DNA from: Mayamaea pseudoterrestris
Lineage: Eukaryota
Length of the DNA stretch: 64,000 bases
Direction: 5' to 3'
Assembly (NCBI GenBank): GCA_027923505.1
Contig: BROI01000003.1
Span: forward strand, 62,001-126,000
Shown: piece by piece, positions 1 to 64,000 of the stretch
Position numbering within the stretch: position 1 is the first letter of the stretch
Layout: each line of letters begins with the position of its first letter
Position numbers and translations under genes: made by a program
Notes under the pieces: generated by a model
Databases searched by the model: none
Seen by the model: the letters and a program-made list of their open reading frames with translations, nothing else
Told to the model about the DNA's origin: nothing

Positions 1-1689
1 AACTTGATTGTCATTGTGACGATGACTCTCTTCCTTGAGCCTCTTCGTCTCCTCCCTTTGCCGCTTCAAAGCATCCTCGACTCGATGCAGCTGACGTGTC
101 TTTTCCTCCAACTCTCTGTGTAATCGCCTTGGATCTGACGGCATGGTAATGGCCGGAGTCGGGCTTCTAGTTGCATCAACGCTTGAATCTACACTGCTAG
201 CATCTGTCTCGACAAAGCTCGCTTCTGGCATTGTCTCGTGCAAAAGTTGCAAACTTGCTTTCATCGCGGAGATGGAATCGTCCAAAGCAGCACCTACCCT
301 TTCCAAGGCAGAAGCGTCACCACCATCAGATGCTTTCATGTCACACGCTTGAGCATGCACATCCCTCACGTTCTTCTCCAGACGAGCCGTCAATGCCAGC
401 TGGCGCTGCTGCTTGCTAGTAGTACTGCCTCCAATACTATGCATCGGAACGTTGCGCTGCAAGTCACGCAACTGCGTCGCCAAGGAATCAAGTCGCTTCT
501 GCTTGTCCGCCGCATCCACCGTGAGCGAATGTATCGCATCGTCCTTGGCTTTGAGCTTGCTTCGAAGGTCAGCCGCGAGAGAACCGCTCGCTTGCTCCAA
601 GGATGTGATAATCATCTTGGCGTTCTCAAGCGCCAAGCTCTTTTCCTCGAGCTCCTTGGCGAGCTTGGTAGTTTCGTCTGTTGCATTATGAACGCTATCA
701 TCCTCGTTGCCAGGCAGCTTGCCCTTCGCCTGGCTTGAGCTGCTGGAAGCAACATGGGTTGATTGAGCCTCTTGCTGCTTGACATCAGTAGCAAAATTAT
801 TGTTCTTCGCCTTTTCGAAAACACTCATGCACGTTTCCCACAATTGTCGCTCCTGACGGTTCAATCCATAGGGCATTTTCACGTAATGACTAGATCCAGC
901 CGCCGCCTGCAGCGCCTGCGTCATGCGCGCCAGCGAGTTGGTCGGATATTGATGTGGGGACGAGTCATCGTCCACGCCGCCGTCACCCAGTGAACTAACG
1001 TCGTCCGGTGGTTCCACGTTGGTTGTCTTGCTTTTAACGCGACTCAACGAGTTTGCTGCTGATGCACCACTCGCTCCACCAACATTGTTATTCGCCGCAT
1101 ACTGCCCATGGCTCAAGTTGCTTGGCAGCGACGAGCTGGACACTTTGCGCGCCAGCTGTCCGCGCGGAGGCGTGTACGCACTGCTCGACGGCGGTCGTTG
1201 CCACCAGCGGGGCGCCAGCTTGGGCGGCGTGATTAGAGCAGCAGGTGCAACGTTGTGAGACTGCAGCAAGTCATCCGGCAGTGTCAATAGTGCGGGGACT
1301 TTGTTGCTGCTATCTGCAGCAACTGCGGCGGCTTCCATTGTTTGATTGACGCGAGGCGACAGCCGGGGTCGGGGAGCATCATCCACGTCCCAGGTGCGCA
1401 TGGACAAGACATGTATCCCCGTAGGCGGAACTGGTAGAGTCTTGCTTGAGTGACTTGCTGCATCTTCCAATGCCATGGTGACTGGAACCATGGTAGTCTT
1501 GTTGTTGATTTTGCCATCGCTAGCCGTTGAAGGCAGCTGCGCTGGCGACGTCGGAAGCTCGGGCGCACATTCATCGTCTAGCGACACTTCCACTCGATCT
1601 GCATTGCCTCTTCCTCCTTTGAACGTGGCGAGACGCCGGTTCCGTCGATCCCGGGCCGTTGCAACGAGAGAAGCGCTGCTGCTGCTCAT
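1..1689 (-). CDS. Hypothetical coiled-coil protein (3' end runs off the left edge of the window)
   Basis: Hand translation gives an uninterrupted minus-strand frame from ATG at 1689 (MSSSSASLVATARDRRNRRLATF...) to base 1. It has a Ser/Pro-rich N-terminus followed by heptad-like segments (KLAKELEEKSLALENAKMIITSLEQ; LHRELEEKTRQLHRVEDALKRQREETKRLKEE). It is absent from the ORF track because no stop codon lies in the window. Confidence 0.8.
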   Translation of the reverse strand, partial: MSSSSASLVATARDRRNRRLATFKGGRGNADRVEVSLDDECAPELPTSPAQLPSTASDGKINNKTTMVPVTMALEDAASHSSKTLPVPPTGIHVLSMRTWDVDDAPRPRLSPRVNQTMEAAAVAADSSNKVPALLTLPDDLLQSHNVAPAALITPPKLAPRWWQRPPSSSAYTPPRGQLARKVSSSSLPSNLSHGQYAANNNVGGASGASAANSLSRVKSKTTNVEPPDDVSSLGDGGVDDDSSPHQYPTNSLARMTQALQAAAGSSHYVKMPYGLNRQERQLWETCMSVFEKAKNNNFATDVKQQEAQSTHVASSSSSQAKGKLPGNEDDSVHNATDETTKLAKELEEKSLALENAKMIITSLEQASGSLAADLRSKLKAKDDAIHSLTVDAADKQKRLDSLATQLRDLQRNVPMHSIGGSTTSKQQRQLALTARLEKNVRDVHAQACDMKASDGGDASALERVGAALDDSISAMKASLQLLHETMPEASFVETDASSVDSSVDATRSPTPAITMPSDPRRLHRELEEKTRQLHRVEDALKRQREETKRLKEESHRHNDNQV

Positions 1690-2195
1690 TTGCAAAACGC
1701 GAAGAATGCAGGCAGCAGAAATGAGGCTGAATTGCGTAAATCTTTTTTCAGCAGTCCATAAAGCTTGCTGCTCGCATTGTTTTTAAACTATATTATATTT
1801 GAGAGGTTTGGATCGACGCAGTCCTTGGAGTTTGCCTGCCGAGTCGCTGCAACAAGCAACAGCAAGACGAATGCATGTGCATCATCGTCGTCGCGCCGTT
1901 TGCAACGCATTCGGGCGACGAGCAGACGATCTAAAAGGATGTCGCAACGGTGAAAGCTTGGCGCGCCGGTGACGACATCCGTGTCAATCCGCACGCAACC
2001 ACGTTAGCTACCGAAAGCTGTAGTCTCACTGACCCCTAGGGTCCAGTGAATAGAAAGTTTCTCGTGTCCGTGTGTCCGTCGATGACGCTTCTAAACTACG
2101 ACAATGGAACTTCAACATGACGAAGCGCTCCGAATGCTAAATGTCAATAAGAATTCTTTGGTCATTGCATCCGCCAAGTTAGTCAATCGTCAATG

Positions 2196-2287
2196 AACCA
2201 CTCTTACACCATCACTCAGACGGCCAAATACAGCCTGAAATTGGTCGGATGGCAACCACACAAAGACAATTACAAAGCGGTTTGAAT
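2196..2287 (+). repeat. ~92-bp segment duplicated at ~3494-3585 inside the element
   Basis: aaccactcttacaccatcactcagacggccaaatacagcctgaaattggtcggatggcaaccacacaaagacaatta... recurs at ~3494 with only a few substitutions. Confidence 0.9.
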
Positions 2288-2412
2288 AAGGATGAAGATA
2301 ACAATATGCTGTAAAAGTTACAGAATGGCACACCTTCAATTTGTGACCATGCTGCCTTCATCAGATGTCCATAGATTGATGTATATAATGGAGATTTTAT
2401 AAGATTTACATA

Positions 2413-3932
2413 GGAACAGTCTTCTGGAAAGCCAACTTGTCATCAAGGACAGCTGTAGCATCAACCACCACACCTTTGTGGTTGTCTCCCAGCACTTAAC
2501 CTAGCAGCTTCCCATTAAGTGTGCCATCAGGTGACCCAAGCGCCAAGCCCAGTGCGTCACCTAGCGCAGGACCCAGTCTCCTTCCCAGTGCCGCATCAAG
2601 TTTGTCCTCCTCTGTGGCTCCCAGTTTGATTCCAGCACTTTCACTATAGCAGCTTGTCATCAAGTGGGCCATTGAGCAACCCAAGTGCCAAGCCCAGTGC
2701 GTCACCTAGTGCTGGAACCAGTCTTCTGGAAAGCCAACTTGTCAGCAAGGACAGCTGTAGCATCAACCACCACACCTTTGTGGTTGTCTCCCAGCACTCA
2801 ACCTAGCAGCTTCCCATTAAGTGTGCCATCAAGTGACCCAAGCGTCAAGCCCAGTGCGTCACCTAGCGCAGGACCCAGTCTCCTTCCCAGTGCCGCATCA
2901 AGTTTGTCCTCCTCTGTGGCTCCCGGTTTGATTCCAGCACTCTGACTATAGCAGCTTGTCATCAAGTGGGCCATTGAGCAACCCAAGTGCCAAGCCCAGT
3001 GCGTCACCTAGTGCTGGAACCAGTCTCCTGGAAAGCCAACTTGTCATCAAGGACAGCTGGAGCATCAACCACCACACCTTTGTGGTTGTCTCCCAGCACT
3101 CAACCTAGCAGCTTCCCATTAAGTGTGCCATCAAGTGACCCAAGCGCCAAGCCCAGTGCGTCACCTAGCGCAGGACCCAGTCTCCTTCCCAGTGCAGCAT
3201 CAAGCCTGCCATCCTTTGTGGCTCCAAGTCTGTCCCCAGCACTCACTTCAGCAGCATGCCACCAAGTGTGCCATCAAGTGACCCAAGTGCCAAGCCCAGT
3301 GTGTCACCTGGCATAGGATCTACAATAGTCTCCTTCACAGTGCCGCATCTAGCCTGCCATCCTTTGTGGCTCCAAGTCTGTCCCCAGCACTCACTTCAGC
3401 AGCTTGACATTAAGTGTGCCATTAAGTGTGCCATCAAGTGACCCAAGTGCCAAGCCCAGTGTGTCACCTGGCATAGGACCTACAGTAGTATCCAACCGCT
3501 CTTACACCATCACTCAGACAGCCAAATACAGCCTGAAATTGGTCGGATGGCAACCACACAAAGACAATTAGAAAGCGATTTGAATTGCAGGATGCCACCA
3601 AGTGTGCCATCAAGTGACCCAAGTGCCAAGCCCAGTGTGTCACCTGGCATAGGATCTACAGTAGTCTCCTTCCCAGTGCCGCATCTAGCCTGCCATTCTT
3701 TGTGGCTCCAAGTCTGTCCCCTGCACTCACTTCAGCAGCTTGCCCTTAAGTGTGCCATCAAGTGACCCAAGTGCCAAGACCAGTGTGTCACCTGGCATAG
3801 GACCTACAGTAGTCTCCTTCCCAGTGCAGCATCAAGCCTGCCATCCTTTGTGGCTCCAAGTCTGTCTTCAGCACTCACTTCAGCAGCATGCCACCAAGTG
3901 TGCCATCAAGTGACCAAGCGCCAAGCCCAGTC
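2413..3932 (+). repeat. Tandem array of ~143-157 bp monomers; first part organised as a 302-bp dimer (~2.6 copies)
   Basis: Monomer anchor AAGTGTGCCATC/AAGTGGGCCATT at 2517, 2662, 2819, 2964, 3121, 3264, 3412/3424, 3600, 3748 and 3896. Near-identical ORFs 2496-2705/2798-3007 and 2685/2987 are offset by exactly 302 bp. An underlying 12-bp period translates as P-S-x-x. Confidence 0.95.
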
Positions 3933-5313
3933 TGTTTTGTATGCTCCACACCAACAAGACAGACAAGTTATGAGTTTGTTTACCATGTTTTGACGAGTTC
4001 TATTGCCCGATCGCGCCTTCCCGGCCCCCCGCCCCCGGAGAAGGGGGGGTCAGTGCCACGGACCGTTAGGTCCCCTTGTTTGGCTACACATTGGATCAAC
4101 GCTGCAAAGAGTACAATAATTGGTTACCTACGGCAAGTTGCGGGGGGCAAACTTGTATGCTTGGCATAAGCTTAAACTAGCAGACCAACAAGAATATGTG
4201 CATATCTGTTATTCCAACCATCAATAATGATTCTGCATTCTGTGGACTTACAATTACTCCAGTAGCCAGTAATAGATGTTGCATTGCCAGCAGCGTTTGG
4301 ACAATAGTGTGTTCCAAAGCAAGGCATTAAAGGTGAAGCATATATATAGTGTGACCATCCATCTTTTCTACCAGCATAGTATCTAAATGTTCTTTCATTG
4401 CATGATAGTATTGCACAAGCACATCTTTCCTGCTGGGCTGGCATGGCTACAGTAGCTAAAATCACATGGCAGTGGCCACCGCTGTGCACGAAGGATTAGT
4501 CGCACCGGTTCTCCAAAGGAGGAATTGCGCAAGTTCGTCCTTCTGTGGGATCTAACTCGGTCTAGAATGACGATACAGAGAATCTGAGCATACCATCATC
4601 TACGTTAATCAACGAAGAATGCAATGGTGCGAAATCTCCACATACATCGGGGATTTGATCGTGCAGGGACGATTCTTGTAAAATCACTCAAATCACCTTG
4701 ATAGAAACACTGCAACAACTTTGGCTACAACTTTAAGACCAGGCTAGTACTCGTACATTATATCAAGTATATATATAATGGTCTATTGCGCTCGTTTCAG
4801 CCAAAAGCATGCATGTTAAGGTCGTCGCGTCGACGATTGAAGATTCGACCAATTTGCACCTTGATCAATTGGAAGCGACTCCCTCCGTCAGTTTTGGTCC
4901 CGCGGCAATTTTTCCAACGGAATCATATTCTTTGCTTCCTTGTGGTTCTCATGACATCTTGCTGGTTGCAATGCAATGCCTCCTTGGTCCCGCAATTCGA
5001 GCTTGAAAATGGCGATGCCATGAAAATCGACGTAAAAACCCGGAGACCAAGGAACCGCGCTTTTTAGCATGGGATGCGGCACGACCCAGTTCAATCCAGT
5101 CCCGTGATCACCCGCTCGCGCGGGTTAGAGGAAGAGCGGGGGTTCCCCCCGCAATAATATAGAGTTCTTATAGCAGACATGTGTATGCTATAAGCGTGTC
5201 AAGTGTTCGCCTTGGCAACTTGTGGCCCAATCCTTTCATGAACTTTCTCAGAATCACACTTTTCGACGCACCAAGTGGCGAAGATTTCCACATACCGGAA
5301 GCATGTTATCCGT

Positions 5314-6852
5314 TTACTCGTCGCGAGCGCGCTTGCGCGACGAGTCGACCAAGTCGCGTCCCACAAGAGTCACTTCCAGCAACACGTCGCGGCAGCTATA
5401 CTCGTTTTCCGACAAGAACTTGTAGCAAGCACTTGCATTTACAGCTGCCATTGCCTTGGCAAAGTTGGCGCGACGTCCAGATACCGTCGCGGCGACAGCG
5501 CAAGCGTCAAAAAGGTGTCCCGAGAGACGGCGATGCCGATTCAAATTGCAGGACACATACTTTTGAATGGTCAAAGCCCACTCTGCGTCAAACGGCTCAC
5601 CATTCAATGGGTCAAAAAATTCAACTGTATCAAGACTTCCAGCACCCGTGCAAAAGGCTTCAAGAATAGGCGCTGACGCAAAACAACAAGCTTGATGGCA
5701 ACTCAACGTAAGGTGCCGCAAGTATTGATTGGCAACAATGTATTGCGCAAATGCCAATTCCACCGCTTCAGAAAAATGTCCTTCATACCAATGTGCACTC
5801 TGGCGTAAGCCCCGGATCTTAAAATCACTCGAATGCTGCAAAAATGCCAGTAATTCATCGTATGAAAGACGAATTGACAGAAACTCCAGATTTCCGCGAT
5901 GTGAAGCTGCCAAACCGCGGCCAAATGCATCATAAAAGCTCAAGTCACGGCTAATGAATTCAACCGTGAGCTTGGCCGCTCCAGACAAAATTAGTGCGTT
6001 CGCAAGAGCAACACTTCTAGTAGGCGGAACCTTACATTTTTCGAAACAAAGCTCTGTCAAGTTGGATTCGCTCACCGCGGTGCAAATAATGTCCGCTGCT
6101 TCTTCAGTATGCATATACATATGCGACAGCTCGATTCTAATCATTGTCTCTAATAGCAGGACACGTCGAAGCGCATAGGCGCGACTTGCCGTTAGTTCCC
6201 TTAGACACATATTGAGCTTCAGGCACTGAAGAGTCGAGGAAACCGCAAGTGACATGAGAATCCGCACTATCGCAACAGGTCTATCATTGTTCGACAAGCA
6301 CGGAATCCTGACAGTTTCAAGATAGCGAAGGCCTCTTAGATAGCTGTCAAATCCAGGAAGAATTGTATTGTGATGCATGGGCAAACTTAAAGTCAAGTGT
6401 TTGACTCGTTGACATTCTTGAATGATCGCGAGAAGAGCATTCGAGTCAAGAGCCCTGCAAAAATCGTTTATGCGCACAATGACTTCCTCGATTGTCGGGA
6501 TTGAGGCGAGGATTCGCCCTAGCTTGGTACATAAGGGAATCAAAGTCATATGCATACGGTCATTATCGCGCGGTACAAGCGATTCTGGAACTTCTAGATG
6601 TGTCGAATCAGTAATATCAAAAGCAACACACTTTAAATTCGTCGAATTTTCTTGCAGTGAACGGAAAAAAGATTCTTGCAGATCGGATGCATGCGTTAGT
6701 GCAATGATTTGTGGCATATCAATAAGAAAATCCGCATCTTCGTAGGGGAAGAAAGAAGTTTTGATTTTGCTTTGAAGCTTTGATAGCCGAACATCCATTT
6801 CCTTCTCTTGTGACTCCATCCAAACTTGTACTTCTGTGCGTTCGTCTTCCAT
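5314..6852 (-). CDS. Hypothetical protein with degenerate leucine-rich (RNI-like) repeats
   Basis: 512-aa ORF with recurring LxxLxL units (VKHLTLS, LETVRIP, LQCLKLN, LTELCFE, LEFLSIR, LRHLTLS). Appears paralogous to 27879-29453. Confidence 0.7.
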   Translation of the reverse strand: MEDERTEVQVWMESQEKEMDVRLSKLQSKIKTSFFPYEDADFLIDMPQIIALTHASDLQESFFRSLQENSTNLKCVAFDITDSTHLEVPESLVPRDNDRMHMTLIPLCTKLGRILASIPTIEEVIVRINDFCRALDSNALLAIIQECQRVKHLTLSLPMHHNTILPGFDSYLRGLRYLETVRIPCLSNNDRPVAIVRILMSLAVSSTLQCLKLNMCLRELTASRAYALRRVLLLETMIRIELSHMYMHTEEAADIICTAVSESNLTELCFEKCKVPPTRSVALANALILSGAAKLTVEFISRDLSFYDAFGRGLAASHRGNLEFLSIRLSYDELLAFLQHSSDFKIRGLRQSAHWYEGHFSEAVELAFAQYIVANQYLRHLTLSCHQACCFASAPILEAFCTGAGSLDTVEFFDPLNGEPFDAEWALTIQKYVSCNLNRHRRLSGHLFDACAVAATVSGRRANFAKAMAAVNASACYKFLSENEYSCRDVLLEVTLVGRDLVDSSRKRARDE

Positions 6853-7272
6853 ATTTTTATATTCTCACTACTACAAGGCTGTGTTCGTTGTGCTGCTTCT
6901 GCGCGTTGCTTGCACGCTGTCGTTACGTAAACACTGGTCTTGTAGTCTTCATCATCATCCATGGTGACGGCTTGCAGCGACGAACGCTCGTGAGTATCAC
7001 TCTTCAGCGTTTTCAAGAATCCTCGCCTGCCATTGGTTCGCGCCAAGGACAAGGATCGTCACGCGGATGGATTGCGGCGAAAATCCAAAACGCCCTTGCA
7101 AATCGCTCGCAACCTCTCCCCTTTCCTTTGCCTTGAACATGCAACGATCCATAATTGACTCGACGGCATGCGTTCGTTACGCTCCAAACGCTCGCCACCA
7201 GTTTAGTCGTATCACTGTTACTATTAATAATATTGAGAGCCCCCGCGATTACCATTGCATACCATTATCACC

Positions 7273-12435
<5,163 letters not shown>

Positions 12436-13074
12436 CTGCAAGTTTATTGTTAGACTAATTGAATTGATACATACGTACAGTAGCTACTCTCTGGCTAAAG
12501 CGAGGGCCCGGCGGCGCAGCTCCACGGGTCATATACCGGTACAGCGTCGAGATACTGCTCCAGTATCACTATTGTCGTGCACAGCACAAAAAGCATATAA
12601 TATAGTCCCGTCGCTATTCACTCACATATGCATACAATGCTGACTTGTTTGCCCATGTATAGCCTCGACATCTGTTGGAGCATGCCGATAATCTGCGTCA
12701 TTCGCGGAGTTATTGGCAGCTTGAAATACGCCGCACCAAAGCTTCTATAGCCTATGTAATGCGAACCAAGAAAGTGCTCAGCAATTATGTTGCTTGGAAT
12801 TTAATAGCATCCACATGGCATCGACAAAGATGTAACAGTAGACAAGTTTGATGGCAACAAGCCTGGAGTGCCAAGGTAGCAAGAACTTAAGCGTTCCAGC
12901 TATCCTGCCTACCGGTAGTACACAACAAGAAACTGCAAGCATTCGAAACGCGTCTTATAATGTACTTGTATAATAAAAACTGAATGATATAAGAACTGTT
13001 AGAGCTAAGTTTATATGAGTAGTATGATAGAAAACATTAGACTTGGTTCGCCACGTTGCAGTATGCCGCAAACC

Positions 13075-13869
13075 TCACGCCACGGGCGAAACAACCTTGA
13101 ACGGCAGCATGCACCGTCGCTTGTCAGCCGATGGTAAACTGTGTTTGCGTGCATTCATTGGCAAGTGATGATGATGATGATGATCTGCTGGAGTAGTCGC
13201 TAACACTGCAGTATTCATGTTGTTAACACTGCCGCACTGCATCTCCGACGCATGCTCCACCATGGCCGACAAGGCATCCGCCGCTCCCATGGCCCGCGCA
13301 AACGACTTGCTGGATGCACTCAGTCGCTCACTCAGTTTCCTCATGAGACTGGATCGTTCGTCGTCGTTATGCTTGGACAAGCGAGCGTGCGCCTTGATCA
13401 TGGTGCATTGGTGCCTTCGGCGTCGCTGCATGCGGTCGGATGCCACGCTCGATAACACAAAGGCTTCGAGGCCTCGCAAGTGTGACATTCCTGATAATGC
13501 GAGCAAGTGACTGCACGAGTCAACGGTGGAGTAATGCTGCTGAGCGGAATGCAAATTTGATGCAAATGCTGCATCGCCCTGCAAGACACTGCTGGTATAC
13601 GTCGCTGCCAGCAGCTCGCAGTGTAGATGGTAGGCGCTTGGATCCTTGCTGTAAGTTTGTTGTATCGTCACTGGATGCGTTTGCACCGTGTCAATGATGC
13701 TTTGCTTGGTGATCCATGACGATGACGATTCACTGCAGCTGCAGTCATTGGAGTGGACGCTCAAGGGCGCTTCGGCAAAGGAAACCTTGCGGCGCTTGGT
13801 AGATGGCGTCTCTATATGCAAGGGACGCTTGTTGCTTGAGAGAGAGGACTTGATCATGTTGGTATGCAT
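13075..13869 (-). CDS. Hypothetical protein (diatom-type KVSF...RGLE family); start uncertain, ORF extends to 14055
   Basis: 326-aa ORF containing RRKVSF, LRGLE and a C-terminal helical SERLSASSKSFARAMGAADA pattern, plus a His run. Confidence 0.6.
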   Translation of the reverse strand: MHTNMIKSSLSSNKRPLHIETPSTKRRKVSFAEAPLSVHSNDCSCSESSSSWITKQSIIDTVQTHPVTIQQTYSKDPSAYHLHCELLAATYTSSVLQGDAAFASNLHSAQQHYSTVDSCSHLLALSGMSHLRGLEAFVLSSVASDRMQRRRRHQCTMIKAHARLSKHNDDERSSLMRKLSERLSASSKSFARAMGAADALSAMVEHASEMQCGSVNNMNTAVLATTPADHHHHHHLPMNARKHSLPSADKRRCMLPFKVVSPVA

Positions 13870-14490
13870 GGTTGATGCGTTGAAGAGAGAGGCAAGTTGC
13901 AATAATGTGAAACGAAACGATGAATCACACGATTTCTCGGGTTGACTTTGTGAGCTGCCCAAGGAAGGAAACGGCCCTCCCGTTTGTACACTCGACGGCA
14001 CACTCGCAGAGCCAGCCGCGCCCATCGTGGCGCAACAGATGCTGCCCATGATCACCGCTTCCCGAACACGTCATTGACACTGGAACGGCAGAAGGCTGTT
14101 ACACGGGACGTCGAAGGCCTTGGAGCTGGGTTCGCTTTCTCAACCATCTGTCGGTGGCTATTCGGCGTCACTGAGCTGGAAGAGTAGACGACGGCTATGG
14201 CCCATGGCATGGAACCACGTTTTCCATACAGCCCGGAGTTTCCCGGCATCCTTGGCAAGTTCAAGTTCAACCGAGGAACAGAGCTGGCGAAGCTAACAAT
14301 GTGGGGGTGAAATGGAAAGCATTCTTCGAGGATTTGGGGGCAGGATGTTAGTACCGGTACGGCACGCGGAATGACGTCAGCCATCACAAGTTCCAATTTG
14401 GATCCGACCATGACGACGCTCAGAAAATTGCCGATCACAAAGCACCGAATCTCTCATCTTTGCAGGGCTTTTTAACAGCAAAAACGCTTC

Positions 14491-15636
14491 ATGAAACATA
14501 CTGCAGGTAGTTTCTTACTGTATCTTCTTTCGTGCACATCCATGACAAGCGCCTTGGTCGCAACGTCAGCCTCCATGAGCACTCCAGCAGCACCACCATC
14601 TAGTCGGCATCAGCTCTACGACATGCCAGTCAGTAACAATGGTGCCAGATGTCGAATCATTATCTACAAGAAGAATCTACCCGTCGACATAATTCCTCCG
14701 TCGCAACTTGGAGGATTAAAGTCGGAGGAATACTTACAGACTCATCCGCAAGGAAAAATGCCTGCATTATCGGGTCCCGACGGTATCAAGCTTGGCGAAT
14801 CCGACACGATTGCAAGATATTTGCTGGCATCCTTTGCCGATCAAGGGCCTTCCTTTCAACCAGACAATCCGCAGTCCAACATGCTGGCTCGCATCCATGA
14901 CGTTTACATGGCGCCGATACAATCCTGCATGTATCGACTACCACCGCCGTTTGGATTGTATGGGACGCGATCCGATGCGCTCGACGAGTATGTCCATCAG
15001 TGCCACATATTAGAATCGCTCATGTCTTCGGACGGCTTGTATCTGTGCGGCGACCAAGTGTCGCTGGCGGACGCGACCATTTTTCCGTCGTGCGTCTTTG
15101 CGCATCACATGCTTCCAAAGTTTGATCGAAGGCTGCCGCCCAAGTTGCAAGCGTGGTTTGATGCGATTCGAGAACAAGATGACGTCTTTGCCAAGGTGTA
15201 CGAGGAAATGAACAATGCATTGCAAACGTGGGAAGCCAACGATCGCTGGGCGCCGCTGCTGGGAGCTGGGTGGCGCGACAATGAGCCCACCACGCTCTTT
15301 GACAAGATTCTCAGTGGGGACATCTCCGCCGAAGTTGTTCACGAGGACGACAAGGTGCTTGCATTCAATGATATTAATCCAGCGGGACCGGCTCATGTTT
15401 TGGTGATTCCCAAGGTACGAGCTGGCTTGACGCGACTGTCCAAGGCGACTGCCGAGCATGTTGAAATCCTCGGTCGATTGCTCGTGGCTGCATCCGACAT
15501 TGTCAAGAAAAAGGAACTGGGATTTGGAGACGGAGCGCGGATTGTGATCAACGATGGACCTGATGGTGGACAGGAAATCAATCATTTGCATGTGCACGTG
15601 ATTGGCGGACGGAAAATGTCGTGGCCGCCGGGTTGA
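14491..15636 (+). CDS. Glutathione S-transferase domain fused to a HIT/HINT nucleotide hydrolase domain; N-terminal signal peptide
   Basis: GST N-domain (HPQGKMPAL, LGESDTIARYL), GST C-domain (YLCGDQVSLADATIF), then HINT domain (TLFDKILSGDI, AFNDINPAGPAHVLVIPK, GQEINHLHVHVIGGRKMSWPPG). Hydrophobic N-terminus; single uninterrupted ORF. Confidence 0.9.
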   Translation: MKHTAGSFLLYLLSCTSMTSALVATSASMSTPAAPPSSRHQLYDMPVSNNGARCRIIIYKKNLPVDIIPPSQLGGLKSEEYLQTHPQGKMPALSGPDGIKLGESDTIARYLLASFADQGPSFQPDNPQSNMLARIHDVYMAPIQSCMYRLPPPFGLYGTRSDALDEYVHQCHILESLMSSDGLYLCGDQVSLADATIFPSCVFAHHMLPKFDRRLPPKLQAWFDAIREQDDVFAKVYEEMNNALQTWEANDRWAPLLGAGWRDNEPTTLFDKILSGDISAEVVHEDDKVLAFNDINPAGPAHVLVIPKVRAGLTRLSKATAEHVEILGRLLVAASDIVKKKELGFGDGARIVINDGPDGGQEINHLHVHVIGGRKMSWPPG

Positions 15637-15905
15637 GGAGTAAACATGTTTGTTGTCCCGTCGCAGCTAGTGTTTACAATGGTAAGCGATACAACCATAG
15701 ACAAATCGAGTAGGCAATCATAACGAGATTCTTTATATACAATTAATAACCGTCGTATACAAAGCAACTCGCCAGGACAAGACCATCAAAAAGGGACAGG
15801 AGAGTTCTTGTGTTGACGTGGACCGAAATCCACTCCCACCACAAACTATTCTCTCCACCCAACATTCTTATATTCATTACAATTTCGTCGAGTCTCATAC
15901 GCTGG

Positions 15906-17471
15906 CTAACCAACATAGAGACTGCGATCAATGAGCGGCGGAATGGAGCGAATATCCGTGCCCAGTTCCTTTTCAACCTTGCGCAAATTGTCCTTGTCGT
16001 CGAGCGTAATCAAATTTACCGCCAAGCCCAAATGGCCAAAACGTCCCGACCGACCAATGCGATGAAGATAGGTTTCCGCATTCTTGGGAAAGTCGAAGTT
16101 AATGACGACGTTGACCGATTGAATCTAACAAAAGAGAGTAGAGAAGGAGGAATGGTGAGTATGTGGTTGTACGAAAGGACAAGCTCCGTCGAAAAGAACG
16201 ACCACTCACGTCAATGCCTCTCGTAAAGAGGTCACTCGTCACCAAGTGACGCGTCGCTCCGTTGCGAAACTCGTGAAACACGCGGTTGCGATTCGCCTGC
16301 TGCATCTTGGCGTGGATATAGTAACAAGAATATCCAAGCTCGGTAATCTTTTTGGCCAAGAGCTCGACTCGATTAACAGAGTTGCAAAAGATAATGCTCT
16401 GGTTGATTTCAAGCTTTGTAAAGAGCGTATTGAGGCAGTGAACCTTCTGGCGCTCCTCGACGTACGCATAAAATTGAGTAATACCTCGGAGCGTTAGTTC
16501 GTCCATGAGGTTAATGCTGTACGAGTTGGGAACAAACTCTTTGCAAAATGCCTTGACAGTGACTGGAAACGTGGCGCTAAAAAGGCAAATCTGGTGTTCC
16601 TTGTGGCAGCAGGCAATAATCTGCTCCAAGACGGGCTGAAACTCTGGTGACAAGAGCTTGTCCGCCTCGTCCATGATAATGGTCTTGACCTTTGACAAAT
16701 CAGCCACCTTTTTGGAGGCCAAGTCAAGAATGCGTCCCTGGTAAATGAGAAATTGACACGAGAGTGAGCGATCCGTACTCTTATTATGTCACAATCCTCA
16801 ACTCCAAGCACCACAACGATAACATACCGGAGTCGCAACAATGCAGTGAACGGGATTGTAAAGGCGCATGATATCGTCCTTGAGCGATGTTCCTCCAGTC
16901 GTGACCATGCACTGGATTCCCATGTGCTTGCCAAGCTCCTTGACAATAGCAGACGTTTGCAAAGCAAGTTCGCGGGTTGGGATCAAAATGACGACTGCGC
17001 AAAATTATCCAATAGAATGAGTGAGACACTAGTCTAGTCTGGCAAATTGCTCATCCATTCATGCAAACTACTAGCAGTGGTGTTCTCAGTGTTCTCACCT
17101 TGAATATAATCCTTCGTTGTATCAGTCTTTTCCAAACAAGGAATAATATAAGCTGCAGTCTTGCCCGTCCCATTCTTGGCTCTCGCAAGTACATTGCGGT
17201 TCTGCAGTATGACAGGAATGGCCTCCTCCTGAATGGGACTTGGCTTCTCAAAGCCCTTTTCGAAAATGCCCATGAGCAGCTCGCGCTTGAGAAAAAAGTC
17301 TTCAAAGTCGCGGCCCTTCGTGTCAGTGACATCCTCCGTCTTGTAGCGGTCGTCCTTCTTGGGAGCAGTCAGGCCGTCGCGAAAAGTATTCGTGTTTTGA
17401 ATAATGGTGGACGAGCCGTTCGTTTTGGTGGCGGCGGCGGCTGCTGGAGTTGTAGTTTTTGTGGATGCCAT
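15906..17471 (-). CDS. DHH1: DEAD-box RNA helicase DDX6/Dhh1 (4 exons: 17471-17099, 16994-16828, 16737-16210, 16124-15906)
   Basis: [82 protein letters not shown]; three GT-AG introns preserve the frame. Confidence 0.97.
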
Positions 17472-17989
17472 GGTTGAAAGGGTTTTTGGCTTTTTTATTT
17501 TGAATGGCTCGCTCGCTGATGGAGAATTACTTGCTATTTTTGCTTGCTTAACTTTCCCTTACAGTAACAGAGATCTGTCGAACGTGGTAGCAGTCTTTAG
17601 TCCAATGGATCTCCGCGTTCAGCCACTCGATCTTTTCGAGGTGACGCGTGTCGGCTTCTCGTTCGCTTCTTTCTCTAGCAAGCCTTTCGTCGCTCTACTC
17701 TCCAATCAACTCTGTTCCTTCCTCTCTGCTACTACCAAGTCTCCTACGTTGGCACGACGCAACTACTAGCCTTTAAATCCCGCTGCTGCTGCAACCCTTC
17801 GCTCGCTCTTGCACTTTTTTGGCAGCGCGGAGGATCTCTCGTGAGCGTGTCCGAAGGTCGGCTGTGACGTGGCAAGACGTCATCCTTAGCGGCCAGGAAG
17901 GAGTGGACGGACGAGCAGACGCTTGATCGCGAAAGCCAACCGTCCGTCACATTCTTTGCAACTGTTCCTTGGCAATAATTAAATCTACC

Positions 17990-19621
17990 ATGGCGGCAGC
18001 AACCAAGCAAGCCGCTAAAGCGCCCATTGCAGCAGGCAAGACGCAAGCCAAAGCAGTAAAGAAGGAAAAGTCTAGCAAGAATAAAGCTGACAAAACAACA
18101 TCAATATCAGATTCCGTCGTCAAGCAAAGCATTCAAACGTCTAAAACAAAAATCGACTCGGCGCAACTCAAGCGAGCACTGGATGCGTTGCTGCAGCACG
18201 AGACGAAAAAGCAGGAGGAAACGTCAGGCAAGCAACTTATAGAATCAGATGTTCCAGTGCAAATTCAAATTGGCCTCTTAAAGGCACCTGGCTACGCTAG
18301 TCCAAAGCCTCATCGCATTCTACTACCACATTCGATTCGAACCAGCAACGATGACCTTCCGGAAGTATGTCTCATTGTCAAGGATGCAAGTAAAGAGTGG
18401 CTGCAGGAGTTGCTTCCGCATTTTCCGGAACATTTGGGATGCATCACGAAAATATTGACGCTAACGTCATTGCGCACCAAGCATCAAACCTTTGCGCAAA
18501 AGCGAGCGCTCGCGTCCAAATACTCTCACTTTTTGGCCGACGATCGCATATTGCCAATGCTTCCATCCACTCTCGGCAAGGAGTTTTACCGACAACACAA
18601 GATTGTTCCCGTCAGCTTGACTCGCAAGGAGGCTTTGCCGTTCACCATTCAACGTGCCATGTCATCGACGCACTTGAAAATGGCCAAGGGCACGTGTTTG
18701 ACCGTGGCGGTTGGCACCATCAAACATTCTTCCGACGAGTTGCTGGACAATTGTTTGGCAGCCGTTGCGCAGTGCGTCGAGCATGTGCCACGGCAGTGGA
18801 AGAATGTGCTTTCACTTTGTTTGAAAACGCCGCGCAGCATGGCGCTGCCCTTTTACAACCAATTGCCCGAGCAGCTACTGGATGTTTCCACTTTGCGGAG
18901 TCAAGCGGAAATTGATGAGGAAATGAAATTGAAAAAGGCCGAGGAAGCCAAGCTTAAAAAGGAACAAGCTGTTGTCAAGAAGGAGAAGCGAGCCTTGTCG
19001 GACGAAAAGAGTCCATTGCTGCGAGCGCTGAAGAAGCAAAAGGCGGCCGAGGAAGAGTTGAAAGCTAAAACATTGAGCAAATCAGAAGAAAAGGCACAAA
19101 AGGATGATGCCAAAAATTCTGCAGGCAAGGAGAAGGCGCCAAAGGATGAGGAGAAGGCGCCAAAGGACGAGAAGAAAGCAGTCGTGCCACCTGCCGGCGA
19201 AAAGGAAAAGACTACGAGCAAGAAGGAATCTGCCGCAAAGAGCGAAACGCCGTCCACCAAGAAGCGAGACGAACCCGATCAAGCGGACAAGTCGAGCGCC
19301 AAGAGGGCAAAAAAGACACCGGAAAAAGCTGTAACCACGGTTGAGAAAAAGACGAAGGATGCACCAGCCGCGCCTGCTGCTATGAACGACAAGTACATTG
19401 CGAGCAAGTCTTTCACCGGCAGCAAAAAGGGCTACGTGTTTAAAAAGGGACCCCAGGGACTTGGTTACTACAAGGATCAGCCTCCGGTCGTTGATACCCT
19501 GGCGATGGAAGCCTTGCTCCGCATGGCCAAGGAGAAGGGTCGCGCTGGCGCCGGCAAGAAGAAGCATTCTGGTGGTGGTGGCGGTTTCAAGGGAAAGAAG
19601 AGCTCCCGTGGAAGGAGATGA
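17990..19621 (+). CDS. RSL1D1: Ribosomal protein L1 domain-containing nucleolar protein (RSL1D1/Cic1/Utp30-like) with Lys/Glu-rich tail
   Basis: PHRILLPH, VCLIVKD, FLADDRILPMLPSTLGKEFY, VPRQWKNVLSLCLKTPRSMALPFY; long basic C-terminus. Confidence 0.85.
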   Translation: MAAATKQAAKAPIAAGKTQAKAVKKEKSSKNKADKTTSISDSVVKQSIQTSKTKIDSAQLKRALDALLQHETKKQEETSGKQLIESDVPVQIQIGLLKAPGYASPKPHRILLPHSIRTSNDDLPEVCLIVKDASKEWLQELLPHFPEHLGCITKILTLTSLRTKHQTFAQKRALASKYSHFLADDRILPMLPSTLGKEFYRQHKIVPVSLTRKEALPFTIQRAMSSTHLKMAKGTCLTVAVGTIKHSSDELLDNCLAAVAQCVEHVPRQWKNVLSLCLKTPRSMALPFYNQLPEQLLDVSTLRSQAEIDEEMKLKKAEEAKLKKEQAVVKKEKRALSDEKSPLLRALKKQKAAEEELKAKTLSKSEEKAQKDDAKNSAGKEKAPKDEEKAPKDEKKAVVPPAGEKEKTTSKKESAAKSETPSTKKRDEPDQADKSSAKRAKKTPEKAVTTVEKKTKDAPAAPAAMNDKYIASKSFTGSKKGYVFKKGPQGLGYYKDQPPVVDTLAMEALLRMAKEKGRAGAGKKKHSGGGGGFKGKKSSRGRR

Positions 19622-19881
19622 ATACTAAAATGAGTTCAACTAATAACCTCTTTTATGTACATTCGATTAAAGTCAATATACGTTTATTTGAATGTCATCC
19701 GTGTCTTTCGTAAAGTATAACGCAAGCAGGATGCCAAGCACTCATCGAACACCAGGGCTCGGCAGCACTGCTATGCTAAAAATGATAGAGAGACCACACA
19801 GTACTTGCCGCTATTTACACTGTATGAATGGCTGTTTGAGTCAGTCACAGATGAGTGAGATTATAAACACTACTATTAAAT

Positions 19882-21579
19882 TTAAACGCCGCTTCCCGTG
19901 TCATTGCTCTTGAATTCAACATTACCCTTGCGCTTGCGGCACATGAAGAAGTAAATGAGCGCAAAAAGAGCTAGCAAACCAATCGGCAAACCGACAGCCA
20001 GTCCCATGTTGACGTCAGAGTTGCTGCTGCTGCCCTTGCGTCCGCTTCCACATGGACCGGCACCAGCCTCATACTCGCCCGTTGCCTCATTGTAGAGACC
20101 ACCGACATCGGCGCACGTAACACCAAGGCATCCGTAATTGCGCTCCATGGCTCCCTTGTAAACACCATAGTCAGTTGTGCCTCCCTTTCCAAGCCACATT
20201 TGGTCTTTAAGAGTCGCAGCATCTTCGGCATTGCAGGCATTGATCATGGGGAGGACACCAGCGAGAAAGACAGCACCTTCAGCCTCGGCTTCAACGTCGA
20301 ACGGCTCGTTTTCAAGCTTCCAAGCGTAACGGAGCGATCCTTGAATGTAAGGGACCCACATCTTCTTGACAATCTTTTCCTTGATTGTTCTTCCCGCAGC
20401 GCAATCCTTTTGCGCCAGGACTCTCTTTCCCTCGTCGAAAAGCTTGAAGACCTCAATGTTGATCTTCGATGTGCCAGTTAGCTCATTGCCATTGGATCCG
20501 CACGTCTTGAAGTTGGCGCATCGCTTTTCCGCAAGAGAGTAGAAAAAGAGACCATCTCCGCTTCCGTCCGTTTCCTCCAACGATCCTGTGTAAAATGCGA
20601 CTGCCTCGTCCCACGCATGAACGGCATCCAAATTGCACTCGGTCGTGTCGCAGCCGCGCTCGCAGTCGTCAATGGCGTCCTCCATTTCGCGAATGGCGTA
20701 CATGGCAACGTTCATGTAGGAGGTTCCCTTTTTTGCCGCCTCGACGCGGGCGGCGGGGTCAATGCTGGCAAAGTCAACGTTGCCATTCTTGAGTCCAGCG
20801 TCTTCACCAAGCAATGCGCCCGAGATCCACTTGTCGGCATAGTCGTAGGTTCCGTAATAGTCGACAAACTTTTGAAAGTCGGGAAAGAATGGATTGGATG
20901 TATCTTCGGCGGGGCGGTATCGTTCATTGGCGTTGATGCTAAAGCCTCGAATGGTGCGCGCGTTGGTGTTGACCACACTGGTGTATGGTACCGTCTTGCC
21001 GTTGGCGGTAAGGTCTCCACCAGCGTCGCTGAAGCAGCCCTCCGTCATTGGCTGTGAGCTTCCTCCCACCATGCAGCGAACGTGATTGTCTTGGTCCTCC
21101 GAGACTTCGTACTCAACTTCAATGGAGGTGGCTCCCGCCCGGGCGGCAGTGGTTGTCACTCCACTCGTGTTGGAACCATCGTTGGCCTTTCCCGTGACGC
21201 GGGTTCCCGCCGGAATGACAGATTCCAAGGCGGTGACGGTAATGGTGGCGGTTGACTTTGACGCAAATCCCTCCGAGTAAACAGAGTAGGCCGCAGTGAA
21301 GTCGGGGGTTTCGAGGCCAAGGTGCGTCTCGATCTCTTGCTGATCCAGATCAAGCGCGTTCTAAAGGGGAATGCAAAGAAAAAAATGATGGGTGAGTTGA
21401 ATGCCTTCCACAGAAAGATTTCAATCGATAAGAGTTTCACTTACATGATCCGTCACAACCGTCTCTGGCTCGTATCCAGCAATCTTGGCGTAGCTGAGCT
21501 GCCGCGAGGTGCGAAGGGATGCGACTGGCATGGTGGAGACGCCAAGCACCAGGAATAAAGGAACAGAGAATCGCAACAT
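19882..21579 (-). CDS. FEA1-like (low-iron-inducible periplasmic protein family) secreted, membrane-anchored protein (exons 21579-21445, 21360-19882)
   Basis: Signal peptide MLRFSVPLFLVLGVS. The intron joins VVTDH|NALDLDQ in frame. Motifs YAIREMEDAIDDC, HAWDEAVAFYTGSLE and LAEKRC resemble the FEA1 family. C-terminal TM (LAVGLPIGLLALFALIYFFM) followed by RKRK. Confidence 0.75.
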
Positions 21580-21981
21580 GTTCAACAACAGCAACAATGT
21601 TGATTTTCGATTTGGTTTTATGCATGGCCAGCGGTCAAGGTGCACCAAGGTCGCGTGTCTTTGCGTGCGCAACACGCATTGTTCCTTCCAATGACATGCC
21701 TGCAATTAACGCGGAATGCAATCGTTCATGTCACACTTGCGACAAAAATCGATTCGTTATGATGGCGCCTGCGCAACTATGGATCTTTGCGTCCTTCACG
21801 CGGTGCCGCTGCGGCACGTTTAACGTGTCGCGCTACGACATGAAGCAAAAAGTTCGTCCGATGCACCATGGCTTGCTCCATGATTAAAAAACCTTCAAAG
21901 AAAGTTCAAACGCATGTCTAACAAACAACATCGATTTCAATTGGACTTCACACTTTGTACAAACCATCTTTAAATACGCAA

Positions 21982-23330
21982 ATGGCCATCATATCTGATG
22001 AGGCTACAATCGGACATCAGCAGCAGCGATCGACGGTGCAACAGCAACAACGACAACGTCGTTCACTATTTCTCCGTCAGAAACCGTTCAAAGTCTGCAT
22101 AATATTGACTCTTTCTATAGCTACCATTGTGACAATGCTGCAATCCATGGGTCAATTGAACGGGAACTACAGTTTGCTGCTGACTTCCACGGCGGAGCAA
22201 CGAATGACACTGACAGACCGTGCCTGGGAGCGAGAAAAGACGAGGAGAAGAATCATTCACGACAGACTGCAGCAACGACAAGTCATTGAAAGTATGACTA
22301 ATGCAACTGATGCAGCACAACATCCATTGGCTCCAGCTGGAACCTTGCCAAAGATTCCCAGCTCGGGCAAGTTTGATTGGCATTTACCTCCAGTTCGCAG
22401 CGAGTATACCCTTTCCGAACCTCAATTGTTTGCGAACGACACCATGATTGTCATTGTCTTGTCAGCGCGAGGCAACTTTGAGCGGCGCGCCGTGGTGCGC
22501 GAAACGTGGGCGCGTCGTCACGCCGTCTACTTTGTCGTTGGAGCGCCAGTGTTGCCGGAAGATGTTCACATACAAAAGCAACTACGCAAGGAGCAAGAGC
22601 AATATAATGACATTATTGACTCACTACATCCAGACATGTATTCCAGTCTACCGTACAAGTTGCGATTTGCATACCAATGGGTCATTACTCGCTTGCCTCG
22701 AGCAGAGTGGATTGTCAAGGTGGATGACGATACGGTGGTACGAGTCGACACGTTGCAGAATGCCTTTTTGCGCAGCTTCAATCCGCATATTCCAGTGGTG
22801 GTTGGACGCATCATTGAGAGATCGCCCGTGGCGCGGACGGGAAAGTGGCGTGAATTAAACTATCCTGAAACGCACTATCCATTTTGGCCGCAAGGTTCTT
22901 GTGTAAGTCAAGTGACTGCTGCAACGATGACTTTTGTAGATGCCACAAATCTCATTTGCTCATTGCCAACTACGCGTTACTATTACAGGGCCACGTTGTA
23001 TCGCGAGTCGTCGCTGCGTACATTGCCAGCATGACACCAAAATCATTCACCTACTATCAAGGCGAAGACGTTTCACTTGGCATTTGGCTCGACCAGGCAC
23101 CACCCGACAAGTTAGAGCCAGTATCATGGATTCACTCCAGATACTTTTCCAATGATGGCGCATGTTTCAAGCATGCGTGGCTCATCATGGGGCATGGAAT
23201 ATCGGCCGAGCAAATGCGAGCCTGTTACTCCGCCAAGGATGAATGGCCCGTGGAAGAAGTGACGAACAAGCTTTGGAATTATTGGACAGTGGACACGTTA
23301 AAGTGGAAAAAGGAGCAGCAGACTTGGTAG
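21982..23330 (+). CDS. GT31 beta-1,3-galactosyltransferase-like type II membrane protein (exons 21982-22902, 22989-23330)
   Basis: N-terminal TM, VLSARGNFERRAVVRETW, WIVKVDDD (DxD), GSC|GHVVS across the intron, GEDVSLGIWL. Confidence 0.88.
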
Positions 23331-23533
23331 CTTTACGTTAAGAGTTAAGACGTGCCTGCCTATCATGAATCTGAAATGGCGTTCGCACCGGTAGTCAAAT
23401 CTACATCTTAGCGGCACTCAATTTTTGGGAGTCTTGCAAAAGCGCACCTCGTCATTCGTTCGCCGAAGCGTGACAAAGGAGGACACGACAACATGGACCG
23501 CTCCCATCGACTACACACGTCGACTCCACCACC

Positions 23534-25162
23534 ATGATGAACGCGTCTTCTCCAGTTGCCATGCGGATACGGACTCCCTTGTCGTCTCCGCAGTCCAAGC
23601 ACCGCCATGATTCAACGTCGCCGCCGCGATATTCACCGTCACGCTTCGCGAAATCCCGCTTCACCATTGGCCCGTCACTCATGGTGCGCCTTTTACTTCC
23701 GTGCACGCTGCCGCTCCTGCTGATCACGCAGTGGGTGCTGCAAACCAAACACATGCAGCAGCCATATGACTTGATATTAGGATCGTCGTCGTCCGAGGAT
23801 GCTGCGGATGGGAGCTTGGATTCGTCCGATTCGGAATTGATCATGGTACGCGCCAACACCTCAACGTTGCAACTAACGAGTCTAGTTGAATCTTCGAGAC
23901 GAGCGGAACCAAATGAAGCAGAGTTACTGCAGCAGGAGCAACAAGATCGACTATATTCTGCGCAACAGCAAGACGCTTTGCCATCATTATCGTTTCCGTT
24001 CGTTCGCGATTCGAAACGTCCACTATCCGTGGCATGGGTGGCTGGCCGCAGCAACCAGACGGATCCAGTTGTAAGCTATTTGGACGATGCATTGGACCGG
24101 TCCAAATACATGCAGCTGGTGCAACGAGTGGACTATACAGTCGATGCGCGAATTCGGAAGGTTGACAAGCTGGAGGCATGGACACCAATGGTCTACGTGA
24201 TTGACTGGGCGAGTCTAGAGCGAGACTGTCACGTGTTGGAACGCCTCTTTCTGCAACAAAATAGTGGAGCAACGTTAGAAGATAATGCGTTTCTATTCTA
24301 TCATGACACGACGAACAGTGCCCGCGTCGTTCAGTGTCGTAATGTCGATGAACAATTCTCTGGACAACGAGTGTTTTACGCCAAGCAAAGCATTGTGCAA
24401 GATCGCTACTGGAACGCGACGCTGCAATGGATTGAACCAGGAAGTCTGCTTGATGGGCTGGTGAGTGAAACGACACATCAAGCGACCATATTGTACGCGC
24501 CACAAACCTTGTCGGAAGTCTTTGTGCATCGCATTGACACTGCGCTAGCCAGACGCAAGCGCCAAAAGGTGCTGGACACGCTTCCATCGCGCCACCGTCC
24601 CATTGACGTTGTTGTCATGTCTGGCAACGCGAGTTGCTCCCACTATGGCTCGCTTCGTGAACACGTGACGAAGCAAGTGTTGCAGCATGCTATGAAACAA
24701 AACTATACGGTCAAGTTGATTGGCGAGCCCAATGAAGTCATTGTGAACGATACGTTAATTGACGACCTGATGACTGCCAAGATTGCAGTGTTTGCGCAGC
24801 CCGATGAATGGCAAGAAACGACTGGAATGCTGGAAGCCATGGCGAGCGGAGCGCTCGTTGTGAGTGACAGAGTCTTGCAACCCACATATTCAGCTAGTTT
24901 AAATCATAGCGGCTTGGTGGACGAACAGAATGTGTTATTTTACAACGATATTAGTTCACTCTTGCAGATACTGGATGACTACTTGGAGAATGGAGACAGA
25001 CGCAAAACTGTTGTCAAAGCCGGATGGGAGTACAGCATGGGAACGCGGAGATCATGGCAGGGAATGGAAACGCTTCTGTTTGGATCACCGGGAACACATG
25101 CCGGACAGCCTTTTGAAAAGGCACCGTCTCGAAGACATGCAACTTTTAATCATGGCGAGTGA
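23534..25162 (+). CDS. Putative GT-B glycosyltransferase (group 1-like), type II membrane protein
   Basis: TM near the N-terminus; C-terminal MLEAMASGALVVSD motif followed by VLFYNDISSL...RRKTVVKAGWE, typical of Glyco_trans_1-like domains. Confidence 0.65.
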   Translation: MMNASSPVAMRIRTPLSSPQSKHRHDSTSPPRYSPSRFAKSRFTIGPSLMVRLLLPCTLPLLLITQWVLQTKHMQQPYDLILGSSSSEDAADGSLDSSDSELIMVRANTSTLQLTSLVESSRRAEPNEAELLQQEQQDRLYSAQQQDALPSLSFPFVRDSKRPLSVAWVAGRSNQTDPVVSYLDDALDRSKYMQLVQRVDYTVDARIRKVDKLEAWTPMVYVIDWASLERDCHVLERLFLQQNSGATLEDNAFLFYHDTTNSARVVQCRNVDEQFSGQRVFYAKQSIVQDRYWNATLQWIEPGSLLDGLVSETTHQATILYAPQTLSEVFVHRIDTALARRKRQKVLDTLPSRHRPIDVVVMSGNASCSHYGSLREHVTKQVLQHAMKQNYTVKLIGEPNEVIVNDTLIDDLMTAKIAVFAQPDEWQETTGMLEAMASGALVVSDRVLQPTYSASLNHSGLVDEQNVLFYNDISSLLQILDDYLENGDRRKTVVKAGWEYSMGTRRSWQGMETLLFGSPGTHAGQPFEKAPSRRHATFNHGE

Positions 25163-25267
25163 GTATTATGCTTCTCTTGATTCATGCGCGTGCCATATCT
25201 CGTGCACCCGCGCCGACACCACTTTTGTACTGTACAAATATAATAGAGTTAAATTTATTGGCAGTGG

Positions 25268-27415
25268 TTAACTGGGCGTTCGTATGTTACCCTGTGCCAT
25301 ACCAAGCAGCTTGGTGAATATCTTGGCGCCATCGTCTCGTAAACCACTGTGTTGATACTCATTACTTATCCAAACTTTGCAATGTTCCAGTGGACTGCCT
25401 CGTTTCGTGACTTGCATGCAAGCGTCAAAATCTACATACATGTCACCGTAATAAACAGCTGCGGCAGCCTTCACTTTGCCGTCAAGCGCTTGCCGCATTT
25501 TCACCGCGTCGTAGAGCGGAGTCCAGTCCGACTTTTGCGCCAACCTTTCAGCCACTGCTGCTAGTCCCACACCCTGTAGCTCAGCGTAATCCTCCGACAT
25601 CCACGGAAACACCATCTCTCCAAAGAACAAGACTGGTCGATTGGTGCCTTCCTGGCAGGTCACGGTGTAGTCAAAGTCCGATGACTCCTGGCATTTGTCG
25701 AGATAGGCTCGATGAGCGGCCCAGTTGGTGCTTGTGCCAGGTCCATCGCCGTAAATGCTTTCGTGCAGCCAAAAGTAGAATGGAGCATCATCGAAGCTTT
25801 GCTGCACTTCCAATTGCTTGAGAAACGAACGTCGGAACTGCGCGTCGCTGTCAGCTGCACCTTCCACTTGTAGTATTGCCATCGAAATCAGTTGATGCAA
25901 GGATGCAAAGGCCGACGGCGTCCCACCCAGTCCCAGTCCAAGCTGCAGGAAGCGCCTGGCCGTCAGTTTGCCTCTCGACGGCAAGTCCACTGGTTGCTTC
26001 AGTAGCGTCCTGACAATCTTTTTGACAATCGCAACATCTGTTGGGTACATTTCGTAGTACTGCAAACTTCGATCGCGCACTCGGACCCAAAGTGACGCGT
26101 AAAGCTCACGGCAGGGCGTCAATTGCGGTGCAATACCTCCCGTCAGGAGCATTTTCTGCGGCGGATGCTCCACTAAGGAAAGATACGTCATGCTGCAAAA
26201 GCCACCAAACGACTGCCCCAAGGAGGCGCCCCACGGCTTGGGAACGATCGGGTCGCTCGTTGGCGCTGCGTCATCGTCATTTAAATTTGGTGGAAGCATC
26301 AACGCGTCCCGAATCTCCTCGGCATCCAGCACGATATTGTCGGCACGAAAATGCGTCAAGTATTCAAACACCTGGTCGACGGCCGCTTGCACTGCCTGTT
26401 TGGTGTCCGAGTCAGGCAATTGGTCCATCACGAGCGGCAAATGATCGTCAACATTGCGTATGTCGCTGACATTTCTTACAGCAACATCATCCAACAGAAA
26501 CAAGTCTGGAAACATTAGCTCGAGCGACTGCTTGGTGACTGGCGACGACTGCCCCGTGCCGCGCTGATCCATCAGGACAATTTTGGAAAACGTTGGCAGC
26601 GCCGCACCAAGCCAACTTCCTTCCGCCGACAAGCTGACGCCGCTCACGGGAGCTGGCGCGCCGAAACCGGGGCCGCCCTGCAAGTACAGCATCATGTCGT
26701 TGGCGTTTGTCAGTGCAGAGTGCTGCACGTATTGCTGGGCGCGTTGAAAGGGTGATTGCGTACTGTGTGAAAATGACTGCCACCACGCGCGATCACTTTC
26801 CTTTATTGTTTCGACAATGGTAAAGTATAGGCGAACGCGTCGCTTGTCATTGACACTGCTTCGATTCAATGGAACAGAAATGGAATGTTCCGTCACAGCC
26901 AAGCTCGTGGAAGCACTGCCCGAGGCTGGAAAGGAGACAACGTGAATCTCGTGGTTCCGACTTTGCATAGTCATGGCTTGGGTCAAGCGCTGGCGGGCCA
27001 ACGATAGCTTGCTGCTGGAACTGCTGTCAGAGTCTTGACTAACTTCTGTTTGTTTCGTTTGCTGGCTCTTTGCAGGTGCAGTATTGTGCAGCCAGCCGGT
27101 GCGAAGGGGTCGATTAGGTTTGCTGTTGCCGTTGACGTCTTGCTCCGTCGTCGACTCTTCCTCGTTTGACTTCCAAAATGGACTGTCTTTGGACGGCAAC
27201 TTGTGATTCCAACCAGTCTTTGGCGTCTTTTGGTCCTTGTTGTTGTCACCGTTGTTGTTACGATGGTCGCCGTTGATATTTCGCAATATAGTTGATGAGA
27301 ACTGCAGCGTTCGTTTCCCTGAAATGGCAGCCGTGACTCGAAAGGCTTGCACGTGGAGCATGCACAGACTCGAAATCAGAATCAAGACGAAGCGATCAAG
27401 TGTCTTTGCTCGCAT
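25268..27415 (-). CDS. Proline iminopeptidase-like alpha/beta hydrolase, probably plastid-targeted
   Basis: LYLQGGPG, LMDQRGTGQS, FRADNIVLDAE, nucleophile elbow GQSFGG, DMYVD, EYQHSGLR; signal peptide ending VQA-F. Confidence 0.9.
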   Translation of the reverse strand: MRAKTLDRFVLILISSLCMLHVQAFRVTAAISGKRTLQFSSTILRNINGDHRNNNGDNNKDQKTPKTGWNHKLPSKDSPFWKSNEEESTTEQDVNGNSKPNRPLRTGWLHNTAPAKSQQTKQTEVSQDSDSSSSSKLSLARQRLTQAMTMQSRNHEIHVVSFPASGSASTSLAVTEHSISVPLNRSSVNDKRRVRLYFTIVETIKESDRAWWQSFSHSTQSPFQRAQQYVQHSALTNANDMMLYLQGGPGFGAPAPVSGVSLSAEGSWLGAALPTFSKIVLMDQRGTGQSSPVTKQSLELMFPDLFLLDDVAVRNVSDIRNVDDHLPLVMDQLPDSDTKQAVQAAVDQVFEYLTHFRADNIVLDAEEIRDALMLPPNLNDDDAAPTSDPIVPKPWGASLGQSFGGFCSMTYLSLVEHPPQKMLLTGGIAPQLTPCRELYASLWVRVRDRSLQYYEMYPTDVAIVKKIVRTLLKQPVDLPSRGKLTARRFLQLGLGLGGTPSAFASLHQLISMAILQVEGAADSDAQFRRSFLKQLEVQQSFDDAPFYFWLHESIYGDGPGTSTNWAAHRAYLDKCQESSDFDYTVTCQEGTNRPVLFFGEMVFPWMSEDYAELQGVGLAAVAERLAQKSDWTPLYDAVKMRQALDGKVKAAAAVYYGDMYVDFDACMQVTKRGSPLEHCKVWISNEYQHSGLRDDGAKIFTKLLGMAQGNIRTPS

Positions 27416-27878
27416 GGCATTGGCGACAGTGAATGGGAGGAATGCAATTCTTTGTGGTTGTCCATCAATCGGATCCAGGCGTTTTCGAACAAGATCGCAT
27501 GGAGATCGAGTAACGGTAAGACAAACACGAGCGTTCCGGTACTCAGTGTCGTAGCATCACTCGGTACCGCCGCGTTGACCATGGGAATCGTTTCCTTCGT
27601 CTGCGAGAACTACACTAATTGAACTTGCATTTGCTTTAGTTTCAATCCGATTTAAATATCCGAGACGCAGATACTGTCTCATTTTGCGCGCTTTTTCGTC
27701 TCCGATTCGACTGCGCGCTAATCTCAAACGTCGCTGCAGCATCGTGAACGGTGCGTCAACACGGCGCAAAGCTTCCGCCAAAATCCTGGGCCGCTCACAA
27801 CTCTGCCGCTCATTGCTGAATTATTCGACTGCATTTTGTATTTCCGAGCGATAAATCTCCTAGATTCGTGTAAGAAAA

Positions 27879-29453
27879 ATGGAACGCATCGAAGAAGGCG
27901 AAGGAATCGTTGTTGACCCTCATGATTGGTGGCAAACATATACGTCTACTCGACCAGGGTGGCTCACCAATGCACGAAGCGAATACGAGCAACAATTACA
28001 GGAAACGCATTGGTCTCTACATTTTACAAGAACGCAGCTAATGCTTGCTGTATTTGATATTGCATCTACCAAGACACTGCAGCGTAGGATTGACTCACGA
28101 GTGACATTGCATGGTAACTTGCGTGCCTCTTTTTCTCTTGACGACGACGACGACGACGATAACCTTCATTTCGCGCCTGTCGCGGCGACTATGGAAGTTC
28201 AAGTACCTGCACCAGTAATGAACTTTGCTGTTACATCCGTCGGTCGCCTTTTGGGTCGCAGATTGACGCATCTCCGCATGCATAGTAATTCCATGTTTGC
28301 GACCCCATCTATAATCACCGCCAGTACGAAGCTCAAGATGCTAGATATAAGTCTGCAAGACGAAGCTGATATACGCCGGTTGACGGACATAACTGCTAGC
28401 ATGCGCCTACGTCAATCAACCCTTGAACATATTAAACTCTCTCGTTTCAACTCGGCATCACTCCGCGTCATCAGTCCAATCCTCGTGACACTGCCAATGA
28501 TAAAGATTTTATGTTTGTCAGGGAATATGTTTAGATCGGCACTCATTTCGACACGCCAAGATGCAACATTGCTTTGCAGTCTCATGCGCATGGAACTTTT
28601 GGAAAGCATTCAATTGGAACACTTCGACTTTGCGACAGACGCAGCAGCAGATGCATTTTGCCGCGCAATTGAAGCGCCCGAGATGAAAAACAAATCCTTG
28701 AGTTTGATGCATGTCTTTTTACTCGCTGAGCGGCAGTCGGAGCTGATAAAAGCTGTCGCAAACTCCCGATTAAAGGCATTTTCTTCTTTTTATAATAATG
28801 CATCCCATCATAATTCTGTCAGTGTCTTGCCTTGGTCCAGCTTTGCCACTGACTTTGCATCTGCCAGGTATTCTCAAATGGAAAATGTGACCATATGGCA
28901 TGATCACCTGCCCGCTAACGACGTATTTGAATATCACATTGACGGATCTGAGCTTTACAACAATATATTTGATCCGAGCTGGGTGCGGAAAGTGAAACGC
29001 ACGATTGATATAAATCGCAATCGTCGACAATCATTGCCGGCGTTCGAGAAGTTGCAACGGACCCAAGAAGAGAGTCAAGTGTATCAGAAGCTTGTCCGAT
29101 TCCAAGACGTTTTTGCTGTTCATCCATCGACAGTCTTTGAATACATGCGGCACGACAAGTGGCGACTCAAAACGGTCATTCTAAGCTGCCACGAGCGGCT
29201 TATGATGCAGCACTCGTTTGGGGTGCGACTGGATCAAGTAATTGGCCAAGTTCAGCCGGAAGAGGCTGCATTTACTGCGGAAACGGATAAGTTGGTTTCC
29301 GCCTCTGCAGGCGTCAATGCTCCAGCTTCTTTCTCGGATGCTGCAGTAACTCCCTCTGCAACCTTGACCACTGCGCAAAGCGATGGCCCCGCTGTTAAAC
29401 GTCGCAAGGTCGAAGACGCTTTTCATGCAGATAAGGCATGCAGCCTAAAGTAA
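27879..29453 (+). CDS. Hypothetical protein with degenerate leucine-rich repeats; paralog of 5314-6852
   Basis: 524-aa ORF with LTHLRM, LKMLDIS, LEHIKLS, IKILCLS, LESIQLE; shares C-terminal motifs with 5314-6852. Confidence 0.7.
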   Translation: MERIEEGEGIVVDPHDWWQTYTSTRPGWLTNARSEYEQQLQETHWSLHFTRTQLMLAVFDIASTKTLQRRIDSRVTLHGNLRASFSLDDDDDDDNLHFAPVAATMEVQVPAPVMNFAVTSVGRLLGRRLTHLRMHSNSMFATPSIITASTKLKMLDISLQDEADIRRLTDITASMRLRQSTLEHIKLSRFNSASLRVISPILVTLPMIKILCLSGNMFRSALISTRQDATLLCSLMRMELLESIQLEHFDFATDAAADAFCRAIEAPEMKNKSLSLMHVFLLAERQSELIKAVANSRLKAFSSFYNNASHHNSVSVLPWSSFATDFASARYSQMENVTIWHDHLPANDVFEYHIDGSELYNNIFDPSWVRKVKRTIDINRNRRQSLPAFEKLQRTQEESQVYQKLVRFQDVFAVHPSTVFEYMRHDKWRLKTVILSCHERLMMQHSFGVRLDQVIGQVQPEEAAFTAETDKLVSASAGVNAPASFSDAAVTPSATLTTAQSDGPAVKRRKVEDAFHADKACSLK

Positions 29454-29727
29454 TCGTTGCAAGGTCGCAGAGCATTATTGTTTGCTTAATTTTTAGAGAG
29501 AAAGTCACAATTGACGGCTGTTACTGTAATTTCTATGAACATTCTTACTGTACTCTTATACTTTATATTGTAATTGGGACCTTGCTTCGCGCTCTTGCGA
29601 GTAATGAAGCATTCGATACTCACCAAGGTGGAAAGACGATGTCCACTATGTTGTATGTTCAACTTGAAATGAAAGATTGTAGCTTTCTAGCCGTTACAGT
29701 CTACCCTTTGTTATAAGTTACCTATGA

Positions 29728-31095
29728 TTAAGCCAATACCGACTTTGTAGTCGCTTCCTGCACCATGTTCCGTAGCACCCCAGCCTCCAGCGCCGGCAGT
29801 AGCCCAGGCGACCCACTATACAGTCCGCCAATGCTTTTGCCTCCAATGAAAATGTGCGGCAAGGACGATTGACCAGTCATTTTCAGCAGCGCCGCACGCT
29901 TGGCGGCTCCACCCTCCTTGATCAAGCCCGGAAGCCACTCTTGCCCAAGACTCACTTCCGTGTACGATATATTCAGACTGTCCAGCAGCGCCTTGCACTC
30001 GCTGGAGAATGGTGAAAGGCCGTACGTGTATACTAGGACTGGATTCGCCTTGGTATCTGCTTCAATTTCGGCCATGGCGCGCTCAATCTCCATTTCGTAG
30101 GCTTCTGGATCGTTTTTGCGCCACGAGCCAGCTTGGGCCGGTGCCAAGACGGCAAACACTGGTTTCGCCAATGGCAAGATCGTTTGCGACGCCCACTGCA
30201 GCAGCTCGTTTGGCGGTGTCCACAAGGCATATTGCTTGTATAGATAGCGAACAATGTCCACGCTTTCTGCCATTTTGGTGTCGGTGTTGGGGTCAATGAG
30301 ATAGGGGCACTGCGTAGATCCACCAGTCAGTTCGGCCAGCTCGGTTCGTCGGGGCGACTGCTTGCCGGCGTTTCGCAACTCATATGGCAAGTCAAGTTCC
30401 GTCAGCACTTCTCGAACGAGGCGGCAAAACTGATTGCTTTCGTAGGAATACAAGACGAGTGGTAGCTTGGGCCGCGGCGCTAATGCTGATGCGGCGGGCG
30501 ACACTTGCGCGCCTCGACCGATGCGAAAGACACCAGCCACGTAGCTTCCAACGTTGTTCAACACGTCAAGCACTTGCTGTTTCGTGTCTTCTGCTGCATA
30601 CGAGTCTTCCTGGATGCCAAACTTTGTCTTCAAGTAGTTACAAATCGCCTCGCTTCCCGTTAGCGTCTCTTCCTGAGCGCCGTTACTCACCACCAAACAT
30701 GGAGCAGATGCTCCTTGCGGCATGGCGTATTCGTAGGATGCGTCCGTCTTGGCTCTGGAGTTTGACGCAGCTGGAACGACAAGGTCTACCACCAAATCCA
30801 GTTCCGTAAGGAGCTCTCGAACGGTCCGACACGCGCGCGAGTTTTCAATGTCATAGAGTCGCAGTAGCTTGATGTTAGAATTGCTGTTGCTTGATTCAGG
30901 ACGTACAGTAATTCCGTTTGGTAAGCGGCAAATGGAGGCAATGCCCGATGTAAACGTGTCGATTGGATTGGGGACGGACGCTAGCGTCGTTGCAACAGAC
31001 GCAGATCGCGTCGGTGCAGCAATTGGAACAAAACCACTCGCCGTTGCAATCAAGCTGCTGCTGGCAATGACAGCAAGGAAGCGTAGCGAGTACAT
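29728..31095 (-). CDS. Plastid-targeted protein with three thioredoxin-fold (GST-N/glutaredoxin-like) domains
   Basis: Signal peptide plus ASG-FVP; repeats LYDIENSRACRTVRELLTELDL and LYSYESNQFCRLVREVLTELDL; QCPYLIDPNT; C-terminal Grx-like SPFS...TGQSSLPHIFIGGKSIGG. Confidence 0.85.
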   Translation of the reverse strand: MYSLRFLAVIASSSLIATASGFVPIAAPTRSASVATTLASVPNPIDTFTSGIASICRLPNGITVRPESSNSNSNIKLLRLYDIENSRACRTVRELLTELDLVVDLVVPAASNSRAKTDASYEYAMPQGASAPCLVVSNGAQEETLTGSEAICNYLKTKFGIQEDSYAAEDTKQQVLDVLNNVGSYVAGVFRIGRGAQVSPAASALAPRPKLPLVLYSYESNQFCRLVREVLTELDLPYELRNAGKQSPRRTELAELTGGSTQCPYLIDPNTDTKMAESVDIVRYLYKQYALWTPPNELLQWASQTILPLAKPVFAVLAPAQAGSWRKNDPEAYEMEIERAMAEIEADTKANPVLVYTYGLSPFSSECKALLDSLNISYTEVSLGQEWLPGLIKEGGAAKRAALLKMTGQSSLPHIFIGGKSIGGLYSGSPGLLPALEAGVLRNMVQEATTKSVLA

Positions 31096-31204
31096 TCTGA
31101 GTCTCTAACCCTCTGACTCTATAGGCAACAAGCTTGCAAGTCCATGAATGATGGATAATGAACGCAGGGACCTGCCGAAGAAGTGAGTCAAGTCAAGATC
31201 TCTG

Positions 31205-31240
31205 TGACGTCAATCATGCCGCGACACCCTCGCACCGGTA
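31205..31240. promoter_or_regulatory. Candidate promoter module: TGACGTCA plus TCGCACCGGTA
   Basis: TGACGTCA at 31205-31212 and TCGCACCGGTA at 31230-31240, ~110-145 bp upstream of the start at 31095; the same motifs recur in other promoters. Confidence 0.45.
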
Positions 31241-31335
31241 TTGACCGTAGTTAGCAGTTTGGCTTTTGGCCAATGATCCCGCATGTCCTCTACCAAGATA
31301 GTCATTACGATGTAGTATAAGCCAAATTTTTAGAA

Positions 31336-32539
31336 CTACCAATTCAACCAAGGTGTTTGGTCATCAGCCGTCGGATAGCCCCAGTACTCCATGGCCTCCT
31401 TCATTTCTTCGCAAGGAGCGTCTCGCAGCGGATCTTCCGACACAAACTTGCCAGTAATGTCCAGTAAGTTATAAAAATGTACTCGCATTTCCTTGTAGAG
31501 TCCATCCTGCGCCGAAGGTAAATTTTCTGCAAATTGAATGGCATGCTCGCGATCCTTGGCGTTGAATAGGATCAAATCACCCAATGCTATACTCGCAGGA
31601 TCATCCTTTTGCTCCGTCGCCAAATGCAGCGGCCCCGCCGCAATCACTCGCTCACTTTTAATCATGTAGGCTAAATTTTCCTCCCACACTTCTTCACGCA
31701 AATTGCCAACTTCACCTGGAACGTCATTATCAATGCCCAAACACATGCAGGGGAAACCAAACCGCCCATCATCCATGCGCAAGCTATAGTCGCGAATATG
31801 CCGCCAGCGATAAAACGGAATGTTCGTCAAGTCTCCGCCGGTGAGCTTTTGTACAATGGGATCGTTGGATAAAACACCCTTGGCGTACTTGACTTCGGTG
31901 GACTCGAAACACATGGCGTGCCCAATGATGCGCTTCAGATCCGAAGAGAGACTGCAGGTAACAGCAAACGAGTGAGCAAGCGAGCAGGTCCATAATAGAT
32001 GATGATCCGCATTTAACTTACATTGGTAAACTCCACAGTATATCCGCCATGGATTCACTGTTGAACGTTTCATTGTATAGATTCGTCTTGCGACAATACA
32101 TGACATGATCCTCCGTCAGTGGCAGTCGTTCGTAGTGCAAATCCAAACCATCCTTTTCGGCTGAATCATCCAATTCACGATCCCACACAAACGCCACGAA
32201 CCGATTGCCGGCATTTTTGGAGAGTGGCACCGGCTTGAGCTCAATGGTGGGCGTTTCATCCTCGTCCTCGTCGCGAAAGTTGCGGTCACCAAAGCCGCTC
32301 GACTTTTCGTCCTCGTCGTCAAAGTCACTCTTGCTGCTCGAGTATTCACTGCCCTCGCCAACGTAGGATGAATATAGAAATGTTTGTTGCGGTGATGCAA
32401 TATTGTATGCTCGTCGAGTTGCTGTCACACCAAATTTTTGTTGTTGTAAGCGAGCCGAGAAGGATGCTGATTGTTCTATCAGCACTGCCAGCAGCGTAGC
32501 TAGAGCAAAATAGTATGTTTTACGGTGACATTGTTTCAT
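31336..32539 (-). CDS. YCII-related domain protein, probably plastid-targeted (exons 32539-32022, 31951-31336; start may be at 32581)
   Basis: Signal peptide ending SAS-F; intron 31952-32021 joins SLP(I)LSSDLK in frame; C-terminal VIAAGPL...LILFNAKDREHAIQFAENLP...GLY is YCII-like. Confidence 0.7.
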
Positions 32540-32683
32540 CGTTATTGACCCACTTTCCTTCCTCCGCACCATGATGGCCATGGTGAATTCGATGGATTGG
32601 TAACTGCATTTTGATGGATGTTCTTGTCACGAGCGAAGGACAAACGGTACGGGATGACGCATCGGTACTAAGAAGCTGATGCG

Positions 32684-32703
32684 TGACATCATTCGCACCG
32701 GTA
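32684..32703. promoter_or_regulatory. Candidate promoter module in a divergent intergenic region
   Basis: TGACATCA at 32684-32691 immediately followed by TCGCACCGGTA at 32693-32703, between divergent starts at 32539 and 32865. Confidence 0.45.
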
Positions 32704-32864
32704 CTGAACAACTCGGTCATTCAATTCCATGTGGATTCGATCTTGCTTCTTGCTTGGACGTTTTCTTCCTTGGCACACAAGATCAACCATCAAAGCTGCA
32801 GTCCAAAGCACAAGCCTTTGGCTCTGGAATTAGCTTAGCTAGTACCAGATAAGCTTGTTACAGC

Positions 32865-35800
32865 ATGACGGACAATGCACTCACACCCGAGCAATTCCAG
32901 AAACTCTTTGCACTCTCCGAACATGACTATCAGAGGCAGGCACCCGACTGGCTACGACGCGTCCAGCAGCCAGCGAGTGACACAAACGAATCTGCTCAAA
33001 AACTCTTGACGCAGCTACAAACCGTGAGCAAGACGAATCGCCGACTGGAGCAAGTCTTGGTGAATTCCAATGTCCCGCTTCCAACCGACATTCCGTACGC
33101 CGAGGCCAAGCTCAAGATTGCTGACATCAACGCCATGCTGTCAACCTGCATTAATCAAAACGAGTACCAAGCACTGGCAGTCGAGCTAGACAAGTACACA
33201 GCCGCGCTCATGGCATCCGACGAGTACCAAGCTGAACTAGTCGAACAGGAGCGCGAATGGGAGCGCGCCAATCGTTCCGACAATGAGCGCGCCCTCCACG
33301 CGGTGCGTCGGCACATGCCGGTCCAAGTACGCTTCTGCTCCGAAGCGTCACTTTCCGACGAGCATGGCTTACCAAAGCCGCTGGCGCGCAAGTTGGTGCG
33401 CACCAATGTCTTGCAGCTGCTGCGCAAACGTCCATCCGACATTGAAAAGATGCATCCCAGCATGCTGGAAGGTTTCAAGACGACGGGCTTGACGCTGACG
33501 GAGCGGCGGGCATTGTACTTGCACATGCTGCCGCTCGCCGGCAGCTGGAGCAAGGCCAAGGACCAAATGACGGAGCGTAAAATGACGTGGTACAACATGA
33601 TGAAGCAAAAGTTTCAGGAAGGCTTGGGGCAGTGGCAACATCACGTCAAGGAATATGGATTGCCATGCGCGACGCACAAGTGCAACTTGATTGGTAACCA
33701 GTGTCCGTTCAAGGCGGATACTGGTGCCATGGACTACTATAGTAGTGGTGGGTACGGATTTCCGGAAGGAGACGTATACGAGCAGAGTGAGCAGGCAGCG
33801 ACAGTCAAGTTATTTCCGACGACAATGTCACCATCGCCACTATCGCCTGGGAATCGATCGCGGTCATTTCTTGGTCCAGCATCCCTTTCACCATCCGCGG
33901 TAGCTCGATCGCGATCCTTTCTGGGTGAATTAACCAAGGCAACCTCACAGTGCGCACCCGCTGTTTCCAGTTCCGGCGAGGCCAATCGTCCCTTACTGTC
34001 CGAGGTGGTCAACAAGGCACCGAAACTGGCGGCAAGGAGGCAAGAGTCTATTTCACGCAAGCCGCCCGAGCCGACGCGGTCGCGCAAAAATCTACTGAAT
34101 GAGCTCGAAGGCAAAAAGCCAGCCTTGCCAGCACCAGCTGCAGCTGGAGGGTTGTTGGCTGGTATCGCAAATATGAAGTTAAAAAAGACGGAAGGACCCA
34201 AGGAAAAGGCTAGCTTGATCAAGGAAGTTGCGCCAGGCACCAAGCCAACCGTAAAGGTGGCTGCTTCGTCTCCGCCACCAACTTTAGCGCCCGCGGCGGA
34301 GCGAAAGCCATCGACGAGAAAGGAACGTCAAACATCCGTAACCTCGGTGGTCGTTCTGGATGAAGCTGGCGAACGCGTGCTAGCGTTGAAGCAGCACTAC
34401 CAGAGAATTGGCAAGACTAGTCAGATTGAAGAAGCTCGAGTGAGTTGCGAAAGCCTTGATGCTGCCATGGACAAGCTGGAGAGCGATCTCGAGCAGTACA
34501 TTTACTGGCAACTCCTCGATACGGATGATATGCTGAGCGACTCGGAGAAGAGCCGACAAATTGAGGCCTTTCGTACCACGTTACAAACCACGGAGACGAC
34601 TGTCTCAGAGCTTAATAAGCGCGTATATTCGTCCATAGGAGACGATCGGAGCTTGATAGAGGTTGAGCTGGCGGAAGATTTACACAAAATGATATCTTCT
34701 GCTGTCGTCTTCATTCTAACTCGGGGAAAAGAATTGAAAAAGAAAGACAAGGGCATTCGGGATCATGTTGTATCGATTAACAGTAAAATGCAGGGTATTC
34801 ACTCCAACAATGAGCTCGCACTGAAAAAGCTCGGTGAAGGAGCGACCCCAACTCGAAAGGTTAGAACAGTCGCTCACATCACTGAGAAGAAGAAGAATTT
34901 GCTTTCTCTGCAAGAGAGATCAGCAATTCGAGCTGCTGGATTGGAGCGCCACTATGGAAAAGGCAAAACTGCCGCCGCTGCTATCCTTTGCGATAATTTA
35001 GACGCAGCAATGGATCGCCTGGACTCATACATGGACGGGTGGGTTGATCAGATGATGCAGACTGACGATACAAAAACGAGTGATACCGAGAAACAGAAAC
35101 TTCTTGGCTACTACATGACCGCGCTTGAGGGCCTCAAAATTCCTGTCAAGGAGCTGGTGCAAAGAACGACTTCCCAATCATGCAGCAAGACGGAGTGCGA
35201 AATGATTGAGGATTTGCACCGGCTTTCTTCCTGTGTCTTCAACTTTATAATGCAGAGAATGAAGAAGCTTGACGTTAAGGACAAGACGATTAAAAAGCTT
35301 CTTCGCGAGCTGAACGAGGACATCAAGTCTGTGCATGAAGAGGCTGTGAAATCGCTAAAGGCCTTTAACCTTGACGCGCAGCCAACTCGCAAAGTACGAA
35401 GCGTCAAGCAGATTATCGAAGCCAAGGTCAATGAAAAAGAGAAAAAGACCAAGCAGGTCGTGAAAAAAATCGTCAAGACTGTAAAACACGAAGTTGTGGA
35501 AGTTCCGGTAACACCTACTGGAACGCCTACACGTAAAGCTTCAAGTACATCTCCTAATCGAGCTACAACAATACCACCACCTCCAGTTCCACCTTCGCCA
35601 AAGACACCTGAAAAGTCTTTGATTGTGTCGGACGTTGTCGGACGAGATCAGCTAAAGTGGCAGCTCATGAAGCAAGTCAAAGACGCAGTGACCATGAAAC
35701 GAAAGCTTGAAAAGGCAATAACGAGCAATGGACTCACGATCCCAGACGAAAAGATTGGATTTGAGGAGGCTGAGCGTAAAATGACGGAGATTTCCAAGCG

Positions 35801-36437
35801 AATGCAGGAAGTCGGTCACAAACATCCTGAATACTTCACTTTGGAGCAGCAAATGGAAAAGTACCAATCTGCCTTGCTGGCGTCGGACGAATACCAAAAG
35901 ACCATGAAGCGACGTGAACAGGATTGGGAGGATTGCGTCGCACCGGAGAACCAAAAGGCACTCGTGAAACTTCGTCGACACATGCCTGTGAACATTCGCA
36001 ACGTTTCCGAAGCTGAACTATCGTCCACGCCAACACCCAACGGCAAGTTGCTGCCGGCAACCATTGTCAAGAAACTCAAGCGCACCAATGTGTTACAGCT
36101 CATTCGTCTGTCGCCAGAATACATTGAAAATGTCCATTTTGCCAATCTCGAAGGCATGTCACTATCGGGGTTGACTCTGACGGAGAATCGGGCCTTGTAT
36201 GAACATGTTCGCGTCCTGGGCCCAAAGTGGGAGCGAGGCCGCAAGGATAAAAGCATTGAACGAAAGTTCATGTGGTACCAGCTTGTCCGCAACAAGCTGC
36301 GACAAGCAATCGATCAGCAGTCTAGTACGAAGGAAGTGATTAGCTACGAGGGTGACTATGGGTTTCCTACAGGCGCAGTATACGAAGTGTTGGAAGTCGC
36401 CAAGGAGGATATGGATAAATACAGAAATAACATGTAA
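32865..36437 (+). CDS. 1190-aa hypothetical protein with internal duplications, WH2-like motif and polyproline stretch
   Basis: Single long ORF; N- and C-terminal domains are homologous to each other, two central helical repeats, GGLLAGIANMKLKKTE and PPPPVPPSP. Confidence 0.85.
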   Translation: MTDNALTPEQFQKLFALSEHDYQRQAPDWLRRVQQPASDTNESAQKLLTQLQTVSKTNRRLEQVLVNSNVPLPTDIPYAEAKLKIADINAMLSTCINQNEYQALAVELDKYTAALMASDEYQAELVEQEREWERANRSDNERALHAVRRHMPVQVRFCSEASLSDEHGLPKPLARKLVRTNVLQLLRKRPSDIEKMHPSMLEGFKTTGLTLTERRALYLHMLPLAGSWSKAKDQMTERKMTWYNMMKQKFQEGLGQWQHHVKEYGLPCATHKCNLIGNQCPFKADTGAMDYYSSGGYGFPEGDVYEQSEQAATVKLFPTTMSPSPLSPGNRSRSFLGPASLSPSAVARSRSFLGELTKATSQCAPAVSSSGEANRPLLSEVVNKAPKLAARRQESISRKPPEPTRSRKNLLNELEGKKPALPAPAAAGGLLAGIANMKLKKTEGPKEKASLIKEVAPGTKPTVKVAASSPPPTLAPAAERKPSTRKERQTSVTSVVVLDEAGERVLALKQHYQRIGKTSQIEEARVSCESLDAAMDKLESDLEQYIYWQLLDTDDMLSDSEKSRQIEAFRTTLQTTETTVSELNKRVYSSIGDDRSLIEVELAEDLHKMISSAVVFILTRGKELKKKDKGIRDHVVSINSKMQGIHSNNELALKKLGEGATPTRKVRTVAHITEKKKNLLSLQERSAIRAAGLERHYGKGKTAAAAILCDNLDAAMDRLDSYMDGWVDQMMQTDDTKTSDTEKQKLLGYYMTALEGLKIPVKELVQRTTSQSCSKTECEMIEDLHRLSSCVFNFIMQRMKKLDVKDKTIKKLLRELNEDIKSVHEEAVKSLKAFNLDAQPTRKVRSVKQIIEAKVNEKEKKTKQVVKKIVKTVKHEVVEVPVTPTGTPTRKASSTSPNRATTIPPPPVPPSPKTPEKSLIVSDVVGRDQLKWQLMKQVKDAVTMKRKLEKAITSNGLTIPDEKIGFEEAERKMTEISKRMQEVGHKHPEYFTLEQQMEKYQSALLASDEYQKTMKRREQDWEDCVAPENQKALVKLRRHMPVNIRNVSEAELSSTPTPNGKLLPATIVKKLKRTNVLQLIRLSPEYIENVHFANLEGMSLSGLTLTENRALYEHVRVLGPKWERGRKDKSIERKFMWYQLVRNKLRQAIDQQSSTKEVISYEGDYGFPTGAVYEVLEVAKEDMDKYRNNM

Positions 36438-36492
36438 AATTGGTTGATTATAAGCTACTAAAGTGATTGTCGTAAAGTCGTGCAGTCAAATC

Positions 36493-37551
36493 TTAACTTC
36501 TCAAAGAAGCAGAATTGCTTCTCGCGACAAAGGTTTGGACAATGTCTGGTTCCATGCCCGAGACGGCACTTCCACGATGTATTTGCGAAAACGCGACGAT
36601 TTTTTGCGCCTCCTCCAAACTCACGAGGGAGACTGCGCCAAAGTCCGTCCGCGCCCGTCCTCCGAGACTCTCGTACCACGAGCTTCCCGACTTGCGCACC
36701 ATGCCCGAGTGGGTGAGTCGGTCGTAGGCCGCTTGCACCTTGGCGTATTGAGCGCCAGCCGTCTCCTTGTTTTCAAGCGACTCGTGACGATCCGGATGAT
36801 GCTCGAACGACAGTTTGCGGTACTGCCGCTTGATTGTGGCCAAGTCCAAGTCGGCAGTGTCGCTGTCGATTTGCAGTATAGATCGCGCGTCACTGACTGA
36901 CAGTTGTTCCACTTGATTCTTGCCGTTGTCCAATATTCGCTCATAGACATGTTTCTGGAAGGAATCAATACATTCCAACGCATATTCCATGTTGTGCCGC
37001 GGCAGCTGCGCAAAGACGCGCGATCCGGTCTGCGCCAAGTGCGATAGTTCGCGGCAGTACAACGACACGCAGGCTTGCTTCAACGTTGCTTCGTCGGCTT
37101 CGGTTGCGGTAGTGGAAGCAAGCACCAAGTGTCCAATGGGTACCCAGTCGGAGACTGTGGTGCGAGTCTTGTCGCGCGCAGTGACGACGTATTCGGTGGT
37201 GGAGCAAAATGGTTCGTTATTAGTGGAGGATGATGAAGAAGAAAAAGCAGATTCGTCGTCGTCATCATCGTCACTCTCCAGTTGCCGAATCTTGGCAGCC
37301 TCCAAGAGCAATTGATCATACTTTTCAGATTGTCTCAGGACGGAAGCAGCTATGTCAAAGGGCGGAGAAGATGTTGACGCTTTTTGCTTTTTCTTGGTGC
37401 CTTTTTTGCTTGTGGTTGCTGCGGCAAAGCCGGCGTTTCGGCGAGTGCTGACTCTGGAAAAGGTGCTTGGCGTTACGGCGGGACTAAATGCAGCAGCTCC
37501 ACTCAAAAGGGACAATAGCAGTAGACAAGTAGTGGATTGGAGCATTTTCAT
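36493..37551 (-). CDS. Plastid-targeted DnaJ-domain protein
   Basis: Signal peptide plus AAA-FSP; J-domain ARSILQI...IKRQYRKLSFEHHPDR...VQAAYDRL with HPD motif. Confidence 0.88.
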   Translation of the reverse strand: MKMLQSTTCLLLLSLLSGAAAFSPAVTPSTFSRVSTRRNAGFAAATTSKKGTKKKQKASTSSPPFDIAASVLRQSEKYDQLLLEAAKIRQLESDDDDDDESAFSSSSSSTNNEPFCSTTEYVVTARDKTRTTVSDWVPIGHLVLASTTATEADEATLKQACVSLYCRELSHLAQTGSRVFAQLPRHNMEYALECIDSFQKHVYERILDNGKNQVEQLSVSDARSILQIDSDTADLDLATIKRQYRKLSFEHHPDRHESLENKETAGAQYAKVQAAYDRLTHSGMVRKSGSSWYESLGGRARTDFGAVSLVSLEEAQKIVAFSQIHRGSAVSGMEPDIVQTFVARSNSASLRS

Positions 37552-37648
37552 TGTGCTTTAAATGCCGATGATGATGCCGATGGTTGATAAATTTGAAGAA
37601 GGAACGAATATAAAAAGTGGAACGGAACGAATGGTGATCGGAATGTGA

Positions 37649-37673
37649 TGACGTCACATGTTTCGCACCGTTA
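37649..37673. promoter_or_regulatory. Candidate promoter module in a divergent intergenic region
   Basis: TGACGTCA at 37649-37656 and the variant TCGCACCGTTA at 37663-37673, between divergent starts at 37551 and 37719. Confidence 0.4.
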
Positions 37674-37718
37674 CTCAAGCCTTCGCGCACACCTTCCCTT
37701 GCGCCGCACAAATCCACC

Positions 37719-40700
37719 ATGGCGTCCGTCTCGTTGCCCGCTCGTACCTACACGGAAGTCGCCCTGACCTTTGCGTCCCTGGAACCAGATGGCGCGCTCA
37801 TTGTCAAGGATGACGACTTTGATGGCTCGGTAACATTGACAGCTCCAGCGGAAGAGTCGGCGCTTGTACTTCGCAGCAGCAACTACACTCCAAACAATAA
37901 CAATGATGCATCTCATACTCACATGCGCTACTCGGGATGTGAGTCTAGCGCAACGTACTACAAGGCGTGCGCCAGTGTTGGCATTCACGGCAAGCTGACC
38001 ACGACGGCCAAGCCGCACGAGCCATGGATCCTGCGCGTCTGCTACGAGTCCAAAGTGCTCGAGCTGAACCTTGGCCACACGTTTCGCTACGAAATTACGG
38101 CGGCGGTGCAAGGCTATCTCGTGTCAAACGGTCAAGACGACGATTTGATATTGCTACTGCTCGTGGATCATAACGGCGTCATTCTCAAACTGTATTTACA
38201 TCAAGACTTGACGCCAGCGCGTGGCAGCTGCTTGATTGATACGCCTCAGCGTTACGACGAAATGATTGCCGCCAAGCAAAAGTCGAGCGAACGTTTCGGT
38301 GTGACGCAAGGATCTCTAATGACGAGTCAGGTTGCCTTTCTGAATGCGTCCAAACTGGTCTTGGCCATGGGAAAGTTTATACTCTGCGTCGCACTTGATA
38401 GCAATCAAGCTTCCGCATCCATTTTGTTTCCATGGACAAGAGAGGCATTGACGAGAAAGAATCGACGCTTCAGCATGTTCAATGTCATTTCTGACGCCGT
38501 CGGTGCTGCTGCACTCTTGTCGGATTTGCAGCCTTGCTTGAGCATGGCGACTGCTTTCTGCAGCAACGGCGATGTAATGCTTGCGTCACTCCACAATGAT
38601 GGGCTGCTGAACCTTTGGACGCTGCCGAGCGATATCAGCAGCAGCAACCCGACCATGGTGCCGACGCACGTGGCGCTTTTAAAGACGGAAGGAGCGCTGC
38701 CTTGCGTCGATGAGTGGACGACGGATCAGCCCGTTCGTCCGCTGTGCCTCAAAATGCTGCGCGACAAGTTGGTCTTGGCAGTGGCGTTGCAGACGAGTGC
38801 ACTGGATACAACCTTGGTAGTGTTTCATGCGCCTTACACCAAAACAACGGCTCGCTTGAACGAGTTGGATATGCAGTCAGTGTCGCTAACGACCAAGGGA
38901 GTCTTGCTGGATTGGGAGATGGTCAAGGCGGATGATGACGATGACGACGATGTTGCGATTTACGACGCTACGCAGTGTCAGCTGCTAGCCGTCTTTTCTA
39001 GCACGCAGCAGCAGCCGAGCGAAACAATTTTCTGCATGTACCCGCCCGCCGCCGACTTTGGGATTTTGGCTCGTCAAACCAGTATTATGGCTCAAGAGCC
39101 AGTAGTACAGCCAAGTGAGTTCTTTTTGTATTCCTCTCATCTCGATGAATCCGATGCAAGTGCACCGATCACTTTCACGGACAATACGGTTGCGGCTGCG
39201 GTGCACGCCGTTGACAAGCAAAACATGCAGCGACTCTCTCGAAACTGTCACTTGGATCAGGTACCGTCCCGACCAGTGCTTGTGGAAGCGCTTCAAGAGC
39301 TCGTTCCTGGGTACCGCGTTCCGGAACATAGTACCATGGAATTGGAGACGCTGTTGGTTATTCAAGAGTTACGGATGCGACAGATGCAGAGCAAGCGATT
39401 CGGCACTACTCCGCGTCGCCAGACGCTTAGTCTGAGCACGTCAGGAAACGCTGGCGCAATGTCCATTTACGATCAATTGACTCCAAGCGCATTACCGGAC
39501 GTTGAAGAAATGAATGTTGACGACGATGGCGAAGATGCCGATCAAGAAGCAGACGTGGAGCGTCAAGTCAAGGAGCATCAACAGCGTTGGAACATGTTGT
39601 TTGCGGCGATCAGGAAGGCGCAATATCTCGAGCGGCTGCCGTGCATGTTGAAAATTTGTGGTGATGAATTATTTCTTCTGCGGTCTGGAACGACTAGCGT
39701 CGTCCGACGCACCAATACTTGGAACCTTACGGACCAGTTGAAGGATGTTGACGAAAGTGCCATGTATTTGATTCGAGCACTTGAAGCAGGGCCAGCAACG
39801 CAGCGAGCGTTGCGAAAGCACGAGCAGCTGATTTGGAATTTTGTGGCTAGTGGAAGATTTGCTTTTGAGAATTTTGGCGTTGAGGAAATGGGGGGCGCTC
39901 TAGAGGAAATGATTAAAAGCAGTTTGGCAAGTCTAACCGTGAAACATGGCTTGCCCTTTGAGCAGCAGCGCGTCGTGCAAAAATTCATGCAACTACCAGA
40001 AAATGATCGCGTAATGGCTCTACAGAACACAAGCTTGCTCTTACGGCGCAATCACCTTCCAGGCTTAAACTTATTGTCAGCGGCCGACATGGAGGTGGAT
40101 ACGATGTGTACGGACGATGTACAAGTGGTAGCCAAGCAGCTCCGCTTGTCGGCCATTGATTTGAATACCAGGTGCTTGGAATCATTGCGTCGTCTCTGTC
40201 TCGGGCGCAGTCTCATGTTGCTTTCCGCTAGTAATGATGAAGACCAATCGGTTTGTCTCCGCATGTACGTTCATATGGTTGGACTCCTGTGGGCGTCCTG
40301 TCAGTTGGTCGCTTCTCCCACTCTGGCGCGCACGGGCGCATTAGTTGTCGTTGGACACTCGTCTCCTCCAAGAAAGAGAGTTGGCGCTATCAGCTCTGCT
40401 GAGACAACTTTGGTCGTTGATGCGCTGATCCAGCAGTTGCCTGTCACACAATTACCTAGTATGTCATCGACCATGGTCGCCATTCATTTATGCAAGCAGG
40501 TGTCAGCTACTTGCCTATCAACGATTAGGACAGCTGATAAGCTTCCCGAGCTTGGGATAATTGCATACCAGGCCAAGATGTATCCACATATTGCCATCCG
40601 TCTTGTTGCTCCCTTTGTAAAATATGTTACCAGTTTTGACACGGTCAGCGATACGAACGCTCGCAAGGAGGTGCTGGCCGAGTGCTTACTTATTGAGAGT

Positions 40701-42611
40701 CTTCGTGCTTCCAAAGAAAACGCCGTTGCTATGGTTCAGCGTGCACAGTCTCTACTACCTTTTGATGTTCAAGATTTTACAGCTTCGAAGTGGCGATTGG
40801 GATTGCTGTGTCAAAATCTCGTTAGCAATCTTGCACTCGCTGAAGAATTGCTGGATTACGTTGATGCTGCTATTGCAACTTTGAACGACTTCCAGGCGGA
40901 CGATGGTAAACATGCTCGCGACGAATTGATGGCTCAGCTGTTGAACGCACGATTTGACGCGGCAATTGTAGTGCACCGTTGGGATGACGCTGTAATGGCC
41001 TGTTACGAAATGCACCGACGCGATCGACAGCAACATATCGAGCGTCTCGTCCGAGCAATGGTGGAGAGCGGTGATCTCTCGCGGCTGATAGAGTTTTGTG
41101 GCTCGCCGAGCGAAATTTCTGAACGAGCATATTTGGAGACATATGCCGCGAAGACAGATTTTGCATCAATAGCAGTCGAAACGCTTTTTCACGGAGGCGC
41201 CCGCGATGCATATCTTCTAAGGGCTACTCAAGAAGGCCCATTGACTGACTACCTTGGTGCGCTGTTTGCCATTTTTATCTCCCAGTCTGATTGGAAGCGA
41301 GCTGCGGAAGTTCAGAACCTCATTTTCGAAAAGGCTCGAACCGCGCTGGGCAATGAACCTCAGAATCTGGACCATAGAACAAGATTAGTCAGAGAAGAAC
41401 TCATTATCAAAGACATGGTACAATCTGCGATAGCATGCCGACAAGCGATTGATCAGATTCAATGTGATGACGACAAGTTTATCATTCCGCGCGCTTACGG
41501 GGAAGTATTTGCAACATCAGCTTTAAATGCCAACTCTCCTCTGCGCGTACGGCCGAGGTCGAGCTCTCCTGGCTCTCCGCAGGCCCAAAGCAAACAGAGC
41601 TGCTTGTTTGCGAGAGATATAGTATTACGGGCACACCTGACAGTAGCTCTGTCTACTGTGTACTTTGATGGTGTTGAGGACGATGGCGTCAATAACTCTG
41701 TTGATTTTGCGAAAAGTACTTTAGGAGCTGGTGCCAGGAGTCCTGCTTTCGTTGGAGATACGGTTACTGAATTGCTCGACCGAGGATATATTTTCGAAGC
41801 TCTGGTGCTTGTATTTGCTGTGAATGAGGTCTCATTAATGTCGCGCCACGAAAACCTCGGAAACATGTTGGAGCTTCTTATCAAGTTCCATTTGATTCCA
41901 CTGGTGCACGACAAAACCTACACTCCCGAACGACCAACTCTTCAACAGATCAGCCGTGCACTTGATATTTTCGGCGACCCAAATGCTCCGCCTATCGTTC
42001 TCATTGGTGATCGATCCAAGGTTGCCTCAGCCTGCGGTCGATCGGACATTCGGACGGCAGCATTCGAACTGATGCGGCGTATAACGCTTCGATTCTCGAA
42101 CTCGCATAACCTGCTTGCCAACAGAGTATCATCAATTTACATCACTCTGTTTCCAACGTCTCCTTTACCACAATGGTTAGAGGAGTTGATGATCTTTGGG
42201 ACCGATAGGAAGGAAGCTATTGGAATGTTTGCCAAGTACGCAACAAAGGACGATACTGGTTTCCCAGGAGATCCGTCTGCTTTGCTCACTTGGTATACAA
42301 TGCACGGAATGTATGAGGACGCCTGCCGCGTAGTCATTGCCACCTTGGTCGGACCGGATCCAATGGCTCGTCGCGAGAGTGCGCCGGCCCGACTGGCTCA
42401 TCGCGGCAAGATGGACTTTGTTCCAGTTGAAAAGATTGATTTGCTGTTTAGCTTGATGGACAATGGCATGCGAAAGGGAATTTTTGATGACAAGCGCCTG
42501 GAGGCTGTTCGTGCGAGTCGCAAGAGTTTGGAAGATGCTGTGATTGATCATTTGCAGCTGCTTAAGATTAGTACAGAGGGACTTCCGAGTGCAATGGCTA
42601 TGCAGTACTAG
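37719..42611 (+). CDS. NUP160: Nucleoporin Nup160/Nup120-like protein
   Basis: 1630-aa intronless ORF; beta-rich N-terminus (LASLHNDGLLNLW), helical solenoid, and C-terminal LPQWL...LLTWYTMHGMYEDAC...VPVEKIDLL pattern resembling the Nup160 C-terminus. Confidence 0.65.
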   Translation: MASVSLPARTYTEVALTFASLEPDGALIVKDDDFDGSVTLTAPAEESALVLRSSNYTPNNNNDASHTHMRYSGCESSATYYKACASVGIHGKLTTTAKPHEPWILRVCYESKVLELNLGHTFRYEITAAVQGYLVSNGQDDDLILLLLVDHNGVILKLYLHQDLTPARGSCLIDTPQRYDEMIAAKQKSSERFGVTQGSLMTSQVAFLNASKLVLAMGKFILCVALDSNQASASILFPWTREALTRKNRRFSMFNVISDAVGAAALLSDLQPCLSMATAFCSNGDVMLASLHNDGLLNLWTLPSDISSSNPTMVPTHVALLKTEGALPCVDEWTTDQPVRPLCLKMLRDKLVLAVALQTSALDTTLVVFHAPYTKTTARLNELDMQSVSLTTKGVLLDWEMVKADDDDDDDVAIYDATQCQLLAVFSSTQQQPSETIFCMYPPAADFGILARQTSIMAQEPVVQPSEFFLYSSHLDESDASAPITFTDNTVAAAVHAVDKQNMQRLSRNCHLDQVPSRPVLVEALQELVPGYRVPEHSTMELETLLVIQELRMRQMQSKRFGTTPRRQTLSLSTSGNAGAMSIYDQLTPSALPDVEEMNVDDDGEDADQEADVERQVKEHQQRWNMLFAAIRKAQYLERLPCMLKICGDELFLLRSGTTSVVRRTNTWNLTDQLKDVDESAMYLIRALEAGPATQRALRKHEQLIWNFVASGRFAFENFGVEEMGGALEEMIKSSLASLTVKHGLPFEQQRVVQKFMQLPENDRVMALQNTSLLLRRNHLPGLNLLSAADMEVDTMCTDDVQVVAKQLRLSAIDLNTRCLESLRRLCLGRSLMLLSASNDEDQSVCLRMYVHMVGLLWASCQLVASPTLARTGALVVVGHSSPPRKRVGAISSAETTLVVDALIQQLPVTQLPSMSSTMVAIHLCKQVSATCLSTIRTADKLPELGIIAYQAKMYPHIAIRLVAPFVKYVTSFDTVSDTNARKEVLAECLLIESLRASKENAVAMVQRAQSLLPFDVQDFTASKWRLGLLCQNLVSNLALAEELLDYVDAAIATLNDFQADDGKHARDELMAQLLNARFDAAIVVHRWDDAVMACYEMHRRDRQQHIERLVRAMVESGDLSRLIEFCGSPSEISERAYLETYAAKTDFASIAVETLFHGGARDAYLLRATQEGPLTDYLGALFAIFISQSDWKRAAEVQNLIFEKARTALGNEPQNLDHRTRLVREELIIKDMVQSAIACRQAIDQIQCDDDKFIIPRAYGEVFATSALNANSPLRVRPRSSSPGSPQAQSKQSCLFARDIVLRAHLTVALSTVYFDGVEDDGVNNSVDFAKSTLGAGARSPAFVGDTVTELLDRGYIFEALVLVFAVNEVSLMSRHENLGNMLELLIKFHLIPLVHDKTYTPERPTLQQISRALDIFGDPNAPPIVLIGDRSKVASACGRSDIRTAAFELMRRITLRFSNSHNLLANRVSSIYITLFPTSPLPQWLEELMIFGTDRKEAIGMFAKYATKDDTGFPGDPSALLTWYTMHGMYEDACRVVIATLVGPDPMARRESAPARLAHRGKMDFVPVEKIDLLFSLMDNGMRKGIFDDKRLEAVRASRKSLEDAVIDHLQLLKISTEGLPSAMAMQY

Positions 42612-42709
42612 AGAGCACACTCAGTGATGTACCTGTAAGTTTTTCTATTGCGAAACAGAAAATGTTGTTTTCTATAATGTTAACCATGCGAATGGATTTA
42701 GAGCTAGCT

Positions 42710-43120
42710 TTATTCCTTTTGCACGACCACATTCCACTCCTCAATTGAGTGTTCTGTTACAATCCCATTTGAGACATAGGGATCTTCAGCCAAGAACTGA
42801 TGGGCTGCCGCTTCCGTCGAAAAGATGAAAAGGGCTCCCTTGGGAACGCTTGCTCCAGGCTCGCTCGTTGGCCCTCCACTGAGGCAAGTTCCTTCCTCGA
42901 CGAGTTGCTTTGCCAAGCCCAAATGAGCTTCTCGAAAGGGTCCTCGCTTTTCCAAAACGTCCGGAACGTAGCTGTATCTCAAAAGGTACTGCATAGCGGA
43001 GAGTGCCGATGAACTTGATGTGAAGCAACGCTTGTGAACGTTGGTGGATGATCGGACGACTATTGGTCCAGATTTGGTCAAGGCGAATGCCAAAATGGAG
43101 AGTCTATCAATTCCCCACAT
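42710..43120 (-). CDS. YCII-related domain protein with N-terminal targeting peptide
   Basis: YLLRYSYVPDVLEKRGPFREAHL, SGGP, GALFIF, FLAEDPYVSNGIV, IEEW. Confidence 0.85.
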   Translation of the reverse strand: MWGIDRLSILAFALTKSGPIVVRSSTNVHKRCFTSSSSALSAMQYLLRYSYVPDVLEKRGPFREAHLGLAKQLVEEGTCLSGGPTSEPGASVPKGALFIFSTEAAAHQFLAEDPYVSNGIVTEHSIEEWNVVVQKE

Positions 43121-43654
43121 GAGTTTGTGTGGCTGTTCAGTTAAGTATGTTAGTCGTTACAGTAGGCAATCTTTTCGACTAATGGTAGTGCGGTTGTGAT
43201 GATTTCGATTTTTGTGATGAATGCGTGCATTTAATACCGCTACGATGTCGTATCGCCGATTCGCCTTGATGTTAGTCACTCGATGGAAATTGTGGGTGAT
43301 CCCACCATTAGCCACTATTAAAATTATATACTATGTATTTACATCATTTGTAACTAAACGATGGGAATCGAGGAGGTTTGCAAAAAGCTCTCCATTCTTT
43401 TAAACGCCTCGGCGCGTGGCAGCAATGTTTCATCTTGCCGTTTAGTATTCACTCCCATAGTTGCAGAGATATGACGTTCGTTTCGTGATAAAAGCTTCGC
43501 TCTTGTGGCGAGCTTGCTGCTATCGAGTCTGCCTATGCAGGTCAGGAGGTTGCACGTGCAGATGAAAGTTGCGGGTAAAAAAGCCTTGAACAACAACGTC
43601 CGAACTAAAAAAGCAGCGTCGTGTACAGCGACGTCGTCATTAACCCACAACTCA

Positions 43655-45338
43655 CTAAGTGCTCATTGGCGATGCATTCGCCAATTGTTGGAGCGTCCAT
43701 ATATATTTGGCAGGAACATGATGTTGTAAATCAAACATTCCGGGACGGATATGCAACCACAAGTAATTGGCGGGAGACTCCTCGCGTAGAGATACGACCC
43801 GTTTTTGATTACGACCGGATAACGATAGCCGCAGTATGCGTCCGGGTGGCACCAGCTTTTCGTTTGCCATGCTCTTTTGCAAACCTAGATGTGTGTCTGT
43901 ACACCAACTGAGATCTTCGTCCGACATATTTGCAATGCTGCCTCGACAAGTCGCGACGATGCGGCTCCGCAGACTAGGATCGGCGCAAAGATTGGATACT
44001 GCTGCTCCAATGTCTGATATATGCCCAAAGCTGAGACGCGAGAACGGGTCGCCATCCATCAAGACGGAAACAATGTTGGCATCTCGAATTGACTCCCAAT
44101 CGTCAAAGGAAACCACACATGGTGCTCCATAGATATACACTGCAGTTGCAGTCGTTACAGTGTCTTGCAAAAGTAATTTGAGCAGCGCGCAGACGCCACC
44201 GCCCATGGAGTGTCCAACGAGTACAAGCGAATACTCCGGATTAGCCTTTAGTTCTTCATGTATCAATTCTTGCACAGCGTCCTTCAGCAACCGAGCAGCC
44301 TGTAGCATGCCATGATGAGCGCGGATAACTCTCTTTTCTCTAGTGCTGTAAAAAATGCCGGGCCGCACAAGCTCCACTTGAGCCTCGTCGGGCAAGCAGC
44401 ACAGATCCGTCAAAACGTCATGGGCCGACCAAGTCCCTCGCACGCAAAGGACAATGGATTTCTTGACATGGTCACGAGCCAAAAAGTAGCCTGGTCGATG
44501 CGTCTTGGAAGTCCACTCCTGCGCAATAATGTCGTCATGCGACAAGTTGGTATGAGCGAGGATGGTGGCAATGTCTCCACCAAGGGAAAGGCGACGATTC
44601 CAGGCTAGATCAAGCTTCCAGCCGTAGGCTGCATTTGCAAAAATGGCATAGTAGGCAAGATCCTGCAATAGCTCTGGTTCAATGGTAGACGAAGCGCTCT
44701 TGTCATCTTTCTCAGCTTGCAGTCGTTGCTCCTCTTGCTGTAACTCATGATAGAGCGCCGCCTTCTGCAAACGAGCCAGTGCATACAGCGACTTTAAAAT
44801 GTCTGGCGTCGAGTATTTCGCCAAGCTCGTCCATAAGCCGTGTGTCTCTCGAAGCATGCATTGCACCGCTTCAAATGCTGCCGCGCGTTCTGGGTTTCGC
44901 TGAAAATAATTGGAAAAAATCTACGAGGCGACGTGAAGAAGAAAAAGGATTAGGGCATGTCTCGTCTAAAGAAGGATGCAGGCATGTAACATAAGTACTT
45001 ACTGGTAGACCTAGTCTGCTAGTCTCTTCAATACTGACTGTCGAGTTTGCAAGCATTTGCTCTTGGCTGTCGTCGTTGGACAGCTTTAAGATGGCACGAG
45101 GAAATCTCCAAACGACGTTGCCTGGCTTGGCAGATGTAGGCAAATCATTGGCATCGTGTCCTCGCATATAATTCGCCCATCTTGGTAGATAGAGAATGAA
45201 TGGGATCTCAAAGGATAAATTCAGTCTTCCACTATCATTTGGTCCGATGCTTTTATTTGCGTTGACATGCATGGAGCATGATGCGATGCAAAAGCCCATC
45301 CATGATGCGATAGTCCACTTTCGTACAAATGGTTTCAT
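43655..45338 (-). CDS. Class 3 lipase (diacylglycerol-lipase-like) (exons 45338-45003, 44920-43655)
   Basis: An 82-bp GT-AG intron (44921-45002, with CTAAT branch site) joins RLGLP|IFSNYFQ in frame. IVLCVRGTWSAHDVLTDL, AHHGML, LVGHSMGG, DPFSRLS, HHVPAKY. Confidence 0.88.
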
Positions 45339-48300
45339 AAATTCGAATTTAAAATACTGCGACAGACGTTATAACTCATCGCTCTCGACTCAATGGAAGC
45401 TAATTGTCTGGCAAGCAGCGGCGCAACTTGATGGGGTTTTGTCTTTTGTCAAGGTCGTTTGTCAGAAGAATATGTGACCCGCTACGACATTTGTAGAACC
45501 CGCTACGACTTTTTTCGTTGCCGGTACGACTTAGATTTTACGCAAGTTGCGACGACCGCAACTTTTGCCGCAAGCCCATTGCCCTGCGGGACCACCAGGC
45601 ATCATCCGGTGATTAAGACGTGTTGCAGGACCTTATTGCACCATTTGTTAGCATTCATTTCGTTTGAAACACTTTTAACAGCAGCAACATGTCATCGTAT
45701 CCAACGACAAACTCCGAGTCAATGGAAGCTGCTGGCAGATCCAGCAACAATCATGGATCGTGGCTCCCAATGGCTGCCTTGATCATGCTGCTATTGATCA
45801 GATGGCTGTATTTTGGAGCAGGAGACATTCCGACGAGATTTCGACGGTGGAGTAAACTGCAGGTGCGTGCAGCTGCTGCTGTGAGAAATTTTAAAGCTTG
45901 AGTGAAAGCTACTTAACGAGACTATCGATTAACTAAGCTGCAACTGTCATCGGTGATTTTTAAAACGAATTGTTAATATTCTGCAAAATGTTTCTCATCG
46001 ATCGGGTCTCGACCTTTCTCCTCTCACCCTCGCATCACTCGTCGTCGTTGCCCATTGCAGAGCCTTCGACTACGACAATCGCTTGGATTTCGCGACAATA
46101 GTGTCTACAAGTCGGGAGCTGCTGGGCACGGTGCCAGCGCTAAGGTCAAGAGACAAGGGTGATTGAAAGACGAGTGAACGGCACGTAAAAGGTAAGCCCT
46201 CTCTCAATATCTGGTGCATTGATTACGGAAGGCCGCTTTGCATGACACTTGCAGCGAACTGAATGTTTATACAGTTTTTCTGATTGAATTACGGCCCTCC
46301 CAGAGTGTATCGCTGGGCCCTCCATATGACCATTCCGATTGAGCATCCGCGAGAATGGACAGTTACGGGGCCTACAATTACTCAAGACCTGGAGCAATGT
46401 TTGATTCATTACACCATATTGTTCACTCATCATTTCCTCTAGTCATTTCTTTAGATACCAATAATTGACGTTACTCGCAACACCGTTGATGCTTCATGGG
46501 GTGCCAGTAGTGGACACGGTTTACGACCTCCAGGCATCGAGCTAGCGGCAGCTTAATCGCCCAAAGCTCATATAGGAGCAACAAATCTCTCATAGAATGT
46601 GTGTCGAGTATAATTGCGTGCTTGAAAACGTTTTGAGTATGTACTTTTATTTCTTTGGCTCAAGCTATTAGCGATTCACTTGCTTGCTTGATCGAACCTT
46701 TGCCATTCCTTGCTGCAATACGTCAAAGATCGGCACCGGGAGGAAGGCGCAACGGAAGAAAGACTTCCTTTTTTATTCTAGCGAGCAGAACATGCTCGAG
46801 CAATGAAGTGATTCATCGGGGATCAGCAATGAGACAAAGCTCGTACAATCGCAAGACATGGCCCCGTGCGACGAGATCTCTTTAAAAAGAGGATCTTTGC
46901 CCATAGTATGCATCATTCCTATTGCCTAGTGCAACAGCATCTTGATTGTAGCGCGGTGCCTCGACAGGGTATATTGGTCTCGGGCGGGCAAATCGCTAAC
47001 AAACCATCCATTTCTGTCGCGTGAGCTAATCCTGAGCCAGCAACCGCCCACGACAGTGTAGCGAGTACAGCTTGCGTTCCCCAATGGCCATGTGGTGCAA
47101 GATCTTGTGGCGCTGCGGAGAATCGCGTCCAATCATTGTAGAAACAACGTCAACATGGAAATTTTCGTTCTAATTCAACTCAGTTTAAGTCCTCGTCGAG
47201 TTCCAATGCGTGTCCTTGTCGAAATCCAATGCGCGGTAGGTCGAGCGATTGAACCGTACCATTTCCATGGTTGCCCTTGTTCTTAGTAGAAAGCTGGAGC
47301 TCATGGCGTGCGCCGTGTCATTGCTTTTGCCCGCTTTTCATTTGGATTTCCACTCATACTTCACGCGGAACAAGCATGCTCGTGCCTTAGCCAATAGTTT
47401 GCCGCAAGCTCCAAACGAGTCGAGGTTCGGAGCGACGCGGATATGCTTGTAAAGACTTTCATCGTTTCGAAAGGGAACGTTTCTGTCCATGTCTTCATCG
47501 TTACAAACTCCCGTTCACTCAGTACCGGTAGGAGATACCATTGGGTACAATGACAGTTCTCGGGCTATTCTTCACGAACGCTAGTATATATCGCTATTCG
47601 CCAAGACATATGATCGATCTTGGCATGATTAATTGCGAATTTATAGGGCTATTTATCATGATTGATCCACCCAGCGATGAATTTGATTGCCGGGCATCTA
47701 CGCTTCTTGTCATTAGAGTGTTCTCGCAGCCAATGTTGTGTCGCGTGTCGTGTCATGATGACGTACTTCATGTCTCATTCATGACTCATTTGATTTTGTG
47801 TCGCGACACGGAGTTAACCTTTAACCTTACGGTCTGACAAATTCGCTCGTTTTTGTCGCATGCCAAAAATCGGATGCAACACGAACAGCCTTCGTGTCGG
47901 GTCCATTGCACCTACCATAACTTGACTAATAAAGGGACTGCTACTATACTACTATATTCAATAGAAAGCCAAGATCACCCGCTACAAGTTAAGCTAATCA
48001 GAAGTAGATTTGGTCATGTTTCGCTATACTTGTGGAGCGTCAAAGTTTGGTCATTTCCGTGTCGTGATGGCTCCGTCTTGCACGGTGTCATCGCGCGTGC
48101 GGACGAGTCGCTCGTCGTCTCGTCGTTGTGAACGCTCCTTTTGCTGCATCAACTGCCTCCACTTTCACCAAGAGACCTTTCAATCAGCCAGATATTATAT
48201 ATCAAGTAAAAGGACTTGAAAACACTCCGTCTGCTGGTCATGGTCCCGCTGGAGCAATTGGCCTCGGTTCGCAAAGATTGTCGTAGTGCCGGTGCAGCTG

Positions 48301-49033
48301 CCTTGATGGCTCCAATACTTGAACGCATTCTACTGCCAGAGAATACAAAGATGCACACTATAGTTCACGAATTCTTGTTTATTACACTTTACAGCTTGTG
48401 CTAGTCAGATGAAAATGCGCGCGACTGATGAGGCTGCATGCCGCCGGAGGAGAAACCATCAAGCTAGGACTTAAATGACATTTTCATAGCAATATTATAA
48501 AGCTGGATGGTGTTTTGCAGTCTTTCATTTACTTGTAGTCAATCAGCAGCCAAGGCGGCCAAGGCGTTGGTCCCGAGAGGCAGGCACGGCGGCACGGACG
48601 ACGGGTGGTGATTGTTGATGCGACCGATTCAAAACTGCCGCGCCAAGTGACAAAAGTTGGCTTGTGTGCTGGAAAATGACTCATTTGATATTGTATACGT
48701 GGCAATAGTTCGGGCTCATGCGACACGACATGTGACACAACATTGGCTGCGAGAACACTCTATTGAATTACGTCATGCACACGATTATTGGGCGTAGAAT
48801 GGACATCCAATAAGAATGTCAATCTTGGGCCTAAATACTCCGAGAGAACTTTACTGTGGAGCCAACAGTGGAATTCTCTCTGACTCGTCAGTCTTGGTTC
48901 AATAACAATGTCCAGCCCCGGCGAGCCTCGACGCGCCACCTCACTTGCGAGAATTGCCGCCTCCTCATTGCCCATAATATCCATCATTCCTCACACTCAA
49001 CAATACCCCACCCCACGATCAATTCCAATCACC

Positions 49034-49855
49034 ATGTGCAGCGGAAATCCAAGCTACTCGCAATCGGTCGACCATGTTCGGCCGCTGTCGGAGCCTCGGC
49101 GCAAGAGACTCGTTGACTACTCCAAGCGAAAGCCGTCGCAGCAGTCCAATGATGGAAGTCCACCCGTTCAGGAACGGCAGGTTCTTGGCAACAGCCTCCA
49201 TTACGGAAACCATGCAATGGAAGATTTTGAACAAGACAGTGATCATGGCGTGACAAAGGACTCTGATTCTCCTTTCAAGCCGACTCATCGTCAGTCGCTG
49301 CTGGCATCCAGTGCCTCGGTCGCCGCGCCACGAAGAGCAGCACCCAGTCGCACCAAGAGTCTTGACATGATGTACCCAAGCCTTCCGCAACAGACGCGCC
49401 GCCGGGGCAGCAACGACTCCAGTGTGGGAGGACGTCGCTACAGCAATGACGGTGGTGGCGCTCCACTGTCAAACCGCAACGGTCGCCGCTACAGCAACGA
49501 TGGCGTGATTCACACCCGCCGCCGCAACGCTGAAACATCCTATTCAATCATGTCAACGGCGACTCTACTTGAACCAGAGGACGAGACTATTCCGTTGAAC
49601 ATTGATGTTGGTTGTGCCGCTGTGGATCAATTGTACGTGGAACCGCTCGACAATGAGTCCAATCACGATAGCAAGACACCCAAGCGTCGCGGGGGAAAAC
49701 GCAGCAGCAAGCAGCGCCTACGTCCTCCAGCGCCGGATGCCACTGCTGACTTGGATCCCTTGCAGTTTATGCAGCAGTATCAGCAAAAAATGAGACGCCG
49801 GGGAAGTTGCTTGGCCACGAGTGTGCCGGTGTCGAAAGCTACTATGGTAGTCTGA
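49034..49855 (+). CDS. Hypothetical disordered protein with RRxS motifs
   Basis: ORF 48908-49855, likely ATG at 49034; RRRGS twice, RRYSNDG twice. Confidence 0.6.
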   Translation: MCSGNPSYSQSVDHVRPLSEPRRKRLVDYSKRKPSQQSNDGSPPVQERQVLGNSLHYGNHAMEDFEQDSDHGVTKDSDSPFKPTHRQSLLASSASVAAPRRAAPSRTKSLDMMYPSLPQQTRRRGSNDSSVGGRRYSNDGGGAPLSNRNGRRYSNDGVIHTRRRNAETSYSIMSTATLLEPEDETIPLNIDVGCAAVDQLYVEPLDNESNHDSKTPKRRGGKRSSKQRLRPPAPDATADLDPLQFMQQYQQKMRRRGSCLATSVPVSKATMVV

Positions 49856-50127
49856 GGAGTATGACAACGAGACGTTCAATAGATTTGCGCAATACAGTAT
49901 TATGATAAAGCTTAAAGATAAATGCATCGCACTAGCTGTCTGTTCATATAATAGTAAATCGTCATGTTTTGGCGGCAGCACTCGTTGAAGCATACCAGAG
50001 CTAAGACACAAGCTATGTCCCAGCGTTACAAACTGACGCCGCGAACCTCTGCCAACGACCAAGATCGAAGAACCTCAATCGTGAGCACATTTTATTACAA
50101 TACGCCGATACTTGCAAAAGCAGCACG

Positions 50128-50484
50128 ATGCTATCAGTTGTGTCAAGAAGGAATTTGTTTATTTACCGAAGAGCATTGGCGTGCCATTACTCAGTTTCAA
50201 ATCTAGTTGCAAGCGCCAACAGGAGTGGTGATCAGCACGAGTACGATCAGCAGCCATGGCGAAAGAAGCAACTTGATCGCCTTGAAACAAAGTTTACTGC
50301 TTCAGTCGAGACGGAAGAGGAACTGCAGCCTATGTGGAAATCCATGGAGAGTCGAGTGAAGCAGCGGCGACCGCGGACTATACAAGAGACTGGCGGAAAG
50401 AGCGGACGAGCAAATGTCAAGCAGACGGAGGAGGATGCATGGCTTGAGGCAGGTTTGTATGATGAACTTCAGAAAGAAAAGTGA
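50128..50484 (+). CDS. Small hypothetical protein, possibly mitochondrial
   Basis: 118 aa; Arg/Ser-rich N-terminus lacking acidic residues; conserved-looking WKSMESRV...R...G..GR.NV..TEEDAWLEAGLY block. Confidence 0.55.
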   Translation: MLSVVSRRNLFIYRRALACHYSVSNLVASANRSGDQHEYDQQPWRKKQLDRLETKFTASVETEEELQPMWKSMESRVKQRRPRTIQETGGKSGRANVKQTEEDAWLEAGLYDELQKEK

Positions 50485-50553
50485 ACTAGAAAGATATAGT
50501 AAAATTTATATAATTTGAAAATATACACGTTCGTTTGCGAGATATCCTAGCAC

Positions 50554-51675
50554 TTAGTTTGTCTGAAGCCGAACACTTGTTGGACACTTTGTTTTGGCTT
50601 TGTTGTTAGCTTTCCGAATGGCACACTCCACCTTTGCAATGCTCGTCATGACAGCGACGTATCGAGGATTGCTCGTATCTGTCTTTAAACGATCATAAAC
50701 GTCGCGCGTTGTCGCGTAGCTTTCCCAAGCATCTTGCAACTCTCCTCGCGCCTCACGCACCATACTGACGTTGAACAAGGAGTTCGCGACTTCGAAATGT
50801 ATAGGACCATGCATTCGCCGAAGAATGCCTAAAGATTTCGTGAAACTGACCATGGCAGCATCGTATTCACCCATATTGAGCTGGACGTAACCAATCAAGT
50901 CGAGTGTCTGCACAGCGAATGCATTATTCTGACCGTAAGCTTGCTTTGTCAAGGTCCATGCTTCACTCAAGACTGTCTTTGCTTCTTCCAAGTTGTTTTG
51001 CTGGCATTCTACCTGGCCAATGTTATACAAAGCGTTGGCCATGTCTTTTGCGCTGCCATTCTTCATTCGCAGGTCTTGGAGAGCCAACTGGTAGTATTTC
51101 AGGGACGTGGTTAAATCACCACGTAGATTCGCACAGTTACCAAGATTACTTAATGTATCGGCTATCAGCAACTTGGGTGCCAGCTTCTCTTTCATAGCAA
51201 GTGATTCTTCCAAGCACTGATGTGCTAGTAGCAAATTTCCGAGCTGGAGATATGCTGCGCCAATGTTTCCCAATGCCAACGCCACACCTATATACTTTTC
51301 ACCAACCATGGCACATTGCATGCTGAGTGCCATTTCAAATTCGCGCAATGCTTTGTTATACCGGCGATCCTGATACATTTTTACGCCAGTTTCCATGTGT
51401 CGACTCCCGATGTAATTTTGCTCGAGGATGGATTTACAATTAATGGTGTCGCTGGTGTTGCTAAAGGTTTTGCATGTTGCGTTTCTAGTTCTCTGAGTAT
51501 CTATCGATCGATTTGTACTGTTATTATCTCTTGCATCAATGACGGAGATGTGTACTTCCCGAACCTTTGGCTTGTCACCTTTATTTGTCTTTGCAGCGTC
51601 GGTCGGCTTTTCCTGGAACAAGTCAATGCCTCTCGAGACTATGCCGCCGCGAGCACTTTGCAGCTGAGAAACCAT
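50554..51675 (-). CDS. Tetratricopeptide-repeat protein (kinesin light chain-type TPRs)
   Basis: About six 42-aa repeats: ALALGNIGAAY, ADTLSNLGNC, ANALYNIGQV, VQTLDLIGYV, ANSLFNVSMV. Confidence 0.88.
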   Translation of the reverse strand: MVSQLQSARGGIVSRGIDLFQEKPTDAAKTNKGDKPKVREVHISVIDARDNNSTNRSIDTQRTRNATCKTFSNTSDTINCKSILEQNYIGSRHMETGVKMYQDRRYNKALREFEMALSMQCAMVGEKYIGVALALGNIGAAYLQLGNLLLAHQCLEESLAMKEKLAPKLLIADTLSNLGNCANLRGDLTTSLKYYQLALQDLRMKNGSAKDMANALYNIGQVECQQNNLEEAKTVLSEAWTLTKQAYGQNNAFAVQTLDLIGYVQLNMGEYDAAMVSFTKSLGILRRMHGPIHFEVANSLFNVSMVREARGELQDAWESYATTRDVYDRLKTDTSNPRYVAVMTSIAKVECAIRKANNKAKTKCPTSVRLQTN

Positions 51676-51994
51676 GGCAAGCAGCGGTCAAAGTACAGCT
51701 TAATTAATGCCAGATGAAGCTCGGTCTATAGAATAAAGAAGCGCCGCGTAGGATGGGAGTGGTGTCACCCACGTCGTCTCGAACCTCAACAACGAAAAGG
51801 TGAGGAAACGGATGAGCATAACCGTTGAGTGGTGTCGCCACAGAGTTACTTAACGAAAATAGCGACGTTGGGACTCGGCTCGCTCGTGAGGTAAACCAGT
51901 GCGACGCAGGCTACTTGGCCGACAGTCGCAACAAAATCACTGTATGCAGTTCCCTCATGGCGAAAATATATCCAAGTAAGTGAGTTCTACCTAT

Positions 51995-54900
51995 CTAGGA
52001 CTTGCTATCTGTCACTGCCATTTCGGCTTTCTTCACTTGACTTTCAAGAACACGAGCAAGACGACCTACCAAAAAGTCGTAAGCAGACTCAAATACACCA
52101 TTGTCATCGTAGACACCAACATTCCTATCGACTGCTTCAATATCTCGGTATCTTTCACTCGTCTGCGTTGCTTGAGTTACCTTATCCTCTCCGTTCCAAC
52201 CGTTGCCAGTCTTTTTCTTGGGCTTCTGTCGTTTGGGTTTCGTCTTACCCAGCTCATGGTCTGCAGCAGAGTTTGATACTTCGGCAAGTGCACTGACACT
52301 TCCTTTCGTAGTCCTTGCTTTCTCCAATTTTTGCTTACCATTAGTAAGGCCATTGTTCTTGCTCTCCAGAGCACCGTCTTTGACGATTGAAGGAGTCTTT
52401 GATAAATTCTTGCCGTTGCGAGACGAGCGCGGGGCGCTCTCCAACACTTTAACAGTGCTATCCGCTGTTAACGGTGCAATCGCCTTTATTACTCCATTCA
52501 AATCCATTGGCATCTGAGTGACTGAGCTATTTAAACAAGTCGAGGGAAGTTGCGTAGCGTCACCCTCGTCCAATATATCTGACGCTGCGGGTTCGAGCTT
52601 GATCTGGGCGGCATCAGTCGGCAAATGAGTAACAGAGATACCAATACTGTCAGCGAGTATTTCAGTCCCGTCCTTCTCCTCCGCGCCAATTGAACCTACG
52701 TCGTTAACCTCATTCTGAGCAGCACCCGGCGCAGCCAGCACCGCATCGACGGAGGTCGGTTGGTCATCGGATGGAGCATACCTTGTTCCATCGGCCAATG
52801 ACTGAGACACAATCTCCCCGTTCGCTGTTGATATGGTAGTGACGCTATTGGCTTTGATGTCATCCTCGATACCGGATGCATCTGCCTCGAGAGTTAGGTT
52901 GGCAGACTTCTTAGTTCTCTTCTTGGACTTCTTTTTTGCTTTTACCCCGTCATCGTTTATTTGCTTCTGCTCGCCCAGATCGGCTGTAAGGCTTTTCATC
53001 AGCTCTTTCTCAGCTGTATCAGCTCGCCATTCATCAACATACGTAGATAAATGCTGAAAAAGAAGGACAACCAAGATACAGCCCGCTCGGTGTTCTTCTT
53101 TCCCTGGGTGACAAGGAGCATCTGTCACAAATGTATCTTCTGCCTCATCCGACATTGCCCGTAGAAGATTACAAGGCATGTGCAAAGGTGCAGAAGAGCT
53201 TTGCATCGATGGGTGCATCATTGGTCTACAGTAAGGTCGTGAGATCGTCCAGAAATCTGTACACACTTCTTCGCAGAGGCGAAAACTTGATCGCAAAGAA
53301 TCGAGCGAATGCGGAATGCACAGGTTGTCTAAAAACCGAAGAGCAGAAGCTCGCATCGAAAAGTCGTCGCTGACGCCGATGCTAAAAAAGGCAGAGTCCT
53401 CCCGTGGCATGGTAGTCGTATGATTGACACCTTCCAGCGCCTGAACAACATTCAGCAACGACGCACGTAGCTGCTCCAATTGCATATCATGCTCATGCTC
53501 CATTTTCTGCGCGGTTGGAAAGTGACAAGTCACTGTGCAACGACACAAGTCGCCAATAAACGTTTCCCACATTCGGTCGGTCTGTTCTAGCGAGTGGAGC
53601 ATCGGCGAGACGCGTCTAGCTTTGTTACAAAAAATGTCCCTCGTGAATAATTTATGCCGCACTGTAGTTTGTGGTTCGATAGAAATACCAAAAATCCCTG
53701 CCGGTACTTCCGTATGAGCGATATTGTAAACAACCTCTTCAAGCAATTGAATCGCAACTAACTTCTTGCCCACCAGTGCGCGATAAGCACCTCTCATCTT
53801 CTTGGAAGTGAGGATAGTCGGAAAAACACCTTGGGGACTTACGCATTCTTGCCAAAGCTGCTCATATTCCGCAACAGAGTCGACACAACCTTTAAAATAT
53901 TGCATGAGCGCATTCAACAGTTCCTCGATGTGCAGCTTCAATTCAGATTCGCCTTTAGCTTCAGCTCGACCGCCCATCGAAAATGCGGCAGCCGTAGCAA
54001 TATGTGCCGCCAGCAGCGGCTGAATCATCTTGCAACGCACCAGATGAAAAAGCTCGTTAAGTTCTTTGTCAATAGAATCGAGTACCGCAAAGGTGAGTGT
54101 ATCAAGGTCTTTCGTCAAAGTCGTTTCCGTCCGGTGCCATTTCAGCTCCAATTCTCTAACGTCGCGCAACACTGTGTTACGAATCTCGTCCCATTCTCGG
54201 CCCCTCGCTTTACTCATGCCGATAATGGCCTCGACTTTTTGCTTTGTTAGTTCTATGACTTTGTAATCCATTTTGCTCAATCGTTCATCCTGAGTAAATC
54301 CTAGCGCAAGCACATGGTCGTGCATCAAGTCAAGAATCGCTTGAAGCACTTCATGGTTGCTGCCATCCAATGGTACTTGCAGAGCCCAGTATAAATCGCC
54401 ATTTGTTTTCTCCAATCCATCTAAACGTTCAAACCGCAAGCGGCAACCAGCATTCAGTGACAGCAGGCCTTCCTCCATGGCCATGTAGTCAAAAGACGCC
54501 GCTGGCTTTTGGTCAAGACAAATTTGAGCACGATGTGATATAAATCGATTCATTCGTTCCTTGCAATCTTTGCAACGAATGTTGCTAATGGACTTGACCA
54601 AGTCAGAGTGAGAAATGCGAATGGTACTAAACCCTGTCTCGATAGTGGAAAATTGGTCCATGTAAAGTGAAACGTCTTGATCTTCCATCTTGGCAAGAAG
54701 GTGATCGAGAAAGGCGTCAAAATGGTGATGCCGTATGCGATGCGACCGGGAGGTAGGCGGCCCCGTTTCGAGTGCCTGCTCAAGCATTAGAGGTGCACCT
54801 TCTTCTCGTGTATCCGTCGACTCGGTTGCGTCAATTTCCTGCGTAGCATGCGGCTCCTCCTCCCGCTCTTTTCCATCAAATGCAATAGTTTCTACATTCC

Positions 54901-55249
54901 CATTGCCAATCTTCTTTTTCTTCTTCTTTCGTTTCTTCTTTTTCGCCGCCGCATCACTTTCGTTGTGCAGTCCAGACGCAAGCATTGACGCAGATGATGG
55001 TTCTAGCGCAAGCTCCTCCTGTCGCCGCCTCTTAAGCAAGTGCCATAATATATTAGCTAGCGCCGTCTTGTTATCAATTAAATCAACGGCAAGTTCGCAG
55101 AGCGCGCGACAGCATGGAACGTCACGATTATGGTTGTGATCCAAAACTGTTTCAAAAGACGACTGCTTTAGCTGAAGGCGATTGTTTCGAGTCTCTTGGA
55201 GCTTTTGTTGTTTCTCGCTTCGTGTTTTCTGTACTTGCGGCAATGGCAT
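51995..55249 (-). CDS. Large hypothetical protein with polybasic NLS-like tracts (ORF open to 55327)
   Basis: >1000-aa ORF; KKKKRKKKKKK and KKKSKKRTKK tracts, CxxC pairs (CRALC, CKDC), helical core, disordered C-terminus. Confidence 0.75.
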   Translation of the reverse strand: MPLPQVQKTRSEKQQKLQETRNNRLQLKQSSFETVLDHNHNRDVPCCRALCELAVDLIDNKTALANILWHLLKRRRQEELALEPSSASMLASGLHNESDAAAKKKKRKKKKKKIGNGNVETIAFDGKEREEEPHATQEIDATESTDTREEGAPLMLEQALETGPPTSRSHRIRHHHFDAFLDHLLAKMEDQDVSLYMDQFSTIETGFSTIRISHSDLVKSISNIRCKDCKERMNRFISHRAQICLDQKPAASFDYMAMEEGLLSLNAGCRLRFERLDGLEKTNGDLYWALQVPLDGSNHEVLQAILDLMHDHVLALGFTQDERLSKMDYKVIELTKQKVEAIIGMSKARGREWDEIRNTVLRDVRELELKWHRTETTLTKDLDTLTFAVLDSIDKELNELFHLVRCKMIQPLLAAHIATAAAFSMGGRAEAKGESELKLHIEELLNALMQYFKGCVDSVAEYEQLWQECVSPQGVFPTILTSKKMRGAYRALVGKKLVAIQLLEEVVYNIAHTEVPAGIFGISIEPQTTVRHKLFTRDIFCNKARRVSPMLHSLEQTDRMWETFIGDLCRCTVTCHFPTAQKMEHEHDMQLEQLRASLLNVVQALEGVNHTTTMPREDSAFFSIGVSDDFSMRASALRFLDNLCIPHSLDSLRSSFRLCEEVCTDFWTISRPYCRPMMHPSMQSSSAPLHMPCNLLRAMSDEAEDTFVTDAPCHPGKEEHRAGCILVVLLFQHLSTYVDEWRADTAEKELMKSLTADLGEQKQINDDGVKAKKKSKKRTKKSANLTLEADASGIEDDIKANSVTTISTANGEIVSQSLADGTRYAPSDDQPTSVDAVLAAPGAAQNEVNDVGSIGAEEKDGTEILADSIGISVTHLPTDAAQIKLEPAASDILDEGDATQLPSTCLNSSVTQMPMDLNGVIKAIAPLTADSTVKVLESAPRSSRNGKNLSKTPSIVKDGALESKNNGLTNGKQKLEKARTTKGSVSALAEVSNSAADHELGKTKPKRQKPKKKTGNGWNGEDKVTQATQTSERYRDIEAVDRNVGVYDDNGVFESAYDFLVGRLARVLESQVKKAEMAVTDSKS

Positions 55250-55925
55250 AATAACAAGATTACTGTTCAATGTAGCGTCGCGAGTGAATGAATGAGCAAA
55301 TAAAGCGCAAGAGGCATGGCAATGCACCTGCGGCTGAAAATGAATGCAGCTCCAAAGAATCGAGTGCTCTCACGTTTGAAAATGTCTGACCGTTACTCAA
55401 GTTAACTCTCGGTCCCTTGCTCTGTGGAGTATGTACGTAGCTAACTTGCACAGCAGCTATTAGCATTTACAAAGCCAGACTTTTTGATTGATGAAGTGCG
55501 TGGCTAACATACATTGATCCATTCATTTTTAAAGGGTATTCAAAGCAACGCGCCCAGGCATCACACACAGCTGATTATCGTCGGAATGGCATTCCTTTTT
55601 TCCAGTCTGCCGCGGCCTACTTGTAGAGAAATAGTGAAATTGGTAGCGGATTGTCAGCCAGTATACATCGATTCATCCTCTGCGTGGGATTCATCGATTT
55701 TCACATTAAAACTTCCACAGGTACTGGAGCGTCGTGCAAATGGATCATCAAACCTCGCATCATGTCAATAACTGCTACGTACTCGCCGAAAACGAGGATG
55801 AGGTGAAGCAAAATTCAGATTTGCAGTCAGCTTTATCAGTTGGGAAGCCAACAAACCCATGCATCTCCGCAACGAGATATTTGTTTACTTTAAACTATCT
55901 CACAATGTTTACCCTCAACAATGCC

Positions 55926-57095
55926 TTAAACCCAGAAATGCGCGGCAATGCCCTTTTTCCTCAAGCCGCCAAAGAGATCCATTGACATCTTGATACTTCC
56001 TTGCATGGATGAAGCCCAAGCGGGTGCCAGTTCCACTTGAAAGACATGATGCTCAAAATAGAATTGATCCACCATTTTGCTATACCGATCGTCATTCAGT
56101 AGCTGATACGCCAACGGCACTTCAATCGCACTATGGTCAATGTCAAGCTTAATCACAACAAAGTCCTCCTCCGTAAAATGCTCCAAAAGCATGCGCAGCG
56201 GATTCATTTTGCCTTCCGGATCGGCTTCGACGCCAACATTGATCCAATGGTACTGCGAAAGCATGCTGGACGGAACCAGTTCAAACACACTCGTCGGCGC
56301 CTGCCCCGTAATTTCAAAAGCATACACATGGTCAAAAACAAATCCAAACTTCTTATAGGTATCAAGAATGTAGACTGCTGGCGCACTCTTGTCTTTTTTG
56401 TGAAAGGTCAGAGAGGCTCCCATGTCGATAAAGACAGTCCGTGAAAACGGTGTCAAGCGCTTGCACATGACCTCCCAGTCATGGACCATGTATGTCATTT
56501 TAATGAGATCTTTGTGCGTCTTTTCAGGGTCAAAACAAACGTCTGGATGACGCATCGGCGGAATCAACGGCTCGGCATATCCAAAGGTTCCATGCGAAAG
56601 TTGCTGCGACTCTTTGAAAATACTTGTCAGATTTAAATCCAAAGTGGAACAAAGCTCTTCTCGGTTCACACCAGCTCTGAGAGGAATCCGAAGGTCTTTA
56701 ATATCCATTGTAAATTCATTGGCGCGTTGCGTATAATGCTCCAGTTCCTTGCGATAACTTTGGAGACTGCTATAGGTTGGCAGAGTAGGATCCGTAAAAA
56801 TGCGACATGATGGCATGGTCATATTGCCCCAAGTATCGGCGAGCAGTCCCAGCTCCTCCGCATGATCCACCACATATTTTTCACTGGAGGATGGCTCATA
56901 TAATTTATCCATTCGCTCCGGCTCCAAGAGAAAATTGCCAAGGGTTTGCTGTTGATGCTCTGTCGAACCTGCTGCTGCATCCGTCGGCCACAGGAGACTC
57001 ATGAGTGAATGCTGCAGGCTCAGCTGCTTGCCCAGGACAAGCATGGCACAAGCAATGATCCAAGCAATGAGTGCATATTTGACTAAACTATTCAT
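55926..57095 (-). CDS. Putative FkbM-like SAM-dependent methyltransferase, type II membrane protein
   Basis: N-terminal TM; VFIDMGAS, VYAFE, DFVVIKLDID, VDQFYFEHH motifs. Confidence 0.65.
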   Translation of the reverse strand: MNSLVKYALIAWIIACAMLVLGKQLSLQHSLMSLLWPTDAAAGSTEHQQQTLGNFLLEPERMDKLYEPSSSEKYVVDHAEELGLLADTWGNMTMPSCRIFTDPTLPTYSSLQSYRKELEHYTQRANEFTMDIKDLRIPLRAGVNREELCSTLDLNLTSIFKESQQLSHGTFGYAEPLIPPMRHPDVCFDPEKTHKDLIKMTYMVHDWEVMCKRLTPFSRTVFIDMGASLTFHKKDKSAPAVYILDTYKKFGFVFDHVYAFEITGQAPTSVFELVPSSMLSQYHWINVGVEADPEGKMNPLRMLLEHFTEEDFVVIKLDIDHSAIEVPLAYQLLNDDRYSKMVDQFYFEHHVFQVELAPAWASSMQGSIKMSMDLFGGLRKKGIAAHFWV

Positions 57096-57532
57096 TCCAA
57101 AATGTAGAAAGAGTTGCGCTTGCTTGGAGGGTGGACATTCTATACGTGACGATCGCTCGTCGATTTCTGATTATGGTGCCGACGAAATTGTGAGTCGTAC
57201 CGGTATACACCGAGGAAAATCACACCGGTACACGAATGGAGCGCCAGCATAATATAATCTGATCATATTGAAGATACTGAAAGCTTTAATCATTGATTGA
57301 CGAAGCTACATGCACTACCTAGTAGACCATCATGGTGACATTGGCGTGAAATCACATAAGGGAACAACGAAAGGCAGCTTATGTGCTTGGAAATCATGTA
57401 GCAGCACCTCAAACATGCATGTTATAACTGAATTTATTTGTGAAAATATCTCTATTAAAATCTATATTGCAGTAGTAACTCATACTATATGTAAGCTTTA
57501 TAATGGTGTCAAGTCATCACGCAGCCTCAACG

Positions 57533-58300
57533 CTATCGCCTTCGCTTGCCGCCACCCCGAGCCCCAGCAGTTTTGGTACTCGCTCGATTTAACGCCTTTT
57601 GCGCCAGCTTAAAATCACCAGGATTGCTCGCCATGCCTTTCATTGTAGCCGCTCCGTGCATTCCCTTGGTCTTGCGTTGCTGTGCGCTCTTCTTTTTGCC
57701 AGGCAAACTGGCCTTGACTTGCGGCATGTATCGCTCCACCCGGCCGGCAAATTCTTGCTGCTCATCAGCCTTTTTCGCGCGTGGTTGACGAGGGACATGC
57801 TCTCGCGCCTCCTCCTCGTCGTCGCTGCTTTCGCCAGGAACGTGCGTTGATACCTTGACGACGACTTGGCCGCCCCACATGGATTCAGTCTGTCCGTCTT
57901 GATACATTTCGACCTTTTCAATGGAACGATCATCATTGACACTACCATCATCATTGTAGGATGTAGGCCTGTCAATTGCATTCTCTGCCAGCAGTACCTC
58001 CATCATTTCCTCCTTTTGCTTCTCGGCAAACTCTACCTGCTCCTTGCGGGCTTCGCGTTCGCTCTGACGATCTGCTAATCGAGCCTTGCGATCCTTGACC
58101 TTTTGCATGGCGAGTCCAAAGACGCGTCGCTCGCGTTTGCGAGTACTGAACCCTTGCAAATGCTTGCGACGAGCGTCGGCGTCAAAGACAATCTCCGTCT
58201 TTTGGTACTTGTTCTTTTTGAATTTCTGTGTTGACGCTGATGATTTCCTCTTGTCGCCGCCCTTTCCACCGCCCTTCTTACTGCTCTTTTCGTTTCTCAT
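57533..58300 (-). CDS. RRP17: Ribosome biogenesis protein RRP17/NOL12 (Nop25) family
   Basis: EIVFDADARRKHLQGFSTRKRERR signature followed by a charged coiled region; basic termini. Confidence 0.8.
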   Translation of the reverse strand: MRNEKSSKKGGGKGGDKRKSSASTQKFKKNKYQKTEIVFDADARRKHLQGFSTRKRERRVFGLAMQKVKDRKARLADRQSEREARKEQVEFAEKQKEEMMEVLLAENAIDRPTSYNDDGSVNDDRSIEKVEMYQDGQTESMWGGQVVVKVSTHVPGESSDDEEEAREHVPRQPRAKKADEQQEFAGRVERYMPQVKASLPGKKKSAQQRKTKGMHGAATMKGMASNPGDFKLAQKALNRASTKTAGARGGGKRRR

Positions 58301-58689
58301 GGTTATTATACAGTAGCAAAGTATGGATTCTAGGTATTACTGGTGTGGTAAATTTACTTGAATGAAAGCTAAATGTTGTTCGAACGAACGAGGATTTGTG
58401 TCATGGTCGATGGTCGATCAACGAAGCGAAACGGTTGGTCGCAACGCAATCGTGAATAGTCATGGGGGCTTATGTATTGACAACTAATGCAAATGACCAT
58501 TGTCGCTAATAATGGCGGATCAGTGTACTCTATCGATGGAAGCAAGTCAATCGAAGTAACTTTATGCAGCACAAAACATTAATCTGTTCACCATGTTCGC
58601 CCATCGTCTACATTTTGGCTTGCACGCTAGTAGTTTCGTCGAAGGAGCAAGTTTGCCAAGTGTCGCATCTCGCATCGCATGCATACTCG

Positions 58690-59628
58690 TCAACAATGCT
58701 GCTGCTTAACGATAAAGACCACGTCCTCGTCCGTCCCCGGCGCCCTCCACGCTTTTTCGAAATGTTCCAGAGAGAGTAAGTGGCAATCCAAATGGCTGGC
58801 AGCCATGCCAGGATTTTCAATCACGAGGCATATGTCATGTATAGTGTCAAGACTGCTGGTATCACGCGACACGCCAAGTATCAAAATATAATGTCCAGTG
58901 TATTGCTTCGTCATGCCTGTCTTATAGTGCGGTCCCATTAGTATGGAATTGTCAACGAGTGCAATGGCGACGCAGTTTGGTTGTTTAATCAAATGTATAA
59001 AGCGTCGCATGCTCAAACGCGCCTGCTGCACGGCTAAAAGCTGCTCCGACTTGATGCGACGAAACAAATGATTGACGCGTTCCATATCGCTGTGAAAGGA
59101 TGACTTGTAGTAGTCGAAATCATGGTGATTGACATTGACTTGAAGTGTTTGCGAACTGAACAGATATTTCAGAGGCAAGTGTTTTCGTTGAATCTGCTCC
59201 TGCAGCAGCCACACCAAATCAATCGTCCAAACGGATTTTGTCGCAATCTCTCGCACTAGTTCGTCTCGAGATAATGCATTGTTGTCGTACGCCCAGTCAA
59301 ACACCATTAAAAGACAGGCAATGCCGCAGTCCCAGGACTCCAACTGCTGGATACGTCGCATCAAGGTGGCCGTCGGAAGGTTCGTTTCGTCGTGCGATGT
59401 CATGAAAGCAGTAGACGAGTGATTCGACATGGTATTAGATTCAAACAGATTCTTGACGAGTGAATCCCACTCGTCGTCGTCGTCGTCATTACAAAGAAAC
59501 GAGTTGAAGCGAACGGTGGTGGATGATGCAGCGTCAAGAATGCTTTTGGAAAACTCGGTGGAATCTTCCTCTCCACTTTCAATGGCATCACTATAGCAGG
59601 GCCACCATGACAGCAAGGCGTTCATCAT
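58690..59628 (-). CDS. GUCD1: GUCD1-like protein (peptidase C39-like fold)
   Basis: IQQLESWDCGIACLLMV, SVWTIDL, YTGHYILILG, ENP, FEKAWRAPGTDEDVVF. Confidence 0.82.
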   Translation of the reverse strand: MMNALLSWWPCYSDAIESGEEDSTEFSKSILDAASSTTVRFNSFLCNDDDDDEWDSLVKNLFESNTMSNHSSTAFMTSHDETNLPTATLMRRIQQLESWDCGIACLLMVFDWAYDNNALSRDELVREIATKSVWTIDLVWLLQEQIQRKHLPLKYLFSSQTLQVNVNHHDFDYYKSSFHSDMERVNHLFRRIKSEQLLAVQQARLSMRRFIHLIKQPNCVAIALVDNSILMGPHYKTGMTKQYTGHYILILGVSRDTSSLDTIHDICLVIENPGMAASHLDCHLLSLEHFEKAWRAPGTDEDVVFIVKQQHC

Positions 59629-59979
59629 GGTGCTTTACTGTCCGTGTAGCTTACTTGTAAACCAGTTGCTTCATAGTTTGTGTTTCGTCGATCGAATTTC
59701 CGGCATGGAAAAGTTGGAAATGACCTTGTGTCACATTGACATTATATAGTTATGCCCTTTAGCATCATTAGTCATTCACGACCGACCGATCAACTTTTCA
59801 CGATGCATTCGATCGAAGTGATGTTCTGTGATTTGGCGTTTTCGCGGTTTCACATGACGCGACCTGCAAAATGTCCTTCGAGTCCGAACGGAGCATGCAA
59901 AAGTAAGGCGACAATCAAGAGGCGAAACAATAAGTATGGAGATTGTCCAAGAGCATTGATCACATTCCCTTTGCTCGCC

Positions 59980-61686
59980 ATGACGAGAAGAACATCTTTC
60001 GCACGGTCGCCCTGCACCGCAGACGACGAGCCTCCCATTCTGATGCTAGCTCCCAAACGACTCAACGACTATTACTCCAACAGGATTCAAAGTCGTCGCC
60101 GTTCCATTTTTGGCACGCTTGATGGAATTCCAACAACGAATCAGCACAGCCAAACGCAGTTATGCGCCAGTCTCACGAATTGGAACGTTGACAAGCTACG
60201 GCAACGAAGCGAATCAAGCAGCTTCCAACTGTCACACGAGGAGCAGGTCGACATTTCATTCCAAATGCGACGACAGCGCATGGAGCAATACTTTTCCAAA
60301 ATGCAGCAAGCAGACGGTAGTACTATTAGCAATAAAAAGACTAGTAGCAGCAGCAGCAGCAAGAGACAAGACTTGGCAATCGTCATTGACCAGGAATCAG
60401 GTTTACCTCAAGCCATGCCGGATCAAAACAGAGCAAAGGCAACTGTTCCAACTGCAGCATCTAGCAGAAGCAAATCGCAGCGACGAGTTTCCATTAGTGG
60501 TGGAGGCATATCGAGTCACAACATGCATCATATTAACGACAACACAGCTTACTCTCCCGTCGCGCTGCGGCGGCACTCTTCCTTGACAAAATTGGAGGAC
60601 AAGCTCAAGCTCCTGCCCGGACAATCTCCTCCCCGGCAAAAGCAAACGCGACGGGGATCAAACGCATTCACCAATCAAATGACGCAACAATTGGAATTGA
60701 CCATACTCAACGCCGATTTGCCGCAACACGAAACGAAGCGACTGCTGCGACGAAGCTCCATGGGTGGAAGCAGCATGCACTCGGCGTCCATGGACAGCAG
60801 CGCGCATTCGCATAATGCGCATGCAGGAATACATGACGACCATGAATACGATGCAAGCAGCAGGCCGATGGAGATGGATGCGGCCATGCGCCGCATGAGG
60901 AGAACGTCCATTGAAAATGGGTGCATAATGGCCCAGTCGTCTGAATCTACTACTGCTGCTGATCCATATGGCTATGGTGACGCTGCACCAAACATTCGAG
61001 TGCTCCATGCCACTCACGTTGGTGCATCCAACAATAATCATGTAGATTCGACGACGGGACGCATGAGACGATCCTCCGTTGGAGGTGCCATGCCGACCTC
61101 AGCTTCCGATCCATATGGATATGGCGGCGATACTTTTGCAAATGGCCATTCGTTGCATCAGCAGTCGGCAAGTCCAGACTTTGAAGCCACGCAAGCCATG
61201 AGACGAATGAGAAGGTCGTCTATTGGAGGTGTCATGCCATCTTCTAGCAACGGGCTCCCACCGCACGGGTATGTTAATTGCCCCAATGTCAGGTGGCTAT
61301 CCCATTCAGCGGATTCTTTGCCAGTTGAAGGGGCAGCTGCCATTTCGGAGCCGTTGAGCAAGGAAGATTTTGACACAAATCTTACTTACTGCAGTCCGGC
61401 GAGAAAGAATTTAAGTTTACTATCTCGGCTCTTGGGGCAGGACAAGAAGGGAAAGAAATCAAAGAAGAAGTGTTCCGCCAAAGATCCGGCAGTGTCTCTG
61501 CGTTGCCTTGAACAGCTGGCACTTGACATGTCGGGACCAGCATCTCCAGTGTCGCCCAAGCGCCAGTCTCCTCGTCGCGATGTTCCGCCTGCCATTGATA
61601 TTGTCAAGTGCGACCCTTCGGGTATGGCAGCAGATCGCAGCCCGACCAAGGTGCTACCGAGTAAGCGCGTCGCGTTGGGAGCATGA
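59980..61686 (+). CDS. Hypothetical disordered protein with repeated RRSS/RRxS and DPYGYG motifs (ORF open from 59752)
   Basis: 644-aa ORF; RRTS, RRRS, RRVS, RRHSS, RRGS, RRSSMGG, RRTSI, RRSSVGG, RRSSIGG; DPYGYG twice. Confidence 0.7.
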   Translation: MTRRTSFARSPCTADDEPPILMLAPKRLNDYYSNRIQSRRRSIFGTLDGIPTTNQHSQTQLCASLTNWNVDKLRQRSESSSFQLSHEEQVDISFQMRRQRMEQYFSKMQQADGSTISNKKTSSSSSSKRQDLAIVIDQESGLPQAMPDQNRAKATVPTAASSRSKSQRRVSISGGGISSHNMHHINDNTAYSPVALRRHSSLTKLEDKLKLLPGQSPPRQKQTRRGSNAFTNQMTQQLELTILNADLPQHETKRLLRRSSMGGSSMHSASMDSSAHSHNAHAGIHDDHEYDASSRPMEMDAAMRRMRRTSIENGCIMAQSSESTTAADPYGYGDAAPNIRVLHATHVGASNNNHVDSTTGRMRRSSVGGAMPTSASDPYGYGGDTFANGHSLHQQSASPDFEATQAMRRMRRSSIGGVMPSSSNGLPPHGYVNCPNVRWLSHSADSLPVEGAAAISEPLSKEDFDTNLTYCSPARKNLSLLSRLLGQDKKGKKSKKKCSAKDPAVSLRCLEQLALDMSGPASPVSPKRQSPRRDVPPAIDIVKCDPSGMAADRSPTKVLPSKRVALGA

Positions 61687-61772
61687 CAGTGCTGCTCAGT
61701 CCAAGCAACAGTAGACTGCGCTTGTCAATGTCAAATCTCATTAGCTACAATATATAAATTTATAAACATAAT

Positions 61773-64000
61773 TTATGCATACTCGCCTAGCTCCAACTCG
61801 CCAGTGATGCCGCCAGCAGCGTCGTAGTATTGACCATTGCCATTCACCGGCGAGTAATTTTGCTTCATTGAAGGCATGGTCGATGGTACGTCAATGGTTT
61901 CTCGTATCCGGTCACGCCGTGATTGTCGCATCTTATGCCGAAGTGCGCGGGCGCTCAGCAGCACCGCTCCAATGACAACTACAGAGAACAATGTCCATAC
62001 CAGATAGTTCTGTGACTGCCTCTCGGCGGTGCCTCCATTTGCTCCGAAACGGTTGGAAATCTCAATGGTATCAACTGTTTGATCCGCTTGGAGGTCTTCA
62101 AACTCTCCAAGCATCACTGTTAGTGGGCCTGAGAACCAGTCCAGGCGACCCTGAATTATCTTGCCGGCGCTCTCGTGATACCAGCTCGAATTGGTTCTCG
62201 CGTTGACAATATGCGACTGCGGTGGAAGACTGGGATTAGCTTGTTCAATTTGCGACCCCCAATTTTGATCGACGCGAGCGATGGCCAGCACGACAAGTTT
62301 ATCGTTTGGTCCAAAACCTTCCGAAATATCAATCGATCCAGCAAAAGGCTGACCAGCACTTCCGTCCTTGGAAAAGCGAGTTGTCCCTCGCGCATCCGTC
62401 AATAGTTTGCCTTCTCTGAAGTAGCGTTGTAGGTCGTCAAAAGACGGTTGGGATAGACAATCCAGTAGCTCCAATGGGACATCATCCCATTTCGCATACC
62501 ACAAGCGAGTCTCGTCAATTGTTAACGCACCGCCAACGTGCCAATTCAGAACAACCTTGCGACTGTTAAACGGAACCTTCACCGCACTTGTAATTTGGCA
62601 AGACCGACCTTCTGGTCGCATTAGTGGAACAACGTCGTCGGAGAGCTCGAGTTCATTCACAGATGTGAATGCAACGTAAGGCTCGACAAACTCTGCGGCC
62701 AGCAAGCTCAGGCGAATGTTCCGTGACACGTATCCGTTGCCCTTGGTGCCGTCACTGGCGCTGCGTCGCAGCAAGTTTTCGCTCGTACCCAACGTACTTT
62801 GCGATGGAATCTTGTCGTTGCTCGATTCCACCAGCATGTTGAAGACCCGCAAGGTTGATGGTCCGTAGACAGTCTTTTCCTTTGGGTATCCACCAAACGT
62901 TGTGGGCTCGCACTGCAGCATGCGGTCCGTATCCCAACTACCAGCGTACGCAAAGTCTTCCATACCTCCGCGCACAGGATATACCAAATCGTTCATGTTT
63001 CCATATTCGTATGGCTTGCTTTGCGCAAAACCTCCGCCATATCTGCTGTAGGCGGCAGCAATCTCGGATTGGGCCGCATCGTCGGGTGACATGTTGGGCT
63101 TTGTCCAGGATGGCGCGCCCCATTCGTATCCAATCACTTCCATGCCTGTAAAAACCAAAAATTTGAGATACGAATAGCTTGCCCATGTGTGGAGAATGAC
63201 TTGATTCATGCGTCATGGGCCGTTAACTTTGCGTCAAGGAAAAACATGATTTATGACACCATGTGTACTACTCACCACCATGAAACGTGAGCGACAACTG
63301 AAACATGTGACTCCGAAACACTTCGTTCAAGGTTCGCCCGGCAATCGTTTGCATGCACAACGTCGGATCGCGCAAATCGTACGGAAAGTCGCGGTTCGGA
63401 TCAATGTTTCCTTCCTCGCGTACTTTGCGAAAGTAGCCCAAGGCATTGGCCGTTGGAACAAACACGATGCGCCGGGTACTCAGAAGGCGCGCCAGCCACT
63501 TGAGATCGTAGTCAAGATAGCCGCGGTCGCTCCAATTCTGCCGACATTTTCTTGCAGCCTCCAATTCGTCCTTCCAATCGCGAATGCTTTCCTTCATCGA
63601 GGTGCGAGGGAGTGATTCACACTCTGCCGCGTCGAGCATTACTTGAGCCGCTTCCAAAACGGCCGTTGGTCCGACTTGTTCGTTGCCGTGGACTTCTCCG
63701 GACCATCTGTGCAAGTATTAAATAGACATGAATGAATGAGTGATGAGGGAGTGAATGAGAGAAAATTGTTGGAGTTTAAACAAGGTCTGACATTAACTCT
63801 CTTGACAAAGCCTTTCGTTAATCACTTACAATACCTCTGGTAATCTGTTGCTACTCTCACTATTCTCCGGATGTTTCACAAAGTCTTGCATCGTCACAAT
63901 GAAGTTGAGACAGCCGTCTCCGCCAAGGTCGTAGGGACAGTCGTTGCTTGAGCCGGCGCGCGGCAAGCCGAAGGCATCTTGCGCCGTGGTGACGCGGACA
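61773..64000 (-). CDS. M14 zinc carboxypeptidase with C-terminal TM; 5' end lies beyond the window (exons >64000-63830, 63706-63276, 63145-61773)
   Basis: Spliced product has LPEVLWSGEVHGNE (HxxE), IDPNRDF, LTFHGGME, GGMEDFAY and LVES; TM YLVWTLFSVVVIGAVLL. Confidence 0.9.

What the first reader, a model, noticed from the sequence alone, without database searches (positions are those of the whole stretch)
2025..4080. Apparently complete DINE-1/HINE-type non-autonomous Helentron in a diatom-like genome
Seen in sequence: 10-bp subterminal inverted repeats (CACTGACCCC 2027-2036, GGGGTCAGTG 4046-4055); a partial inverted copy beside the 5' repeat forming a hairpin (2027-2048); a GTCC-type microsatellite (2064-2080); central tandem repeats; a stem-loop 4 nt after the 3' repeat (GGACC-GTTA-GGTCC 4060-4073); a CTTGTT end; and flanks that rejoin as gtagt|tggc with no target-site duplication. 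Established knowledge: this order of parts and TT insertion define Drosophila DINE-1 and other Helentron-associated elements, which are described mainly from animals. Inference: a rolling-circle element family with the same anatomy has been active in this stramenopile, and an autonomous Rep-helicase partner should exist, or have existed, in the genome.
Basis: partly seen in the sequence, partly recalled or inferred. Interest (0 to 1): 0.8.

Follow-up and report, generated by a model that had tools for sequence, protein, structure and literature searches.

The report
Rolling-circle transposon family in a diatom
This 2-kb stretch is a complete, non-coding copy of a small jumping-DNA family with the hairpin-ended build of Helitron2-type rolling-circle transposons, a kind already reported from diatoms, so it is a clean but ordinary new member.

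Summary
All listed parts are present and the ends are a real, dispersed family: 15 matches to the 3' end and 10 5' ends in the 30.6-Mb genome; 7 loci (6 independent) carry both ends in the same order, 682-2759 bp apart, with different interiors and no target duplication. True limits are 2026-4079, not 2025-4080. CACTA is refuted: 24 conserved bases follow the 3' repeat. It is a non-autonomous HLE2 (Helitron2/HINE-like) element. 'Helentron' in the strict sense is not shown: none of the 4 Rep-helicase loci found has an endonuclease hit, and none carries these ends, so the partner is missing. TT insertion is unproven (no empty site). The 'microsatellite' is only 2-3 loose GTCN units. The host looks like a diatom, and HELIANO already lists HLE2 in 2 of 2 diatoms. 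The central repeats match an in-frame Pro/Ser-rich repeat elsewhere in the genome. A second HLE2 family lies 36 bp away and does have an intact autonomous partner. This scan noted similar elements before in other genomes and in this one.

The parts
2026..4079 (+). Whole non-autonomous HLE2-type element, 2054 bp counting both boundary Ts
   Evidence: Copies share sequence from T2026 to T4079 and diverge outside
2026..2026 (+). Invariant 5' boundary T (element or target, unresolved)
   Evidence: T in 8 of 8 independent 5' ends; base before it A 5, T 2, C 1
2027..2036 (+). 5' asymmetric (subterminal) inverted repeat
   Evidence: 100% complementary to 4046-4055; first 9 bases invariant in 7 of 8 5' ends
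2026..2049 (+). 5' hairpin: the 5' repeat pairs with a partial inverted copy at 2039-2049
   Evidence: -7.3 kcal/mol, z -2.82; the second subfamily extends the stem by 7 inserted bases and still folds, z -3.29
2064..2080 (+). Short degenerate GTCN tract (not a real microsatellite array)
   Evidence: GTCC at 2066-2069 and 2074-2077; 2-3 GTC words at this position in 8 of 8 5' ends, no chance control run
2196..2287 (+). 92-nt piece of the left unique region, repeated at 3494-3585
   Evidence: 96% identical direct repeat; also repeated inside the C6 copy
2413..3309 (+). Central tandem array, 302-bp higher-order unit x3
   Evidence: TRF score 1552, 93% matches
3087..3935 (+). Central tandem array, ~148-bp unit x5.5; frame-broken relative of a 144-bp Pro/Ser-rich coding-type repeat
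   Evidence: TRF; about 80% identical to a ~9-kb array on C14 that reads open for 2229 codons, 57% Pro+Ser; longest stop-free run in the element's repeats is 112 codons
4046..4055 (+). 3' subterminal inverted repeat, 24 nt from the end
4060..4073 (+). 3' stem-loop; 4-bp core stem with a GTNA loop
   Evidence: 51 of 52 cells paired in 13 ends, no compensatory change; loop position 3 shows all four bases
4074..4079 (+). Conserved 3' tail and invariant boundary T
   Evidence: 12 of 13 independent 3' ends finish in ..CTTGT; next base T 5, C 5, A 2 in those 12

Best explanation
A full-length non-autonomous HLE2 (Helitron2/HINE-like) rolling-circle transposon. SHOWN: a dispersed family keeps only two short ends (5' repeat folded in a hairpin; 3' repeat, small stem-loop, fixed tail), inserts without target duplication with a T at each boundary, and carries exchangeable non-coding interiors, mostly tandem arrays. 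INFERRED from known HLE biology: a Y2 HUH Rep fused to a PIF1 helicase, supplied in trans, nicks one strand at the 5' end, unwinds and displaces the strand while the host resynthesises the donor, stops at the 3' repeat/stem-loop, and joins the single strand (probably through a circle) into a new site next to a T. The interior is passive cargo, so arrays grow, shrink and swap, and gene pieces are picked up. The cognate Rep-helicase copy is not in the searched assembly (lost, on the other haplotype, in a gap, or below search sensitivity); the genome's Rep-helicases are endonuclease-less HLE2 types.
For: Both ends co-occur in order at 7 loci, 6 independent. Sharp limits. Longest flank duplication 0-2 nt, all within T runs or single bases, in 6 of 6 copies. 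5' repeat 0-1 nt and 3' repeat 24 nt from the ends match the Helitron2 definition of 0-2 and about 20-30 bp (PMC3627910). Same ends around unrelated interiors (subfamily A Pro/Ser-type repeats; subfamily B other repeats; C1 with a DDE_Tnp_4-like piece), as in oyster Cg_HINE (PMC7492417). The 5' hairpin survives a 7-base insertion; position 10 of the repeat pair changes C-G to G-C between subfamilies, one event. All 4 Rep loci carry DUF6570, the HLE2 marker of PMC11417382; 3 have open frames with HUH and YxxxYxxK motifs. An unrelated family with the same anatomy 36 bp away shares both ends with the C12 Rep-helicase element, showing that this anatomy goes with HLE2 transposases in this genome.
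Against: No Rep-helicase with these ends: no end-pattern hit near the 4 loci, and tblastn of 3 Rep-helicases over 705,001 fetched bases in 29 regions hit only the 4 Rep loci themselves. No empty site. No compensatory change in the 3' stem and no folding signal there. One of 13 3' ends (C4) lacks the terminal T and tail. 7 3' ends and 3 5' ends have no partner within the 15-20 kb read.
Confidence: 0.86

Rival explanations
1. Strict Helentron derivative: same mechanism, but the missing partner carries an apurinic/apyrimidinic endonuclease and inserts at TT.
For: Full DINE-1/HINE layout including a GTCN tract after the 5' hairpin and central repeats (PMC4067079, PMC7492417); a T at both boundaries.
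Against: No endonuclease family hit in the 4 Rep-helicase frames; the C12 element ends about 100 bp after its stop codon. HELIANO finds the endonuclease almost only in one HLE2 subgroup.
Confidence: 0.06
2. Non-autonomous derivative of a cut-and-paste DDE transposon: CACTA/EnSpm (ends CACTG..CAGTG) or a PIF/Harbinger-like element whose transposase remnant survives in the C1 copy.
For: The repeats begin CACTG like CACTA termini (recalled). The C1 copy holds a 130-codon frame whose features match DDE_Tnp_4 clusters (score 0.97, family on 35% of members), with 78% and 74% relatives on C2 and C20.
Against: 24 conserved bases follow the 3' repeat in 12 of 13 ends, and no 2-3 bp duplication flanks CACTG..CAGTG in the copies tested. 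The DDE-like piece was seen in 1 of 7 two-ended copies, internal, and has no Pfam hit at E<=0.1. The genome-wide end patterns have no hit on C2 or C20; the DNA around those two relatives was not read.
Confidence: 0.04
3. Not a transposon: copies spread by segmental duplication or by recombination among dispersed satellite arrays, the ends riding along.
For: Three copies (C3:441284, C14:888132, C7:61539) share flanks at 98-99% and are one event; the central repeat family occurs at many loci without these ends.
Against: The other copies have unrelated flanks that break at the same base on both sides, and the same ends enclose unrelated interiors.
Confidence: 0.03

Closest known systems
Non-autonomous Helitron2 / HLE2 elements (Bao and Jurka 2013, PMC3627910; HELIANO, PMC11417382)
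   Same: Short asymmetric inverted repeats, 5' one at the end and folded into a hairpin, 3' one about 24 nt inside and followed by a stem-loop; starts at T; no TSD; more 3' than 5' ends; HLE2 already tabulated for two diatoms (Nitzschia sp. 11, Epithemia pelagica 8).
   Different: New end sequences; no cognate autonomous copy found; target rule unresolved.
DINE-1 and HINE elements of Drosophila, mite, Culex (Thomas et al. 2014, PMC4067079)
   Same: Order of parts: subTIR, partial inverted repeat, short GTCN tract, central repeats, subTIR, stem-loop; T at both sides.
   Different: Repeat 9-10 bp rather than 12-15; about 15 copies; no endonuclease-bearing Helentron partner found; TT target not shown.
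Cg_HINE of the Pacific oyster (PMC7492417)
   Same: Shared flanking modules around interchangeable 140-180-bp satellite-like monomers; one mismatch between the repeats is common; short GTCY/GTCC tract.
   Different: Here the subfamily A monomer is homologous to an in-frame Pro/Ser-rich repeat of a host gene-like frame.
FoHeli of Fusarium oxysporum (PMC5148889)
   Same: HLE2 group with ATIRs, hairpins, a 5' TC start and the same doubt about who owns the boundary T; joined-end circles were detected there.
   Different: FoHeli ends were confirmed by empty sites and linked to autonomous copies; neither is available here.

Membership tests
HLE2 / Helitron2 non-autonomous element | Short asymmetric inverted repeats, 5' one 0-2 bp and 3' one about 20-30 bp from the ends | tested here: met
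   0-1 bp and 24 bp; 10/10 match in subfamily A, 9/10 in C12 and C1 (definition)
HLE2 / Helitron2 non-autonomous element | 5' hairpin using the 5' repeat | tested here: met
   z -2.82 and -3.29 in two subfamilies; kept through a 7-base insertion
HLE2 / Helitron2 non-autonomous element | 3' stem-loop right after the 3' repeat | tested here: met
   4-bp stem paired in 51 of 52 cells, loop base free; but no covariation and no energy signal
HLE2 / Helitron2 non-autonomous element | Dispersed copies with sharp shared ends and no TSD | tested here: met
   6 independent two-ended copies, longest duplication 0-2 nt; inferred from flanks, not from empty sites
HLE2 / Helitron2 non-autonomous element | Insertion at T^T or T^(T/C) | tested here: inconclusive
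   T at both limits fits T^T, T^(T/C) (10 of 12) or N^T (A 5 of 8); no empty site
HLE2 / Helitron2 non-autonomous element | Ends shared with an autonomous HLE2 Rep-helicase element | tested here: inconclusive
   4 DUF6570-bearing Rep loci exist, none with these ends; searches are lower bounds on one assembly
Helentron (strict) / HINE | Partner Rep-helicase carries an apurinic/apyrimidinic endonuclease | tested here: not met
   No such Pfam hit in the 4 frames at E<=0.01; cognate partner unknown
Helentron (strict) / HINE | Microsatellite after the 5' module and central tandem repeats | tested here: inconclusive
   Central repeats clear; microsatellite only 2-3 loose GTCN units, no control
Canonical Helitron (HLE1) | 5' TC, 3' hairpin plus CTRR, no inverted repeats | tested here: not met
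   TC start is present, but the end is not CTRR and inverted repeats are present
CACTA/EnSpm | Terminal repeats at the very ends with 2-3 bp TSD | tested here: not met
   24 conserved nt beyond the 3' repeat; no TSD
HLE (any) | Transposition by an HUH Rep-helicase via single strand or circle | not testable with these tools
   Needs joined-end PCR or a transposition assay

The most novel reading that the evidence does not exclude
The family is an orphan that is still copied by a non-cognate Rep-helicase which reads hairpin shape, the boundary T and the GTCN tract rather than end sequence, and in doing so it shuttles a Pro/Ser-rich coding repeat between a surface-protein-like gene and dispersed satellite arrays. 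Not excluded because near-identical ends exist at unrelated sites (119 of 120 and 59 of 60 bases) while none of the 4 Rep-helicase loci found has these ends.
Probability: 0.1. Interest if true: 0.62.

Novelty: new member of a known kind. Interest (0 to 1): 0.3.

Why it matters
It gives a base-exact description of HLE2 non-autonomous elements in a diatom, where I found them reported only as table counts, and shows the fly/oyster HINE layout (even a short GTCN tract at the same place) in a stramenopile. HLE2 transposition has been little tested by experiment; the neighbouring family with its compact 5.6-kb, single-frame autonomous copy on C12 is a better test system than this orphan family. As a finding on its own it changes no view of transposon biology.

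Tried and rejected
Empty site: Logan contigs of 4 runs laid on 1000-5200 showed no joint skipping the element among the 15 joints shown (21 more not shown; no contig spans the stretch), so no verdict; flanks of 7 two-ended copies blasted against fetched DNA, and one genome search with the C3:441284 left flank, found only co-duplicated filled sites or relatives that diverge about 130 bp before the junction. Partner: PF14214 and PF20209 gave the same 4 loci, PF05970 only 2 of them; a de novo end finder recovered the window element as control but gave no convincing ends for C5, C8 or C25 and missed the true C12 ends, so it is insensitive. Two exact-pattern scans of JGI metagenomes found 0. Rfam: 0 matches in 1900-5300. 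The C4:346670 hit is an unrelated tandem repeat and was dropped. CACTA rejected. Replitron considered: direct terminal repeats, none detected in diatoms (PMC10288648 passages). The head-to-tail junction of the neighbour family has one T but fits both target models if it is a nested insertion. The surroundings of the two DDE-like relatives on C2 and C20 were not read.

Full report
Observation. Every listed part is in the sequence: inverted repeats at 2027-2036 and 4046-4055, a partial inverted copy at 2039-2049, a stem-loop at 4060-4073, and tandem arrays at 2413-3309 (302 bp x3.0) and 3087-3935 (148 bp x5.5). The 5' end folds well (z -2.82, 2 of 200 shuffles as good); the 3' region does not stand out (z -0.84). 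Within the window the 10-mer alone is at chance level. The microsatellite is two GTCC words in 17 nt.

Family. The window lies at G000:C3:62001-126000 in a 30.6-Mb, 41-contig assembly. A 3'-end pattern gave 15 matches and a 5'-end pattern 9, with 0 for the reversed controls; a variant 5' end at C14:731900 came, making 10. After merging a tandem duplication of the last 573 bp on C29 and three copies that share their flanks at 98-99%, there are 13 independent 3' ends and 8 independent 5' ends. These are lower bounds. Seven loci (6 independent) have both ends in order: window 2054 bp, C11 2716, C29 2759, C12 1898, C1 1567, and the C3/C14 pair 682. Seven 3' ends have no 5' end within 19 kb and three 5' ends no 3' end within the 18-27 kb read. 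One hit was an unrelated repeat and was dropped.

Limits and target. Homology starts at a T (window 2026) in 8 of 8 and stops at a T (4079) in 12 of 13; the C4 end differs in its last bases. The longest duplication between flanks is 0-2 nt under any assignment of the two Ts in 6 of 6 copies, and none flanks the CACTG..CAGTG core, so CACTA fails. Which T belongs to the target is open. Both: TT by construction. Right one only: the target is N^T with N = A 5, T 2, C 1. Left one only: T^(T/C) in 10 of 12, the rule given for Helitron2 in PMC13085455 (passage). No empty site was found.

What the ends keep. Two subfamilies differ in the 5' hairpin: subfamily B inserts 7 bases that extend the stem and still folds (z -3.29). 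The 3' stem pairs in 51 of 52 cells while the third loop base takes all four values, but there is no compensatory change, so this is conservation only. The window's 5' 120 bases match C11 at 119 of 120 and its last 60 match C6 at 59 of 60; subfamily B ends are 77-83% identical. Copying was therefore fairly recent; current activity is not shown.

Interior. The same ends enclose unrelated interiors. The subfamily A monomer belongs to a wide family (262 matches from 39 of 55 candidates scored), including a ~9-kb array on C14 about 80% identical that reads open for 2229 codons at 57% Pro+Ser, followed by a frame ending in a hydrophobic, membrane-anchor-like stretch (Pfam only sub-threshold PT and TMEM52 hits). 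In the element the longest open run is 112 codons. None of the 6 other arrays read had these ends nearby. The direction of exchange is unknown. The C1 copy holds a 130-codon frame that resembles DDE_Tnp_4 by language-model features (0.97) but has no Pfam hit; I read it as cargo.

Partner. PF14214 and PF20209 each found the same 4 loci (C5, C8, C12, C25). Three have uninterrupted frames of 1931, 1823 and 2373 codons with DUF6570, Rep and PIF1 domains, an HUH motif and YxxxYxxK; C8 is a truncated relative of C5. DUF6570 marks HLE2 in PMC11417382 (passages). No endonuclease domain was hit. None has this family's ends within the 30 kb scanned around each, the genome-wide patterns do not hit near them, and tblastn over 705,001 fetched bases found no Rep-helicase remnant beside any copy. 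The C12 element instead shares both ends with a second family whose copy lies at window 4116-5154 on the minus strand, 36 bp from this element. That family has the same anatomy, so in this genome the anatomy is tied to an HLE2 transposase, though not for this family.

Host. Named hits of a window gene are diatoms, then Parmales; the one named relative among 13 hits of the C12 Rep-helicase is from a diatom.

Mechanism. Shown: dispersed copies, fixed ends, no duplication, free interior. Inferred from HLE biology (PMC3627910, PMC5148889, PMC10288648; passages): a Y2 HUH Rep-helicase in trans nicks at the 5' end, displaces one strand, terminates at the 3' repeat and stem-loop, and joins the strand or a circle next to a T. 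The excess of 3' ends echoes the 3' over-abundance described for Chlamydomonas elements, but my two patterns differ in stringency. Confidence 0.86.

Comparison and novelty. It works like, and meets the structural tests of, a non-autonomous Helitron2/HLE2; the target rule and the link to a partner are inconclusive; the strict Helentron test (endonuclease) is not met. HELIANO (PMC11417382: passages, section 21, supplement rows) lists HLE2 in 173 of 404 genomes and in 2 of 2 diatoms, although its main text never says 'diatom'. Thomas et al. (PMC4067079: passages, section 10, supplement search) name algae and oomycetes but no diatom. The oyster paper (PMC7492417: passages) describes the same layout. 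Searches for helentron+diatom, helitron2/stramenopile, helentron/subTIR/HLE2, helitron+diatom genome, helitron+diatoms+RepHel and diatom+non-autonomous helitron (listings only unless named above) showed no anatomical description of a diatom HINE; Repbase, subscription journals and HELIANO's element sequences were not seen and may hold one. Earlier notes of this scan report the same kind of element in two other genomes and in this one. Verdict: real, well classified, a new member of a known kind; interest 0.3.

Noticed in passing
window 4116-5154, minus strand: A second, unrelated 1039-bp HLE2-type non-autonomous element lies 3' end to 3' end with this one, 36 bp away; 14 other loci matched. 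Both ends match the ~5.6-kb C12:213351-207749 element, which holds one 1823-codon Rep-helicase frame: a compact autonomous partner. The base before its first T is A in 10 of 12 5' ends.
   Followed up: partly
G000:C6:712526-718283 (L013/L014): The C6 family copy is interrupted by a 5.76-kb LTR retrotransposon with identical LTRs (329 of 329) and a 5-bp target duplication, and lacks its first ~130 bp.
   Followed up: partly
G000:C14:100854-112423 (L165/L166): Very long Pro/Ser-rich repeat frame (48-residue unit) ending in a hydrophobic anchor-like stretch; mucin-like gene or a satellite that happens to read open. A few breaks in the array may be assembly errors.
   Followed up: partly
L022:3641-4033, minus (G000:C1:603640-604032): DDE_Tnp_4-like transposase fragment inside the C1 copy, with 78% and 74% relatives on C2 and C20.
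   Followed up: partly
G000:C29:170880-171453: The last 573 bp of the C29 copy, including the whole 3' end, are tandemly duplicated; the junction falls at a T inside the central repeat.
   Followed up: no
G000:C3:441284, C14:888132, C7:61539: One 682-bp insertion was triplicated with its flanks (98-99%), beside Copia-like sequence; the C7 copy has lost the 3' end.
   Followed up: partly
L035:8453-9421, minus; L038:1545-8663, minus: An MBD-like gene sits just upstream of the C5 Rep-helicase, and the C25 Rep-helicase ends in a Ulp1-type (C48) protease domain. Ends of the C5, C8 and C25 elements were not defined.
   Followed up: no
window 2033-2041, 4064-4069, 5135-5153: Several terminal hairpins of both families have short G..A loops (GTNA, GAA, GTA), which may be a shape signal on single-stranded DNA; inference only.
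   Followed up: no
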